The position numbers and the translations under genes are program-made. Below are positions 1 to 64,000 of a stretch of 64,000 bases of DNA, piece after piece. This stretch comes from Candidatus Hydrogenedentota bacterium. Its GTDB lineage: Bacteria > Hydrogenedentota > Hydrogenedentia > Hydrogenedentales > JAEUWI01. Positions within the stretch are counted from its first letter, which is position 1, and each line of letters begins with the position of its first letter. The notes beneath the pieces are model-generated. The model searched no databases. It was not told the origin of the DNA and worked only from the letters and a program-made list of their open reading frames with translations. Location of the stretch: contig JAXMOL010000033.1 of the NCBI GenBank assembly GCA_034669905.1, positions 1-64,000 on the forward strand, given 5' to 3'.

Positions 1-119
<119 letters not shown>

Positions 120-126
120 CAAAATT

Positions 127-163
127 AAAAGACCCGTATAGGTTATCCTATACGGGTCTTTTT
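127..163 (+). terminator. Intrinsic terminator after 5S rRNA
   Basis: Perfect stem AAAAGACCCGTATAGG-ttat-CCTATACGGGTCTTTT ending in a T run. Confidence 0.9.
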
Positions 164-182
164 CGTATCTGGACGGGTTCCG

Positions 183-1832
183 GTGCTGTGGTGTACCCTG
201 AAGCAGGGCGCTTCGCAGCCCGATAGGGTCGTGGGAAGGAAGTGCGCGCAAGTGATCTTCGACGTGAGCAAGGGCAGGGCAACGCTCTATCTTCTGAGTA
301 TGGGCCTGGTGCTACTGGTACTCCGGATCTTGGCCCTCGGTGACGAGGCCGCCTGGGGCGATGAGGCCCTCACCACGGTGTGCTTTCCCAATGAGGGGTT
401 TGCCGGCTACCTGCGTTGTGTTTTTGCCGAAGATGGCATTCCACGGCTCGCCCCCCTCTACTATGGCGTGCAATACGGGTGGTCCGTGCTCTTCGGGGGC
501 GATCTCCGGTCCCTCCGTCTCCTTTCTGTCTTCCTCAATCTCGTTGCCTTTGTGCAGCTGTTCGTATTGGTAGCGTCTATCGCCAATCGACGGGCTGCAC
601 GGTGGGCGACGTTTTTTTTTGCCGTCTCTCTATTCGAGATATATTACGGCCAGGAAGTCCGTTTCTATGCCCTGATGAACGTCTTTGCCCTGCTCGCATT
701 GCAGGGTGCGTGGTATTATTCGCACGGGAAGCGGGGGCTGGGACTCGGTCTGGCCTTGTTGGGGAACGGTGGTCTGGTCTGGACCCATGCGTTTGGGGTG
801 GTCTTCGTGCTCAGTTTGGGGTTCTACATGCTTCGATTCGTGCGGAAGCCGCGCCTTTTCTTGCCTTGGATGGGTGCCCATAGTCTTCTCGCCGTTGCGC
901 TGTTGGGGTGGGTGGTCTGGCTGGGCTATGACGTCGATACGCAGGGCACGGCCTATGGCGACCTGCCGGCGGGCTGGCGCGAGCTCCTCAGCACCTATGT
1001 GCAATTCGCTGGTGGGCGCTTTTCCAATATGAACCCGGCCGAGTTTCTCCCCTTGGGGTTCAGTGCCGACCTGATCATAGCGGCGTTCATGGCGTCATTT
1101 GTGCTCATCGCCGTCTACACGATCGGGACAATGGCCCGCAAACCGGAAACGCACGATGCGCTATGGGGAGGTGTCTTGTTGCTCATAGTCCTTAGTGTGC
1201 CGGTTTTGATGCTTTTTCTTCTGGGAAAACTCTGGCGTCCCTGCTTTTTCACACGCTATGTCATCTATGCTGCCTTGCCATTCTATGCGCTCGCAGGCAT
1301 CGGAGTTGCCCAGTGCGTCCACCGTCGCTTGGGTCAGGCCGCCGCTGTGCTTCTGGTGGCGCTGTTTACGTGGCAGAATCTGGCGTTGCCCCGGCCTTTT
1401 CGGGCGGATTACGGCAGCGTGGCCCGGGCGGTGACTTCCGAAGAGGGACAGGAGAAAACTATCCTGGCGCTGAAACCCTTCAATTACGATGCCGTGGCCT
1501 ACGCCGTGCGCGATCTGCCCGTTACAACGGAGTTACTCTATGGATTGAAAGAGACCGTCGGTATTGGCGCCCAGCGTGTGGCGGAAGGAAAGTCGGTGTG
1601 GGTGGTGTTCTATCGGTGGGATGATCTCGCTGGCTTCGAAGCGGGGGTAGAGGCCGTGGGCCTGGCGTATCGTCGTACCGAAACAGCCGGGATGCCCCCG
1701 TTGCAGATCTACCATCTCTATGACGCGAAGGCGGATCTGATACGGCCGACAGCGGCTGCCGCTATTTTGTCCCCCAATATAGTGGATCGCCCAACCGTGC
1801 CGCGCGATCCCGCTATGGGAGTCCGTGAATAA
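183..1832 (+). CDS. GT-C fold membrane glycosyltransferase (GT39/PMT/ArnT-like); true start may be downstream
   Basis: Many TM segments; WGDE, PLYY, LRLLS and QEVRFYAL motifs typical of GT39-like proteins. Confidence 0.8.
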   Translation: MLWCTLKQGASQPDRVVGRKCAQVIFDVSKGRATLYLLSMGLVLLVLRILALGDEAAWGDEALTTVCFPNEGFAGYLRCVFAEDGIPRLAPLYYGVQYGWSVLFGGDLRSLRLLSVFLNLVAFVQLFVLVASIANRRAARWATFFFAVSLFEIYYGQEVRFYALMNVFALLALQGAWYYSHGKRGLGLGLALLGNGGLVWTHAFGVVFVLSLGFYMLRFVRKPRLFLPWMGAHSLLAVALLGWVVWLGYDVDTQGTAYGDLPAGWRELLSTYVQFAGGRFSNMNPAEFLPLGFSADLIIAAFMASFVLIAVYTIGTMARKPETHDALWGGVLLLIVLSVPVLMLFLLGKLWRPCFFTRYVIYAALPFYALAGIGVAQCVHRRLGQAAAVLLVALFTWQNLALPRPFRADYGSVARAVTSEEGQEKTILALKPFNYDAVAYAVRDLPVTTELLYGLKETVGIGAQRVAEGKSVWVVFYRWDDLAGFEAGVEAVGLAYRRTETAGMPPLQIYHLYDAKADLIRPTAAAAILSPNIVDRPTVPRDPAMGVRE

Positions 1833-2105
1833 AACGGGATGCATGGAAGGGTTGCTGGGGCACGGGAGTGGGAAGAGGGATTGGAAGGCGGGTTTGTACG
1901 TTCCCAGGTGACGCCATCGACGTGCTAGCGCGGGGCGCGCACGAATTCTCCTCCGGCGAATCTTCGACCGTCGATGTGTCGTTTTCGTCACGTCGTGGAG
2001 CTATGACCTTAGATATATGGTGCCGGATCCCGCGGCACGCAGGTAATGCCGCCGGCCTGTAGACGCGGAGGCCTGGAACGAAGTCTCCTCCGGTGAATCT
2101 TCGAC
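1796..2105. repeat. Degenerate inverted-repeat element with two copies of the motif ACGAAnTCTCCTnCGGnGAnTCTTCGAC
   Basis: CGTGCCGCGCGATCCC (1796-1811) pairs with GGATCCCGCGGCACG (2025-2039); motif at 1939-1969 and 2078-2105; same family at 15147-15319. Confidence 0.65.
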
Positions 2106-2229
2106 GTTCGTTGTTTCGACGTTTGGCAGTGCATTCCCTGTAGTCGCTTTGCGTGCAACGCCGGGGTGTAGTACTGTAATGCTGGGGGGCCGTGGGGCTC
2201 TCTGGGAAACACGTACGACAGGAGGGGCG

Positions 2230-2883
2230 ATGATTCTAGTACCTTACGAAGCCGATGTGACCATGTACCGTTGGCCCTATGCCAATGTGGGGCTCATTAT
2301 CGCGATAACACTCGTCTCGGTCATGGCCTTCGCAGAAAGCGCCGGCTCGCCATTGGTGCTACTGGTTCTCAACGGGTGGGGTCCCATCGGGATGGTGGGC
2401 CATGTGTTCCTTCACGGGGGTATTTTACATCTCCTGGGTAACATGATGTTTCTTTGGACCTTTGGGAACGCGGTTTGTGCCAAGTGGGGTGACCTCGCCT
2501 TTCTGGTGATATTTTTCGGACTCGCCGTCGCCTCGGCGACCATTCACAATTTATTCGACGGCCATCCCGCCATTGGGGCCAGTGGCGCTATCAATGGGGT
2601 CGTGGGTTTGTTTCTCGTCTACTTCCCCCGAAACGACATTCGATGCTTCTGGTATATTTTTGTTCGCGCCGGCACGTTTGGCATCGGCAGTATCTGGATG
2701 ATTTTGCTGTGGCTCGCCTTCGATATCTGGGGTGCTGCCAGCGGCGGTGGCGGCGTGGCCTATTGGGCGCACCTCGGTGGCTTCGGTGCGGGCGTGGCCC
2801 TCGGGCTCGCAAGTCTCCGCTATGACTGGGTGGAGATGACCGACACGGAATGTTCCCTGGTGGAGATGATGGGCTCACGGTGA
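2230..2883 (+). CDS. Rhomboid family intramembrane serine protease
   Basis: FLHGGILHLLGNM, GASG (catalytic Ser) and AYWAHLGG (catalytic His); GGAGG RBS before ATG 2230. Confidence 0.93.
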   Translation: MILVPYEADVTMYRWPYANVGLIIAITLVSVMAFAESAGSPLVLLVLNGWGPIGMVGHVFLHGGILHLLGNMMFLWTFGNAVCAKWGDLAFLVIFFGLAVASATIHNLFDGHPAIGASGAINGVVGLFLVYFPRNDIRCFWYIFVRAGTFGIGSIWMILLWLAFDIWGAASGGGGVAYWAHLGGFGAGVALGLASLRYDWVEMTDTECSLVEMMGSR

Positions 2884-2993
2884 GGTGGCGTAATACCGCG
2901 CACTCAACACCCATATGGCCGTTCGTTCCTCACGTCCGTATAGGGGGGGTATGCGTTGGAGATTATCGTTGGCCCGACGCTGTGATGTCCCGC

Positions 2994-4418
2994 CTATGCC
3001 GTGGGGCGTCGTGGCGCGCGGCCACCGCGTTTGAAGAGCACTTCGTCGGCGTGGAGTACTTCGGGGCGCTCTTCGAAAATAGGATCAAAGCTGGGGAAGC
3101 GTTCGACGACCTGGTGGCGTTCGTGGTAGCGGCTGATAAGGTGGAGCGTGAAGAGGAGCCGTCCAATCCGGTATTGGGTGGAGCTGCCGCAGAAAATACC
3201 AAAGCCATGGTTGCAGGCGTGGGCCAGGGAATCGGCACAGGCCTCAGGACGTCCTGCGTCGGCGTCCGACCAGGCCAGGAGTTCCATGCCTTCACCCGCG
3301 TTTTGCTCGTCGTAGGGATGTTGCTCGTCAAAGTCTTCGGTGAACTTTTCATAGAGGGACACCACCCGGTCGAACCAGAAGAAGATGGCGCGATAGCCCT
3401 CTTCCTGGAGGTCCACCATGATGCGGGCATCGTCGATGGAGTTCAGCGATTGGACGGAAAGATAATGTTCCCGGTCTTCGTTGTTGTCGGGCACCATACG
3501 CACGCGGAGCTTTTCTTCCGGCGCGCCATAGTTGAAGCTTTCAAGAATGGTGTGGACGTCGATTTTGCATTGAGAAAGTAACTTGCTCTCCACGATAAAT
3601 TCGGCGGCCAGGGGCGTGCGCTGCAGGGCGGCTTCCAGCTCGGGGTCCGGACGGAAGAGGTCGATACGCCAGTCAAACCACATGTCGTGGAAGAGGTGGG
3701 ACAGGGTGTCCCCGGGATTTTGGGCCGTACCATTCCAGCAGTCTTGCACCAGATCTTCGAAGCGCTGCTCCAGCTGGGCGCGGGTGCGGCGGAAGATGGT
3801 GTGGGAAAAGAGATAGCGCACGGCGAGCACACGGTCGACTAAGAGATCGGCGCTGGCTTCCGGGCACGCGGCATTCTTCACAAATTGGTCTACCCAGAAG
3901 GCGCGCCAATCGCGAAGTTGACGGGACAGGGTGCTTCGTGGCGGACGGCGGAGTTCGCTGAGTGACCAGCGGTCCATGGTGGCCTTGGTCAGGACGGGGG
4001 CGAATTCTTCCTGGAACTCTTCCTGATTCTGGGCGCAGAGAAGGAGGGTGTCCTGGGTGAGATCATAGAGGTAGCTCGTGCGCAGGTCACTCACCAGGAG
4101 ATAGGGCACGTTGAGGGTGGCCATCTCATCCACTACCAGCCGGGTTGTCTTGCAGAAGTCCAGGCCGCGCTCATAGAGGAGGGAGGGATTCTCCAGCATA
4201 TCGTTGGGCAGGAAAAGGGCCGCTACCGAATCGCCCGATTGGGCACGGAGCAGGAAGGGCGCGGCATGGAGTGCCTCGACCCGTTCCGATGGGGAGAAGG
4301 AAAGGGGGAATTCCCAACCAAGCATGGCCAGGCACTGTCGCGCGCTGCTGCGTAGATCGACACGGGCCGTCTGGCAATCTTCATACAATGCTTTGAGCGC
4401 TAAAACAGGGTCTCTCAT
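2994..4418 (-). CDS. Hypothetical protein resembling the N-terminal half of type IIG/Eco57I-like REase-MTases, with catalytic motifs absent
   Basis: Colinear segments LGWEF, LLVSDLRTSYLYD, LRDWRAFW, LVDRVLAVRY, LSHLF..W..DLF, RIMVD and RFPSF match the IIG scaffold; no PD..EAK, YYTP, DPACGSG or NPPY. Confidence 0.65.
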   Translation of the reverse strand: MRDPVLALKALYEDCQTARVDLRSSARQCLAMLGWEFPLSFSPSERVEALHAAPFLLRAQSGDSVAALFLPNDMLENPSLLYERGLDFCKTTRLVVDEMATLNVPYLLVSDLRTSYLYDLTQDTLLLCAQNQEEFQEEFAPVLTKATMDRWSLSELRRPPRSTLSRQLRDWRAFWVDQFVKNAACPEASADLLVDRVLAVRYLFSHTIFRRTRAQLEQRFEDLVQDCWNGTAQNPGDTLSHLFHDMWFDWRIDLFRPDPELEAALQRTPLAAEFIVESKLLSQCKIDVHTILESFNYGAPEEKLRVRMVPDNNEDREHYLSVQSLNSIDDARIMVDLQEEGYRAIFFWFDRVVSLYEKFTEDFDEQHPYDEQNAGEGMELLAWSDADAGRPEACADSLAHACNHGFGIFCGSSTQYRIGRLLFTLHLISRYHERHQVVERFPSFDPIFEERPEVLHADEVLFKRGGRAPRRPTA

Positions 4419-4981
4419 GGTATCCCTTCTCCCTTTTCCACGTGATAACCGTGGCCTTCTATGCGCCGCCAGATAATATCTTCGCGGCGTCCCAGCAGAT
4501 CAATGCCCGTGGTCAGATAGGGTTCCAGGACGGGATTGCGCTCCTGGACCCAGGTTAAAAAGGTCTCGCTGCTCACCAACTCCAGGGAAATGGGCTCGGG
4601 TAAGCTTAGCGAGGGATTCTGTCCTTTACGGGCCACCACCAGCACGTGGGCTTCATCGGCATGCATAAAGGCCAGCCGAACGGCGGGCTCCATGGCAAGC
4701 CGGCTGCGCATCACGTCCCGGTCTTCGCTTGTCTTCAAGATGATATTTCGCAACTCGGGAAAGAGCGGAAACTCCATATCGACCTGATGATAGGTCCGGT
4801 TGCCTTCCACATGGCGGAAAAGCAGCCCGATGGAGACCATGCGCTCTAACTCCCGCTGTATGGCGCGGATAGCGAGCCCGGTCGCCTGTTCCAGCTGACG
4901 CTGATAATAGGCGCGGACGGGGTCCAGCATAAAGACCTGTAACAGGGACACCCGCGCGCTGGAGGCGAAGAGTGCCGACAA
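4415..4981 (-). CDS. wHTH regulator fused to a degenerate minimal nucleotidyltransferase (MNT-like) domain; start TTG 4981, alternative 5041
   Basis: LFASSAR..YYQRQL..IQRELERM..GLL..GNRTY..PLFPELRNIILKT is typical of wHTH-MNT proteins; the GS..SDxD motif is replaced by FMHADEAH; ATGA overlap with the next gene. Confidence 0.75.
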   Translation of the reverse strand: MSALFASSARVSLLQVFMLDPVRAYYQRQLEQATGLAIRAIQRELERMVSIGLLFRHVEGNRTYHQVDMEFPLFPELRNIILKTSEDRDVMRSRLAMEPAVRLAFMHADEAHVLVVARKGQNPSLSLPEPISLELVSSETFLTWVQERNPVLEPYLTTGIDLLGRREDIIWRRIEGHGYHVEKGEGIP

Positions 4982-5000
4982 GGTCTCTTTGGAATCGTTA

Positions 5001-5188
5001 TGACTAAGTATTGTAGTCAAGGACACAAGATATGGTCTCAATTGGGTTCGTTTTTACCGGCTCTTGGTGATGCATAACGACCAAAAGCACAACATAGTAG
5101 GTATAAGACTACACGATTTTATGCAAAAACACAAGATATAGATTGTACAATGCGCAAGAGGAGTCAATAGGTGCTCTATATGTAGTAT
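5001..5188. promoter_or_regulatory. AT-rich control region with NrdR-box-like motifs and a TGACTA-N7-TAGTCA palindrome
   Basis: ACACAAGATATGGTCT 5023-5038, ACACAAGATATAGATT 5129-5144, GCTCTATATGTAGTAT 5173-5188; weaker cores at 5004 and 5090. Confidence 0.5.
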
Positions 5189-5283
5189 TTTTCAGGTTTT
5201 TGAATACCGATACATCCATCCAGATACCAATGGGGTGGGTGCAGTTGTTGGGGGTGTTGCGTTGGGGCCCGAGGTAGTTTTTG

Positions 5284-6301
5284 AACCTCGAAGAACGCAG
5301 AGAACTGAAAAGCAGACGTCTTTTGTGCTCTTTGCGTTCTTTGAGGTTGTGATTCATTTACTACCTTTAGGCCGCCACCCGCTTCGCGGGCAAATTACCA
5401 AGAACGTATGCCCAAGATGGCGATGTTTTCTGCTCCGTTCCGACCAAACTGGAACGTGTGTGCGAGGAGACTTTTTAATCTCAAAGAACACAGAGAACAC
5501 AAAGGGAGACGCTTTTTTGTGCTCTTGGCGTTCTTTGAGGTTATGTTTCATCTTCCACCTTTTGGGCCGCCACCCGCTTCGCGGGTTTGTGGAATCGCAT
5601 CTGCGCAACCTGGGGTTCGCTCGTGCCTCGCTTCACCCCAGGCTTTAGGCCGCCACCCGCTTCGCGGGCAAACTACCAAGAACGCATGCCCAGATGGCGA
5701 CGTTTTCCGCTCCGTTCCGTTCCGCCCAAACCGGAACGTGTGTGCGAGGAGACTTTTTAACCTCAAAGGACGCAGAGAACACAAAGGGAGACGCCTTTTT
5801 GTGCTCTTTGCGTTCTTTGAGGTTATGTTTCATCTTCCACCTTTTGGGCCGTCACCCGCTTCGCGGGTTTGTGGAATCGCATCTGCGCAACCTGGGGTTC
5901 GCTCGTGCCTCGCTTCACCCCAGGCTTTAGGCCGCCACCCGCTTCGCGGGCAAACTACCAAGAACGTATGCCCAAGATGGCGACGTTTTCCGCTCCGTTC
6001 CGTTCCGCCCAAACCGGAACGTGTGTGCGAAGAGACTTTTTAACCTCAAAGAACACAGAGAACACAAAGGGAGACGCCTTTTTGTGCTCTTTGCGTTCTT
6101 TGAGGTTGTGATTCATTTACCACCTTTTGGGCCGTCACCCGCTTCGCGGGCAAATTACCAAGAACGTATGCCCAAGATGGCGATGTTTTCTGCTCCGTTC
6201 CGCCCAAACTGGAACGTGAGTGCGAGGAGATTTTTTGACCTTAAAGAACGCAGAGAACTCAAGAGCAGACCTTTTTTGTGCTCTTTGTGTTCTTTGAGGT
6301 T
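5284..6301. repeat. Mosaic (BIME-like) tandem array: five ~65 bp hairpins joined by conserved linkers
   Basis: Hairpins AACCTCAAAGAAC..GTTCTTTGAGGTT start at 5284, 5477, 5759, 6042 and 6237 (periods 193/282/283/195); recurring GCCGCCACCCGCTTCGCGGG. Confidence 0.95.
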
Positions 6302-6461
6302 AAGAAAATATTCACAAACCACCGTCCGGGTACCGTACCACTCGCCAGGCGGTGTCATCATGGTGTCGAAAGCCTGGACCATTGACATCGTGTGCTTACT
6401 GTGTCAGGTTAGGTAGCGGTCGGTATTTTATGCCGTTCCCACGCTGAAGGAGAGCTGAACT

Positions 6462-8912
6462 ATGTTGCGCTATCTAATGAGTCTGTCCGTTTGTACCGTT
6501 ATCGTCGCGGGAAGCTACGCTGCCGATGTACCCGGTCCTATTGAAGGGGGCTTCCAATTGCCGAATGGCTGGCAGATTACGCCGGTCGGCAAGGCGGTCC
6601 ACACCAATGATCTACTGACCCATCTGATGCCCACGCCCGACGGAAAATTCATGGTGGGACTGAGCAGTGGTTTCAATCCCCACGAACTGATGCTCATCGA
6701 TTGTGCGACGGATGAAAAGATTCAGACCATTCCCCTGGTTACCAGTTTTATGGGCCTGGCCTGGTCGCCCGATGGCACCACGCTCTACGTCTCAGGCGGG
6801 AATAACAAGTCGCGGAAAGAAGTACGGGCTCCCGTGTTTGTCTTTGGCTATGACGGGGAAAAACTCACCGAGACCCCCGTTCGCGAACTGGTGGAAACCA
6901 TTGCGCCAAAGGATATCTATTGGTCAGGCCTCGTCCACCATCCCACCGAGCCCCTGCTTTATGCCGCCAACCGCACCGCGGGCAATGTGGTGGTCTTCAA
7001 CACGGAATCGGGTGAAATCGTCACGCGCATCAGCACGGAGGTCAACCCCTATGACCTCGTGTTGTCGGCCGATGCTACCCAACTTTATGTTTCCAATTGG
7101 GCCAGCGACAGTGTTTCGGTCATCGACACGACGACCCACACGGTCACCGCCACCATCGCTGTGGGCGACAATCCCAACGATATGATCCTCGCAAAGGACG
7201 GCCGCCTCTTCGTCTGCTGTTCCAATGACAATACGGTGGTGGTCATCGACACAGCAAAGAACCGTGCGGTGGATACGATTATCACATCCCTCTACGAGCG
7301 CGCGCCGGAAGGGTCCACGCCCAACGCGCTGGCCCTCGATCCCGGACACGAAACCCTCTACATCGCCAATGCCGACAACAACAACGTCTGTGTGGTGGCC
7401 ATCGAAGACCGGGATGAAAACACGGTCCTCGGCTTTATCCCGGCCGGGTGGTATCCCTCGGCGCTGGGCATGAGCGTCGATGGCAAGAAACTCTATGTGG
7501 GGAATGGTAAAGGGCTGGCCTCCGCTTCAAACATTCGCGGACCGCTGAGTCCCCTGCCCGATGGGGAGGAGGGAAAAGGTACGACGCGGAGCACGACCAA
7601 GGGCTCCATCAACGTCGTGTCGGTGGAGGACTACAAGCTTCAACTTCGCGAGCTTACGCGGCAGGCCTATGCGAATTGTCCGTACAACGATGAGCAATTG
7701 GCGACGGCGAAGCAACTGAATGCAGAACCGAATATCGTACCGAGCACGGTCGGTGCTGGCTCGGTGATTAAACATGTAGTTTATATCATCAAAGAAAACC
7801 GGACCTATGATCAGGTGCTCGGTGATATGCCCCAGGGTAACGGCGACCCGCGCATTTGTATCTTCGGCCGGGAAATTACGCCCAACCACCATGCCCTGGC
7901 GGAGCAGTTCGTGTTACTGGACAACCTCTACTGTGATGCGGAAGTCAGCGTCGATGGGCACCAATGGAGCAACGCAGCCTACGCCACCGACTTTGCGGAA
8001 AAACTTTGGCCGGCCTCTTACGGCGGAAAAGGCAACGGTCCCTTCACCGCAGCGGCGACACCGGCCTCGGGCTATATGTGGGATCTCTGCAAGCGCAAGG
8101 GCCTGACCTATCGCAGTTACGGCGAGTTTGCCCGGCGCCAGAGTGAAGGGGAGCCCATGACCAGTCTGGCCCCGGGCCTGGTGGGCCACGTGGCCCCCAA
8201 GTACCTGAGCTGGGGTGCCCGGGACACGGAAAACGCGGCGGAGTTTATCAAGGAATTTAACGGCTATGTGTCTCACTACGACAGTGAGGATCCCGAGAAG
8301 CGCTTTCCCAACTACACGGTTATTGCCCTGCCCGAAGATCACACCAAAGGGGGCAGCCCCGGACAGCCCACCATCCAGGCGGCCGTCGCCAGCAACGACC
8401 TCGGCCTCGGTATGATTGTGGAAGCCATCAGCCACAGTCCCTATTGGCCCGAGACGGCCATCTTCGTCATCGAAGACGATGCACAGAACGGATCGGACCA
8501 TGTGGATGCCCGACGCACCATTGGCTTTGTTATCAGCCCCTACACGCGGCGCGCATCGGTGGACAGTACCTTCTACACGACGAGCTCCATGTTGCGGACC
8601 ATGCAGCTCCTCCTGGGCCTGCCGCCCATGAGCCAGTTTGACGCATCGGCCAATCCCATGTACCGCAGCTTTACGAACGTGGCGGACAACACGCCCTACA
8701 CCAAGCTGGAGGCCAACATCGATATCAACGCGTTGAACGAAAAGACGGCCCTGGGTGCGCAGGAATCGCTGGAGATGGATTTCAGTACCTTTGACGAAAT
8801 GCCCATGGATGAGTTTAACCGCATAATCTGGGCCCTCGCCAAGGGACCGGACAGTGAGATGCCTTTGCCCGTGCACCGTTTTGTCGCCGCGAGTCTGGTG
8901 GAGGCAGAATAG
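6462..8912 (+). CDS. Secreted YVTN/YncE beta-propeller plus phosphoesterase (alkaline phosphatase superfamily) protein
   Basis: Signal peptide; LYVSN..SVSVID repeats; HVVYIIKENRTYDQVLGD and EDDAQNGSDHVD motifs; AAGGAG RBS. Confidence 0.9.
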   Translation: MLRYLMSLSVCTVIVAGSYAADVPGPIEGGFQLPNGWQITPVGKAVHTNDLLTHLMPTPDGKFMVGLSSGFNPHELMLIDCATDEKIQTIPLVTSFMGLAWSPDGTTLYVSGGNNKSRKEVRAPVFVFGYDGEKLTETPVRELVETIAPKDIYWSGLVHHPTEPLLYAANRTAGNVVVFNTESGEIVTRISTEVNPYDLVLSADATQLYVSNWASDSVSVIDTTTHTVTATIAVGDNPNDMILAKDGRLFVCCSNDNTVVVIDTAKNRAVDTIITSLYERAPEGSTPNALALDPGHETLYIANADNNNVCVVAIEDRDENTVLGFIPAGWYPSALGMSVDGKKLYVGNGKGLASASNIRGPLSPLPDGEEGKGTTRSTTKGSINVVSVEDYKLQLRELTRQAYANCPYNDEQLATAKQLNAEPNIVPSTVGAGSVIKHVVYIIKENRTYDQVLGDMPQGNGDPRICIFGREITPNHHALAEQFVLLDNLYCDAEVSVDGHQWSNAAYATDFAEKLWPASYGGKGNGPFTAAATPASGYMWDLCKRKGLTYRSYGEFARRQSEGEPMTSLAPGLVGHVAPKYLSWGARDTENAAEFIKEFNGYVSHYDSEDPEKRFPNYTVIALPEDHTKGGSPGQPTIQAAVASNDLGLGMIVEAISHSPYWPETAIFVIEDDAQNGSDHVDARRTIGFVISPYTRRASVDSTFYTTSSMLRTMQLLLGLPPMSQFDASANPMYRSFTNVADNTPYTKLEANIDINALNEKTALGAQESLEMDFSTFDEMPMDEFNRIIWALAKGPDSEMPLPVHRFVAASLVEAE

Positions 8913-9061
8913 GGAATTTAGAATTTAGAATGTGCGTGCAGCGTCAGTCGGAGGCGGAGAGGCATGTTATTCACGATTCAAAATTCTCTATTCGACCAGG
9001 CGGAAACCTTGTCCATGAATTTCCTCGCCACGTGTAAATTCCCAATGTACTACTCCAATTT

Positions 9062-9814
9062 CTAAATCCCGCCCTCGGCTTCAAGCCGTTCAGGAACGGC
9101 ATTGCCTTCCACGCGAAATTCCACCGGGATGCCGAGGCATTCGCGAATTGCATTGGCCAGGGGGCGCGCTGTTTCTACGGTGGCGATGTAGTTGCTTTCC
9201 GGTGCATAGACTTCGTGGTACACGGTGAGGCGATGTGGCGCGAACTGGCACCAGCCCGTTTCCATCAGGGTCATCGGAGGGGTTACAGACTGTGCCTGAA
9301 GCTGGAGTTCCACGCCCACCACGTCGCGGAAGTGTCTCCGCACGGTATTTCCGTCCTCATCGACGATATCCAGCGAAGTGGACGTTTCCCCCAGTTCATG
9401 GTGGAACTGCACCACGAAAGAGACGGGTTCCGTCAGCAGATAGGTCCGCTGCCTCCCGCCACGGGCATGGTGCTCCAGCACCAGCGTATCGCCATCCCGC
9501 CGCCGCAGGATGGCTTCCCGAAAGCCCATGATACCCAGACCTTGCTGAAGCACCGCGAGGCAAAAGAATGTGCCGAGGCCAGTGACCAGAAGGTGAACGC
9601 CCCAATGCAAGGTGTAGTCCGTTTGGTAGAGGGCCGCCAGGAGAATGACGTAGAGGCCCAGCGGCAGGAAGGCAAACAGGAGGAGGGCGAGCAACCAAAG
9701 GCCCCGCAAGTCGTACCGGGGAGACCGGACCTCCAATCGAATGCTACGGGAATCAAGCCGTGCGCGATATAGACCTTCGGTGTCGGGTAGAGGGATTTCG
9801 TGCAAATTGTTCAT
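9062..9814 (-). CDS. Hypothetical membrane protein (two TM helices)
   Basis: About 250 aa ORF with two hydrophobic segments and a GGAG RBS; no family recognised. Confidence 0.65.
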   Translation of the reverse strand: MNNLHEIPLPDTEGLYRARLDSRSIRLEVRSPRYDLRGLWLLALLLFAFLPLGLYVILLAALYQTDYTLHWGVHLLVTGLGTFFCLAVLQQGLGIMGFREAILRRRDGDTLVLEHHARGGRQRTYLLTEPVSFVVQFHHELGETSTSLDIVDEDGNTVRRHFRDVVGVELQLQAQSVTPPMTLMETGWCQFAPHRLTVYHEVYAPESNYIATVETARPLANAIRECLGIPVEFRVEGNAVPERLEAEGGI

Positions 9815-9949
9815 GGCGGACAATCTCCGCAGGTGATCCAGCCCCCATCAGCCCCCCTTTAGTTCCAGCATAGACCCTTTCCCGGTGGGCGTCAAGACCA
9901 ATGTTGAAAACAAGTCGCCGGGTTCCTATAGAGCGCGGCGAATCCACCC

Positions 9950-11377
9950 TTACGCGAGTACTTTCTCCACCACTTTTCCCGCTACATCCGTGAGGCGATA
10001 GTCCCGGCCCTGATGGCGGTAGGTGAGGCGTTCGTGGTTGATGCCGAGGCAATGGAGTATCGTGGCCTGCAGGTCGTGGACGTGGACGGGGTCTTCGGTG
10101 ATGTGGAAGCCGAGCTCGTCGGTGGCGCCGACGACGGTGCCGGGTTTGATGCCGCCACCGGCCATCCACAGGCTGAAGGCAAAGGGATGGTGGTCCCGTC
10201 CTTCCTGACCCGGGGTGTTTCCCCGACGGATTTCATTCATGGGGGTTCGCCCAAATTCTCCGCCCCAGATAACCAACGTTTCGTCGAGGAGTCCCCGTTG
10301 TTTCAAATCCTTAATCAGCGCCGCGCAGGGCAGGTCGGTCATGGCGCAGTTTATCTTCAGGTTTTTGTTCAGCTCCGAGTGGTCGTCCCACGTGGAGTGG
10401 TAAAGCTGCACAAAGCGCACGCCCCGCTCCACCATGCGCCGGGCCATGAGGCAGTTGGTGCCAAAGGGCGTGGTGATATCCTGGTCGAGGCCATACATCT
10501 TTTTCGTGGCGTCGGTCTCGTCGGAAAAATCCAACAGGCCCGGGACGGACAGCTGCATGTTGAAGGCCATTTCATAGGCCGCGATGCGCGAGGCGATTTC
10601 CTGGTCGCCCGTTTTTTCCAGATGGTGTTGATTGAGATCGGCCAGGGCATCGATGCGGGCCCGCTGGGCATCGTGACTGACGCCTTTCGGGTTAGAGAGG
10701 TAGAGCACAGGGTCGCCACTGCTCCGAAAGGTAACCCCCCGATGGGACGAGGGCAGAAAACCATTGGACCAATTGGAAGAGCCGCCGTCGATACCCTTGC
10801 CCGAGTCGGAGGTGAGGACCACGAATCCGGGCAGGTTGTCGCATTCGCTGCCGAGTCCATAGCTCACCCAGCTTCCCATAGCGGGGTGGCCAAAGCGGGG
10901 CACGCCGCAATTCATCAATAACTGGGCGGGGTGGTGATTGCTCACGTCGGTGTGCATGGAGTGGACCATGCAAAGTTCATCGGCGATGGATCCGGTGTGG
11001 GGCAGAAAGTCAGAGAACTCCATGCCGCTCTCGCCATAGTGCTGGAAGGTGCGGGGACTGGCAAAGACCTGGGCCGTGCTCTTCATGAGCTGGTCCTGGA
11101 GGCCTTTCATAAAGTGTGCGGGCACCGGGGTGCCGTGCCACTTGGTCATAATGGGTTTGGGGGCGATGAGATCATATTGAGACGGCGCGCCCGCCATAAA
11201 GAGGTAGATGACATTCTTTGCCCGGGGCGCAATGTGGGGGACGAGGGATTCTGCCGCCTGGGCCGCCCGGCCTTCCCGGGAAAGGAGGCCGTGCAGGGCG
11301 ATGGTACCGATGCCGCCCGCGCACGAGCGAAAAAAATCCCGTCGGCTCTGGATGCTGCGAAAGCGTTGGGTGTCCAT
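9950..11377 (-). CDS. DUF1501 domain protein (sulfatase-like, Tat-type SRRDFF leader)
   Basis: AKNVIYLFMAGAPSQ, ARRMVERGVRFVQ, WDDH, WGGEFGRTP and GRDHHP motifs. Confidence 0.93.
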   Translation of the reverse strand: MDTQRFRSIQSRRDFFRSCAGGIGTIALHGLLSREGRAAQAAESLVPHIAPRAKNVIYLFMAGAPSQYDLIAPKPIMTKWHGTPVPAHFMKGLQDQLMKSTAQVFASPRTFQHYGESGMEFSDFLPHTGSIADELCMVHSMHTDVSNHHPAQLLMNCGVPRFGHPAMGSWVSYGLGSECDNLPGFVVLTSDSGKGIDGGSSNWSNGFLPSSHRGVTFRSSGDPVLYLSNPKGVSHDAQRARIDALADLNQHHLEKTGDQEIASRIAAYEMAFNMQLSVPGLLDFSDETDATKKMYGLDQDITTPFGTNCLMARRMVERGVRFVQLYHSTWDDHSELNKNLKINCAMTDLPCAALIKDLKQRGLLDETLVIWGGEFGRTPMNEIRRGNTPGQEGRDHHPFAFSLWMAGGGIKPGTVVGATDELGFHITEDPVHVHDLQATILHCLGINHERLTYRHQGRDYRLTDVAGKVVEKVLA

Positions 11378-11381
11378 GGGC

Positions 11382-13931
11382 CTATTCCTTCGTGATGAAT
11401 TCGTCGAGATTAAGTATGACACTACACACCATGACCCAGGCGGCCGACTCGGGTTCCTCCTGGAGGGGCGCGAAGTCACGCACCATGGCTGGGATGGAAT
11501 CCGGTGAAGCGGCGCGGCGGGAATGCTCCTCGTCGAAATAGCGACGTAGCCGTTCGCGCTCGGTGGCATCGGGATAGCGCGCGAGACAACGGAGGAAGGC
11601 GTCGTCCAGTCGGGCATCCCAATCGGTGATGGGGATGGTCGTTGCCGCGAGATGGCGTGCCGCGTCGACGAAGGTGACATCATTGAGCAGGTTCAGGGCC
11701 TGGAGGGGGGTGTTGGAACGTTCCCGTCGGGTGCAGGCCCGGTTGGTGTCGGGGAAATCGAAGTTGACGGATTGGCCAAAGGGCGACGTGCGCTGAATAA
11801 AGGTGTAAAGTCCCCGGCGATAGCGGTCTGGCCCTTCGTCCGCGACCCAGGTCTGGTCAAAGGCTTCCTTGGTCACACTGTCAGGCTGGGGTGGCCGCAC
11901 GCTGGGTCCGCCAATGGCCCGGTGCAGGAGACCACTCGCCGCGAGGGCATTGTCCCGCGTGAGCTCGGCCGAAAGACGGGCGCGGTTCTGGCGCGCCAGC
12001 AAGACGTTCCCGGGATCCTGTTCCTGGCGGTCGGCGCGCGCGTCGGATTGCTGGCGGTAGGTGGACGATAGGACCATGGTCTTGAGGAGGGCCTTCACGT
12101 CCCAGCCACTTTCCACGAAGTGGACGGCGAGCCAATCCAGCAAATCAGGATGGCTTGGGCGGGCACCCCGTACCCCGAAGTCATCAGACGTGGCCACGAT
12201 GCCCCGACCAAAGAGTTCCTGCCAGAAGCGGTTGACGGTCACCCGCGGGGTGAGGGGATTCTCGGGGGCGACGAGCCACTGGGCCAGATCGAGTCGGTCC
12301 GGTGGGCCATCGGGCGTGAAGGGATGGAGGGCTTCCGGCGTGCCCATGCCGACGGGTTCTTTGGGTGCGCGAAAATCGCCACGGTGCATAATGTGGGTTG
12401 GGCGCGGGTCGCGACTTGCCCGCATGGCCGGTGCGCGGCTCATGGGGGGAATGGCTTTTTTCAGTTCCGCAATCCGGGCGGCCAGTTCGCTGATTTTCAG
12501 TTCCTTGAAGCGGGCTTCATCCACGAGGCTGCCTCGGGAAAAAAAGTAGTCCTGCAAGCGGAACTGCTCATCCAGCGTACGTTCGGCTACGGGTTTCCGG
12601 ACGATATAGGTGCCTTCCAATTGGCCTTCGCCGAAGTTTTGGCCCCAGATTAACCCCAGGACTTCCCAGGCGCGGTCCCAGTGGTAATTGCCTTCGCCCG
12701 GGTGGTCGGCGGCCCACATCATTTTCTCTTCCCACTGGCCCTGCAATGCGGCCAGCGCGTCGGCCACGGGTTCGAGGAGGGCGATGCGGGCGGCGGCGTA
12801 TTCGTTCCACGCCGCTTCATAGGGGGCGGCCTGGCCGGGGAGGGGAGCGTTAATGTTCACCTCATCGGCGTTATTGAAGAAGGCATAGAACGCATAGAAC
12901 TCGCGCTGGGAGATGGGGTCGTACTTGTGATCGTGGCACCGGGCGCACTCCATGGTCTCCGCGAGCCACACGGTGCCCACCGATATGACCCGCTCGGTGG
13001 CCTGCATGACCCGGTACTCTTCCAGGTCGGCACCGCCCTCCCGATTGGCGAGGGTATTGCGCAAGAAGCCCGTGCCCATCTGTTGATCCACCGTGGCCTG
13101 GGGCAAGAGGTCGCCCGCGATCTGACGGATCGTGAATTGGTCGAAGGGGAGGTTGGCGTTCAGGGCATCCACCACCCACTGGCGATAGCGCCAGGCCTGG
13201 GGGCGTTGGAAGTCGGAGAGGAAGCCATCGCTGTCCGCGTAGCCCGCGAGGTCGAGCCACCACCGGGCCCACTTTTCACCGAAGTGGGGGGAGGCCAGCA
13301 AGCGATCTACCTGGCGCGCATAGGCGTCGGGTGACGTGTCGGAGAGAAAGGTAAGTAGGTCGTCGGTGCTTGGCGGCAGTCCGATCAGGTCGAGGTGGAG
13401 CCGTCGGAGAAGCGTCCGTTTGTCGGCTTCGGGCGACGGGTGGGTACCGGCTTTTTCCAGTCGGGCGAGGATGAAGGCGTCGATGGCATTACGTGGCCAG
13501 TCGACATTCGTCACGGCCGGTGGCGCGGGCCGGTTGGGTGGGGTATAGGCCCAGTGTGTTTCCCAGGGCGCGCCGGCATCAATCCACGCACCGAGGCGCG
13601 CGATCTGGGTTTCGCTCAGGCCGTCGCCCGTCTCCAACGGGGGCATGCGGTCGTCGTCGGTGGCGTTGATGCGCTGAAAGAGGGCGCTCCCATGTCGGTC
13701 CCCCGGTATGACGGCAATGGCCTCTGATTTCAACAGCGCCTTGGCGCCTGCTTCTGTGTCAAGGCGCAGGCCTGCCTCCCGCGCGGCGCCATCGGCACCG
13801 TGGCACTTGAAACAGTGGTCGGCGAGGATAGGGAGGATGTCGCGATTAAAGCGGGGGGCTTCCGCAAATGCGGCGAAAGGCGTTCCCAGCAGGTGGAGGG
13901 ACAAGAGGCCGAGTAGTATGGTCCGAATCAC
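11382..13931 (-). CDS. PSD1 / planctomycete cytochrome c protein (DUF1549 + DUF1553)
   Basis: CFKCH and CARCHDHKYDP heme motifs; LLRRLHLDLIGLPP; NRFWQELFGRG; NTPLQALNLLN. Confidence 0.93.
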   Translation of the reverse strand: MIRTILLGLLSLHLLGTPFAAFAEAPRFNRDILPILADHCFKCHGADGAAREAGLRLDTEAGAKALLKSEAIAVIPGDRHGSALFQRINATDDDRMPPLETGDGLSETQIARLGAWIDAGAPWETHWAYTPPNRPAPPAVTNVDWPRNAIDAFILARLEKAGTHPSPEADKRTLLRRLHLDLIGLPPSTDDLLTFLSDTSPDAYARQVDRLLASPHFGEKWARWWLDLAGYADSDGFLSDFQRPQAWRYRQWVVDALNANLPFDQFTIRQIAGDLLPQATVDQQMGTGFLRNTLANREGGADLEEYRVMQATERVISVGTVWLAETMECARCHDHKYDPISQREFYAFYAFFNNADEVNINAPLPGQAAPYEAAWNEYAAARIALLEPVADALAALQGQWEEKMMWAADHPGEGNYHWDRAWEVLGLIWGQNFGEGQLEGTYIVRKPVAERTLDEQFRLQDYFFSRGSLVDEARFKELKISELAARIAELKKAIPPMSRAPAMRASRDPRPTHIMHRGDFRAPKEPVGMGTPEALHPFTPDGPPDRLDLAQWLVAPENPLTPRVTVNRFWQELFGRGIVATSDDFGVRGARPSHPDLLDWLAVHFVESGWDVKALLKTMVLSSTYRQQSDARADRQEQDPGNVLLARQNRARLSAELTRDNALAASGLLHRAIGGPSVRPPQPDSVTKEAFDQTWVADEGPDRYRRGLYTFIQRTSPFGQSVNFDFPDTNRACTRRERSNTPLQALNLLNDVTFVDAARHLAATTIPITDWDARLDDAFLRCLARYPDATERERLRRYFDEEHSRRAASPDSIPAMVRDFAPLQEEPESAAWVMVCSVILNLDEFITKE

Positions 13932-14025
13932 AGAAAATACCTCGTACAATAGAATCTGAGCGCAGCCCCACAATGTCACTATAGATTACGGTACTGACTT
14001 TCGGCGGGAAAGGCAAGGGGAGCTT

Positions 14026-14109
14026 TGAAGGGTGAAGGGTGAAGGGTGAAGGGTGAAGGGTGAAGGGTGAAGGGTGAAGGGTGAAGGGTGAAGGGTGAAG
14101 GGTGAAGGG
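14026..14109 (+). repeat. Perfect heptamer tandem repeat (TGAAGGG)12
   Basis: 84 bp, 12 exact units, between divergent genes. Confidence 0.98.
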
Positions 14110-14181
14110 CGGCGGTTGGTGCTTGGGCGTGTTGCCGCGTACAATGGCGTCTCTCTATACGTTGGTCACGGAAGGATATTC

Positions 14182-15039
14182 ATGAAGAAATGTATCAGTT
14201 ATTGGACGCTCGGCGGATTCGAGGGCGAAGTTCCTGTAGTGGAGGCGGCACAGGCGGCCCACGATCTGGGTTTTGACGCCATTGAATTGTGCTATGGCGC
14301 GGGAGAGTTGGTGCCGGAAGCCACGCCGGAGACCCTGGCGGAGATTCGTCGGGCGTGTGAAGCCATCGGTATTGCATTGCCGTCGTTGTGCTCGGGAAAC
14401 TACTGGAGCATTTCGCTGTGCTCGGAAGACGAAAGCGAGCGGCAGGCTGCCTTAGAATTTAGCAAAGCCTATATCGGGTGCGCAGCAGCGCTGGGTGCCG
14501 ACACGGTCTTAGTGCTGCCGGGTACGGTGGAAGTGCCGTGGAATCCGGAGCGTCCTGTTGTGCCGGCGAAACGTGCGTGGGAGCTTGCCCAGCAATCGCT
14601 GACGGAATTGATTCCCGTGGCGGAATCCCACGGCGTGGTCATGGCCCTGGAAAACGTGTGGAGCAAATTCCTCACGGGCCCCTTCGAGTTTGCGGCCTTC
14701 GTCGATGCCTTGTCGTCGCCCTGGGTGAAGTGCTATTTCGACGTGGGCAACGTGGCGATTAACGGTTATCCGGAGCACTGGATCGAGATCCTGGGGGACC
14801 GCATTGCGCGCGTCCACGTGAAAGGTTTCAAGGGGCACGATGGCGGCGGCACGCTGGCCGACTTCACGGAAAGCCATTTCGACAGCACCATTAACTGGAC
14901 GGCCGTGCTGGCGGCCTTACGTGCGATTGGCTACGACAGCTACCTCACCGCCGAGCTGATTGTCAGTGCGAATGGCCTGCCGGACAAGGCGCTGGCGGAG
15001 AAGGCGGCGAAAGAGTTGAGTGAACTCATCACCATGTAG
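14182..15039 (+). CDS. Sugar phosphate isomerase/epimerase (xylose isomerase-like TIM barrel)
   Basis: GFDAIEL, ALENVW, YFDVGN, VHVK and LTAE metal-binding pattern; AAGGA RBS. Confidence 0.9.
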   Translation: MKKCISYWTLGGFEGEVPVVEAAQAAHDLGFDAIELCYGAGELVPEATPETLAEIRRACEAIGIALPSLCSGNYWSISLCSEDESERQAALEFSKAYIGCAAALGADTVLVLPGTVEVPWNPERPVVPAKRAWELAQQSLTELIPVAESHGVVMALENVWSKFLTGPFEFAAFVDALSSPWVKCYFDVGNVAINGYPEHWIEILGDRIARVHVKGFKGHDGGGTLADFTESHFDSTINWTAVLAALRAIGYDSYLTAELIVSANGLPDKALAEKAAKELSELITM

Positions 15040-15146
15040 TGCGCTTGATCCTTGTGGATTGGTGTTTTCCGGGGCACTCGTTCTAAGGTTTTGGAAAAGT
15101 GGTGGTGTTAAATAACCGGATTTTATGAAGCCGGATAAACTTCGCT

Positions 15147-15319
15147 ACGTGCCGCGCGATCCCCAAAAGGCGAGTATCAACGAGTCCTGACGGGTTCGTG
15201 CGTGTGTCGTCGTATCGAACACGCAATGAGCAATGGCAAGGGCCAGTTTGTTGCTCCAATCGCACGAACTCTCCTACGGCGAGTCTTCGACCCTCGTTCC
15301 TCGGGATCGCGCGGCACGT
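15147..15319. repeat. Inverted-repeat element with perfect 17 bp terminal repeats
   Basis: ACGTGCCGCGCGATCCC / GGGATCGCGCGGCACGT; internal ACGAACTCTCCTACGGCGAGTCTTCGAC. Confidence 0.8.
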
Positions 15320-15375
15320 CCGATATCATTCATAACGAGAAATACTATAGGCTTCCCCACTTTTGCCCTGACGCC

Positions 15376-17616
15376 TCATTTTTCGGTCTCCATCACGATG
15401 CGGAGTCCGAAGCCCACGCCGGGCGCATAGCCATAGCGCGCCGCCGAGCGAATAAAGGCGGCCTTGCTTTTGGACTGGCCGCCCCGCAATACCTTAGCCC
15501 CGTTTCCGGGCGGCCCCGTTGGGTCGGTCACGGGCTCCGTGCTGTAGCGTCTTCCCACGTTGTCGAGGCAATACTGGGCCTGGTTGCCGTGCATGTCATA
15601 GAGTCCCCAGGGGTTGGGCGGATACTGGGCCACGGACACGTTCTTACCGATGTAGTTGCCCGCCGGATTGAAGCGGGTTGCTTGTTTGCCGTCAAAGTTC
15701 GCCTGGTCCGTGGAGATGGTGTCCCCCGTGTAGAAGGCGGTGGTCGTGCCGGCGCGACAGGCGTACTCCCATTCCGCTTCGGTGGGAAGGCGGAAGGTGC
15801 GCCCGGTTTTCTGGCTCAGCAATTCGCAGAACTCAACGCCCTCAAACCAGGTCACTTCGTGGGCCGGAAAATTTTCCTGCCCTTTCCGGGTGCGCCGTTC
15901 CGTGGGCCCCATGACGGTGACATACTGACGGTTGGTGATGAGGGTCGTGCCCATGAAGAAGGGCCGGCTGATGGTGACGGGCTGTTGGGGGTGTTCTTCC
16001 GGTTCGCCGCCCTCACTCTCCGGGGAGCCCATGAGAAAGGTGCCCGCGGGAATGGGCGCGAGGTCGAGGTGGATCGTGTCGCCAAGCCATACGCGCGCGA
16101 TGCCGTCCTGCGCGTCGATGCGCACGTCCATGGCGGCAAGCTTGGCATCCCGCGCCGCTTTGTGCGCCTCCGCTTCGGCCTTCATGCGCGCGTCGTAGGC
16201 GTTCTTTCCGTCCATGGTCCGCTGTAGGGCCGCCTGCTGTTGCGCGAGGAAGGGAGCCTTTTCCAGCTGCACGTTTTCCTCGGGATGGCGGGGGTTCGTA
16301 CCGTTCAGGTATTCCTCGAGGTTGGGGTAGCCATCGCCATCGGGATCGTTGAGGTAGTCCTCCATGGCGACCGTGTCGAGGTCGTGTTCCAATTCCCAGG
16401 CATCCGGCATGCCGTCTCCATCGGTGTCCGCTGGTGGGTCGTCACTCACCAGCTCGGGCCAGCCGCCCACGTCCTTCGGGGAGTCGATGATGCGCCCCGT
16501 GCCGGTGCGGATTTCTTCCAGGAGCCGTGCGTCGGCGCTATCGCGTCGGGGCAAGGTCGCGCCGGATTCCGCCAGCACCCTTTCGAATGCTTCTGAAGCG
16601 CTCTCCGTGGCAACGGCGACGGTGGGAAAAGGGGCATCCACGGTGACGATGTCTCGTATGGTCTCCGCTTCAAATCCGCGGAGGGGTTTCAGAAGCAGGT
16701 GGTTGTTGGCTGTTTCATCGGATTGCCCTTCCAGCACATTGCCCTCAAGAAAAATGCGGGGTGCATCATCGCCGGGTTCAAAGACATAGGTGCGCACGGA
16801 CTTGCGAGTGGACGGTCCCGCCTTGAAGTAGTTGTTGATGTAGTTGATGAAGCCCGGTCCCTGGGTGGTGTAGCCACCGCGATAGCCCCAGTTGTAGACG
16901 ATGTTGTTGCGGAAATCGAGGACGATATTGTTGACCCGGGCGTTGCGCGCGGCGTTGTGGGCATAGATGTTGTGGTGGAGCGAGAAGCCCCCTTTTCCAT
17001 CGAGGATGGAGCCCTTGCTGTGCTCGCCTTTCGGGTGAAAGGAGCGGGAGAGGCCCTCGGCGATGATGCTCCACTGAACCGTGATATTGGATGCGCCGAA
17101 GGTGCTGAGCACTTCGTCGACGGCCCAGGTCATGGAGCAGTGATCGAGGATGACGTTGTTGCCGCCAAAAATGCCTACGGTCAGTTGTTCTTCCTGCGGG
17201 GCGTCACCCGAGCGCATGCGCAGGTGTCGCAGGATAACATCGTGGGTTGCGACGACGAACATGTGGTCTTTGAGCGCAATGCCATCGCCGGGTGCGGTCT
17301 GTCCGGCGATGGTGACGAAGGGATGGCGCACATAGAGGTCTGTTTTCAGGGCGATGGTGCCACTGACGCGAAACAGAATGTAGCGGGGCCCTTTGGCATC
17401 GATGGCCGCGCGCAGGCTCCCGGCCACAGGGCCTTCCTCGCCGGGCACATAGTCTTCCAGGGTGGTGACGAAGTGTATGGAGCCGCCCCGGCCCCCCGGC
17501 GTGGTGGCGCCGAATCCTTCGGCTTCGGGAAAGGCGCGAAGCAGGTGCTCCTGTGCGGGCACTGCGGTTGCACAGAGAAAGAGTAGGAAGACAGCGGGCC
17601 ATCGGTGGTACAGCAT
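15376..17616 (-). CDS. Secreted pectate lyase (PL1-like) fused to a C-terminal FGE/SUMF1 domain
   Basis: AFPEAEGFG..TPGGRGG, TIAGQTAPGDG, ILDHCSMTWAVDE, DTDGDGMPDAWE; then FLMGSP, RLPTEAEWEYACRAG, PNPWGLYDMHGN. Confidence 0.88.
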   Translation of the reverse strand: MLYHRWPAVFLLFLCATAVPAQEHLLRAFPEAEGFGATTPGGRGGSIHFVTTLEDYVPGEEGPVAGSLRAAIDAKGPRYILFRVSGTIALKTDLYVRHPFVTIAGQTAPGDGIALKDHMFVVATHDVILRHLRMRSGDAPQEEQLTVGIFGGNNVILDHCSMTWAVDEVLSTFGASNITVQWSIIAEGLSRSFHPKGEHSKGSILDGKGGFSLHHNIYAHNAARNARVNNIVLDFRNNIVYNWGYRGGYTTQGPGFINYINNYFKAGPSTRKSVRTYVFEPGDDAPRIFLEGNVLEGQSDETANNHLLLKPLRGFEAETIRDIVTVDAPFPTVAVATESASEAFERVLAESGATLPRRDSADARLLEEIRTGTGRIIDSPKDVGGWPELVSDDPPADTDGDGMPDAWELEHDLDTVAMEDYLNDPDGDGYPNLEEYLNGTNPRHPEENVQLEKAPFLAQQQAALQRTMDGKNAYDARMKAEAEAHKAARDAKLAAMDVRIDAQDGIARVWLGDTIHLDLAPIPAGTFLMGSPESEGGEPEEHPQQPVTISRPFFMGTTLITNRQYVTVMGPTERRTRKGQENFPAHEVTWFEGVEFCELLSQKTGRTFRLPTEAEWEYACRAGTTTAFYTGDTISTDQANFDGKQATRFNPAGNYIGKNVSVAQYPPNPWGLYDMHGNQAQYCLDNVGRRYSTEPVTDPTGPPGNGAKVLRGGQSKSKAAFIRSAARYGYAPGVGFGLRIVMETEK

Positions 17617-17768
17617 GGTAGGTAATTCCTGGATTTCTGGTCGTGACAGACGTTTCCCAGCGGGTTTCAGTGCAACCGAGGGATTGGGGGTCACTATAGG
17701 GAATTGGCGCCGGATACTACAATCCGACCAGCGTCAGGAAGGGGATGAGCCGCCTCGTACCCATGGTC

Positions 17769-18758
17769 TCAGTGCGCAACGGTGGCCAGCGCGATCGAAT
17801 ACAGCACAAAGCCCGCAAGAAAAACCGCGCCTTCCCGCCGCGAAAGGACGCCTCCGGAGCGCACGAAGGGAATCAGGGCGGCGGAGAAAAGGATCATGAC
17901 CGGAATCCCGATAAGGCCGGCCTGTGCCGTGATGGGCTGGGGGGCGAAGAGGGCACAGGTCCCCAGGATGCCGAGGATATTGAAGATGTTGGAGCCGATG
18001 AAGTTTCCCACCGCCACATCGGCACTCTTTCGACAGGCCGCTACGATGGAGGTGACAAGTTCGGGGAGGGACGTGCCCACGGCCACAATGGTCAGACCGA
18101 TGATGAATTCGGAGACCCCCCATGCCTGGGCAATCGATGTGGCGGCACCTACGAAGGCCTGGGAGCCGCCAATGAGGAGTGCCAACCCTGCGACACCCAG
18201 CAGGAGGTGCAGCGCAACGTATTTTTCGGGTAGGTCCTGCGGGCTCTGGGGCGTGAGGTGGGCCGCCTCCAGCTCGGCCTGTGCCGTTTTCTGGGTCTGT
18301 TTCATGGCCGCCCGATCGGCGATGTAGGCGGCACTGAGATAAAGGGTCAGGCCCACGAGGGAGAGGAGGCCTACCCATCCGGGAACGGCACCAAAGAGGA
18401 AATAGGAGCCGAGGGGCAGCAGGCAAACACCCAACGCCACGAACAGGTCCCGTCGCACGGCAGGAAAGGACACGGCAATGGGATGGATGAGTGCAGTCAA
18501 ACCGAGTATGAAGCCGATATTGAAAATGTTGGACCCAATGACGTTGCCCATGCTGATACCCGTGTTTCCGGCCAGCGTCGCGGAAAGGCTCGCCCCCAAT
18601 TCCGGTGAGGAGGTGCCAAAGCCCACCACGGTCAGGCCCACGAAGAGCGGCGATATGCCGAGACGTAGTGCGAGGAGCGAAGCGCCCCGTACGAAGAGTT
18701 CTGCACCGAGGGTCAATACCGCGATGGCAAGGAGTACGGTCAGGAAATCTATGAGCAT
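17769..18758 (-). CDS. Calcium/sodium antiporter (YrbG/CaCA family)
   Basis: Duplicated GLT.V..GTS.PEL and GN.IGSNIFN alpha-repeats. Confidence 0.93.
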   Translation of the reverse strand: MLIDFLTVLLAIAVLTLGAELFVRGASLLALRLGISPLFVGLTVVGFGTSSPELGASLSATLAGNTGISMGNVIGSNIFNIGFILGLTALIHPIAVSFPAVRRDLFVALGVCLLPLGSYFLFGAVPGWVGLLSLVGLTLYLSAAYIADRAAMKQTQKTAQAELEAAHLTPQSPQDLPEKYVALHLLLGVAGLALLIGGSQAFVGAATSIAQAWGVSEFIIGLTIVAVGTSLPELVTSIVAACRKSADVAVGNFIGSNIFNILGILGTCALFAPQPITAQAGLIGIPVMILFSAALIPFVRSGGVLSRREGAVFLAGFVLYSIALATVAH

Positions 18759-19071
18759 GGTGGTATGCCTTCTGGGCTGCGGCGGGGGGGGCGCCGCGCC
18801 CGTTCATCAGGGACGCTATAGCACACGAAAAGCCGGTAAGGAGCGTGTGCTCCTCAGCGCGCTACAGGGCGCGCCGCTTCCGTAGCGTACCACGGACCAC
18901 CGTTTTTTGCGTACTCGAATGATTCCATTATAAATATGGGATTAATGTGATTTGTGCCGACGTGTCGCCTTTTTATGGGTAATAAACCGGGTGAAATCTG
19001 GTAGACTTAAGGGTGTGCAATCATCGCAGTCGGAGGGACGTCGTCCCGGTGGTCAGGAAAGAGGAAATCCC

Positions 19072-22000
19072 GTGAACACTTCAGTTTTTAAGGTAGCCCA
19101 TACATTCATTTGGACCGTGGCAGGTCTCGGCTTATGGACTTCGACCGCGTTGGCACAGGTGGCTACGGCTCCTGATATTGGCGCCCTGAAGGGGGGACGG
19201 CAGGCCGACACGGGTATCAGCAAGCAAGTCAGCAGTTCGGATCGGCTGCGCCACGAAATCTGGGGCCAGTCCAACTATGGCGATGGCTATATCTATGGCC
19301 CGACCAACCGCCGCTCCGGCATGACCGTGGTGGATATCGACCTGGACGGGGACAACGACTTCGTATTTCCCAGCAGTATATCGAGCCCCCAGCTGATGCA
19401 GAATCTGGGCTCGAGCAGCGCCTTCTACCCCGGTGGCTCGGTGACCCTTCCGATGGATGATTTGCCGGAGTTTACGCGGTGGGATCTGAATATGGATTTC
19501 GCGGATCTGACCGGCGATGGCTTGCCCGATTTGGTGGCCGTAGTGAATTTTGAAAACGGATTTGGCACCTTCAACAAGCAAGTGGTCTTTTACCGCAACG
19601 AAGGCCCCCGAACGGAACCCACCTTTTCCTACCAGGGATTGCTGGCGTCCAGCGTTCAGGACTCGGGGGATCAGCGCGCCATGTGGGTGGCCCTGGGGGA
19701 TATCAACGGCGACGGCCTGCAGGATCTCTTCATTGCGGAAGCGTGGATCTTTGCGACGGAACGGCAACACCGGGTGTACCTTGGCGTAAACGTCGGGACG
19801 AGCAGCGCGCCCCTCTTTGCTTCCTTTCAGGAAGTGACGGAACTGAGCAACCTGATGCCGTCGCGCATAGAAACCACGAAAGATGACAAAGAAGCGCCGG
19901 TACGTGCGGAGGCTGCCGTGGAGCAGTTGAAAAGCAGCACGGCGAAGGGCACGAGTTTTTCCTACAACCTGGGCGACATCGCCATCTATGACTGGGATTT
20001 CGATGGCGTACTCGATTTTATGTTCTACGATCGCACCGAAGGGCTGACCCTTGTGCGCAACGTGGGCACCACAACAGAGCCCGCCTGGAATGACGAAATA
20101 GGTACGGACTTCGTTACCTACATCTACGATCACAACGCGATCGACGACCTGACCTATGCGGAAGGGACGTTTGCTGTACGGGAAAACCCCGACTCAGCCT
20201 TACCCGGCGTGGATTGGACGCGGGATGTATTGGTCTCCGTTAACAGCCGCCTTAAGAATTACCGTTTCTTCACCAACGAAGGCGAGAATGGGGCCTATCG
20301 GATTAATCAGCAAAACGCGGTGGCTTTTCCCGCGGGTCAAGGCGACGTCGCCTTTTGGGATGCGGATGGCGACGGGGACCTGGACATGTTTCGGACGGGC
20401 ATCAGTTCCTCATCATCTACCAACCTGATCATGTTGCGAAATGAAGGGGCGCCCTATGCGCCGGCGTGGGGTGAGTTCGCCTCTGCCAACAGCATTCTCA
20501 ATGTGCCGTTGGATTCGGGCGATGACAGCAATGAATATCGCAATGACCTCTTCCTCTTTGCCGACCACGACAATGATGGCGTGCAGTCCCTCTTCATACA
20601 GAAGCTCGACGGACACATTGCCTACTACGGAGCGACGCAGGCCGGCAGCGGTCCTCCCACCTTCACGTTGCTGGACAGCGAATTTGTCGATTCCGTGGAC
20701 AGCAGTCACACGGTGTCGACGCCCCGTGGTTTTGCCATGACGGATTTTGACCGCTTTAATGACGGGAATGCGGAGCTGATCACGGCCTATTCCTACAGCG
20801 GGGATACGACCTTGCGGGTCATCGACACGGGGTTTGGCTTTGTCTATGATTTAAATGAAGGCACGCTCCCGGCCAACTTCATGCCAGACCCCGATAACAG
20901 TGCCATCTCCATAGATCCGATTAATATTGAATCCATGACGAGCGGTGATCTCAATCTCGATGGTCGGCCCGATCTGATTGTGGCCTATTCGACGGACGAA
21001 GATTTCGAAGATACCGAGCTGCTCTATTACATCAACGAAATCGTGACGGACCACAATAACTTCAGCATCCCCGCCTTCCGCTTCAGCTACAACGGGCGCC
21101 TGGACTTGCCCTACGATACGGACCACCGTTTTGGCCGCATGCCGAAGATGGCCGATATCGATTCCGATGGCGATATGGACCTGTTTGTCGGGCATCGGTA
21201 CCCGGACAATCATGGGAGCAACCTGCGCTCCTACCTGCGTTTTTACCGCAATATTATTGATTCCGGAGTGGACATTTACCGCCAGCGTCTGGTGACCGAG
21301 CAGCTCATCGATCTGACGGTGGGCGGTGTGCAGCCCGAATATAACATCATTCAAAATAACAGCGGTGGTCGCATCGAAGGGGATGCCCTCTATCGCACCG
21401 GTACCACCGCGCCGACCATTGATATTCTCGAGAGTGTGGGGCTCGAGCGGAATGCCCGGGTCTTTCTGGATGTGCTTCCGGAAGTGGGCGATAACGAGTC
21501 CAAGGCCATTATTGTGGTGGGCGACACGGCGGACGATTCGCTCTACGATACATTTGCGACCCTCGCCGACTTTGCCTATTTTGTGTTGCGTTCGGAAGGG
21601 CTACCGGCCGACAACATCCGCTTCTATGCGGATGATGCCTCCCAACTGGATGGCGAAGTTATCGGGAAGCCTACCCTGGCCAGCCTGGAGGATTCCATCA
21701 CCAACTGGGCCCAGGGAACGGAGAAACTCCTGGTCTATCTGGTGGACCACGGTCAGCGGGATCGCTTCCGAATGAATGCGACGGAGTACCTGGAAGCGGA
21801 CGATCTGGACGCGTGGTATGACGAACTCCAGAATGTCGACATTTCGGTGCGGCCCATGATTACCACCATGATCGATACCTGCGAGTCCGGCAGCTTCATC
21901 GACAACCTGGCTCTGAGCAAATCCCAGAAAGCCGACGAAGAAAAGGGCACGACGGGTCCCCAGCGCATCTCGATGACGAGTGCGGGACAAGGTCCGGTGG

Positions 22001-23697
22001 AAGGCGTAGCCCTCTTCGATCAGGCCCAGTACATCAGTTTCTCGCTGAACTTCTGGTTTAATATTTTCAATGGCCGGGATTATGGTCAGGCCTTTGACGA
22101 GGCGAAGATCGCCATCGAGGCGGTGAACCCCCTTCAGATTCCCCAGATTGACAGCGACGGGGATGGGGTGGCCAACCAGGGCGGGGATAGTGCCACTGCC
22201 ACAGGCCACCGTCCGGGTGCGACCTTTGATATCCAGGTGCCGGGTGTGTTCATCGGTAGTGTTACCTCCGACCAGGCCATCAGCTCCAATTCGGCCACCC
22301 TTTCGATGGGCAACATCGTGTCACCCTTCCCGGTGGAAGGCGCCGGTGCCCTTATTGTGCCGCCCAACTTCCAGCGGCCTTCGCTGGGCAACGATGACGA
22401 ACAGCCCATTTCCGGGCTCGATTTCATCGAGTTTACCTTTAACGACAGTACCCAGCGCTGGGAAGGGGAGTATACCGAGTTCGACGAAGGGGGGCTGTTC
22501 CAGGTCCAATACTTCGTGCGGGCCGGTGGACAATTCCACGCCTCCCCACGTATCGGTTTTGTCGACCGAATCGGAATTGCCGATGCTTGGGAATCGGATG
22601 ATACGGGCGAAGAGGCCAACTGGATTCCCATCAACTCGGTACAGGGCCACAATTTCCATGATGACGGCGACGCGGACTGGGTGCAGTTTTCACCCCTTCC
22701 GAACCAGACCGCAACCATCGGTATCATTAACCCGGGACCCAATAACCGGGCCGTGGTAGAGCTGTTCCGGGCGGAGGATATTCTCGCGGATGGTTCGGAC
22801 AACGCCACGCCGGTGCGCACGGTGACCAGTGCCGATTTCGGTGAAGACCTGGTTTTCCAGGAGACCTTCTCCACTTCGGAACAGTACTATCTGCGGGTTA
22901 CCAATGAGGATTCCGGCCTTAGTGGCGAAGGTACGTCCTATCTCTTGCTGGTCGCGGTCGGCACCGGCGGGTCGAACCTGATCCCCACGACCTTGATCGT
23001 CACGGTTATGGATTCCGATGGCCGTACGCCGATTTCGGGTGCAGACGTCATGTTCGATGGCCGTAATGTGGGTAAGTCTTCCCGCGAAGGTATCTGTCAC
23101 ATGTCGGTGAGTGCCTATTCGACCTACGTCGTGGAAGCGTCCAAGGCGGGCTTCTCTCCGCGCAGCCGCAGCGTTACGGTGAACAACATCATCGAAGAGG
23201 CAGAGATTGAAATGTCGGCGGTCGCGGGCGAGGGTGAAGGCGAAGGGGAGGGGGAGGGTGAAGGCGAAGGTGAAGGCGAAGGTGAAGGAGAGGGCGAAGG
23301 CGAGACACCGTTGTCCGAGCTCGCGCAGGACCTCATCGATTCCTTTGATGCGGCCGATGCGGACAATGATGACCGGCTTTCTCTGGCTGAGGCGACTGGC
23401 GCGTCAGGCAGTCTGACGGTGACGCAGTTCAATGCGATGGATACGGATAGCGACGGATTCCTTACGCAGACGGAGCTCAATGCCCAGGTCGCTGCGGGTG
23501 AAGGCGAAGGCGAAGGTGAAGGAGAGGGCGAAGGCGAAGGTGAAACCCCGAAAGAACCGGGTGCCAGTTGCTCGGCTGCCGGTTCCAAGACCGGCGTGAC
23601 GGGAATGACCGGTGATATTCTCGCCGTCCTGTTGAGCCTGGGCCTTCTGTGTTGGCACGCCGGACTCCTGAGCCGTGGTCGTCGAGATGCGGCTTGA
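19072..23697 (+). CDS. Large surface protein: FG-GAP/VCBS repeats, clan CD (C13/caspase-like) peptidase, beta-sandwich domains, (GE)n linkers, EF-hand-like pair and C-terminal membrane anchor
   Basis: Signal peptide; DxDGDGDxD repeats; LVYLVDHG and IDTCESGSF dyad; (GE)13 at 23227-23304 and (GE)8 at 23497-23544; Cys, TM helix and basic tail. Confidence 0.85.
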   Translation: MNTSVFKVAHTFIWTVAGLGLWTSTALAQVATAPDIGALKGGRQADTGISKQVSSSDRLRHEIWGQSNYGDGYIYGPTNRRSGMTVVDIDLDGDNDFVFPSSISSPQLMQNLGSSSAFYPGGSVTLPMDDLPEFTRWDLNMDFADLTGDGLPDLVAVVNFENGFGTFNKQVVFYRNEGPRTEPTFSYQGLLASSVQDSGDQRAMWVALGDINGDGLQDLFIAEAWIFATERQHRVYLGVNVGTSSAPLFASFQEVTELSNLMPSRIETTKDDKEAPVRAEAAVEQLKSSTAKGTSFSYNLGDIAIYDWDFDGVLDFMFYDRTEGLTLVRNVGTTTEPAWNDEIGTDFVTYIYDHNAIDDLTYAEGTFAVRENPDSALPGVDWTRDVLVSVNSRLKNYRFFTNEGENGAYRINQQNAVAFPAGQGDVAFWDADGDGDLDMFRTGISSSSSTNLIMLRNEGAPYAPAWGEFASANSILNVPLDSGDDSNEYRNDLFLFADHDNDGVQSLFIQKLDGHIAYYGATQAGSGPPTFTLLDSEFVDSVDSSHTVSTPRGFAMTDFDRFNDGNAELITAYSYSGDTTLRVIDTGFGFVYDLNEGTLPANFMPDPDNSAISIDPINIESMTSGDLNLDGRPDLIVAYSTDEDFEDTELLYYINEIVTDHNNFSIPAFRFSYNGRLDLPYDTDHRFGRMPKMADIDSDGDMDLFVGHRYPDNHGSNLRSYLRFYRNIIDSGVDIYRQRLVTEQLIDLTVGGVQPEYNIIQNNSGGRIEGDALYRTGTTAPTIDILESVGLERNARVFLDVLPEVGDNESKAIIVVGDTADDSLYDTFATLADFAYFVLRSEGLPADNIRFYADDASQLDGEVIGKPTLASLEDSITNWAQGTEKLLVYLVDHGQRDRFRMNATEYLEADDLDAWYDELQNVDISVRPMITTMIDTCESGSFIDNLALSKSQKADEEKGTTGPQRISMTSAGQGPVEGVALFDQAQYISFSLNFWFNIFNGRDYGQAFDEAKIAIEAVNPLQIPQIDSDGDGVANQGGDSATATGHRPGATFDIQVPGVFIGSVTSDQAISSNSATLSMGNIVSPFPVEGAGALIVPPNFQRPSLGNDDEQPISGLDFIEFTFNDSTQRWEGEYTEFDEGGLFQVQYFVRAGGQFHASPRIGFVDRIGIADAWESDDTGEEANWIPINSVQGHNFHDDGDADWVQFSPLPNQTATIGIINPGPNNRAVVELFRAEDILADGSDNATPVRTVTSADFGEDLVFQETFSTSEQYYLRVTNEDSGLSGEGTSYLLLVAVGTGGSNLIPTTLIVTVMDSDGRTPISGADVMFDGRNVGKSSREGICHMSVSAYSTYVVEASKAGFSPRSRSVTVNNIIEEAEIEMSAVAGEGEGEGEGEGEGEGEGEGEGEGEGETPLSELAQDLIDSFDAADADNDDRLSLAEATGASGSLTVTQFNAMDTDSDGFLTQTELNAQVAAGEGEGEGEGEGEGEGETPKEPGASCSAAGSKTGVTGMTGDILAVLLSLGLLCWHAGLLSRGRRDAA

Positions 23698-23735
23698 GTG
23701 GCACACCACGATAAACTAAACTGTTAGGGACCTTT

Positions 23736-23775
23736 ACGGGTCATGGGTTCAAGGAACTCATGGCCCGTTTTCTTT
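23736..23775 (+). terminator. Intrinsic terminator
   Basis: ACGGGTCATGGGTTC-aag-GAACTCATGGCCCGT (with G-U pairs) followed by TTTCTTT. Confidence 0.75.
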
Positions 23776-23799
23776 ATGTACCGATGAGAGGAACCGGCG

Positions 23800-26700
23800 A
23801 TGGTAGCGCGCAGTGTAGTACGTTGGGGTATTCGAAGTGGGATCGCGGGGTGTTGCTTTGCGGCGCTGGTGCTTATTCCCTTGGCCGTCGTGGCGCAGGG
23901 GGAGGCCGGCATCTTTTCGCGCGACAATCTCGTGGCCTGGTGCATTGTGCCCTTTGACAGCAAGAAGCGGGGGCCCGAAGCCCGTGCGGAAATGATGGCC
24001 CGGCTGGGGATTAAGAAATTCGCCTACGATTGGCGGGCCGAGCACATTCCCACCTTTGATGAAGAGTTGCAGGTGCTCCAACGTTACGGCATCGAACTGA
24101 CCGCTTTCTGGTTTCCGTCTGCGCTAAACGCGGAGGCCCAGACCATCCTGGCGGCCCTCAAGCGCAATGACGTTAAGACCCAACTCTGGGTGACCATGGG
24201 GGGGGGCGACATCGAATGTACGCCCGAGGAACAGGCGCAGCGCGTGAAGGAGCATGCCGATGCCCTCCGGCCTCTCGTGAAAGCAGCGGCCGAAATAGGC
24301 TGCTCCGTGGGGCTCTATAACCACGGTCACTGGTTTGGCGAGCCGGACAACCAGATTGCCATCATCAAGGCCCTCGATGCGCCCAACGTGGGTATCGTCT
24401 ATAACCTGCACCACGGCCATGGACATGTGGACCAGCTCCCCGAACTCTTGCAGCGCATGAAGCCCTACCTCTATGCCTTTAATCTGAATGGGATGAATCG
24501 GGAGGGCGACAAGAAGGGCCAGAAGATTCTTCCCCTGGCCCAGGGCGAATTGGACCTGCACCTGCTCCAGGTACTGCGCGAGAGTGGCTATGACGGGCCG
24601 GTCGGTGTCCTCGGACATACCCAGGATGACGCGGAAACGACCCTGCAGGATAACCTCGACGGCCTGGGATGGTTGTTGCCTCAGTTGGACGGCGGCGCGG
24701 CCCCGGGTCCCAGGCCTGTTCCGCAGCGAGCGAGTCTCCGTCCCAAGTCGGCCTTGGGAAAGCCCTCTCTCTCCGAGGTCTTTGGCAAGGCATTGGCCGG
24801 GGGTATGGTGGTGCCGGGGAAGGACGCATACCGCACGCCGCCCATGACGGTGACGTGCCGCGCCAAACTCGACAGCGCGACGGGCTTTAATATTCTCATT
24901 GCGAGTGATACGAAGGCCTCCGGTGCCCACTGGGAAATATTCACCCAGTCCGGCAGCGGTGAACTCTCGGTGTACATGCCCGGGAGCGCGCCGGATCATG
25001 GCCGCACGGGCCGCAACATCACCGACGGCCAATGGCATCAGATCGTGTTTCAATACGGCGTCGACGAAATTGCCCTCTATCTTGATGGCAAAGAAGTGCT
25101 GCGCCAGGACATTGAAAATCAAGGCAAGCCCACGGTCCCGGGCGACCTGGCCTTTGGGCAACTTGTGTCGGGGCGGGGCGGCTGCGATGGGCTGATCGAT
25201 GATGTTCACCTTCAGCGGGGCATTCAGCCCGTGGGCGCCCCGGCGGAGGGCCCCCACGCGGCGGGCGAACACACGATTGGGCTCTGGTCTTTCGATGATC
25301 TGACGGAGACCCAGGTGGCGAGACTACCCGCCGTGGAAGACCCGGCGGTGCGGGCGGCCTTGCCAGAATACCAGGTTATTCCGGCGGCCGACGAGGGGCA
25401 GCTTACCCCCGCCAATGGCTTTCCCGCCGCGGAGGCCTATAGCACCTGGCACCGTTCCCACGGCGACAGCTCCAACAGCCGCTATTCGTCGGCGAACCAA
25501 ATTAATCGGGAGACGGTGAAGGACCTGAAAGTGGCGTGGGAATACCGCTCCGGGGACGGAGAAGGTAACATCCAATGCAACCCCGTGGTTGTGGGTGATA
25601 CGCTCTACGTCCCTACGCCGGGGAATCACCTGGTGGCCCTCGATGCCCGCACGGGTGCGGAGAAGTGGCGCTTCAAGGGAGCGGGACGTCCCGCCCACCG
25701 CGGCCTGGTTTATTGGCCCGGTTGGGGCACCCACGGCCCGCGCCTGCTGGTGAGTATTGGGGAAGAACTCTGGGCCATCGACCCGACGACGGGTACGCCC
25801 ATCGCGGCCTTTGGCGATGGGGGCAAGGTACAGACCGGCGTTTCCGTGGTGGCGGGCGCCATCTTTCAAAACGTGCTCGTGCTGCCGGGTTTTCAACGGG
25901 ATGTGTGGGGACACGATATCGTTACGGGCGAACGCCTCTGGACCTTTCACACCATGCCCACGGGCGACGCATATGGCGCCGATACCTGGGAGAATCCGGC
26001 CGATGGGGCCAACTGCTGGGGGGGCATGGCCCTGGATGAACAGCGGGGCATCGCCTATATTTCGACGGGCTCACCCAAGCCCAATTTCGTGGGCGTCCAC
26101 CACACGGGACAGAATCTCTTTGCCAACAGCGTGATTGCCCTCGATGCCCTTACGGGCGCGCGCCGCTGGCACTTTCAGGAAATTCGCCACGACATTTGGG
26201 ATCTCGACATCCCCGCGCCGCCCAACCTGGTCACGGTAACGCGCCACGGCAAGCAGGTGGATGCCGTCGCCCAGGTGACCAAAATCGGCAATACCCTCTT
26301 GCTTGACCGGCTCACCGGCGAGCCCCTCTACCCCTTTCGGTTGCGCCGGGCGCCCGTTTCGACCTTACCCGGCGAGAAGACCTGGCCCTATCAGCCTGAT
26401 GTGGAACTGCCCGAACCCTTCGCCCGTCAGCACTTCACGCCCGACGACATCACCCAGCGCAACGACGAGGCCACGACGTATGTGCGCAACATTGTAAACC
26501 TCAGTAACCATGGGTGGTTTGAGCCCTTCTCCGACGGCAAGCCCACCGTGTTTTTCGGACTCCACGGTGGTGCCGAATGGACCGGTGCGGCGGTGGACCC
26601 CAAGCGGGGACGGCTCTATGTGAGTGCCAACGAGATGGCGTGGAATGTGGCCGTCATTAAGGCCGTGGAGATTCGGCGCAAGGCGGGCGCTTCCCCCAGT

Positions 26701-27387
26701 CGGGGCCAGGCCGTTTACGAAGAGCGCTGTGTCACCTGCCACGGCAACAACCTCCAGGGAAACAGCCTCGCGCCGCCCCTTATCGGACTGGCAGACCGCC
26801 TCAGCGACGACGAGGTGCGCGCCCTTATCAAGACGGGCCGCAACCTCATGCCCGCCGCCGAAGGGCTGAGCGCGGAAGACGAAGCGGCGCTCCTCGACTA
26901 CATTTTCCTGCGCGAGCCCGACCTCGAAATCATTCGCCCTGAGGATAATGGCGTGCCGCGCTACACCTTCAACGGCTACAACAAGCTCCTCGATCACGAG
27001 GGATATCCCGGCGTGACACCGCCCTGGGGAACGCTCAACTGCATCGATCTGAACACGGGAAAAATCGCCTGGAAAGTGCCCCTGGGCTATTACCCCGAAC
27101 TCGCCTTCTGGGGCGACGACAAGACGGGCGCAGAGAATTTTGGTGGTGCCATGGTGACGGCGGGCGGCCTCGTCTTTTGTGCGGGCACGCCCGACAACAT
27201 GATTCGCGCCTTTGATGCCGATACGGGCGAAGAACTGTGGAAACACGAGCTCCCCTTCGGCGGCTACGCGCCTCCCGCGACCTATGAAGTGGATGGCAAG
27301 CAGTATGTGGTGATCGCAGCTACGGGGGCGGGAAAACTGGCCACCGAAGCGGGCGATGCCTGGGTGGCTTTTGCCCTGCCGGGGTGA
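23800..27387 (+). CDS. Fusion of TIM-barrel domain, LamG-like domain and PQQ-dependent (glucose DH-like) dehydrogenase with inserted cytochrome c
   Basis: GLYNHGHW / VYNLHHGH; ITDGQWHQI..LYLDG; WHFQEIRHDIWDLD, GGAEW, CVTCH, PPWGTL, ATYEVDGKQYVV. Confidence 0.87.
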   Translation: MVARSVVRWGIRSGIAGCCFAALVLIPLAVVAQGEAGIFSRDNLVAWCIVPFDSKKRGPEARAEMMARLGIKKFAYDWRAEHIPTFDEELQVLQRYGIELTAFWFPSALNAEAQTILAALKRNDVKTQLWVTMGGGDIECTPEEQAQRVKEHADALRPLVKAAAEIGCSVGLYNHGHWFGEPDNQIAIIKALDAPNVGIVYNLHHGHGHVDQLPELLQRMKPYLYAFNLNGMNREGDKKGQKILPLAQGELDLHLLQVLRESGYDGPVGVLGHTQDDAETTLQDNLDGLGWLLPQLDGGAAPGPRPVPQRASLRPKSALGKPSLSEVFGKALAGGMVVPGKDAYRTPPMTVTCRAKLDSATGFNILIASDTKASGAHWEIFTQSGSGELSVYMPGSAPDHGRTGRNITDGQWHQIVFQYGVDEIALYLDGKEVLRQDIENQGKPTVPGDLAFGQLVSGRGGCDGLIDDVHLQRGIQPVGAPAEGPHAAGEHTIGLWSFDDLTETQVARLPAVEDPAVRAALPEYQVIPAADEGQLTPANGFPAAEAYSTWHRSHGDSSNSRYSSANQINRETVKDLKVAWEYRSGDGEGNIQCNPVVVGDTLYVPTPGNHLVALDARTGAEKWRFKGAGRPAHRGLVYWPGWGTHGPRLLVSIGEELWAIDPTTGTPIAAFGDGGKVQTGVSVVAGAIFQNVLVLPGFQRDVWGHDIVTGERLWTFHTMPTGDAYGADTWENPADGANCWGGMALDEQRGIAYISTGSPKPNFVGVHHTGQNLFANSVIALDALTGARRWHFQEIRHDIWDLDIPAPPNLVTVTRHGKQVDAVAQVTKIGNTLLLDRLTGEPLYPFRLRRAPVSTLPGEKTWPYQPDVELPEPFARQHFTPDDITQRNDEATTYVRNIVNLSNHGWFEPFSDGKPTVFFGLHGGAEWTGAAVDPKRGRLYVSANEMAWNVAVIKAVEIRRKAGASPSRGQAVYEERCVTCHGNNLQGNSLAPPLIGLADRLSDDEVRALIKTGRNLMPAAEGLSAEDEAALLDYIFLREPDLEIIRPEDNGVPRYTFNGYNKLLDHEGYPGVTPPWGTLNCIDLNTGKIAWKVPLGYYPELAFWGDDKTGAENFGGAMVTAGGLVFCAGTPDNMIRAFDADTGEELWKHELPFGGYAPPATYEVDGKQYVVIAATGAGKLATEAGDAWVAFALPG

Positions 27388-27613
27388 CGGGGTGGCTGCT
27401 GAAACGTCAGGGATGACAGAGACAACAGGGACAGCAGGGACTAAAACCTGCCGTGGCCCAAGGCGTACGGCGCAGGTGGTCCATTATGTCGTTTTTGTCC
27501 TTTAGGTCCTATATTTCCCATCTTCCAGTTGATTTTCTCTGGCCTGCGCGCTAAGGTGACCTGCCCTGAGAGCACAGTTGTTTTACCCTATGCCGCATGT
27601 TGGAGGAGAGCCC

Positions 27614-29221
27614 ATGCAAGCCGTCACGATTTTTACCTTTGTCTTTTTTACGGGCCTGGTGGGCTTTATTACCTGGCGGATGACGCGTAAGGATGATCAC
27701 GGCACGACGGATGGCTATTTCCTGGCGGGGCGCAGCCTGACGGGCGGCTTCATTGCGGGCTCCCTCATGTTGACCAATCTCTCCACCGAGCAATTGGTAG
27801 GCCTCAACGGCGCGGCCTACACCGACGGCTTCTCCGTCATGGCGTGGGAGGTCATTGCGGCGGTCTCCCTCGTGGTGATGGGCTTGTTTTTCCTGCCGCG
27901 CTACCTGAAGAGCGGCATTGCCACCATCCCGGAATTCCTGGCGCTGCGCTATGACAAACACACCCAATCGATCACCAATGTGATTTTTATCTTTGCCTAC
28001 ACGGCCATCTTGTTGCCCATTATTCTGTATACGGGTGCCACGGGGCTCAATGGCATTCTCGACATGCAGGCCCTCACGGGACTCCCCACGGAGTCGGCTA
28101 CCCTCTGGTTTACCGTGTGGATGGTGGGCATCATCGGGTCCATCTACGCCATCTTCGGCGGGCTGCGCACCGTGGCGGTGTCTGACACGATCAATGGACT
28201 GGGCTTGCTGGTGGGCGGCGTGTTGATTACGTGGTTCGGTCTGCGTACCCTGGGTGGCGATGGGGGATTCTTTCAGGGCCTCGAAATCGTGAAGACGGTT
28301 CACCCCGAAAAGCTGAACTCCATCGGTGGGGCCGAGCAGTCGGTGCCTTTCTCCACCCTCTTTACCGGTGTGCTCTTGCTCAACCTGTTTTATTGGTGCA
28401 CCAACCAGCAGATTATTCAGCGGACCTTCGGTGCGAGCAGCCTGAAGGAAGGCCAGAAGGGGGTTCTGCTTGCGGGATTCTTCAAGGTCCTGGCGCCGCT
28501 GATATTGGTGCTTCCGGGTGTCATCGCCTATCACCTCTACGTCGGTGACGACATCAAGGCGGACCATGCCTATGGTACGTTGGTGAACAATGTATTGCCC
28601 GCGCCCCTGGTAGGATTCTTCGCGGCGGTGCTGGTAGGGGCCATCCTCAGTTCCTTTAACTCCGCCCTCAACAGCACGTGCACCCTCTTCAGCCTGGGCG
28701 TTTACAAGCACTGGATCAAGCCCGATGCCGACCAGGCCCAACTGATCAAGTCCGGTAAAGTCTTCGGCATCATCATCGCCCTCTCTGCCATGTGCATCGC
28801 CCCCGCCCTCGCGGGACAGGAGAGTATCTTCGGCTACCTTCAGCAGATGAATGGCCTTTATTTTATCCCCATCTTCGCCGTGGTGGTCGTGGGTATTGCC
28901 AACAAGCGGGTACCCGCCTTCGCCGCGAATGTGGCGCTGCTTCTGGGCTTCGCGGCCATCGCCAGCGGCTATTGGATGCCGGGCTTCAAGACGTTGGCGG
29001 GCAAGATTTACGCCTTCCACTACCTGGGTTTGGTCTTCGCCCTGCTGGTGGTCCTGCAATTGGTCCTGGGTGTGATTCGCCCCCGGGAAACGGCGTGGGA
29101 ACAGGCCGATGCCCAGGCGGTGGACCTCACGCCGTGGAAGTATGCGAAACCCGTGGGGGCATTGCTGGTCTTCGTCGTGTTGGCGATTTACGTGATGCTT
29201 GCGGACCTGTCTGTCCTGTAG
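27614..29221 (+). CDS. Solute:sodium symporter (SLC5, YidK-like)
   Basis: [45 protein letters not shown]. Confidence 0.93.
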
Positions 29222-29264
29222 GTGTACTTCCGGCAGGGGAGCAGGTGCGCGCGTCGCGGAAAGC

Positions 29265-29681
29265 TCAGGGCGCCGTGTGGACCTTCCGCTCGTTCTTTGG
29301 ATCGACGGCGGGGTTCCCTCCCAGTTTGAGCCCCAGGTAGTAGGCCTTCGCAATGGGTCGGGGCACGCCATCTTTCACGCAAATCTTTTGGAAGAGGCGG
29401 TCGGCCGGATCTTTGTGATCCTTCTTCGTCAGCTTTCGCAAACGGATAAGCTGGTACAGGGCGTCGTGTACCAATGAGGCGCGCATGTTGCGATCTGTGT
29501 CGACGACCGGGCCCGATGGGCCATCCCAGGCGTAGCCTTCGGCGATGTGCAGGGTGCCGTCCAGTGCCAGTTTCACAAAGGGGGTGTCAATATCCCTTTT
29601 CGGCTTTATCCCGCTGGCGAGGAAGTAGTCATTCGCCAATTGATACTTGTAGCCACTGCGATAGGTAATTTGTTCTGCCAC
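29265..29681 (-). CDS. DUF1353-like protein
   Basis: GYAWDGPS, ASLVHDALYQ and ADRLF motifs. Confidence 0.75.
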   Translation of the reverse strand: MAEQITYRSGYKYQLANDYFLASGIKPKRDIDTPFVKLALDGTLHIAEGYAWDGPSGPVVDTDRNMRASLVHDALYQLIRLRKLTKKDHKDPADRLFQKICVKDGVPRPIAKAYYLGLKLGGNPAVDPKNERKVHTAP

Positions 29682-29762
29682 GATTCTTGCTCCCTACGTA
29701 AGTTTTCCGGAATATTTTTCTCACGATACGCGCGCGAGTTCCCGTGTATTGCGAACAAGCTG

Positions 29763-32297
29763 TCACGGGGCCCGCACGGAGAAGTTAACCGTCATTTTCA
29801 GGCCCGCTGTGAGGTCCCGTACCTGGAGGGTCCACGATCCCGGCAGGTCATTCAAGCCTGCCTCAAAGGGCACGGTGAGCAGGCCGTTGCGGGCGCAATG
29901 GAAACCGCTGTAGGCGTTAAGCGCCCCGTCGGCATCCGTGATGGTCAATTCCAACGGCTGCAGCCCAGCCAGCGGTGCGCCCCGTCCATCTTCCACGAAG
30001 ATATGGAGGGAAGCCCGCTCACCGAGAAAAACCTCCGACGGCGGGACAAAACGAAGGCGTTCCGCTGCTTCCGGATAGAGCGCCAGGATGGTGCCACCCA
30101 GCTCGTCCAGCCCAACTGGGATGTGCCAGCCCGATGCGTCGCGGGTTGCGGGCAACGCCGTGTGGCGCACCATGTCGTAGGCGACCAGGGTGTCACCGGG
30201 CCAATCGCGCAGGGTCACCGTGGTGTCGATGGGCACGAGCTTATCGAGGACGGCCTTGTATTGCTTGCCCGCCCGCTCGCCGTATTCCCGGTTGTCGTTT
30301 ATCAGCACCAGGTAGCGGGTGCCGTCCTTTTCGAGTGCGTTGAGGAGAACCCGTGGCGTGTCGCAATAGACTTCGGGTTCCACCTTGCCCTTCAGGCCCG
30401 CCTTCAATTGGGCCGCGTAGCCCTCCATGATGCGCTGGTCATCCAGGGCCGTCACGCCGACCACTTCCTGTAAGGCCGCGCTGTCGGGTTGGAGCTGATC
30501 GTTCCAGTTGGCGAAGTCGGTATTGTTCGCGATGGCGTTTGCGCTGATTTTCTTCCGGTAGGTGAAGTCGAAATCGAAGTGCAGCACATTGGGCAATTCC
30601 GGGCCGAGGTATTGGTCGGCAATGACTACCCCGCCACGGGCCTGGAAGGCCTGTACTTCGCGATACACTGACTCGGTTAAGGCATCGCACTTGGGCAACA
30701 CCAGCACGTCGTAGTCCCCCAGGCCATGCCGTTCGATGGTCTCGTCGAGCAGCACATCGGCGTTGAGATGGTTCATGGCGAGGAGGGTATAAAAATGGTA
30801 TATCTGGAGGTTGCGATAGTGGCCCAGCAGGTTGGGCGACGTGCCGTGGATGCCCGATGCCATGGAGCTGAGCACGGCGATTCGACGGGGTGCGATGTCT
30901 GCCTGGGTCAACAAGGGGCCGAGGGGCTTGAAGACCTTTTCGCTCAACTCCCGGATGGCTTCGCTGGTGGCATAGGGCACGTTGACCGTGTCTTCGCCCT
31001 GGGGATTGCAGGCGCTGGAGTAGTAGTAGCCCAGCGCCTTGGGGGCCCGGGACAGGTTGATCCACGTGGTGACCTTGGTCCGCGCGGGGCCCATGAGCAT
31101 CCAATCCTCCGTGGGGGCGAGTTGGCCCGGGTAGTTGAGGAGGGTGACCGTGTGCAATGCTTCCGACCTGGTCCGACCACAGGCGGCCCGCAGGGTCTCG
31201 ACGAACAGCATGAACTTGGGGTCCGGGTTGGTGTAGGTCCAGGTGCTGACGGCGTCGATGCCGGGGAACATATCCAGGAATCCCGCCTCGCGGTAGGGGT
31301 CATTCACCGTCATGATGTCGGGGCGGTAACGCTTAATCATCTCGGAGGTGCGCTGGTTGGCGAGGACCAGGCCGTTGCCCTGCTGGTAGTGGAATTTCCA
31401 GAATCGATAGAGCGGATCGTCATCGGCCAGGACGCCCTTCGCTACCCAGTGGGGCTCCTTGGCAGGTCGTTCGGTCGTGCCCAGCGCCTCCTCCATGAGG
31501 GCAAGCCCCGCCGCGTTCCGGTTCGTCTCGAGTCCATCGACAATCTCCGTGTTGAAGAAGGCGGTCTTCACCTGGGGAAAATGCTGGACGAATTCCATGA
31601 GCTTCCGATTGGCGTCATTCTGAATTCGGGCGACCTCAGGATGGAAGGGATTGGCGACGGGCTTTTTCTCATGGGATTCCATGGCCACGTTGGTGGCGTC
31701 GGGATCGTCCAGCGTGGTGGGGTCTACATCGCGCAGGCCGCCGTTGGGGCGAATCCCCACATCACCTCCGGCCACCAGCGCCTGATCCAGCGCGCGAATC
31801 CAGTTATCCGCCGTGTAGTCCGTCTCCCAGCCGGGACCGGAGAGGGTGGTGAAGCCGTGGTCCATGTACCAGGAGGAGCCGCCACCGCCCCAGAGCCAGA
31901 TCATCATCCGGTCGGGGTTGGGCGCATGAACGGTCGTCAATACAGTGGGTTCCGAGCGGACTTCCGCCACCGGGTTGCTGTAGTGCCCGCGAAGTTCATA
32001 GGCCCCGGCCTTGAGTTGGGACAAGGGAAGGGCCTGACCCGTGTGATAGGTCGCGCCCGGGGCCACCGTGGGTACGGCGTCACGAAACGTCTCGACGTCT
32101 CCCAATTCCACGACCACTTCGCCCGCCGCGAGAGGGGTGTCCCCCGTGTTTTTAAGTGCAACGCCCACCACCGGTGTTTCGCTACGGTGGTAGGCGTGGC
32201 GATTCAACGGCGTGGTGATGGAAAGCGTGACGGTATCGGCACCGGGTGCCGCGAGGGCACACATCAACATGAGAAGGAAACAAGAGCGTTTGAGCAT
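29763..32297 (-). CDS. Secreted protein, possibly a glycoside hydrolase (GH42-like barrel and trimerisation domain)
   Basis: Signal peptide MLKRS..; NPFHPEV; YDVLVLP..FQARGGVVIAD; C-terminal GSWTLQVRDLTAG. Confidence 0.6.
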   Translation of the reverse strand: MLKRSCFLLMLMCALAAPGADTVTLSITTPLNRHAYHRSETPVVGVALKNTGDTPLAAGEVVVELGDVETFRDAVPTVAPGATYHTGQALPLSQLKAGAYELRGHYSNPVAEVRSEPTVLTTVHAPNPDRMMIWLWGGGGSSWYMDHGFTTLSGPGWETDYTADNWIRALDQALVAGGDVGIRPNGGLRDVDPTTLDDPDATNVAMESHEKKPVANPFHPEVARIQNDANRKLMEFVQHFPQVKTAFFNTEIVDGLETNRNAAGLALMEEALGTTERPAKEPHWVAKGVLADDDPLYRFWKFHYQQGNGLVLANQRTSEMIKRYRPDIMTVNDPYREAGFLDMFPGIDAVSTWTYTNPDPKFMLFVETLRAACGRTRSEALHTVTLLNYPGQLAPTEDWMLMGPARTKVTTWINLSRAPKALGYYYSSACNPQGEDTVNVPYATSEAIRELSEKVFKPLGPLLTQADIAPRRIAVLSSMASGIHGTSPNLLGHYRNLQIYHFYTLLAMNHLNADVLLDETIERHGLGDYDVLVLPKCDALTESVYREVQAFQARGGVVIADQYLGPELPNVLHFDFDFTYRKKISANAIANNTDFANWNDQLQPDSAALQEVVGVTALDDQRIMEGYAAQLKAGLKGKVEPEVYCDTPRVLLNALEKDGTRYLVLINDNREYGERAGKQYKAVLDKLVPIDTTVTLRDWPGDTLVAYDMVRHTALPATRDASGWHIPVGLDELGGTILALYPEAAERLRFVPPSEVFLGERASLHIFVEDGRGAPLAGLQPLELTITDADGALNAYSGFHCARNGLLTVPFEAGLNDLPGSWTLQVRDLTAGLKMTVNFSVRAP

Positions 32298-32495
32298 TAT
32301 GAATTTCCTGAGCGTTTGAGTACACTTCACCGGACCAGACGCATGAAATTGAACGGCGTGGGCCGTCCCACTACCATAGGGGATCGATTGTAGTGTCTGC
32401 CTCAACGGGATTCCACCCCCGACTGACGGCGGGCGCTTGAATGCTCGAAGAGACATGGGCGGGGCCGCAGGGTCCCGTTGGAAAGATGACCCGCT

Positions 32496-35435
32496 TTGCA
32501 AAATAGATCCACTATTCTAACGGTTACTTTGACGTCCCGTCTCCTGGTCTTAGTGGCGTGCCTGGCGGCTTTGTCCGCTCATTCCGACGACTGGCCCACG
32601 TGGCGTCATGACGCAAGCCGTAGCAACCACACCTTGGAGGCACTTCCATCGGAGCGGCACCTCCAGTGGAAGCGGGTCTTGCCGCCGGTTAAACCGGCCT
32701 TCCACAAGGCGCGCCTTCAGTTTGACGCGGGCTACGAGCCGATTGTCGCGGAGAAATCCGTGTTTGTCGCCTTGCCCGATGTGGATGCCGTCGTGTCCTA
32801 CGCCCTGGATACCGGGGCGGAGCAGTGGCGCTTTTACACGGCGGGCCCGGTGCGTCTGGCACCCGTGGCGGGGGAAGGGAAGCTCTACTTCGGTTCCGAT
32901 GACGGTCACCTCCATTGTCTCGATGCCACCACGGGCACCTTGCAGTGGAAGTTTCGCGCCGTGCCTTCCACGCGAAAAATCTTTGGCAACGGCCGCCTCA
33001 TTTCCGTGTGGCCCCTGCGCGGTGGGCCGGTCCTGGCAGATGGCACAATCTATTTTGCCGCGGGCGTGTGGCCCCTCGAGGGCGTCTTTGTTTACGCGCT
33101 GGACGCCAAAACGGGCGCGGTGAAGTGGGTGAACGACCGCTGCGGTTCCCTGTTTGGCCAGACGCCCCACGGGGGACAGGCCATAGGCGGTCTTACGCCC
33201 CAGGGCTATCTGCTCGTCAATGGCGATGACCTGGTGGTCCCCTGTGGAACCGCGAAGCCCGCCACCTTGAACCGGCACACCGGCGAGCTTATCGATTTTA
33301 AGCTCCCCGGTGAGGGCCGTGCGCCGGGTGGTTGGTTCATGATGGCCGATACCCAGGAAGCCCGGGATATTCGCCGGGGCAAGATCCAGTTTGACAGCGA
33401 GGTAAACCAGGACCTCCATGAGGACAAGCCCCAGCCGGGGGATGGTGTCCCCGGCATTCGTCGTCAACTTCGCATGGGGGATGAGACCCTGTCCTACGGC
33501 GATGGGATAGACGGCGTGGAGGGCACCATCCACAGCATGGCAATCGCGGGAGGACGGCTCCTCGTGACCACCCTCGAAGGGGCGCTCTATTGCTACGGCG
33601 CCGAAGCGGTCACGCCACAGACCTACCCGTTGGCCGTGCCTGTACACAAGGAAATTCCACTGAGCGCGCCGGTTGCCACTGCGTTGGACGCCCTTCGCGT
33701 TCAGGAAGGCTATGCGCTGGTGCTGGGTTCGGACCGCGGAGACGTGGCCCGGCAACTGGCGGCCCATAGTGGGCTGCGCGTGTTGCTTTCCCTTCCCCAG
33801 GCAGAAGCAGGGGAAAAGCTCCGTCGCGAATTGGGGCAAGCGGGATTGCTGAATAATCCCATCTCCGTGTTAGCGGGGGACTTACTCCAACTGTCCCTGC
33901 CGCCCTACTTCGCCGACCTCATTGTGGTAGACGATGACGGGTTGATGGATTGGAGCGATGCCCGCCTTGTTGCGGTGTATGAATGTCTTCGTCCCTATGG
34001 CGGTGTGGCCTGTCTTCCCCTGTCGCCCGATAGGGAGGTGCAGCTCCGCAGTGCCTTGGATGACGCGGGATACGGCGAGGCGACGATAGAACGTGAGGGG
34101 GAACTGGTTTATCTGCGGCGGGAGGGTGCGCTGCCGGGGTCGGTGGATTACACCAAAGATTGGACCGCCCCCGACGAACGGGTACGCGCGCCGCTCGGCA
34201 TGCTGTGGTACGACGATTCGGTGGCCCATTTCAAGCGGGCGCCCCAACCGCACATTATCGGTGGCGTCATGGTTTCCCGGGACAAAGAATGGACCGGTGA
34301 GCGGGTGACAGCCGGCCCAGTGAATCAATTGCAGGAAGACGGCACCGGTCGCTTTGTCATTGGGGAAGCCCGTTTCACCGATGTCTATACCGGGCGCGTC
34401 ATGACCCGCGAAGAGGCCGAGGCTCGGATGGGCCCCGCACCGGAAGGGCCAGCGGAAGACTTTCGACCACCCTATCAATACCGCCCGCCCTATGTGGACG
34501 CCTACTATGCGGAGCACAAGGCCAAGGGCACCAATCCCGGCGTGTTCCCCTTTCTGGTGAAGCGCGAGAAGGGTGAAATGGTGAATCCCATCACGGGTGA
34601 GTCTGAAACGCGCCGTTACGTAAAGAGCTATGGCTGTGACGGCGGCAATGACTACGGCCATTTAATTACTATGCGCTCAGCCACCCCGGCCTTCTACGAC
34701 AAGCGGATCGAAAGCGGCACCATCAACATCAGTGGTCCCCGTTCCGGCTGTACCAACAGCATCATCCCCGCCAATGGCGTTCTGAATATGCCCTACTTTT
34801 ACGACGGCTGTGTGTGCAGCTATCCCTTGCCCACGGGCGCGTCACTGGTCTCCATGCCCCAGAGCTTCGAGCAGTGGACGGCCTGGGGACCGGGTAAGAT
34901 CGGGCCCATGGCACGCATTGGTATCAACCTCGGTGCGCCGGGCGATCGGATGACCAACGAAGGCACGCTCTTCGTCGATTACCCCAGCGTGGGCGGGCCC
35001 TCGCCCGAGATTGGGGTAGCGACCGTACCCGAGCATCCCGATTTTTTCTATCACCACGCGGTGTTCCATGAAGGGGGAGCCGGGTGGCCCTGGGTCACCA
35101 GTTCCGGGGTGGAAGGGCTTACGTCCTTGCAGGTCACGGGACTCAAGGCGGGTAGTTTTACGGTCCGGCTTTATTTCATTGAGCCCCAGCACACCGAGAA
35201 GGGTGCGCGCATACTCAATGTGGCGATACAGGGCAAAATGGCATTAGAGCACTTCGACATCGTGGCCGAGGCCGGCGGCAGCATGCGCGGCGTCGTAAAG
35301 GAATTTACGGATGTCGCGATTGACGGAAACTGTAAGATTGCCCTCGAATCCGTGAAGGGTGCAACCCTGCTCAGCGGTATCGAACTGGTGTTCGCCGGTC
35401 TGCCCGTCGACCCGATCGTGGTCGCAGCGCGTTAG
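32496..35435 (+). CDS. PQQ-like beta-propeller protein with methyltransferase-like middle domain and C-terminal malectin-like domain
   Basis: DWPTWRHDASRS, YFGSDDG, LISVWPLRGGP; LPPYFADLIV..LRPYGG; TVRLYFIE..FDIVAEAGG. Confidence 0.82.
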   Translation: MQNRSTILTVTLTSRLLVLVACLAALSAHSDDWPTWRHDASRSNHTLEALPSERHLQWKRVLPPVKPAFHKARLQFDAGYEPIVAEKSVFVALPDVDAVVSYALDTGAEQWRFYTAGPVRLAPVAGEGKLYFGSDDGHLHCLDATTGTLQWKFRAVPSTRKIFGNGRLISVWPLRGGPVLADGTIYFAAGVWPLEGVFVYALDAKTGAVKWVNDRCGSLFGQTPHGGQAIGGLTPQGYLLVNGDDLVVPCGTAKPATLNRHTGELIDFKLPGEGRAPGGWFMMADTQEARDIRRGKIQFDSEVNQDLHEDKPQPGDGVPGIRRQLRMGDETLSYGDGIDGVEGTIHSMAIAGGRLLVTTLEGALYCYGAEAVTPQTYPLAVPVHKEIPLSAPVATALDALRVQEGYALVLGSDRGDVARQLAAHSGLRVLLSLPQAEAGEKLRRELGQAGLLNNPISVLAGDLLQLSLPPYFADLIVVDDDGLMDWSDARLVAVYECLRPYGGVACLPLSPDREVQLRSALDDAGYGEATIEREGELVYLRREGALPGSVDYTKDWTAPDERVRAPLGMLWYDDSVAHFKRAPQPHIIGGVMVSRDKEWTGERVTAGPVNQLQEDGTGRFVIGEARFTDVYTGRVMTREEAEARMGPAPEGPAEDFRPPYQYRPPYVDAYYAEHKAKGTNPGVFPFLVKREKGEMVNPITGESETRRYVKSYGCDGGNDYGHLITMRSATPAFYDKRIESGTINISGPRSGCTNSIIPANGVLNMPYFYDGCVCSYPLPTGASLVSMPQSFEQWTAWGPGKIGPMARIGINLGAPGDRMTNEGTLFVDYPSVGGPSPEIGVATVPEHPDFFYHHAVFHEGGAGWPWVTSSGVEGLTSLQVTGLKAGSFTVRLYFIEPQHTEKGARILNVAIQGKMALEHFDIVAEAGGSMRGVVKEFTDVAIDGNCKIALESVKGATLLSGIELVFAGLPVDPIVVAAR

Positions 35436-35484
35436 TCGCACGGGTGAGTAAAAGAAACACACGAAGAACGCCACCGAAAGGAGC

Positions 35485-35639
35485 GCGGACATTCCTGTCC
35501 GCGGCAAGGCAGACTCGGATGCGAGAGCCCACGTATGGGCTGGAATGGAAACCGGATAGATTCGGTTTGGGTCCAGAGCTGGGATGCGTGGCTTTCTACA
35601 AGGCGTTGGGCCAGTGTTTCCGCAGACAGGAATGTCCGC
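35485..35639. repeat. REP-like inverted pair
   Basis: GCGGACATTCCTGTCCGCGG and CCGCAGACAGGAATGTCCGC (1 mismatch). Confidence 0.8.
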
Positions 35640-35824
35640 AATCCGAGGGACGTTTTTGTTTCCTATCTTAACGCGGAATGCTACTATGCACCCTTCGAAA
35701 AATTCCCGTTAATTTGGGCTGTGCGCTTGAAGGAACAAGCGACCATTACGGGCGAATAGGTGGGTTTGTATTTTCCGGGTTGCCCTGTAACCAGGTCGCC
35801 CTTGACGATTTCAAAGGAGAACTC

Positions 35825-36616
35825 ATGAAGAAGATTATCTGTAACGTGTTGGCGTCGGTCGTCGTTTTGTTCGCAATTGCGGGTTGTCAGAGCATCGGTG
35901 CTGATTCGGGCGACGTCAAGCCTATCAAGGCGCTGCTCATCACGGGGGGATGTTGTCATGACTATGACGCCCAAACGCGGCTTCTCATGGCGGGCATTGG
36001 AAAATATGCCAATGTGGAGTTTGACGTTGTTCAGGAAGGCGAGGGCACGGAGCATGTGCATTCTGTTTTCAAAAAAGAAAACTGGACCCGGGGTTATGAC
36101 GTCGTCATTCACAATGAATGTTCTGCCGACGTGGGCGATGACGTGGGCAATGCGGTGGCCAAAGAGCATTTCGAATCCGGCACCGGCGCCGTTATGATTC
36201 ACTGCGCCTTCCACACCTTCCGTAAAATGGAAGGGGATGCCTGGCGTGCCACCCTGGGCGCGACGTCCAAGCGGCACACCCACCAGAAGCCCATCGCCGT
36301 TACCTTCGACGAGCCGACCCATCCGATTCTGGTCGGCACAGAAGAATTCGTAACGGGCGACGAGGAACTCTATATCATCGACAAGATTTTCGAGCATTCT
36401 CTCCCCATCGCAACCGGCCACCAGGGAGAAAACGTGTATCCCCTCATGTTCGCCAATGAATACGGGAAGGCCAAAATATTTAGCGTGACGGTGGGCCACA
36501 ACACCGAGACCTTCGAAATTGAGGAATGGATGCATATCGTGGCGAAGGGCCTGTTGTGGTCCTGCGATAAAATAAACGAGGACGGGACGGCAAAGGCGGG
36601 CTACGGCCCTCGGTAG
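35825..36616 (+). CDS. ThuA domain lipoprotein
   Basis: Lipobox IAGC; LITGGCCHDY, HNEC, IHCAFH, DEELY, VGHN; AAGGAG RBS. Confidence 0.88.
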   Translation: MKKIICNVLASVVVLFAIAGCQSIGADSGDVKPIKALLITGGCCHDYDAQTRLLMAGIGKYANVEFDVVQEGEGTEHVHSVFKKENWTRGYDVVIHNECSADVGDDVGNAVAKEHFESGTGAVMIHCAFHTFRKMEGDAWRATLGATSKRHTHQKPIAVTFDEPTHPILVGTEEFVTGDEELYIIDKIFEHSLPIATGHQGENVYPLMFANEYGKAKIFSVTVGHNTETFEIEEWMHIVAKGLLWSCDKINEDGTAKAGYGPR

Positions 36617-36735
36617 TGGATCGCTTCAACGTTAGGGGGATACTTCGTTGGTCCCTTTCATCTGCCCCTCCCGGACAATTCCCCTCTCCGGAGGGGACCT
36701 TCCAAAAAGTAATTTAAATCACTAAATTGGCCTGA

Positions 36736-37240
36736 GTGCCACGGGCAGGCCCGGTAGGGTTTGCCCGTGTAAAAACTCATACAGGCTGTAGACACTCGTA
36801 ACACGTAAACCGAAGATGGTGTTCTTAATACAGGGTCTATGGACACTTTTGGATACCAAGACACGTCACGGGCAATCTTGATCGCCTGCCCGTGGCACCC
36901 AAAGTCCCTGCTGCGGAGTATGGCCAGACTTGAACTAGTGGTCTGAACTAAGCAGATGGGCCATTATTGAGCGCCTTTCCGCTGGGCAAGAATAGATTTG
37001 GAAACCGATGTGTGTTGTAGCGATGTTCTATGAGACGGGCTTTCAGCCCTCCGTGGATGAAGCGGGCCGAAAACATGGGGCTTCGCCCCATGCTGGTATG
37101 TTGCCGGGCCGTTGGCCCTAAAAAAAGAGAAACGGCAACGACGATTTTTTCAGCGCCAAAGGCGCGCCCCATATCAGCCTGGGGCGAAGCCCCAGGAATA
37201 AGAACAAAAAATTATGGACAGGGCTGAAAGCCCGATTCAT
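36736..37240. repeat. Cluster of REP-like palindromes (two families)
   Basis: GTGCCACGGGCA..TGCCCGTG at 36736-36769, inverted copy at 36867-36900; CGGGCTTTCAGCCCT..AGGGCTGAAAGCCCG at 37030-37240 enclosing TGGGGCTTCGCCCCA and TGGGGCGAAGCCCCA. Confidence 0.85.
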
Positions 37241-37348
37241 TTTACGCAAGAAAAAAGCCTTCAACTACAGTTCAGACCACTAGAAATTCACCGCAACGTA
37301 ATGACCCATCTGATTGATTCAGACCACCAACACCAGGAAACACCGGCA

Positions 37349-38332
37349 ATGAAGTATTACGCCCTTCTCTGTATTGCAACCACGCTCACCCTGACTGGCG
37401 CGGCAACCGCCAACGAAAGCGTTCCCAGCGAAAAGCCCCGGGTCATTGTGTCCACCGACATTGGCGGCAGCGATCCCGATGACTTCCAGTCCATGGTCCA
37501 TTACCTGGTCTATGCCGACCGTTTCGACACCGAAGGCCTCATCAGTTCACCACCCCACGAAGGGCGCGTGACCCATATTTTGGAGGCGCTTAGGGCCTAT
37601 GAGAAAGATTTCCCGAATCTGCGTACGTGGTCATCGGCCTATCCGACGCCCGATGCGTTACGGGCCGTGACCCTTCAGGGCGCCACCGAAGTGCAAGCGG
37701 GCGATCTCCCCGACGGTACCGTGAACGACGGGGCGCGCCATCTCATTGAGCGTGCCCATGCGAAGGATAGCCGCCCCCTCTATGTGCTGGCCTGGGGCTC
37801 GATGACCGACGTGGCCATCGCGGTGCATGCCGACCCCACCATCAAGAAGACGATTCGCATCTATTCCATTGGCTCCTGGAACACGAAACAGGACAAGAAA
37901 TCGCGCGATTACCTGGTTAAACATCACCCCGACTTGTGGTGGATCGAATGCGACACCACCTTTCGGGGCATGTACATGGGCGGCGTTCAGGACGGTGAAT
38001 GGGGTAACCTCGGTTTTACCGAGGCAAACGTCACGGGCCATGGTGCCTTGGGTGCGCTCTTCATGGCGCAAAAGGCCGACATCAAAATGAGCGACACGGC
38101 GTGTGTTTACTACCTGCTCCACGGCGACCCCGATACCCCCGAATCGGCACACTGGGGTGGGGCCTTCATTCGTCCCGACCCGGAGAAGCGTCCGACCTAT
38201 TGGCACGATAACCCGGACCCCGCGTTGGCCGTGAAAGACAAGTGGGGTGCGGTCACGGTGAACCGTTGGCGGAAGGACTTCCTGGAAGACTGGAAACATC
38301 GGATGGACCGGGCGCAGCATCCCAAAGAATAG
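37349..38332 (+). CDS. Secreted DUF1593 / nucleoside hydrolase-like protein, copy 1
   Basis: RVIVSTDIGGSDPDDFQSMVHYLVYAD, EGLISSP, PLYVLAWGS. Confidence 0.87.
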   Translation: MKYYALLCIATTLTLTGAATANESVPSEKPRVIVSTDIGGSDPDDFQSMVHYLVYADRFDTEGLISSPPHEGRVTHILEALRAYEKDFPNLRTWSSAYPTPDALRAVTLQGATEVQAGDLPDGTVNDGARHLIERAHAKDSRPLYVLAWGSMTDVAIAVHADPTIKKTIRIYSIGSWNTKQDKKSRDYLVKHHPDLWWIECDTTFRGMYMGGVQDGEWGNLGFTEANVTGHGALGALFMAQKADIKMSDTACVYYLLHGDPDTPESAHWGGAFIRPDPEKRPTYWHDNPDPALAVKDKWGAVTVNRWRKDFLEDWKHRMDRAQHPKE

Positions 38333-38458
38333 AAAGAGGGGTGCGGCACCCGGGCGAGGAGGCGTTGGAGGCGGTAGATAGTGGCGGGTACGGGAACGTA
38401 TTAGTTCAGAACGGGCGATTCATCGCCCCAAACCATTCCAGCAACAAGGAGTTTCAGG

Positions 38459-39439
38459 TTGATAAAGCATCGTTTCATCTGCGCGTTAGCCTACCTGGTA
38501 GCCAGCTATTTTACGATGGCGGATATCGCGGTAGCCGATCAACTTCCCCGGGTCATCGTGTCCACCGACATTGGCGGTAGTGACCCCGACGACTTCCAGT
38601 CCATGGTCCACTACCTGATCTATGCCGACCGTTTCGATACGGAGGGGCTCATCAGTTCACCGCCGGACAAAGGACGGGCGGCCCATATTATGGAAGCCAT
38701 CGCGGCCTACGAGGGCGACTATCCGAATCTGCGCAGCTGGTCCGACGCCTACCCCGCGCCCGATGCCCTCCGCGCCGTGGTCCGACAGGGGGCGACCGAG
38801 CGCCAGCCGGAGGATGTTCCCACCGCGATCAGCGAAGGGGCGCGACTCATCGTGGAACGGGCCAACGTCGAAGATGCGCGACCACTCTACGTGTTGGTCT
38901 GGGGCTCCATTACCGACGTCGCCCAGGCGGTGCATGCGGACCCAGGCATCAAGAAAACCCTCCGTGTGCATTCCATTGGTTCTTGGAATACGTCGATGGA
39001 CAAGAAGGCCCGGGCCTACTTGTTTAATCACCACCCGGACCTCTGGTGGATTGAGAGCGATACGACCTTTCGGGGCATGTATATGGGCGGTGAGCAGGGG
39101 GGCGAATGGGGTAACCTGGCCTTTCCGGAGGCCCACGTGAAGGGCCATGGCCATCTGGGTGCCCTCTTCATGGCGCAAAAAAAAGACATTAAAATGGGCG
39201 ATACGCCGACCGTGCTCTACATGCTCCACGGCGATCCCAACACCCCCGAGTCCGATCACTGGGGCGGCGCCTTCATCCGCCCCGACCCGGAAAAGCGGCC
39301 TGATTATTGGCACGACAATCCCGATGCCGCACTCGCGGTGAAAGACAAGCGGGGCGCGGTCACGGTGAATCGTTGGCGCAAGGATTTTCTGAGTGATTGG
39401 GCCGCGCGGATGGATCGGGCGCGCGAGAAGATGGAATAG
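38459..39439 (+). CDS. Secreted DUF1593 / nucleoside hydrolase-like protein, copy 2
   Basis: Same motifs as copy 1, plus IKMGDTP; AAGGAG RBS before TTG. Confidence 0.87.
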   Translation: MIKHRFICALAYLVASYFTMADIAVADQLPRVIVSTDIGGSDPDDFQSMVHYLIYADRFDTEGLISSPPDKGRAAHIMEAIAAYEGDYPNLRSWSDAYPAPDALRAVVRQGATERQPEDVPTAISEGARLIVERANVEDARPLYVLVWGSITDVAQAVHADPGIKKTLRVHSIGSWNTSMDKKARAYLFNHHPDLWWIESDTTFRGMYMGGEQGGEWGNLAFPEAHVKGHGHLGALFMAQKKDIKMGDTPTVLYMLHGDPNTPESDHWGGAFIRPDPEKRPDYWHDNPDAALAVKDKRGAVTVNRWRKDFLSDWAARMDRAREKME

Positions 39440-39453
39440 CTGAACCAGAATAA

Positions 39454-39540
39454 GTGTTCAGAGATGACACCGAAATATTCCTTAAAACCATAATCCCCAG
39501 CCGCAAAGCGACGCGCCACTATCTGGGAGTATCCGAATGA
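39454..39540 (+). pseudogene. C-terminal remnant of a BrnT-like toxin
   Basis: Translates VFRDDTEIFLKTIIPSRKATRHYLGVSE*; preceded by an in-frame TAA; ATGA overlap with the antitoxin. Confidence 0.75.
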
Positions 39541-39821
39541 AACGCCATACGTTGGACAAAGAAGAGCAAGAAACTCTTGACGCTTTCGAAGGTGGGGAGT
39601 TGGAATCCGCGCTCACCCCGGAACGACGAGACCAACTTGCCTCCATCGCCCGGGATACCTTCAAGAAAGACCAGCGCATCAATATCCGTCTTTCCGCGCA
39701 TGACCTGGATGGATTGAAGCGGCGCGCCCTGGCCGAGGGCATCCCCTATCAGACGCTGGTGTCGAGCATCCTCCATAAGTACGTCTCCGGTAGTCTTTAC
39801 GATGTCAACGCGGGGAAGTAA
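39537..39821 (+). CDS. CopG/BrnA-like RHH antitoxin
   Basis: KKDQRINIRLS..LKRRALAEGIPYQTLVSSILHKY. Confidence 0.9.
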   Translation: MKRHTLDKEEQETLDAFEGGELESALTPERRDQLASIARDTFKKDQRINIRLSAHDLDGLKRRALAEGIPYQTLVSSILHKYVSGSLYDVNAGK

Positions 39822-39920
39822 GGGAACTTGTCTCCAGCATATTGCCATTGGGAATCTACCCTGATGCCCCGCCAAATTTCCGCGCCCCCATGCCCCCCTG
39901 AAATTCACTCGTATTCGCCC

Positions 39921-40328
39921 ATGAGCACACCCCGAAAATCAGCAGTCTATCTCGCCTGTGCCATGGTGGTCCTTATACTTGGCCTGGCATCACGGCGCTA
40001 TGGGACCTACCTGCCCCCATCCGTCGCAACCTATGCGGGGGACACCCTGTGGGCGCTCCTGGTCTTCCTGGGAGGCAGTGCCCTGATGCCCGGGCTTCGC
40101 TTGTCCTATCGGGCGGGAATGGCCGTTGCCTTCGCGTTTTTCATCGAGCTGGGTCAGCTGTATCATGCGCCGTGGATCGACGGGCTGCGCGACACCACCC
40201 TTGGCGGTCTGGTGCTGGGCTTCGGGTTTCTGTGGTCGGATCTGCTCTGCTACCTGGTGGGGATTGGCATGGGGGTCGCGGCGGATTGGGCCGTGCGGGG
40301 ACTGCACCGACGCGATGTCGGTAGGTGA
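39921..40328 (+). CDS. DUF2809 membrane protein
   Basis: YAGDTLWA, IELGQLYHAPWID..TTLGGLVLGFGFLWSDL. Confidence 0.88.
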   Translation: MSTPRKSAVYLACAMVVLILGLASRRYGTYLPPSVATYAGDTLWALLVFLGGSALMPGLRLSYRAGMAVAFAFFIELGQLYHAPWIDGLRDTTLGGLVLGFGFLWSDLLCYLVGIGMGVAADWAVRGLHRRDVGR

Positions 40329-40384
40329 GGCCGGTGTTCGCAGGGGCGAGCGAGGGCGTGTCGTCATGGAGGAAGAAACGGGAC

Positions 40385-40560
40385 GTCGGGGCTGTCCCCC
40401 TCTTAAAGACGACCGCGGCCTTCGACGCTACGCATAGTAGCCCTTCGCGTGTCCTGCACCCATAAGCTCCCCCGCTTCGCTCCTCCGCGTAAGGGTGGCA
40501 CCCTTAGAGTCATCTGCTTTGAGAGGAGGCAGCGCTCTTCAAGAGGGGGACAGCCTCGAC
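40385..40560. repeat. 25 bp inverted repeats enclosing a 48 bp REP-like unit
   Basis: 40385-40409 vs 40536-40560 (2 mismatches); 40456-40503 is the exact reverse complement of 62537-62584. Confidence 0.85.
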
Positions 40561-40652
40561 GGGCATCGCTTCCGGCCCAGTCCGACACTTCCTCGTTCGC
40601 CAAGTCGCAACTCCTTCGAACACATCGTGCACGCGGTCGAGGCAGTCCCCAT

Positions 40653-40686
40653 AGAAAACGCCCGGTGACCAAGGGCACCGGGCGTT
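40653..40686 (-). terminator. Intrinsic terminator of ahcY
   Basis: Stem CGCCCGGTG/CACCGGGCG followed by TTTTCT on the minus strand. Confidence 0.75.
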
Positions 40687-40720
40687 CCATTCAATCAAGC
40701 TATCTAAACTAAGCGATGGC

Positions 40721-42181
40721 CTAGTAGCGGTAGTGGTCGGGCTTGTAGGGGCCTTCTTTGGGGATGCTCATGTACTTGGACTGGGCGTCGGTAAGGACGT
40801 CGAGACGGGCACCGAGTTTCTCCAGGTGGAGGCGGGCCACTTCTTCGTCGAGCAACTTGGGCAGGGTATAGACCTTGCCGACTTCGTATTTTTCGGGCTC
40901 GGTGAAGAGGGCAATCTGCGCCAGGGTCTGGTTGGCGAAGGAGTTGGACATGACGAAGGAGGGGTGGCCGGTGGCACAACCCAGGTTTACCAGACGGCCT
41001 TTGGCAAGGACGATGATGGACTTTCCGTCAGGGAAGGTAAACTTGTCGACCTGGGGTTTGATTTCCAGTTCGACCACGCCGGGCATGTTCTCCAGTGCGG
41101 CAATCTGAATCTCGGAGTCAAAGTGGCCGATGTTGCAGACAATCGAGTTGTCCTTCATGGCCTTCATGTGCTCGAGGGTGATGACGTCGGCGCAGCCCGT
41201 GGTGGTGACGAAGATGTCGCCCTGGGTGGCGGCTTCGGCCATGGGAAGGACTTCGTAGCCTTCCATGCAGGCCTGGAGGGCACAGATGGGGTCGATTTCC
41301 GTGACCATCACGCGGGCTCCGAGGCCCTTCATGGCGTCGGCACAGCCCTTACCCACGTCACCGTAACCGGCGACGACGACGACCTTACCGGCGATCATCA
41401 CGTCGGTGGCGCGCTTGATGCCATCGGCGAGGGATTCGCGGCAGCCATAGAGGTTGTCGAACTTGGACTTGGTGACCGAGTCGTTCACGTTCATGGCGCG
41501 GGTGCGGAGTTCGCCTTTTTCCATCATCTGGTAAAGACGGTGCACACCGGTGGTGGTTTCTTCCGAAACGCCAATCCAGTTATCGATGGTCTTGTGCCAG
41601 CGGTTGGGATCTTCCGCGTGGACCTTGTGGAGGAGCGTGTCGACCACTTCGATTTCTTCGTTGTCCGTGCAGATTTCGGGGAGCGTGCCGTGGGCATTGT
41701 AGTGCTTTTCGAAATCGTAGCCACGGTGGATGAGGAGCGTGGCGTCACCACCGTCGTCCACGATCATGTTCAGCGTGCGGCCGCCGGAGAAGAGCATGGC
41801 CTGGTAGGTGCACCACCAGTATTCTTCCAGGGATTCGCCCTTCCAGGCGAAGACGGGCACGCCGGTCTTGGCGATGGCGGCGGCGGCGTGGTCCTGCGTC
41901 GAGAAGATGTTGCAGCTGGCCCAGCGCACTTCGGCACCGAGGGCGACGAGGGTTTCAATCAACACGGCCGTCTGGATGGTCATGTGGAGGGAGCCCATTA
42001 TGACGGCACCCTTGAGGGGCTTGTCGGCGGCGTACCGATCGCGGATGGCGACGAGGCCGGGCATTTCGATTTCTGCGATGTCGAGTTCTTTGCGGCCCCA
42101 GTCGGCCAGGCTCATGTCCGCAACCTTGTAAGGCAGGGCGGGGTCGATAGCCGGAATTCGGTCTGTGGTGGCAACAGCCAT
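40721..42181 (-). CDS. ahcY: Adenosylhomocysteinase
   Basis: [73 protein letters not shown]. Confidence 0.98.
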
Positions 42182-42300
42182 GGTGTATTCTCCTTGTTTT
42201 CTCAATGGGTTTTACGTGAAAAATCGGTATGTAACCGGAGGCCGAGGGCCTCTGAGTGCAGCGCGAGGCCACAGCGGGTTAGCGGGGGTTAAGAGCGCAG

Positions 42301-42330
42301 AGTATAGTAGCTGCCTTCAATTTCTATCAA
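42301..42330 (-). promoter_or_regulatory. Putative sigma70 promoter of ahcY
   Basis: TTGATA-N18-TATACT on the minus strand. Confidence 0.5.
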
Positions 42331-42454
42331 GTTTCGTAATTCTGTTTTTCAGGGGGCTTCCCAGCGCTGCGGTTCCTTTCCCCTCCGGGGGGCGCTGGCT
42401 GGCGGGGTGGGCCCGTCGCAACAGGCGGAAGTTCAAACTGTCTGAATCGTCGCA

Positions 42455-44071
42455 CTAACGGGCCAGTCCGCCCGGCATGGTTACCCGGCCCCCGTAACGA
42501 TGGAGCAGTCGGGCCGCACTTTCTTTTCCGAAGAAGAGGGCCTCTTCCATGGGGGTTTTCTGGAACATACGGTCACTGCGGTTTACATCGGCGCCGTGTA
42601 GGAGGAGCTGTTGCACCAAATCATCCCGCCCCCGTACCGAAGCCGCGTGCAAGGGCGTAAAGCCAAAGGAGCCTGCGTTGCGGTCGATGGCGCGAGGCTG
42701 CCGTTCCAGCAACTCAAACAGGGCGGTCTCATTGTTTAAGGCGATGGCGCTGATGGGGTCCAGGGTCGCGCCGCGCTCCAGGAGGTAGTGACACAGGGTG
42801 GTGTGGCCCCGCTCCGCCGCAATCTGAAGGGGGGTAGCGCCAATGCGCAATTTCCGCGAGAGCGCGCCCTCATCGGCATGGAGCAATGAGTCGGCCAGGC
42901 CCACGTGTCCAAGCGCTGCCGCGGTGAAGATATCAAGTCGCAGGCCGGCGTGGCGCACCCGCTCGATCAGGCCCTCGTTGCCATTGCAGGCCGCGAGGTG
43001 GAGCAGGTTTTTGCCATTGTTCATCACCCGACGGGGGTCGCCGCCCCGGGAAAGTAAGCGACTGAGCAAGGCATCGTGACCGAAGTCCACCGCCAGGTGC
43101 ACGCTGGTGCAGCCCCAGTGATCGACGGTATTCGGATTCGCGCCATGGTCAAGCAGTGCGGTTACCAGGGCCTCATGCCCCCCACAGACGGCCCAATGAA
43201 GGGCGGTGCGGTGCCAGGGGCCCGTCGTATCGACTGGAGTCGCGGGCAGGGCGCGGAGCACGGCGGCGCGATGCCCGAGGGCCGCTGCCGCAAAGAAATC
43301 CGGCTGGGCACCGGCGCTCAAGAGGCTTGTGGTGATTTCATCCCGCTGGCTGTAGTGGGCCGCGTGGGCCGCAAAGAGCAGCAGCGACAACCCTTCACTG
43401 TTCCGCGCCTGCAGCAGGTCGGGTTGCTCGATCAATAAGGTCTGTACCCGGGCACGGTGTCCATGCCAGGCCGCCATGAAAATCTGGGTTTCGGCCGAAA
43501 ACGCCGTGGCTTCTGCCGGGGATGGGTCCACCGTCACCCGCGCGGGTTCCACCAGGCGGGCCAGTTTCTGGCGGGCATTGTAGAGGCGCTTTTTTACCGT
43601 GGTCAGGGGGAGTCCCAGTTTTTCGGCGATAGCTTTCTGGGGGGTGTTCTCCCAATAGACCGCATGCAGGAGCGCGCGCTGTGTATCGGTAAGCTCCTTA
43701 AGGCCTTGCTGCAAAATAGCTTGCGGGACCTGGTCCTTCAGCAGGCCCTCGGGGAGGCGCGGCTCATCCGCCACATCGGCACCATGGATGAGTTCCACCG
43801 TGGGGAGCGTCTTCTTCCGGGTGACCCGGTCGCATTGTTTTACCAGAATCCGTTTGAACCACGACGAGAAGGCGTGGGGCGATTGGAGCTGATGAATCTT
43901 CAGCGCCGCCTCCAGAAATGCCTCCTGAACCACCTCTTCCGCCCGATGGTGGTCGCCCAGCCATGCGAATGCCCGCTCATGGGCCGTGCCACCGAAACGG
44001 GACACGAGGGCATTGAAGGCCTCCGTATCGCCGTTCTGGGCATCTAAAACGATGGATTTGAGCGGTTTCAT
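42455..44071 (-). CDS. ECF sigma factor with C-terminal ankyrin repeats
   Basis: Region 2 AEEVVQEAF..FSSWFKRI; region 4 IAEKLGLPLTTVKKRLYNAR; ankyrin motifs TALHWA, TPLQIAA, TPLHAAS. Confidence 0.9.
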   Translation of the reverse strand: MKPLKSIVLDAQNGDTEAFNALVSRFGGTAHERAFAWLGDHHRAEEVVQEAFLEAALKIHQLQSPHAFSSWFKRILVKQCDRVTRKKTLPTVELIHGADVADEPRLPEGLLKDQVPQAILQQGLKELTDTQRALLHAVYWENTPQKAIAEKLGLPLTTVKKRLYNARQKLARLVEPARVTVDPSPAEATAFSAETQIFMAAWHGHRARVQTLLIEQPDLLQARNSEGLSLLLFAAHAAHYSQRDEITTSLLSAGAQPDFFAAAALGHRAAVLRALPATPVDTTGPWHRTALHWAVCGGHEALVTALLDHGANPNTVDHWGCTSVHLAVDFGHDALLSRLLSRGGDPRRVMNNGKNLLHLAACNGNEGLIERVRHAGLRLDIFTAAALGHVGLADSLLHADEGALSRKLRIGATPLQIAAERGHTTLCHYLLERGATLDPISAIALNNETALFELLERQPRAIDRNAGSFGFTPLHAASVRGRDDLVQQLLLHGADVNRSDRMFQKTPMEEALFFGKESAARLLHRYGGRVTMPGGLAR

Positions 44072-44213
44072 AGGGTTCCTGGGGTGGTTTTTGGACGAGT
44101 TACGGGTAGCTTTGGCGAAAAATGGGTCGCTGCGGACTCATTCCCCTCATTATACCGTGAAAGTCCCACTTTGTGCGCTGTGGGATACCTATGGGAGCAA
44201 AATGGGCCTATTC

Positions 44214-44295
44214 TTGTGGACTTTGTGGACGAGGTGGACTGGGTGGACTGGGTGGACGGTGCTGCTGGTCCACCTCGTCCACAGTGTCCACAAAG
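44214..44295. repeat. Inverted 9-mer microsatellite (nnnGTGGAC)n ... (GTCCACnnn)n
   Basis: Five GTGGAC units followed by three GTCCAC units. Confidence 0.8.
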
Positions 44296-44319
44296 TTTCA
44301 AGGCGTCGCTTTCGCGCTC

Positions 44320-44349
44320 TTGACGCATGACCTATATTCGGTCTATATT
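44320..44349 (+). promoter_or_regulatory. Putative TA promoter with palindromic operator
   Basis: TTGACG-N18-TATATT with GACC-tatattc-GGTC between the boxes. Confidence 0.55.
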
Positions 44350-44377
44350 AAGTTCGATACGACAGAAAGGATATTCC

Positions 44378-44653
44378 ATGCGACTTTCCACCCAAATCAA
44401 ACCCATCAGCTACCTCAAGGCCCACGCGGCGGAAATCGTCCGCGAGCTCGGCAAGGACGGCGAGCCCCTCGTGATTACCCAGAATGGCGAGGCCAAGGCC
44501 ATCATGCAGAGTCTGGCGGAATACGAGCGCACCCAGGAGACGTTGGCGCTGTTAAAAATCCTGGCCTTGGGGCGTAAGGATGTGGAAGAAGGTAAACTTG
44601 TTCCCGCAGACGAATTCTTTACCGAATTCCGTGCGAAACGAAACATAGATTGA
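44378..44653 (+). CDS. Phd/YefM family antitoxin
   Basis: IKPISYLKAHAAEIV..PLVITQNGEAKA. Confidence 0.93.
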   Translation: MRLSTQIKPISYLKAHAAEIVRELGKDGEPLVITQNGEAKAIMQSLAEYERTQETLALLKILALGRKDVEEGKLVPADEFFTEFRAKRNID

Positions 44654-44979
44654 TGGCGTACGAAGTCTTCCTGACGGAAAAGGCGCAACGAGATCTAATT
44701 GAGATCTACGACTACATCGCGGACAACGACTCTCCGGAAGCGGCCGACTACGTTTACGAAAGCATCGAGGAGGTCATTCAAAGTCTTCGTGAGCTTCCTC
44801 ACCGAGGCGTGTGTCCCAAAGAATTCCTCGAACGCGGGGTGACGGACTTCCGCGAACTTTTTTTCAAGCCCTACCGCATTATTTACGAAGTAGAGGGCAG
44901 CGCGGTCTATGTGTACTTGGTGGCAGATGGTCGACGAAATATGTCGGCCCTTCTTCAACGGCGACTACTGGCCGAATAA
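44653..44979 (+). CDS. RelE/ParE family toxin
   Basis: AQRDLIEIYDYIA, FRELFFKPYRIIY, DGRRNM; overlaps the antitoxin stop. Confidence 0.92.
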   Translation: MAYEVFLTEKAQRDLIEIYDYIADNDSPEAADYVYESIEEVIQSLRELPHRGVCPKEFLERGVTDFRELFFKPYRIIYEVEGSAVYVYLVADGRRNMSALLQRRLLAE

Positions 44980-44988
44980 AGATTCGGG

Positions 44989-46380
44989 CTACCGCCGCAC
45001 CTCGAACAGGATATCGCCCTTCTCCTCCTGTTCCGCTCGCTTCCGAAACGCCACGCCGCCGTCATCGGCCAGGTTTTCGCCGACGCTGTAGAGCAGGTAG
45101 CCCCTTTTCTTCATCACGTAGCGAATCGGCTCACCATCGAAGGGGTCGGCCATATTGAGGGCGGGATTGGATGCGACCAGGGCGGCGAGGCTAGCGGGCA
45201 ACGCGCCATGTTGCACCCGATGGCGCTCCAGGGCCAGGGCGGTGCGGGTGAGGTTTAATTTCGCGCGAATTTTGATGACACCAGGAACATTTTCGAATGG
45301 CCCCATTTCGTAGTCCTCAGAGAACCGATTGCCCGACGCCGATGCTGAGGCTTCACGCTCCCTGATAATTGAGGCGGCTTCGCTCCACGGTTTCTCGCAA
45401 CAATGATAAGCCGCCAGTGCGTTTTCCAATACCCGCAATTTGAAGCGCTCATAGTCCCGGCCCGCGAGCCATTTAATCGCTCCGTCGGAAAGGGGGGATT
45501 GGGCGGCATACGTCCAATAGGGATCCAGCAAGAGAAACCATCGCGGTTCGAGGATGTCTCCCGGATCGGTATGTTGCACGAGGGACATACGAAACCAGGC
45601 AATCGGGTCGAGCGGTTCGAGCAGGGCGGCCATGCCCTCCAGCTCCCGCTCCGAAAAGGGCCGATGGTTCAGCGCCCGTTCGATGACTTCGCAGGTGACG
45701 TGTGCCGTGGCGCTTCGGTAGGAGGCCACATAGTCCTCATAGAGTTTGTACGCCGATGCCTGCCCACCCAGAAGCCGCCATAGCGCCTCGTCATCACCGG
45801 TTGCGAGGGCCAGGTCGAAGGCTACCCGGACGGTATCGCGCATACGTTGTATTTCAACGGCGAACTCGTACCAATCTTCTCTATCTTCCATTGGCGTCGG
45901 TGCCAGGGAGGTGGTGTCCATATAGGGCTGCTCCACGCCCAGGAGGAAGGCGTCAATCGCCGGCTGGTTCATGTCCACAAAGGCCGTCATAGCCGCGATA
46001 CGCGCTTCGGAGTAGACCTCATAGGGCGCGGGCGCTTCGCCTTGGCCCACATAGGGAAGCAGATCGAAGTGGTCATTTGAGACGCCTCGCCACAATCTCA
46101 GGGCTTCTTTGATAGGGGGGGCGCCTTGGTTATTTTCCGCAAGCAACGGTTGTTGGGCCGCCCAACCGGCCCAGGTGGAAGGGTAGCCCGTCGCCTCATA
46201 TGTCTCGCGTACCTGGTCCTGCTCGGCTTGGATGGCGGCAATTGCGCGGGATTGCCACCACAGGCCTGCGCCGGTGATTGTCGCGGCAAGCAACAGGGGT
46301 GCGAGACACAGCAGCACAACGCCGAGAAGACGTTTCCGCGACCAGCCACGCTTTTCATGTTGTTTCATCGTAGGGGCCAT
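44989..46380 (-). CDS. Membrane-anchored hypothetical protein with pseudopilin (GspG)-like C-terminus
   Basis: N-terminal TM helix; ALALERHRVQHGALPASLAALV..DPFDGEPIRY..LYSVGENLADDGG. Confidence 0.7.
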   Translation of the reverse strand: MAPTMKQHEKRGWSRKRLLGVVLLCLAPLLLAATITGAGLWWQSRAIAAIQAEQDQVRETYEATGYPSTWAGWAAQQPLLAENNQGAPPIKEALRLWRGVSNDHFDLLPYVGQGEAPAPYEVYSEARIAAMTAFVDMNQPAIDAFLLGVEQPYMDTTSLAPTPMEDREDWYEFAVEIQRMRDTVRVAFDLALATGDDEALWRLLGGQASAYKLYEDYVASYRSATAHVTCEVIERALNHRPFSERELEGMAALLEPLDPIAWFRMSLVQHTDPGDILEPRWFLLLDPYWTYAAQSPLSDGAIKWLAGRDYERFKLRVLENALAAYHCCEKPWSEAASIIREREASASASGNRFSEDYEMGPFENVPGVIKIRAKLNLTRTALALERHRVQHGALPASLAALVASNPALNMADPFDGEPIRYVMKKRGYLLYSVGENLADDGGVAFRKRAEQEEKGDILFEVRR

Positions 46381-46468
46381 CCTTTTCGAATGAAGTGTCT
46401 ACTATTGGTCTGTTTCAAAGTTGTGGGAACTTATTTCGCCAGTCCCATTTCAGTTAGTCCCCTGCCAA

Positions 46469-46550
46469 TTCCCCTCCTGGGAGGTGCCAGGGGTGGGTTA
46501 GCGGCGCTTTTTGTGACTTGACCCACCCCCAAACCCTCCGAGGAGGGGAG
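46469..46550. repeat. REP-like imperfect inverted repeat
   Basis: TCCCCTCCT..GGGGTGGGT / ACCCACCCC..AGGAGGGGA. Confidence 0.7.
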
Positions 46551-46804
46551 TACTATCGGATATCGGTCGAGGATTTCGCACTAGATTTAATGACCCATCT
46601 GCGTGAATCACACCACTATACCTGACGGGGAAAGCTTCTATTTTGATTGACGCGGCCATGGTGCCTCGCAGGGACGATAGGGACAGGACAGACCGCGTTG
46701 ATTGGTGGGGCCGTGGCGCGGTATTCGCTGCCTTGGTTTATTTGTGCGCATAGCGTCGTGCTTACGTATAATCTCCGTTTCCCTGTAGCTTTCTGGAGTA
46801 CCTG

Positions 46805-48049
46805 ATGAACGAAATTGCCGAAGACGCAGTCATGCAAGAAATCGAGGCCTCCCAGCCGGTGTCCGCCACCGCTGCGACGACCACCATGAGTGTGTTGGTC
46901 GCCCTGAGTCTGTCTCACATGATGAACGACACGATTCAGGCGGTACTACCTGCCATATACCCCCTCCTCAAGGCGAACTACACCCTCTCCTTCACCGAAA
47001 TCGGCCTGATTAGTGTGGCCTTCATGATGTCTTCATCGGTGCTCCAGCCCCTGATAGGGCTCTACACCGACCGCAACCCCAAACCCTATTCACTCGCCAT
47101 GGGCATGGGGATTACCCTGTGTGGCCTGTTGCTCCTGTCGACCGCGGGGACTTATCCCATTGTGCTTGCCTCGGCCGCCATGATAGGTAGTGGGTCTGCG
47201 ATATTTCATCCTGAGGCCTCGCGCTTGGCCCATTTGGCCGCGGGGCGTCGCCATGGCTTCGCCCAAAGCCTTTTTCAGGTCGGTGGTAACTTCGGGAGTT
47301 CTCTCGGGCCCTTGCTCGCGGCGTGGATTATTGTGCCCCGTGGCCAGGGGGCCGTGGTGTGGTTTTCACTCATTGCCTGCGTGGCCATCTTCGTGTTGAC
47401 CATGGTGGGCCGTTGGTACGCCGGGCACCTGGACGCACGCCGTCGCAATGCCGGGGCCGTGGCGCCTGCGAAGCCCAAGTACCAGCTGTCACGCCGGGCG
47501 ACCATGGTTGCCCTGAGCATTCTCGTGGTGCTGATTATGTCGAAGTTTTTCTACATGATCAGCCTGACGAATTATTACACCTTTTATCTCATCGATAAGT
47601 TTGGTGTCTCCGTGCAGGCGTCCCAGATTTACCTTTTCGTGTTTCTCTTTGCCGTAGCGGCGGGCACGATCGCGGGCGGGCCCCTCGGTGATCACTTCGG
47701 GCGGAAGGCGATAATATGGGTGTCCATACTTGGCGTCGCGCCCTTCTCCCTGGCCTTGCCCCACATGGGCCTGACGGGCACGGTGGTGTTGAGCATGTTT
47801 GCCGGAGCCATTCTGGCGTCGGCCTTTTCGGCGATCCTGGTCTTTGCCCAGGAGTTGGTGCCGGGCCGGGTCGGACTGGTGGCCGGGCTCTTTTTCGGCT
47901 TCGCCTTTGGCATCAGCGGGATTGCTTCGGCCGCCCTGGGCAAGGTGGCGGATTGGACGAGTATCGGCTACGTCTTCCAGGTGTGCGCCTACCTGCCTTT
48001 GCTCGGTATCTTTGCGGCGTTCCTGCCGGGACGGAAGCACCGGGTGTGA
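46805..48049 (+). CDS. fsr: MFS transporter, Fsr (fosmidomycin resistance) family
   Basis: SHMMNDTIQ, IFHPEASR, AQSLFQVGGNFGS, GGPLGDHFGRK, GLFFGFAFG. Confidence 0.85.
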   Translation: MNEIAEDAVMQEIEASQPVSATAATTTMSVLVALSLSHMMNDTIQAVLPAIYPLLKANYTLSFTEIGLISVAFMMSSSVLQPLIGLYTDRNPKPYSLAMGMGITLCGLLLLSTAGTYPIVLASAAMIGSGSAIFHPEASRLAHLAAGRRHGFAQSLFQVGGNFGSSLGPLLAAWIIVPRGQGAVVWFSLIACVAIFVLTMVGRWYAGHLDARRRNAGAVAPAKPKYQLSRRATMVALSILVVLIMSKFFYMISLTNYYTFYLIDKFGVSVQASQIYLFVFLFAVAAGTIAGGPLGDHFGRKAIIWVSILGVAPFSLALPHMGLTGTVVLSMFAGAILASAFSAILVFAQELVPGRVGLVAGLFFGFAFGISGIASAALGKVADWTSIGYVFQVCAYLPLLGIFAAFLPGRKHRV

Positions 48050-48145
48050 CGAGAGCGCAGGCTGGAGCGGGCTGTGCCCTATCAGGCTGTGTCGCCCTTT
48101 CGTGCCGAAGACCTTTGAGAAGAATCTCCAGGTGCCCGAAGGCGC

Positions 48146-48315
48146 GCCAAAGTGGGTTGGCCTTCCAGGCTGACACAACGCACCCTCGACACGGCAGATA
48201 GCGCGAGGTCGTAAAACGTTGGCTACGACATTCCAGGGTGCTGCTCATGGCGCGCCGCTCCCTTGGGTGTTTTGAGCGAACGACATGACAGGCTGGAAGC
48301 CTATCCCACTTTGGC
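48146..48315. repeat. REP-like inverted pair
   Basis: GCCAAAGTGGGTTGGCCTTCCAGGCTGACA vs TGACAGGCTGGAAGCCTATCCCACTTTGGC. Confidence 0.75.
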
Positions 48316-48354
48316 TAACCGGTTATAGTCGGGGCATCCACACGGATCCCCGAA

Positions 48355-48945
48355 TTATTCCTTCAGCACCATGTCGATGCACATGACGGCAGCGAGGATG
48401 AGTTTCCGGATGGGGCTGCCTGCGGGTACGTCATCGCTGATTTTCAAGACGTAATTGTCGGCCGAGGTGAAGAGTTCTTTGCCGAGTCCTGCCCACTGTT
48501 TGCTGACATGGGCCAGCTCGGTCTCGCCGGCCAGGAAGCGGAAATCCCAGCCGGTCCATTTTCCCTTCAGCGCGCATACCTCATTGTCTTGGGGATCCAA
48601 TACCCGGAAGGCACCGCCGAGGCTGAAGAGCTTTTGTTTGAAGCCGCCGATGAGTTGGTTGTTTTCGTCGAAGACCTCTACTTTCGATAGAAAGATGCTG
48701 ATACCCCGGCGCACGGTAATGAGAGGCTGGCCGTCGGGCGTGCGGATTTCGACTTCGAAGGGCGTCATGCGTTTGTAGTCGGTGAAGCGAAGCATCTTGG
48801 TGAAGAGGCCCAGGTTGTCTTCCCGGCAATGGAGGATTTCTTCGCTGGTTTCCGGGTTCAGAATATCGAAATTATTGGCGGCTTTGAACATGCCGACATG
48901 TTCGCGGACAAAGAAAAGGTTACGATCCAATACAGTGCTACTCAT
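48355..48945 (-). CDS. Phospholipid scramblase / LURP-one-like protein
   Basis: KGKWTGWDF, KQWAGLGKELFTSADNY, LAAVMCIDMVLKE. Confidence 0.85.
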   Translation of the reverse strand: MSSTVLDRNLFFVREHVGMFKAANNFDILNPETSEEILHCREDNLGLFTKMLRFTDYKRMTPFEVEIRTPDGQPLITVRRGISIFLSKVEVFDENNQLIGGFKQKLFSLGGAFRVLDPQDNEVCALKGKWTGWDFRFLAGETELAHVSKQWAGLGKELFTSADNYVLKISDDVPAGSPIRKLILAAVMCIDMVLKE

Positions 48946-49088
48946 GGGTTTCTCCCGGAAAAAGAAAACGGGCCAAGCCCCCTGCGGGCCTGCGTCCTAT
49001 GGCGCACAACGCTAGCAGATTGATCGCGGAGGATCAACCAGCACCGACGTAGGTGAGCGCTCAAGCTTCGCGAAGGGGCCTTCTACCC

Positions 49089-51476
49089 CTATGGCGTCGC
49101 GGTGGGTAGGGGCCAGACCGATATGGTGGGGGGCTCCTGGTTCCACCGGATGGACCCCACCGCAGGCACACCGGATGGAAGTTTCAGACGAAACATGCCC
49201 GTATCTGCGTTGACGACTCGAAACTCGTAGGGCTCAGAGCCGCCGGGTCCGGGCCAGAAATCAGACAAGCGCGTGACGGTCTTGTCTTCGTAGCGATAGG
49301 TGTAGAGTTCTTCCCCGAACTCCGGTTCCCGCGCTGTAAAAAAGAGGCGGTCTTCTGCGCCAGCGATGCTGTAGGGATCCGCCGATTCGGGGCCCACCCA
49401 GATATCCGCGACGATCCGGGTCCCCTCGGGCGTGCCATCGGTCATCCATAATTCTTTTCCGTGGGCGGCGTCGGTGGCCCGGAAGAAAAGAAACTCTCCC
49501 CCGTCGACGAATCCGTGGGGCTCGCCGTTTTCGATGCCCGGATTGATGTCACGAAGCAACCGTGTGCCGGATGCCGTGCCATCGGAAACCCATAATTCGC
49601 TGCCGGTTTCCGGAGATGTCGCGCGGAAGTAGAGCTTCCCCTGCCAGGTAAACAGCTCGTCCGGGCTGGAGGATTCCGGCCCTGCAACCAAATCGACGAG
49701 CAATTGGATGCCCTCACTCCCTTTTCGATGAATCCAGAGTTCCGTGCCGTGGGCCTCGTCACGATGGGCGAGAAGCATCGTGTCTCCCATTACACTCATG
49801 GTGCTCGCATCGTCAAAGAGTTCGGCGATATCCCGTACGGTATGGGTTTCGCTCTCATACTCGAAAAGGAACTGCGCATGACCCACGCTCTGCAGTCCCA
49901 TGAAATACATGGTCTTCGTGCCCCAGGTTACCTTGGGGGTCATCATGGCGGAGCCATTTCTGCCCGGAAAAATATCTTTGACCATGGCCGTTTGTTGTTC
50001 ACGGGTATTGGTCATCCAGAGTTCCCGGCCCTCTTGGAGTGTTGTGGCGTAAAAAAGAACGAATCCGTCCAGTTCGCCGAAGCACCACGGTTCGCTCCCC
50101 ATGGTGCCGGGGATAATATCGCGGACTATACCTACGTGGAAGACATCGGGAGCGTGCTTTCTGGCAACCCAGAGTTCCTCCCCATGGTCTGGGGTCTGGG
50201 CGGCAAACAAGACGGTGTTCGAATTGGGAATGTGGAACAAACGGCGGGGATGGGAGCCCTTGGGTCCGGGCCAGATGTCCATCACCATACCCATTCTACC
50301 GGAGACGTCGATGTGCCACAGTTCGGGGCCGTGGATGCCGTCGTCGTAGACGAAGTGGGCCCCATGGGCCGTTGGCGTGAATTCGCGCGGCTCAGGTCGG
50401 GGGGTACTTCCCGCGGCGCTCGTGTCGGGATTGGTGGCGGTTGCAAGCCCGTCTTCCCGTTCCGGGCGGGGGAACATGGCGGCGATGGCGATGAGGAGCA
50501 CGAGGGCCAGGGCAAGGCCCAGGAAGGCCACCGCGGCGAAACGCCTCGAACGTTTGTTGCGTACCCCACCGCGCCCCCGGGGTGCCACCCGTTCCATGGG
50601 CAGCGTCTCGGCCAGTTCCTCGTTGTATTCGGGTATGTCTTGAAGGCGCTCGAGCGCCTCCTGGGCTGATGCGGGCCGCCGCGTCTCGTCGCGATCCATC
50701 AGATCCGCAATGAGGGCCGCCAGTTCCAGCGACACGTCGGGCCGTCGTTCGCTGATGGGGGTGGGGTCCGAGAGGAGGACCTGCTTCATTACGGCTGCCG
50801 GGGTATTGCCGGAAAAGGCGATTTCCGCCGTCAGGGCCTCATACATCACGACGCCGAGGGCATAAAGGTCCCACCGGAAATTCGGTTTGGCATCTTCCCA
50901 GGCTTCCGGCGGGCTGTAGCGGGGCGTACCCCAGAAAGGACCGGTACGGGCGGTCAGCGTGGTCCCCTCCGGCGCACTCAGGTCCAGTGCGCGGGCGATG
51001 CCGAAGTCGGCGAGGTAGACATGCCGGTCGGGCGTCACCAGGAGATTTCCGGGTTTCAGGTCGCAGTGGATTACGCCCTGCTCATGGCAGGCCACGAGCG
51101 CTGTCAGCACCTGCTCCATGTAGCCGAGGACGTGGCCGAGGGGTAATGGCGTGGCGCCAATCATGGAAGAGAGGGGGCTGCCCTCGATGTATTCCATTTC
51201 GATGGCGAGTTCGTCCCCGATGGGCTCCAGGTGATAAACCCGAACCACGTTGGGGTGTTCGATGCGCGCTGCCGCCTTGGCCTCGCGGAGGAAGCGTCGC
51301 TTAATGGACTCGTCGGCAAGGAGGTGACCATGGATCATTTTCAGCGCGACCTTGCGGTCCAGCCGTGTGTCCCAGGCGGCATAGACGACGCCCATGCCTC
51401 CAGAACCCAGCGTCCCCAGAATGCGGTAGGCACCCCGCTGGTCATGTTGCTTCATCTCTTGTTCACTGGAATGCAA
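49089..51476 (-). CDS. Transmembrane Ser/Thr kinase with extracellular ELWxxDGT repeats (start may be 51455)
   Basis: GSGGMG, VALK, HCDLKPGN, DFG; one TM helix; ELWVSDGT and ELWMTDGT repeats. Confidence 0.92.
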   Translation of the reverse strand: MHSSEQEMKQHDQRGAYRILGTLGSGGMGVVYAAWDTRLDRKVALKMIHGHLLADESIKRRFLREAKAAARIEHPNVVRVYHLEPIGDELAIEMEYIEGSPLSSMIGATPLPLGHVLGYMEQVLTALVACHEQGVIHCDLKPGNLLVTPDRHVYLADFGIARALDLSAPEGTTLTARTGPFWGTPRYSPPEAWEDAKPNFRWDLYALGVVMYEALTAEIAFSGNTPAAVMKQVLLSDPTPISERRPDVSLELAALIADLMDRDETRRPASAQEALERLQDIPEYNEELAETLPMERVAPRGRGGVRNKRSRRFAAVAFLGLALALVLLIAIAAMFPRPEREDGLATATNPDTSAAGSTPRPEPREFTPTAHGAHFVYDDGIHGPELWHIDVSGRMGMVMDIWPGPKGSHPRRLFHIPNSNTVLFAAQTPDHGEELWVARKHAPDVFHVGIVRDIIPGTMGSEPWCFGELDGFVLFYATTLQEGRELWMTNTREQQTAMVKDIFPGRNGSAMMTPKVTWGTKTMYFMGLQSVGHAQFLFEYESETHTVRDIAELFDDASTMSVMGDTMLLAHRDEAHGTELWIHRKGSEGIQLLVDLVAGPESSSPDELFTWQGKLYFRATSPETGSELWVSDGTASGTRLLRDINPGIENGEPHGFVDGGEFLFFRATDAAHGKELWMTDGTPEGTRIVADIWVGPESADPYSIAGAEDRLFFTAREPEFGEELYTYRYEDKTVTRLSDFWPGPGGSEPYEFRVVNADTGMFRLKLPSGVPAVGSIRWNQEPPTISVWPLPTATP

Positions 51477-51766
51477 TTGCGCTCAGCTTTCCGATCGTCC
51501 GGGAATGCGTTCGTTCTGAACCCCCCGGGCGCTGTTAACCGATCGAGAATCACCATGGCCACTAGACTAAACGCTTCCGCGCATATTACGCAACAACCCA
51601 CTACGGTGATGACATGGCAGATGGTGCGCTGCTTGTAGGTGATCGCCTCCTCAACCCCGCGTAGGCGAATGGGGTGGACGTTGGGCCTCGCTGGAGTCCT
51701 GCCGTCCTGCCACGACGGATCGGGGTTGCGGCGTCAACCTGCTTCGTGCCCTTCATCCGGACCTGT

Positions 51767-52681
51767 TTAGAGCGGGATCTTGATGACGATGGGCTTGCCC
51801 CCCCGATTGATTTTCAGGTTGAGCTCTTTCGCGCCCTGCAGCTGCCCCACGAGGCCAAAGAGCTGGGCCTCGTTGGTAAGCTGGATTCCGTTGATGGATT
51901 GGACGATGTCGCCATTCTGGAAGCCCAGCTGGTTGGCACCGGGAATGTTGCCGATATCGCTCGCCGTAAGGCCCAGGGCATTGCCCTGTTCATCCCGGGC
52001 GATGCGGGGCTGGTGTTTGACCACCAGGCCCATGTAATCCTCTGGGATTTCGGGCAGTCCGGCGGGCTTGGGCTTCATGGTGCCCTTCGCTGCAATGGTC
52101 GGGGTCTCACTGGGCACGGGCGCGGGCTCCGCCGCCTCCGGTGCTTTTTGTAGGACGGTGTAGCTGACCGGCGGGAGGCTGTGGCTGATGCGGTAGTCCC
52201 ACGGGGCCAGGGGTGCGGCATTCTTCCAGAGTCCCCGTTTCGCCTGAAGGGCTTCCACCATGAGGTTACTCAGATGCCGGGCGTCGGGCGCGTTGGGCTC
52301 ATCCCACCAGGCGAAGCCGTCGCGGACGAGGATTTCGTTGAGGCTGGGGCCCTCCTTCAGGCGAACCCAGGCGACCGGGAGGCCGTCTCTGTCTTCCGTG
52401 AGCACTTCCACGTCGACCGCTTCCCGTTGTTTGTAGCTGGCAATCAGACTTCCGGCGAGGGTGGCGTTGACTTGCCCGGCGACGGGACAGGCGATACCGT
52501 AGAGCCGCACGGGGCGCTCTGCGCCTGCGGTGGTTTTGACACGAACCACATCGGCGGTGGGCTGGGCATGGAGCAGGGTGCCGCTGAAGGAAGGGGGCGC
52601 GCCATTTTCGTTGCCGTGGGTCACCGCGGTGAAAAGAGCGAGCAGGATCGTGAGCAGGGTAGTGCGGGGAATGGTGCGCAT
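51767..52681 (-). CDS. Secreted thermonuclease-like (apparently inactive) domain plus GspC-like PDZ domain
   Basis: VRLYGI.CP, LNEILVRDGFAWW, KRGLW..PWDYR; LGFQNGDIVQSING..INRGG. Confidence 0.8.
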   Translation of the reverse strand: MRTIPRTTLLTILLALFTAVTHGNENGAPPSFSGTLLHAQPTADVVRVKTTAGAERPVRLYGIACPVAGQVNATLAGSLIASYKQREAVDVEVLTEDRDGLPVAWVRLKEGPSLNEILVRDGFAWWDEPNAPDARHLSNLMVEALQAKRGLWKNAAPLAPWDYRISHSLPPVSYTVLQKAPEAAEPAPVPSETPTIAAKGTMKPKPAGLPEIPEDYMGLVVKHQPRIARDEQGNALGLTASDIGNIPGANQLGFQNGDIVQSINGIQLTNEAQLFGLVGQLQGAKELNLKINRGGKPIVIKIPL

Positions 52682-52727
52682 GGGGATTCTCCACAAATTC
52701 GGGTTGTTCAGGGGGTATCGTCCGGTC

Positions 52728-54188
52728 TCAGCATAGCACGTTTGTCGCCCGCCCCTTCTGAGACTTTTTTTGATAGGCATCGAAAAGGAGCAATGCCCAG
52801 ACGGGGAGGTACTCTAACCAGACGATTCGGTAGTGAAAGAATTCAACGGCGCCCCGGGCATCGAAGTAAAAACGCAGATAATACAGCGGCAGGACCAGCG
52901 TGAGCAGGAGCAGTCCGCGGTTGGGATAGAGGGTCAGCAAGGGCAGGAGCCAGAGGAAGTACCAGGGGAATTGGGTGGGACTGAGGAGGAAGAGGGCACC
53001 CACGATGGCGAGCAATCCGCCACACAGGCCGTGGGCGGTGTGTTGGCCGGAACCGTGAGATCGATAGGTGTTGCGCGTCGCCCAGGCGACCACGCCGAGG
53101 GTGAGGAGGGCGACCAGGGCCTTTCCTGCGCGATGGGCCGTGCCGTGAGATAAATCCATCTGGAGCAGATGGGCCGCCCCTTCGGCGATCCAGGGGAAGA
53201 CCATGAAGAGGGCGTCGTTCATTTCCCAGCGGCTGCCGTAGGCGACGAAGCCCGACTCGTCTTCCATGGCGGTGATGCTAAGCAAGGGGCTGAGCAACAC
53301 GATGGTAGTGAGTAGAAAAAGCATCAGGGCGAGGGCGACCTTGCGCGGCTGGTGCCGGGCGGTGGCCAGCACCGGCAGGAGCAAGAGCACGGGCCAGAGC
53401 TTGGTGGCCACGGCGAGGGCGAGGGGGACCATGGCCCAGATGACACGCCCACGGAGTGCCAGCAGCACGGTCCCGAGGAGCAAGGGGACAAGGAGGATGT
53501 CCATGTGGACGCTGTTATAAATTTCCTTCGCCGCCAGGGGGTTCCACCAGTAGATGAGGGTGAGCAGGGGGGAGCGACCAAGTTGTTGCAAGAGCAATAC
53601 GAGCAAGGCAAAGACGACACCGTCTACCGCGTAATAAAGGAGGCGCAGGCCACTCAGTTTCCAGGGCGAAAGGGTGTGGGCCAGGGCGAAGGCGGCCTGG
53701 GCCACGGGAGGGTAGACCGTGCCCAGTTGGGGATGATTGACCCGCTCCAGAACCCTGCCGGCCTCCTTGCCCAGGTCGAGGAGGGGGGCAGACACATGGG
53801 CGTCACGATCCTGCACATCCAGGGGGATGACGCCGTAGGGATTTTCTCCGTGGGCTGTCACGGCACCGTCCCACAGGTAGCGGTAATAGTCATCTTCGAG
53901 CACAGGTTGAGACGTGGCCAGGATGAGTCGCATTAGGGCGCCCACGGCGAAGATGCCATAGGCCAACTGCTTGGTGGGCGTCGTGCGGGCAGCGAGATAG
54001 ATGGCGCCAAAGTACACGAGTGACGCACCCATGAGGAGGGCTACGAAGGGCAGGATGGGGCGTGCGCGCATGTCGCTGCCGTAGTCAAAGTCTTGCGACA
54101 GGGCGGCCAGGGCGACCGTGCAGAGCAGCAGGGTTACGCCACATCCCCACCAGGCCCACAGGGGCGTGTTCTTTGGCGCACTAGTCAC
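52728..54188 (-). CDS. GT-C fold membrane glycosyltransferase (GT87-like)
   Basis: LEDDYYRYLWDG, TVYPPVAQ, YWWNPL, PWYFLW; GTG start overlaps the asnB stop. Confidence 0.8.
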   Translation of the reverse strand: MTSAPKNTPLWAWWGCGVTLLLCTVALAALSQDFDYGSDMRARPILPFVALLMGASLVYFGAIYLAARTTPTKQLAYGIFAVGALMRLILATSQPVLEDDYYRYLWDGAVTAHGENPYGVIPLDVQDRDAHVSAPLLDLGKEAGRVLERVNHPQLGTVYPPVAQAAFALAHTLSPWKLSGLRLLYYAVDGVVFALLVLLLQQLGRSPLLTLIYWWNPLAAKEIYNSVHMDILLVPLLLGTVLLALRGRVIWAMVPLALAVATKLWPVLLLLPVLATARHQPRKVALALMLFLLTTIVLLSPLLSITAMEDESGFVAYGSRWEMNDALFMVFPWIAEGAAHLLQMDLSHGTAHRAGKALVALLTLGVVAWATRNTYRSHGSGQHTAHGLCGGLLAIVGALFLLSPTQFPWYFLWLLPLLTLYPNRGLLLLTLVLPLYYLRFYFDARGAVEFFHYRIVWLEYLPVWALLLFDAYQKKSQKGRATNVLC

Positions 54189-56121
54189 GGCGCAGTGCCG
54201 CCAGGTGGTTCCGGCATTGCTTCCGTGGATGCTCGAAGCGCCGGCGCCAATGTTCAAACACGTAGACGGAGAAGGCGTGGCGTCCCGCCGTGCTGTCGCC
54301 GCCCTGGAGGCGGGTGAGCATGGTCTGGAGGTACGCCGGATTAAATAGTCTATCGCCGTCGGAGCCCAGGTCACGGACCATGTCGTTTAACTCTTCGTTC
54401 AGCGAGGCACGAAACCACGCGGTGACGGGCACTTCGAATCCCTGCTTTTTTCGGTAGACAAAATCGTGGGGCATGTGTTTGGCCAGTAGTTTTTTCAGCA
54501 ATATCTTAAGGTGTCGGGGGCCCATTTTTTCATGTTTGGGAAGGGATAATCCAAACGCCACGAGCCGGGGGTCGAGGAAGGGGAAGCGCCCTTCCAGACC
54601 CGACGCCATGGCCAGCTTGTCGGCTTTGAGCATGAGGTCGTCGGGCACGAAATTATGTAACTCGCAATACTGGCGTTGCCCCAGGGCGTCTAAGCCCAGC
54701 TGTCGTGCGTCTTGGAAGAGGGCCTCAAAGATCACCCCCGATCGGTGATCGCCCACGGCATCCAGCAGATCGGGGTGGAGGAGCTGATGTTTCGTTTCGT
54801 CGGGCACCATGGTGAACCAGTTCAGATAGCGTCGCGCAGGCGAGAGTCCCGCATACTGGCAGAACTTGTCGCCCCGACGGCCCAGGTTGCGGGCAGGCTC
54901 GGGGAGGCGCTGGAGGGCGCGAAAGGCGGGGGCCAGCAGCCCTTTCCGCAGGGGGGCGGGCACCCGCCCGAATTGGGTGGCCACTTCATCCCAGAAGAAA
55001 CGGGGGTAGCCCCCGAAGGCTTCATCGGCCCCGTCCCCACAATGGACCACCGTCACGTGCTTTGCCGCTTCCCGACAGAGGGTGAAGAGGGGGAGCATGG
55101 CGGCGTCGGAGAGGGGCTCTTCCACGTGCCAGAGCATGTCGGGCAAGTCGGCGACGGACTCCGGGCCACAGTGAAACTCATGGTGTCGGGCGCCACAGGC
55201 CTCCGCCGCCTGGCGCGCGTAATTGGATTCGTCAAAGCCCTTCTGGCCATGGAATCCCATCGCAAAAGTCGATACAGGCTGGTCCGTGAGCTTGCTGTGG
55301 AGGAGGGCGATGAGGGTGGAGTCCACGCCTCCGCTGAGGAAGACCCCGAGGGGGACCTCACTCATGCGCTGCTCATCGACGACGTCGTGGAGGAGGCTTT
55401 CGAGGGCCTCCAGGTGTTCGCCTTCACTGCCGGGCATGGGCTGGGCTACGGCGGGCTGCCAATAGCGCTCAACGTGCACCTGGTCGCCGCTTACGGTCAT
55501 CCAGTGGCCCTGGGGTAGTTTCTGGATGACCTGGTACGGGGTGCGGGGGCCGGGCACGAATTTAAACGTGAAGTAATCGTAGATGGCCGTGAGGTCCAGG
55601 GTTTCATCGACGGCGTCGTCGAGAAACAGGGCTTTCATCTCCGAGGCGAAAAGAAAGGCATCGGTGGTCTGGGTGTAGTAGAGGGGCTTGATACCGAAAT
55701 GGTCCCGGGCGAGGAAAAGCCGTTGCTTTCGCGCGTCCCAGATGGCGAAGGCAAACATGCCGCGAAGTCTGGCCACACAGTCGGTGCCATAGGCCGCGTA
55801 GGCATGGAGAATCGTTTCTGTGTCCGTGTGGGTTTTGTAGTGGTAGCCTCTGGCCTCCAGTTCGTGCCGCAGTTCCTGGTGGTTGTAGATCTCGCCATTG
55901 AACACGATCCAGAGGGATTCGTCGGCATTGGAGATGGGCTGGTGCCCGCCTCCGACATCGATAATGCTGAGACGGCGATGCCCCAGGCCGACCGGGCCTT
56001 CGGTGTGAATGCCCTCGTCATCGGGACCCCGGTGGGTCATGAGGGTGCACATGTCCGCCAGCAACGCCGGGGAGACCGGGCGGCTTGGGTCAAAATTCAG
56101 TTTTCCAGCAATACCACACAT
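54181..56121 (-). CDS. asnB: Asparagine synthase (glutamine-hydrolysing) family amidotransferase
   Basis: MCGIAG, HRGPD, RRLSIID, FNGEIYN, FLSGGVDS, RKKQGF. Confidence 0.93.
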   Translation of the reverse strand: MCGIAGKLNFDPSRPVSPALLADMCTLMTHRGPDDEGIHTEGPVGLGHRRLSIIDVGGGHQPISNADESLWIVFNGEIYNHQELRHELEARGYHYKTHTDTETILHAYAAYGTDCVARLRGMFAFAIWDARKQRLFLARDHFGIKPLYYTQTTDAFLFASEMKALFLDDAVDETLDLTAIYDYFTFKFVPGPRTPYQVIQKLPQGHWMTVSGDQVHVERYWQPAVAQPMPGSEGEHLEALESLLHDVVDEQRMSEVPLGVFLSGGVDSTLIALLHSKLTDQPVSTFAMGFHGQKGFDESNYARQAAEACGARHHEFHCGPESVADLPDMLWHVEEPLSDAAMLPLFTLCREAAKHVTVVHCGDGADEAFGGYPRFFWDEVATQFGRVPAPLRKGLLAPAFRALQRLPEPARNLGRRGDKFCQYAGLSPARRYLNWFTMVPDETKHQLLHPDLLDAVGDHRSGVIFEALFQDARQLGLDALGQRQYCELHNFVPDDLMLKADKLAMASGLEGRFPFLDPRLVAFGLSLPKHEKMGPRHLKILLKKLLAKHMPHDFVYRKKQGFEVPVTAWFRASLNEELNDMVRDLGSDGDRLFNPAYLQTMLTRLQGGDSTAGRHAFSVYVFEHWRRRFEHPRKQCRNHLAALRRD

Positions 56122-56185
56122 GATCAGACAATTGATGGTTGACAGTTAGCAGTTGGGTGTGTGCGCGGTGACGCACTTCGGGGCG

Positions 56186-57283
56186 TTAGGGTCGCAACAC
56201 CCGTTTCACGGCCGCAAACACGTCTTCGACTTCATGCACCGTCAGGCACACGGGCTCCTCATACAACGGGCAGGTGTCTTCCAGACAGGGACTGCATTCG
56301 GGATTGTCCCGCAGAACGACATGTTGATCGCCATAGGGATACCAGCGATGGGCGTGGTCCCGGGCAGAAAAAATCGCGACGACGGGGGTGCCGGTGCAGG
56401 CCGCGACGTGCATGGTGCCGGTGTCGTTGGAAACGAAGAGGCGGCAGCGTGCGGCCAGTGCGGCGAGTTCGGGAATGGTGGTTTTGCCCGCCAGGTTGGT
56501 GCAGCCGGGTCCAATGCCTGCGGCAATCGTGTCGAGCAGCGATGCCTCGCCCGCGCTTCCGGTGAGGAGCAATTCGGCCTCGTGTTCGGCGATGAGCCGC
56601 TTGCCCAGGGCGATAAAGCGCTCGGGCATCCAACGGTTGGCAGGCCGTTTGGCACCACATTGCATACCGATGAGCGGACGGTCCCCGTATTCGGGCAGCA
56701 TGGCCGTAACCCGTGCTTCGTCTTTGTCGTCAAAGTGGATCCAGGGGAAGGCTTCCACTTCCGGGCAGCCCAAGGGCTCCAGCAGGGACATGATGCGGGG
56801 CACCTGTCCTTGCGAGACCTTGTTGGGTGGCACGACTTCGGCCCCTACGATGCGTCGCACCCCGGCGGCGCTGAGCAGGGCCATCTGCTTGACCAGACTC
56901 TTGGTGGTTGTCCGGTCGTCCGGCAGGAGCACCGCCAGGTCAACGGGTGTTGCGGCCAGTCGTTGCCGCAGGTTCCGCAGAAAGTCGGGCCGGGAAGATT
57001 CGTCTTCGTAGTAGATGATCGTGGCATCGAAGGTCGTGTCTTTAGCGAGGACTTCCTGGGCGCCGGGCGCACCCCGTTTCGTGGGCGAGGTCAGCAGCGT
57101 CATGTGGGCGTTGGGAAAGCGCAGCCGCAGGGCATGAAAGGCCGGCAGGGAAACCACGATGTCCCCCAGGTTGCCCAGTCGATAGACGAGGATGTGGTGG
57201 GGGTTGGGATTGCGCACGCCACCTGGGATACGGGCGTTGAGTCCCGTCAGGCCACGGAGGAGGCGATTGGCCACGCCCGCCAT
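56186..57283 (-). CDS. Glycosyltransferase family 9 (heptosyltransferase-like)
   Basis: LGNLGDIV..P, RWMPERF, NLAGKT, SNDTGTMHVAA. Confidence 0.9.
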   Translation of the reverse strand: MAGVANRLLRGLTGLNARIPGGVRNPNPHHILVYRLGNLGDIVVSLPAFHALRLRFPNAHMTLLTSPTKRGAPGAQEVLAKDTTFDATIIYYEDESSRPDFLRNLRQRLAATPVDLAVLLPDDRTTTKSLVKQMALLSAAGVRRIVGAEVVPPNKVSQGQVPRIMSLLEPLGCPEVEAFPWIHFDDKDEARVTAMLPEYGDRPLIGMQCGAKRPANRWMPERFIALGKRLIAEHEAELLLTGSAGEASLLDTIAAGIGPGCTNLAGKTTIPELAALAARCRLFVSNDTGTMHVAACTGTPVVAIFSARDHAHRWYPYGDQHVVLRDNPECSPCLEDTCPLYEEPVCLTVHEVEDVFAAVKRVLRP

Positions 57284-57310
57284 CAGATGAGGTGCTCTGC
57301 AATTGTTGCT

Positions 57311-57813
57311 TCAGCCACGGCGAATACGCTCGATGATAGCCGAGGTGGACTTGGTCACATCGCCCGCGATGAGGGCGATGCACCCGCCCGAAGCTTCGAT
57401 GACGTTGCGTTCGCCGTCGTCCAGGCCGCCATGGAGATGGTGAAATCCCTTGGCATAGACATCGGGCTGAAGGGCCTGCAAAAGCTCCGTACAGTCGGGC
57501 TGATCAAATACAGTGATATGGTCGATACACTCCACGGCGGAAAGGACCAGCAGCCGCTCGGCTTCCCGGGTGAGGGGGTGCCCTTCGCCTTTCACCTTCG
57601 TGACCGACGCATCACTGTTAACCCCGACGATGAAAATGTCGGCCAGGCGCGACGCCTTCACCAGAAAATCGATGTGGCCCGCGTGGAGGATTTCAAAGCA
57701 GCCATTGGTCCAGACGATGGTCTTGCCCTGGTGCCGATAGTGTTGGGCCAACTCGATGAGTTCATCGAGGGAGGCTTCCTTGCGGGAGCGGGGGATAGGG
57801 GGCGGGGCGTTGT

Positions 57814-57817
<4 letters not shown>
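57311..57817 (-). CDS. RfaE domain II-type (heptose-1-phosphate) adenylyl/cytidylyltransferase
   Basis: TNGCFEILHAGH, GVNSDASV..KG, STSAIIERI. Confidence 0.88.
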
Positions 57818-59756
<1,939 letters not shown>

Positions 59757-59851
59757 CTAGTGCCGGGGGTCGAACTGCTTCACTCTCGGGTATTTTACCC
59801 ACGGCGGGGCATGAATGTACACGGGCACGGTGTTTGGCGGGGAGGGCGTCG

Positions 59852-60799
59852 CTACTGGGCGCGGTACCATTTCACGAAGCGGGCGATGCCTTCATCCATG
59901 GTGAAATGGGGGTTGTAGCCCAGTTTTTCCTTGGCGTGGTCCACGTTCGCGTAGGTCTGTTCCACGTCACCGGCCTGCATGGGCTGCTGATCGATCACCG
60001 CTTTTTCGCCCGTGTGTTTCTCGATAAGACCGATGAGTTCCTTGAGGCTGGTCGTGTGGCTTTCGCCCAGATTGAAGATCTCATAGTCGAAGGGCGTATC
60101 CACACAACGGACCACGCCGTCGATGATGTCGTCGATATAGGTATAGTCCCGCAAGGTGGAACCGTCGCCAAACATGGGGATGGGTTCGCCGTTGAGTATC
60201 ATCTTCACAAACTTGTGAATGGCCATGTCGGGCCGCTGGCGGGGGCCGTAAACCGTGAAGAAGCGGAGCATGGTGGTGCGGACGCCGTAGACATGTTGGT
60301 AGACGTGGGCCTGGAGCTCGTTCATGCGCTTGGTGGCCGCGTAGGGGCTCACGGGGGTCATGACAGGGTCCGTCTCCTGGAAGGGCACGTCCACACTGCC
60401 GCCGTAGACCGAAGAGCTGGAGGCGAAAACCAAGTGAGACGGCTTGTGATGGCGGCAGGCGTCGAGGATGTGCTGGCCGCCAATGACGTTTACCCGGTGG
60501 TAAAGATTGGGGTCCTGCAGGGAAGGACGCACGCCCGCCCGGGCCGCCAGGTGCACCACCACCTCGGGCTGGGTCTCGGCGAAAAGGGCATTGACGGCCT
60601 CTTCGTCACAGATATCCACTTCGTGGAGGGTGAAGCGGTCCATGCTATCGGCCTGCGCAAGATTGCGGCGTTTGATGGCGGGGTCGTAGTACGTGTTGAA
60701 GTTGTCCACGCCAATAACTTCGTCGCCCCGGGCCAACAGTTCGTCGGTCAGGCTGGACCCGATAAAGCCGGCCGCGCCGGTGATGAGTACGCGTTTCAT
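59852..60799 (-). CDS. UDP-glucuronate 4-epimerase-like NAD-dependent epimerase
   Basis: GAAGFIG, HLAARAGVRPS, YAATK, RFFTVYGPRQRPDMA. Confidence 0.88.
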   Translation of the reverse strand: MKRVLITGAAGFIGSSLTDELLARGDEVIGVDNFNTYYDPAIKRRNLAQADSMDRFTLHEVDICDEEAVNALFAETQPEVVVHLAARAGVRPSLQDPNLYHRVNVIGGQHILDACRHHKPSHLVFASSSSVYGGSVDVPFQETDPVMTPVSPYAATKRMNELQAHVYQHVYGVRTTMLRFFTVYGPRQRPDMAIHKFVKMILNGEPIPMFGDGSTLRDYTYIDDIIDGVVRCVDTPFDYEIFNLGESHTTSLKELIGLIEKHTGEKAVIDQQPMQAGDVEQTYANVDHAKEKLGYNPHFTMDEGIARFVKWYRAQ

Positions 60800-60965
60800 G
60801 GAGCAGGTGCACCTCTCTTGGCAAGGTTAAAACGGGAACAACACGGGTGATGAATAGACGTAAAGTATAAGAAAGGGCAAGGGGACAACACAACAAAATC
60901 GGGGAAAAGTGGGAAACCTTTGACGCGCTCTCGCCCTTCTCGCGTCTTTGTTATCTCCGCGTCTC

Positions 60966-61051
60966 CGTCATCCCCGCGCAGGCGGGGATCCAGACGCGCG
61001 CCCGGAGTGGGCGTGGTAACCCACTGGATTCCCGCCTTCGCGGGAATGACG
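60966..61051. repeat. Palindromic element GTCATCCCCGCG..CGCGGGAATGAC
   Basis: CGTCATCCCCGCGCAGGCGGGGATCCAG / CTGGATTCCCGCCTTCGCGGGAATGACG. Confidence 0.88.
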
Positions 61052-61073
61052 AACTACGTTGCCTTAATGTAGT

Positions 61074-62438
61074 CTAGCGCGCGCACCACGCCGTCAGACT
61101 CGCCTCCAATATCCCCAGCGCTTCGTCCATTTCTTCGCGACTGATCGTGAGGGGCGGCACGAGGGTCAAGATATTGCCCATGCTCACCTTGAAGCTCAGT
61201 CCCCGGGAGAGGCAGCCATAGAGCACCTGCTCCGCCGCTTCCGTGGCCCGCGCACCCGTCTTGGGGTCCTTTAATTCCACCCCCATCAACAGCCCCAGCC
61301 CGCGTACATCGCCGATGATGGGGAAGGTGGCTTGCATTTCGCGGAGCCGCGTCATCGCATAGTCACCCATGGCCGTGGCCTGTTTCAGCAGGCTTTCCGA
61401 TTCAATAGTCTCGATGGTGGCCAGGGCGGCGGCGCAGGCCACGGGACTCTTCTCGTGGGTGTAGTGGCCCAGCGCACGGTCGGCCATGGCGGTGTTGAGT
61501 TCTTCCCGGGCGATGAGGGCCGCAAGGGGAAAAATGCCGCCGCCAAGGCCCTTGCCAATGACCACCATGTCGGGCACTACGTCGTAGTGTTCGTGAACGA
61601 AGTAGGCACCCGTCCGCCCGAGGCACGTGGGGATTTCATCTAGTATGAGGAGCGCCCCATGGCGGTCGCAGGCGGCCCGCACTTTTTTCCAATAGTCGCG
61701 GGGCGGAATATAGGGCGAGCTGCGCACCGTCTCTGCGATGACCGCCGCCACATCGCCTTCCTTCTCCAAGACGTACTCGATGTAGTCCGCACACTGAAGG
61801 TTGCACACCGTGCCACAGTTAAAGGGACAGCCTGTGGGGTCGGGCGGGGGGACGTGCTCCGTGCCGGGGAGGAGGGGTCCCATGCCGTTGCGGAAAATCG
61901 CCTCACCGCCAATGGAGATGGCATCCAACGAGGCCCCATGAAAGGAATCCCACAGGGAGATGGTTTTGTGCCGCCCGGTAGCCGCCCGGGCGAGTTTGAG
62001 GGCCATGCCGATGGCCGCCGTTCCGCCCGGTGCAAAGAGGACGCGGTTGAGATCGCCCGGCGCTTTTTCCACCAGTTTCTTCGCCAGCGCGATAGCGGAG
62101 CGGTTGGTGTAGCGCCGGGGACAAAAGGGGAGCTCGGCGAGCTGCTGTTGGATGGCCGCCACGACGCGGGGATGGCCGTAGCCCACCTGGTGGACCGAGT
62201 TGCCGTGAAAATCGAGGATCTTCCGCCCCTCCACATCGTGGAGGTAACTGCCGTCGCACCCATCAAGGGCGTTCAGGCAGGGCGTGGAGAGGGACTGGTG
62301 CAGAAAGTAGCGGGCGTCCTCCGCCAACAGGGCCTCGGTATCTTCGTGCAGATGGGTGGCGGCCCACTCCGACCGGGCAGGCGACAGGTTGAGGTCACCT
62401 TCCGAGCGGAGCTGGTCCAGGGAGTCATGGTCCGTCAT
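61074..62438 (-). CDS. pbfA: Class III PLP enzyme, PbfA-like (R)-1-hydroxy-2-aminoethylphosphonate ammonia-lyase
   Basis: SEGDLNLSPAR, FLHQSLSTPCL, DFHGNSVHQ, WDSFHGASLDAISIGGE, GHYTHEKSP, GLSFKVS. Confidence 0.8.
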   Translation of the reverse strand: MTDHDSLDQLRSEGDLNLSPARSEWAATHLHEDTEALLAEDARYFLHQSLSTPCLNALDGCDGSYLHDVEGRKILDFHGNSVHQVGYGHPRVVAAIQQQLAELPFCPRRYTNRSAIALAKKLVEKAPGDLNRVLFAPGGTAAIGMALKLARAATGRHKTISLWDSFHGASLDAISIGGEAIFRNGMGPLLPGTEHVPPPDPTGCPFNCGTVCNLQCADYIEYVLEKEGDVAAVIAETVRSSPYIPPRDYWKKVRAACDRHGALLILDEIPTCLGRTGAYFVHEHYDVVPDMVVIGKGLGGGIFPLAALIAREELNTAMADRALGHYTHEKSPVACAAALATIETIESESLLKQATAMGDYAMTRLREMQATFPIIGDVRGLGLLMGVELKDPKTGARATEAAEQVLYGCLSRGLSFKVSMGNILTLVPPLTISREEMDEALGILEASLTAWCAR

Positions 62439-62536
62439 GGCAGGGCGCTTTCGGTTGAAGGATGCAGCATGGCTACAGCGTAATAAACCGATTGAATAGC
62501 AAGTCAAGTTTCTAACGAGTATCAAAGATACGCTGC

Positions 62537-62621
62537 GGGTGCCACCCTTACGCGGAGGAGCGAAGCGGGGGAGCTTATGGGTGCGGGGTGCCACGGGCAA
62601 GCCCCGGAGGGCTCGCCCGTG
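62537..62621. repeat. 48 bp REP-like unit followed by a GTGCCACGGGCA..GCCCGTG palindrome
   Basis: 62537-62584 is the reverse complement of 40456-40503; the second part resembles 36736-36769. Confidence 0.85.
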
Positions 62622-62629
62622 TCCCAGTC

Positions 62630-63793
62630 CTACACGCGCACCACCGCTTCCGAACCCACCACCTGCTGGACCAAGGCGTCCAGATCATCACCATCCACCG
62701 CACCCGGCACCGTGTCCGCAAAGCGTACGAAGGCTTCGTAGAGCCGGTCACGGTCACCCTCACCGACCACGTGGCCCCGTTGGCGCGCCATATGGACCAC
62801 GGCGTTGCGGCCCGACCGTGCCGTCAAGACGAAGTCGTGGCCCGCCCGCCCGATGAGCTCCGGGGCGACAAACTGATAGTTTTCCGCGGCTTTCAAGATG
62901 CCGTCCTGATGGATTCCCGAACTGTGGGTGAAGGCATTGCCCCCCACGATGGCACGGTTGGGCTGGATGGGCACCCCGGTGACGGCGGCCACCTGGGCGC
63001 TGATGGCACGGAGCTGGTCCAACTGAATGCCCGAATCCGCCACGTCTTTCAACGCGAGGATCACGGCAATTTCTTCCAGCGCCGTGTTGCCTGCCCGTTC
63101 GCCAATGCCATTGACCGTGCACTCCACCTGGCGCGCACCGGCCTTCACGGCGGCGAGGGCATTGGCCGTCGCGAGGCCCATGTCGTTGTGGCAGTGGGCC
63201 GACACGATAACGTCGGGACCGAGAAATTGGACCATGTCATAAATCATGGGGCCAAACTCATCGGGTGTCATGCAGCCCACCGTGTCTGCAATGTTGATGC
63301 GCGTGGCACCGGCTTCCACCGCCGTGAGGGCGCATTGGCGGAGGAACACCGGGTCGCTCCGCGTGGCATCTTCCAGACTGAACTGGACCTCGCGGGACCA
63401 CCGCCGTGCCCGTTGGACGCTTCGCGTGATAATGCCCAACAACGTCGCCCGACTGACCCCCAACTTGTGGGTCATGTGGATGTCGGAGCTGCCAATCACC
63501 AGGTGCATGACCGGGTGGGTGGCTTCCTGCAGGGCTTCGCCGGCCGCATCGATATCCCTGTCGACACAGCGGGACAAGGCGGCCACTTCCGCACCCTGCA
63601 CGGCCTGGGCAATGGTACGGACCGCCATACTATCACCGGGGGACGACGCGGGGAAACCCGCTTCAATGGTCGCCACCCCCAGGGCCTCCAGGGCCACGGC
63701 GATGGCACATTTTTCCTGAATGTCTATATGAACTCCGGGCGTCTGTTCGCCATCGCGGAGTGTGGTGTCTAAAACCCGAATTTTCTTTCGCAT
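62630..63793 (-). CDS. leuA: 2-isopropylmalate synthase, short form without C-terminal regulatory domain
   Basis: DTTLRDGEQ, EAGFP, HCHNDMG, GIGERAGN, HSSGIHQDG; only 387 aa. Confidence 0.8.
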   Translation of the reverse strand: MRKKIRVLDTTLRDGEQTPGVHIDIQEKCAIAVALEALGVATIEAGFPASSPGDSMAVRTIAQAVQGAEVAALSRCVDRDIDAAGEALQEATHPVMHLVIGSSDIHMTHKLGVSRATLLGIITRSVQRARRWSREVQFSLEDATRSDPVFLRQCALTAVEAGATRINIADTVGCMTPDEFGPMIYDMVQFLGPDVIVSAHCHNDMGLATANALAAVKAGARQVECTVNGIGERAGNTALEEIAVILALKDVADSGIQLDQLRAISAQVAAVTGVPIQPNRAIVGGNAFTHSSGIHQDGILKAAENYQFVAPELIGRAGHDFVLTARSGRNAVVHMARQRGHVVGEGDRDRLYEAFVRFADTVPGAVDGDDLDALVQQVVGSEAVVRV

Positions 63794-63871
63794 GCTGCAC
63801 TTTCCATAGTAGTCGGTTAAGGGATACTCAAACGGCGCGTGATGGGGTGCGTAGCAGGCGATGGAATCGGG

Positions 63872-63892
63872 TTACCGCAGTTCCACGTCCAT
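63872..63892 (-). other. Mini-ORF MDVELR with strong RBS in the leuA leader
   Basis: AGGAGG 8 nt upstream of ATG GAC GTG GAA CTG CGG TAA. Confidence 0.4.
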
Positions 63893-63945
63893 ATTACGTC
63901 CCTCCTTTCTAACGTTGTGTTTTCGGGGGGCCATCCCCGATAAAC

Positions 63946-63979
63946 AAAAAAAATGGCCACGGGCGTGTAGCCCGTGGCC
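63946..63979 (-). terminator. Terminator/attenuator hairpin upstream of leuA
   Basis: GGCCACGGGC-tacac-GCCCGTGGCC followed by A and T8 on the minus strand. Confidence 0.8.
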
Positions 63980-64000
63980 TCTATACAAACCCCAGTGGGG

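Follow-up and report, generated by a model that had tools for sequence, protein, structure and literature searches.

A doubly dead type IIG restriction-modification remnant is a core gene of Hydrogenedentales, usually preceded by a loop-deleted wHTH-MNT gene, and may act in replication

Introduction

Type IIG and IIL restriction-modification (R-M) enzymes of the Eco57I-like kind, exemplified by DrdV (7LO5), BpuSI (3S1S) and MmeI (5HR4) and represented in PADLOC by REase_MTase_IIG, have the domain order nuclease, connector and methyltransferase N-terminal half in common with the 474 aa protein described here. Unlike these enzymes, that protein lacks the PD-(D/E)xK, YYTP, DPxCGxG and NPPY motifs and the TRD, and while type IIG and IIL enzymes are patchy in their distribution, its gene is a single-copy core gene. 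The gene upstream has its closest described counterparts in PDC-M05 and HEPN-MNT (type VII) modules, with which it shares a wHTH domain, an MNT domain and a stop/start overlap with the downstream gene, and GS-x10-DxD is the active motif of HEPN-MNT antitoxins (PMC7641770). In contrast to those modules, the loop is deleted in the small protein, the downstream gene encodes a dead type IIG derivative rather than a HEPN protein, and the small gene is inherited vertically (r 0.90 with DnaN distances). A third point of comparison is provided by ligands of the beta sliding clamp, such as Hda, MutS and DinB with their QL[S/D]LF-type motifs. Distant relatives of the large protein carry a comparable internal-loop Q-x-D-[LIMF]-[FL], whereas in Hydrogenedentales the Gln is lost and clamp binding is putative.

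Defence genes are usually patchy and fast-changing. Parts of R-M systems have been domesticated, as in the orphan methyltransferases Dam, CcrM and CamA and in MutH, and dead methyltransferases serve as scaffolds in METTL14 and DNMT3L. The large protein resembles the former in being a defence-derived fold turned to housekeeping and the latter in being a dead methyltransferase retained, putatively, as a scaffold. To our knowledge, the bacterial cases of domestication all keep their catalysis, while the large protein is without both activities and without the specificity domain. No description of this family was found in open-access papers, supplements aside, and we rate the pair as lying outside the type IIG and HEPN-MNT classes and outside the known kinds of system, with a putative function.

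Results and Discussion

A type IIG derivative without catalytic motifs lies downstream of a small overlapping gene

The window, meaning the whole stretch of 64,000 nucleotides that was analysed (Candidatus Hydrogenedentota contig JAXMOL010000033.1), contains two intact minus-strand ORFs, at 2994-4418 (474 aa) and 4415-5041 (208 aa from the first TTG), to which the following features correspond:

2994..4418, minus strand, catalytically dead type IIG derivative of 474 aa, by homology, fold, motif loss and distribution
4415..4418, minus strand, ATGA stop/start, a 4-nt overlap of both ORFs
4415..5020, minus strand, protein of about 201 aa with a wHTH and a dead MNT domain, a PDC-M05A-type derivative and putative autorepressor

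An earlier note on this DNA, made from the letters alone, had described two uninterrupted ORFs joined by an ATGA overlap at 4415-4418, and both are intact at those positions. It had also taken the small gene up to 5041; the frame is indeed intact to that point, while the start is probably TTG 5020 (or GTG 5026), because homologues are mostly about 201 aa long and align from M/x-T-T. The exact 4-nt overlap recurs in 29 of 68 linked loci by crude first-start calling, the others abutting or having a start called upstream in-frame, and at this overlap the two genes may be translationally coupled. Contigs of four RNA libraries from two studies span parts of both genes, with the gene junction crossed by one contig in each and positions 1800-2525 and 5067-5308 uncovered; as these contigs are blind to strand, to a single transcript and to DNA carry-over, they were not counted as proof of expression.

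The large protein is composed of a nuclease fold (about aa 1-150), the helical connector that links nuclease and methyltransferase parts (about aa 160-290) and the first half of a methyltransferase (about aa 291-460, the region of motifs X-III). Motifs IV-VIII and the TRD are missing, and the alignment with type IIG enzymes stops before motif IV. Profile homology covers aa 4-436 and hhalign against type IIG enzymes gave 98% at E 2e-14, while the fold matched MmeI, DrdV and BpuSI, as well as CamA; both the Eco57I-like ancestry proposed in the earlier note and the structural similarity by which it was to be checked are thus borne out. DPxCGxG, YYTP and NPPY are each found in none of 115 close and none of 37 distant homologues, the catalytic D and E-x-K of the nuclease align with hydrophobic residues, and the position of the SAM motif I DPACGSG reads DLQEEGY. 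The reading that PD-(D/E)xK, YYTP and DPACGSG had all been replaced, and that the protein ends before NPPY and the TRD, therefore stands, with the family-wide counts covering three of these motifs. By homology and fold, then, the large protein descends from a type IIG enzyme and has lost all catalytic motifs.

Close family members are about 470-490 aa long, and in an unindexed profile search the longer matches were distant IIG proteins only. Pfam, NCBIfam and PADLOC scans return no family for the large protein, and PDB sequence searches with profiles of both proteins gave chance matches only. Its net charge is -25 (family median -11), and such acidity does not favour direct binding to DNA.

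The small protein has lost the nucleotidyltransferase loop and its HEPN partner

PADLOC places the small protein in PDC-M05A (E 1.6e-18) and its C-terminal domain resembles Polbeta/NTP_transf_2 clusters by atlas features (score 0.92), which agrees with the wHTH-MNT identity suggested earlier; in Pfam and NCBIfam it passes no cut-off. In structure searches the wHTH domain, rather than the MNT part, accounted for the matches. Over its full length the protein is colinear with eight intact paralogues from the same phylum, relative to which the GS-x10-DxD loop is deleted, and this loop occurs in 0 of 112 family members. A profile of five paralogous HEPN proteins found no HEPN gene in any of 80 loci, consistent, like the missing loop, with the earlier observation that the protein lacks GS..SDxD and has no HEPN toxin beside it; a search of the window's own genome gave no HEPN match, and control searches were equally empty. 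Compared with PDC-M05 antitoxins, the small protein has an extra conserved C-terminal tail.

The large gene is a vertically inherited core gene under purifying selection

Across the phylum the large gene was found in 130 of 135 genomes, with 130 of 133 for Hydrogenedentales and 83 of 86 for high-quality genomes, essentially in single copy. The genomes without it are two of other orders, two that are incomplete, and one of the same family as the window's genome (G061, 97% complete); the small gene, too, is missing from G061 and from the two genomes of other orders. Of the 133 genomes in the order, 111 carry an orthologue of the small gene (one of 112 matches being to a paralogue only), and these counts mark the large gene as core and the small gene as accessory. 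Related loci come nearly all from Ca. Hydrogenedentota records or from MAGs with looser labels. Outside these, one distant cluster (P0318) bears the name Ca. Sumerlaeota, and the distant context consists of two contigs of one near-identical protein of this Sumerlaeota type, with queH upstream in both, mnmA downstream in one and a wHTH gene in neither. Searched with the distant-family profile, the two genomes outside the order, G061 and G017 gave no match.

The wHTH gene lies directly upstream of the large gene in 68 of 80 loci, so that the linkage on which the earlier note relied recurs elsewhere; it is missing in nine loci with enough upstream sequence, and three loci are at a contig edge. 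An obligate two-protein unit is not supported, as the large gene persists without the wHTH gene in those nine loci and in the Sumerlaeota-type context. Loss of the wHTH gene also costs no conserved surface: across 98 conserved positions of the large protein and five wHTH-less groups, no position was lost in more than two groups, and a conserved interface between the two proteins finds no support in the alignments.

Over 13 pairs the large gene had dN/dS values of 0.03-0.20 and the small gene values of 0.02-0.26. For the large gene one pair was saturated, and dS exceeded 1 in several, so that the closest pairs (0.03-0.20) weigh most. Selection on the dead proteins, for which a value near 1 had been named as the counter-sign, is upheld by ratios of 0.03-0.26 in the 12 of 13 computable pairs, and with all active sites lost under such constraint the proposed repurposing of the two dead proteins is supported. 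Pseudogene decay was considered and is ruled out by intact frames and dN/dS far below 1.

Distances for both genes follow those of DnaN across 24 genomes (Mantel r 0.75 for the large and 0.90 for the small gene); in the same set the large gene and DnaN have 7 of 11 supported splits in common and conflict at deep nodes, and the large gene appears to have been inherited broadly vertically. A quick tree, with long branches and composition bias, placed 60 dead proteins on one side of a branch from six active IIG proteins (support 100). This grouping of all 60 fits a single old origin, with the wHTH gene captured later in Hydrogenedentales.

A probable palindromic operator overlaps the wHTH gene start

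Upstream of the large gene, three features of the control region were located:

5001..5019, palindromic 19-bp operator TGACTA-N7-TAGTCA, overlapping the start of the wHTH gene
5106..5124, second operator-like site, weak (10/16), in a place where relatives mostly have a site inside a TTGACA-N17-TATACT promoter
5023..5188, cluster of NrdR-box-like 16-mers at 5023 (score 18), 5087 (11), 5129 (19) and 5173 (18)

Relatives carry a 19-bp palindrome, TGACTACA-N3-TGTAGTCA, over the wHTH start. With the window excluded from the training set of the matrix, 5001-5019 was the top site genome-wide at 25.4 bits, the next reaching 18.1 (46 matches of at least 12 bits). Of 62 loci that have the wHTH gene, 50 carry a site matching in at least 12 of 16 positions, compared with 1 of 9 loci lacking the gene and 5 of 1405 control promoters. 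The upstream regions of relatives also contain a conserved TTGACA-N17-TATACT promoter with GACTAC in its spacer, and a sigma-70 scan of the window at the second site found no promoter. These patterns argue strongly that the small protein acts through the 19-bp palindrome as an autorepressor of local reach, which would limit how much of the large protein is made. A global regulon of the wHTH protein was ruled out, as beyond its own site the operator matrix reaches at most 18.1 bits.

NrdR-like boxes precede the operon in some lineages

The boxes were scored against the NrdR-box consensus given in the available part of PMC4009431, and the accessible text of PMC12051234 describes box pairs with spacers of 14-17 or 24-27 bp. 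In the window the spacers are 26 bp (5087-5129, one partner being weak) and 28 bp (5129-5173), and the box at 5173 may be a decayed wHTH operator, since two close relatives have the wHTH operator there. Three boxes scoring at least 18 are found in 1 of 1405 promoters of the same genome, where the operon ranks second by paired score and an nrdR gene is present. Paired or strong boxes also precede thyX-nrdJ, nrdR, gyrB, ftsK, mutL and murC, and likewise an amidase, a lytic transglycosylase and a DnaA-domain gene, together with unrelated genes. Two of the three RNR operons of the genome, nrdAB and nrdD, have no clear boxes, so that NrdR is a candidate for the regulator behind the motif.

Tandem boxes with a 31-bp period (15-bp spacer) stand before the large gene in five of the nine wHTH-less loci, these five perhaps representing one clade, and 31-bp-period pairs number 6 in 71 loci overall versus 0.5 in shuffles. 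Such pairs occur in five other genomes before thyX, ftsK and the large gene, among others, with thyX and ftsK preceded by them in other families. Boxes outside the operator are found in 10 of 62 wHTH-bearing loci and in 36 of 1405 controls, and genome-wide the excess at 31-33 bp is modest. Together, these counts point with moderate strength to a putative, lineage-limited NrdR-type control of the operon. The operator palindrome, the NrdR-like boxes and the loop described below go beyond what the earlier note had listed.

An internal loop of the large protein resembles a clamp-binding motif

3276..3290, minus strand, clamp-binding-motif-like segment, residues 377-381 (G-M-E-L-L), in an aligned loop

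The consensus of this segment is [E/D/G]-[M/L/I]-D-L-F within the order and Q-x-D-[L/I/M/F]-[F/L] in distant members, 28 of 37 of which have the Gln and 89% the Asp at position 3 (one aligned column). Ten of the 37 distant members carry the strict clamp motif and 25 the loose one, compared with a single strict match in the 16,435 residues examined elsewhere in these proteins. Within the order L380 is invariant, 111 of 115 proteins keep F381 and 109 of 115 keep D379, while D, E or G stands in place of the Gln. The window's protein reads G-M-E-L-L, its Gln gone, and own-genome proteins that we identify by their motifs as DnaE, MutS and DinB keep their Gln motifs.

The clamp motif is described as Q-aliphatic-x-[L/M]-[F/L], in which Gln boosts affinity without being essential and its replacement by Glu, Ala or Gly greatly reduces affinity; the searched part of that review mentions no R-M protein as a ligand (PMC11139829). 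In the predicted model the segment comes right after the least confident internal loop, where a helix starts, and since residues 378-388 are helical and W383 is invariant, L-F may pack inward; D-M-F at the same place in some parental IIG proteins means that the core could be structural. A strict clamp-like motif is also present in 6 of 10 active IIG proteins from the phylum. The clamp clue thus appears strong for the distant members and weak for the window's protein, and the alignments make beta-clamp binding by the large protein a weakly to moderately supported proposal.

Proposed role of the large protein and competing explanations

Ancestry, loss of catalytic motifs, core-gene status, selection and linkage are established by sequence comparison, and beyond them we tentatively favour, with a little less than even confidence, a domesticated, non-catalytic adaptor that serves replication, probably by way of the clamp. 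Homology, distribution and selection show that a forebear of Hydrogenedentales and their relatives, Sumerlaeota included, retained the N-terminal part of such an R-M enzyme, about half of it. Both active sites and the half that reads the target sequence were lost, and the remnant became a single-copy housekeeping protein. This protein would most probably act on freshly replicated DNA, with the Q/E-x-D-L-F loop docking it on the beta sliding clamp, and its retained nuclease-fold and connector surfaces may contact a second copy of the protein, DNA or a further factor of replication or the cell cycle. In DrdV the retained domains assemble the dimers and tetramers and contact the DNA of the partner (bioRxiv 10.1101/2021.01.06.425610). 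In Hydrogenedentales a wHTH-MNT antitoxin gene was very probably captured upstream and lost both the HEPN toxin and the nucleotidyltransferase loop, and the dead protein very probably now represses the operon through the palindrome that lies over promoter and start codon. NrdR-like boxes might, in some lineages, add control by the nucleotide pool or replace the repressor with it.

The core-gene evidence would equally fit a housekeeping scaffold that acts independently of the clamp, such as a self-associating nucleoid, segregation or division factor in which D-L-F is merely structural. We regard this as unlikely, although it is the most credible of the alternatives: the shared upstream motif also precedes ftsK, murC, the amidase and the lytic transglycosylase, Gln is not the consensus within the order, and the helical connector is the main dimer interface of DrdV in the accessible part of that report (bioRxiv 10.1101/2021.01.06.425610). 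Such a scaffold leaves unexplained, however, why distant members, at about 20-25% identity, keep the motif's Gln and Asp better than nearly all other columns.

Conservation along the large protein peaks elsewhere, in the following stretch:

3384..3548, minus strand, best-conserved stretch, aa 291-345, the former motif X / motif I site

Here 44% of columns are at least 90% conserved versus about 20% in the rest of the protein, and the region has invariant polar residues. A new enzyme or small-molecule sensor, with this pocket (E293, N296, K303, R307, R316 and G341-Y-R343) rebuilt for another ligand or reaction, would account for the peak and its polar residues. We consider it improbable, as these residues are not retained in the consensus of distant members and the second half of the Rossmann fold is absent, which makes an interface specific to the order an equally likely explanation of the peak.

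Retention of the very domains that build DrdV dimers and tetramers would also suit restriction alleviation, in which the dead protein enters active IIG or IIL oligomers and blocks cutting of new, unmethylated host DNA; a self/non-self problem is named for DrdV in the available text (bioRxiv 10.1101/2021.01.06.425610), and the strict clamp-like motif in 6 of 10 IIG proteins of the phylum is compatible with it. Against this, the parental IIG model matches in only 22 of 61 genomes at E 1e-20, many of the matches partial, and in 0 of 7 of the window's genus. The nearest IIG protein has no match in the window's own genome, and the dead-family profiles find none of the phylum's IIG proteins. That genome does have other gamma-type methyltransferases, one of which we take to be PglX-like. 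Alleviation seems a slightly poorer candidate than a rebuilt pocket.

An anti-phage decoy or guard against phage anti-restriction proteins, as the earlier note had entertained, draws on the defence-family descent of both genes and on Ocr-type inhibitors that bind related type I methyltransferase folds (PDB titles), yet it is very unlikely for a near-universal, slowly evolving single-copy gene whose product has no effector domain and no PADLOC match, and whose 917 kb of flanks in 80 loci show no methyltransferase or HEPN signature, the frequent neighbours being amtB-glnK, cinA and metabolic genes.

The replication-associated adaptor can be extended to a fuller picture, which we offer as a possibility and with less confidence than the adaptor itself: the R-M enzyme, stripped of active sites and specificity domain, may in a group of candidate phyla be a lineage-defining, clamp-docking part of replication or the cell cycle, belonging to an expanded NrdR-like regulon of replication and division and, in Hydrogenedentales, buffered by a second domesticated defence gene, the dead-MNT autorepressor. 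If this is true, defence scaffolds can be recruited to central machinery for their surfaces alone. As an R-M remnant that is dead twice over, fixed throughout an order and related to proteins of other phyla, the large gene can serve as a marker for Hydrogenedentales and is a candidate for a replication factor specific to the lineage. A wider idea that it raises is that type IIG enzymes may reach newly replicated DNA through clamp-binding motifs.

NrdR-box-like sites across the genome and order

The window's own genome (G000) encodes three types of ribonucleotide reductase, and 16-mers resembling NrdR boxes occur at numerous positions on its contigs (C):

C62:8264-12255, C22:102767-105058 and C94:5190-7289, the three ribonucleotide reductase types
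C94:3540-3907, C5:156068-156116, C42:51434-51481, C35:73725-73802, C13:22323, C48:38582, C62:17455-17532, C7:43801-43847 and C3:128068-128114, NrdR-box-like sites
C70:1492-1661, strongest NrdR-like box cluster in the genome
C3:128218-130848, ORF of 876 aa with an MshEN domain fused to a DnaA ATPase domain
C32:46723-48399, conserved gene with no Pfam match

In this genome, such sites lie upstream of replication, repair, division and cell-wall genes, including thyX-nrdJ, nrdR, gyrB, ftsK, mutL, murC, an amidase gene, a LysM transglycosylase gene and one DnaA-domain gene, while clear NrdR-like boxes were absent at nrdAB and nrdD. thyX and ftsK are again preceded by these sites in other families (loci L170, L175 and L176). 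The MshEN-DnaA ORF, which is distinct from the canonical dnaA, has a tandem NrdR-like pair upstream, and a tandem pair followed by the conserved Pfam-less gene was found in three genomes from three families (C32 and loci L169 and L170). The predicted boxes at replication, repair, division and cell-wall genes possibly mark an expanded NrdR-type cell-cycle regulon in Hydrogenedentales.

NrdR-like boxes in a mobile element and beside transposase genes

The cluster on C70 is flanked by a primase-polymerase gene and an integrase gene, which places it in a mobile element. Transposase genes (IS66 and Tnp_DNA_bind types) adjoin tandem NrdR-like pairs at loci L174, L180 and L181 and at repeated sites in G015, another surveyed genome, where the same 41-mer turns up repeatedly, unchanged, at the ends of contigs.

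Clamp-like motifs in active type IIG enzymes

A strict clamp-like motif was detected in six of ten active type IIG genes sampled from the phylum (L183-L192); the ten are related to one another and hence not independent. Motifs in this set, such as QLALF, QLDLL and QMGLF, fall in methyltransferase inserts at approximately residues 520-690. Such motifs may let type IIG enzymes dock on the beta sliding clamp.

Surroundings of the operon

The following features were mapped in the window:

3-119, 5S rRNA gene (Rfam RF00001) at the start of the contig
5365-6150, tandem repeat with a 282-bp unit (2.8 copies, 94% matches) upstream of the operon

The tandem repeat contains internal palindromes and has no Rfam match. 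Divergent amtB and glnK genes lie upstream of the operon at 18 and 16 of 80 loci, respectively (L043, L045, L052, L054 and L062-L065, among others), a neighbourhood that probably reflects inherited synteny. The operon-bearing contig of locus L056 carries an archaeal MAG title, probably through a binning error.
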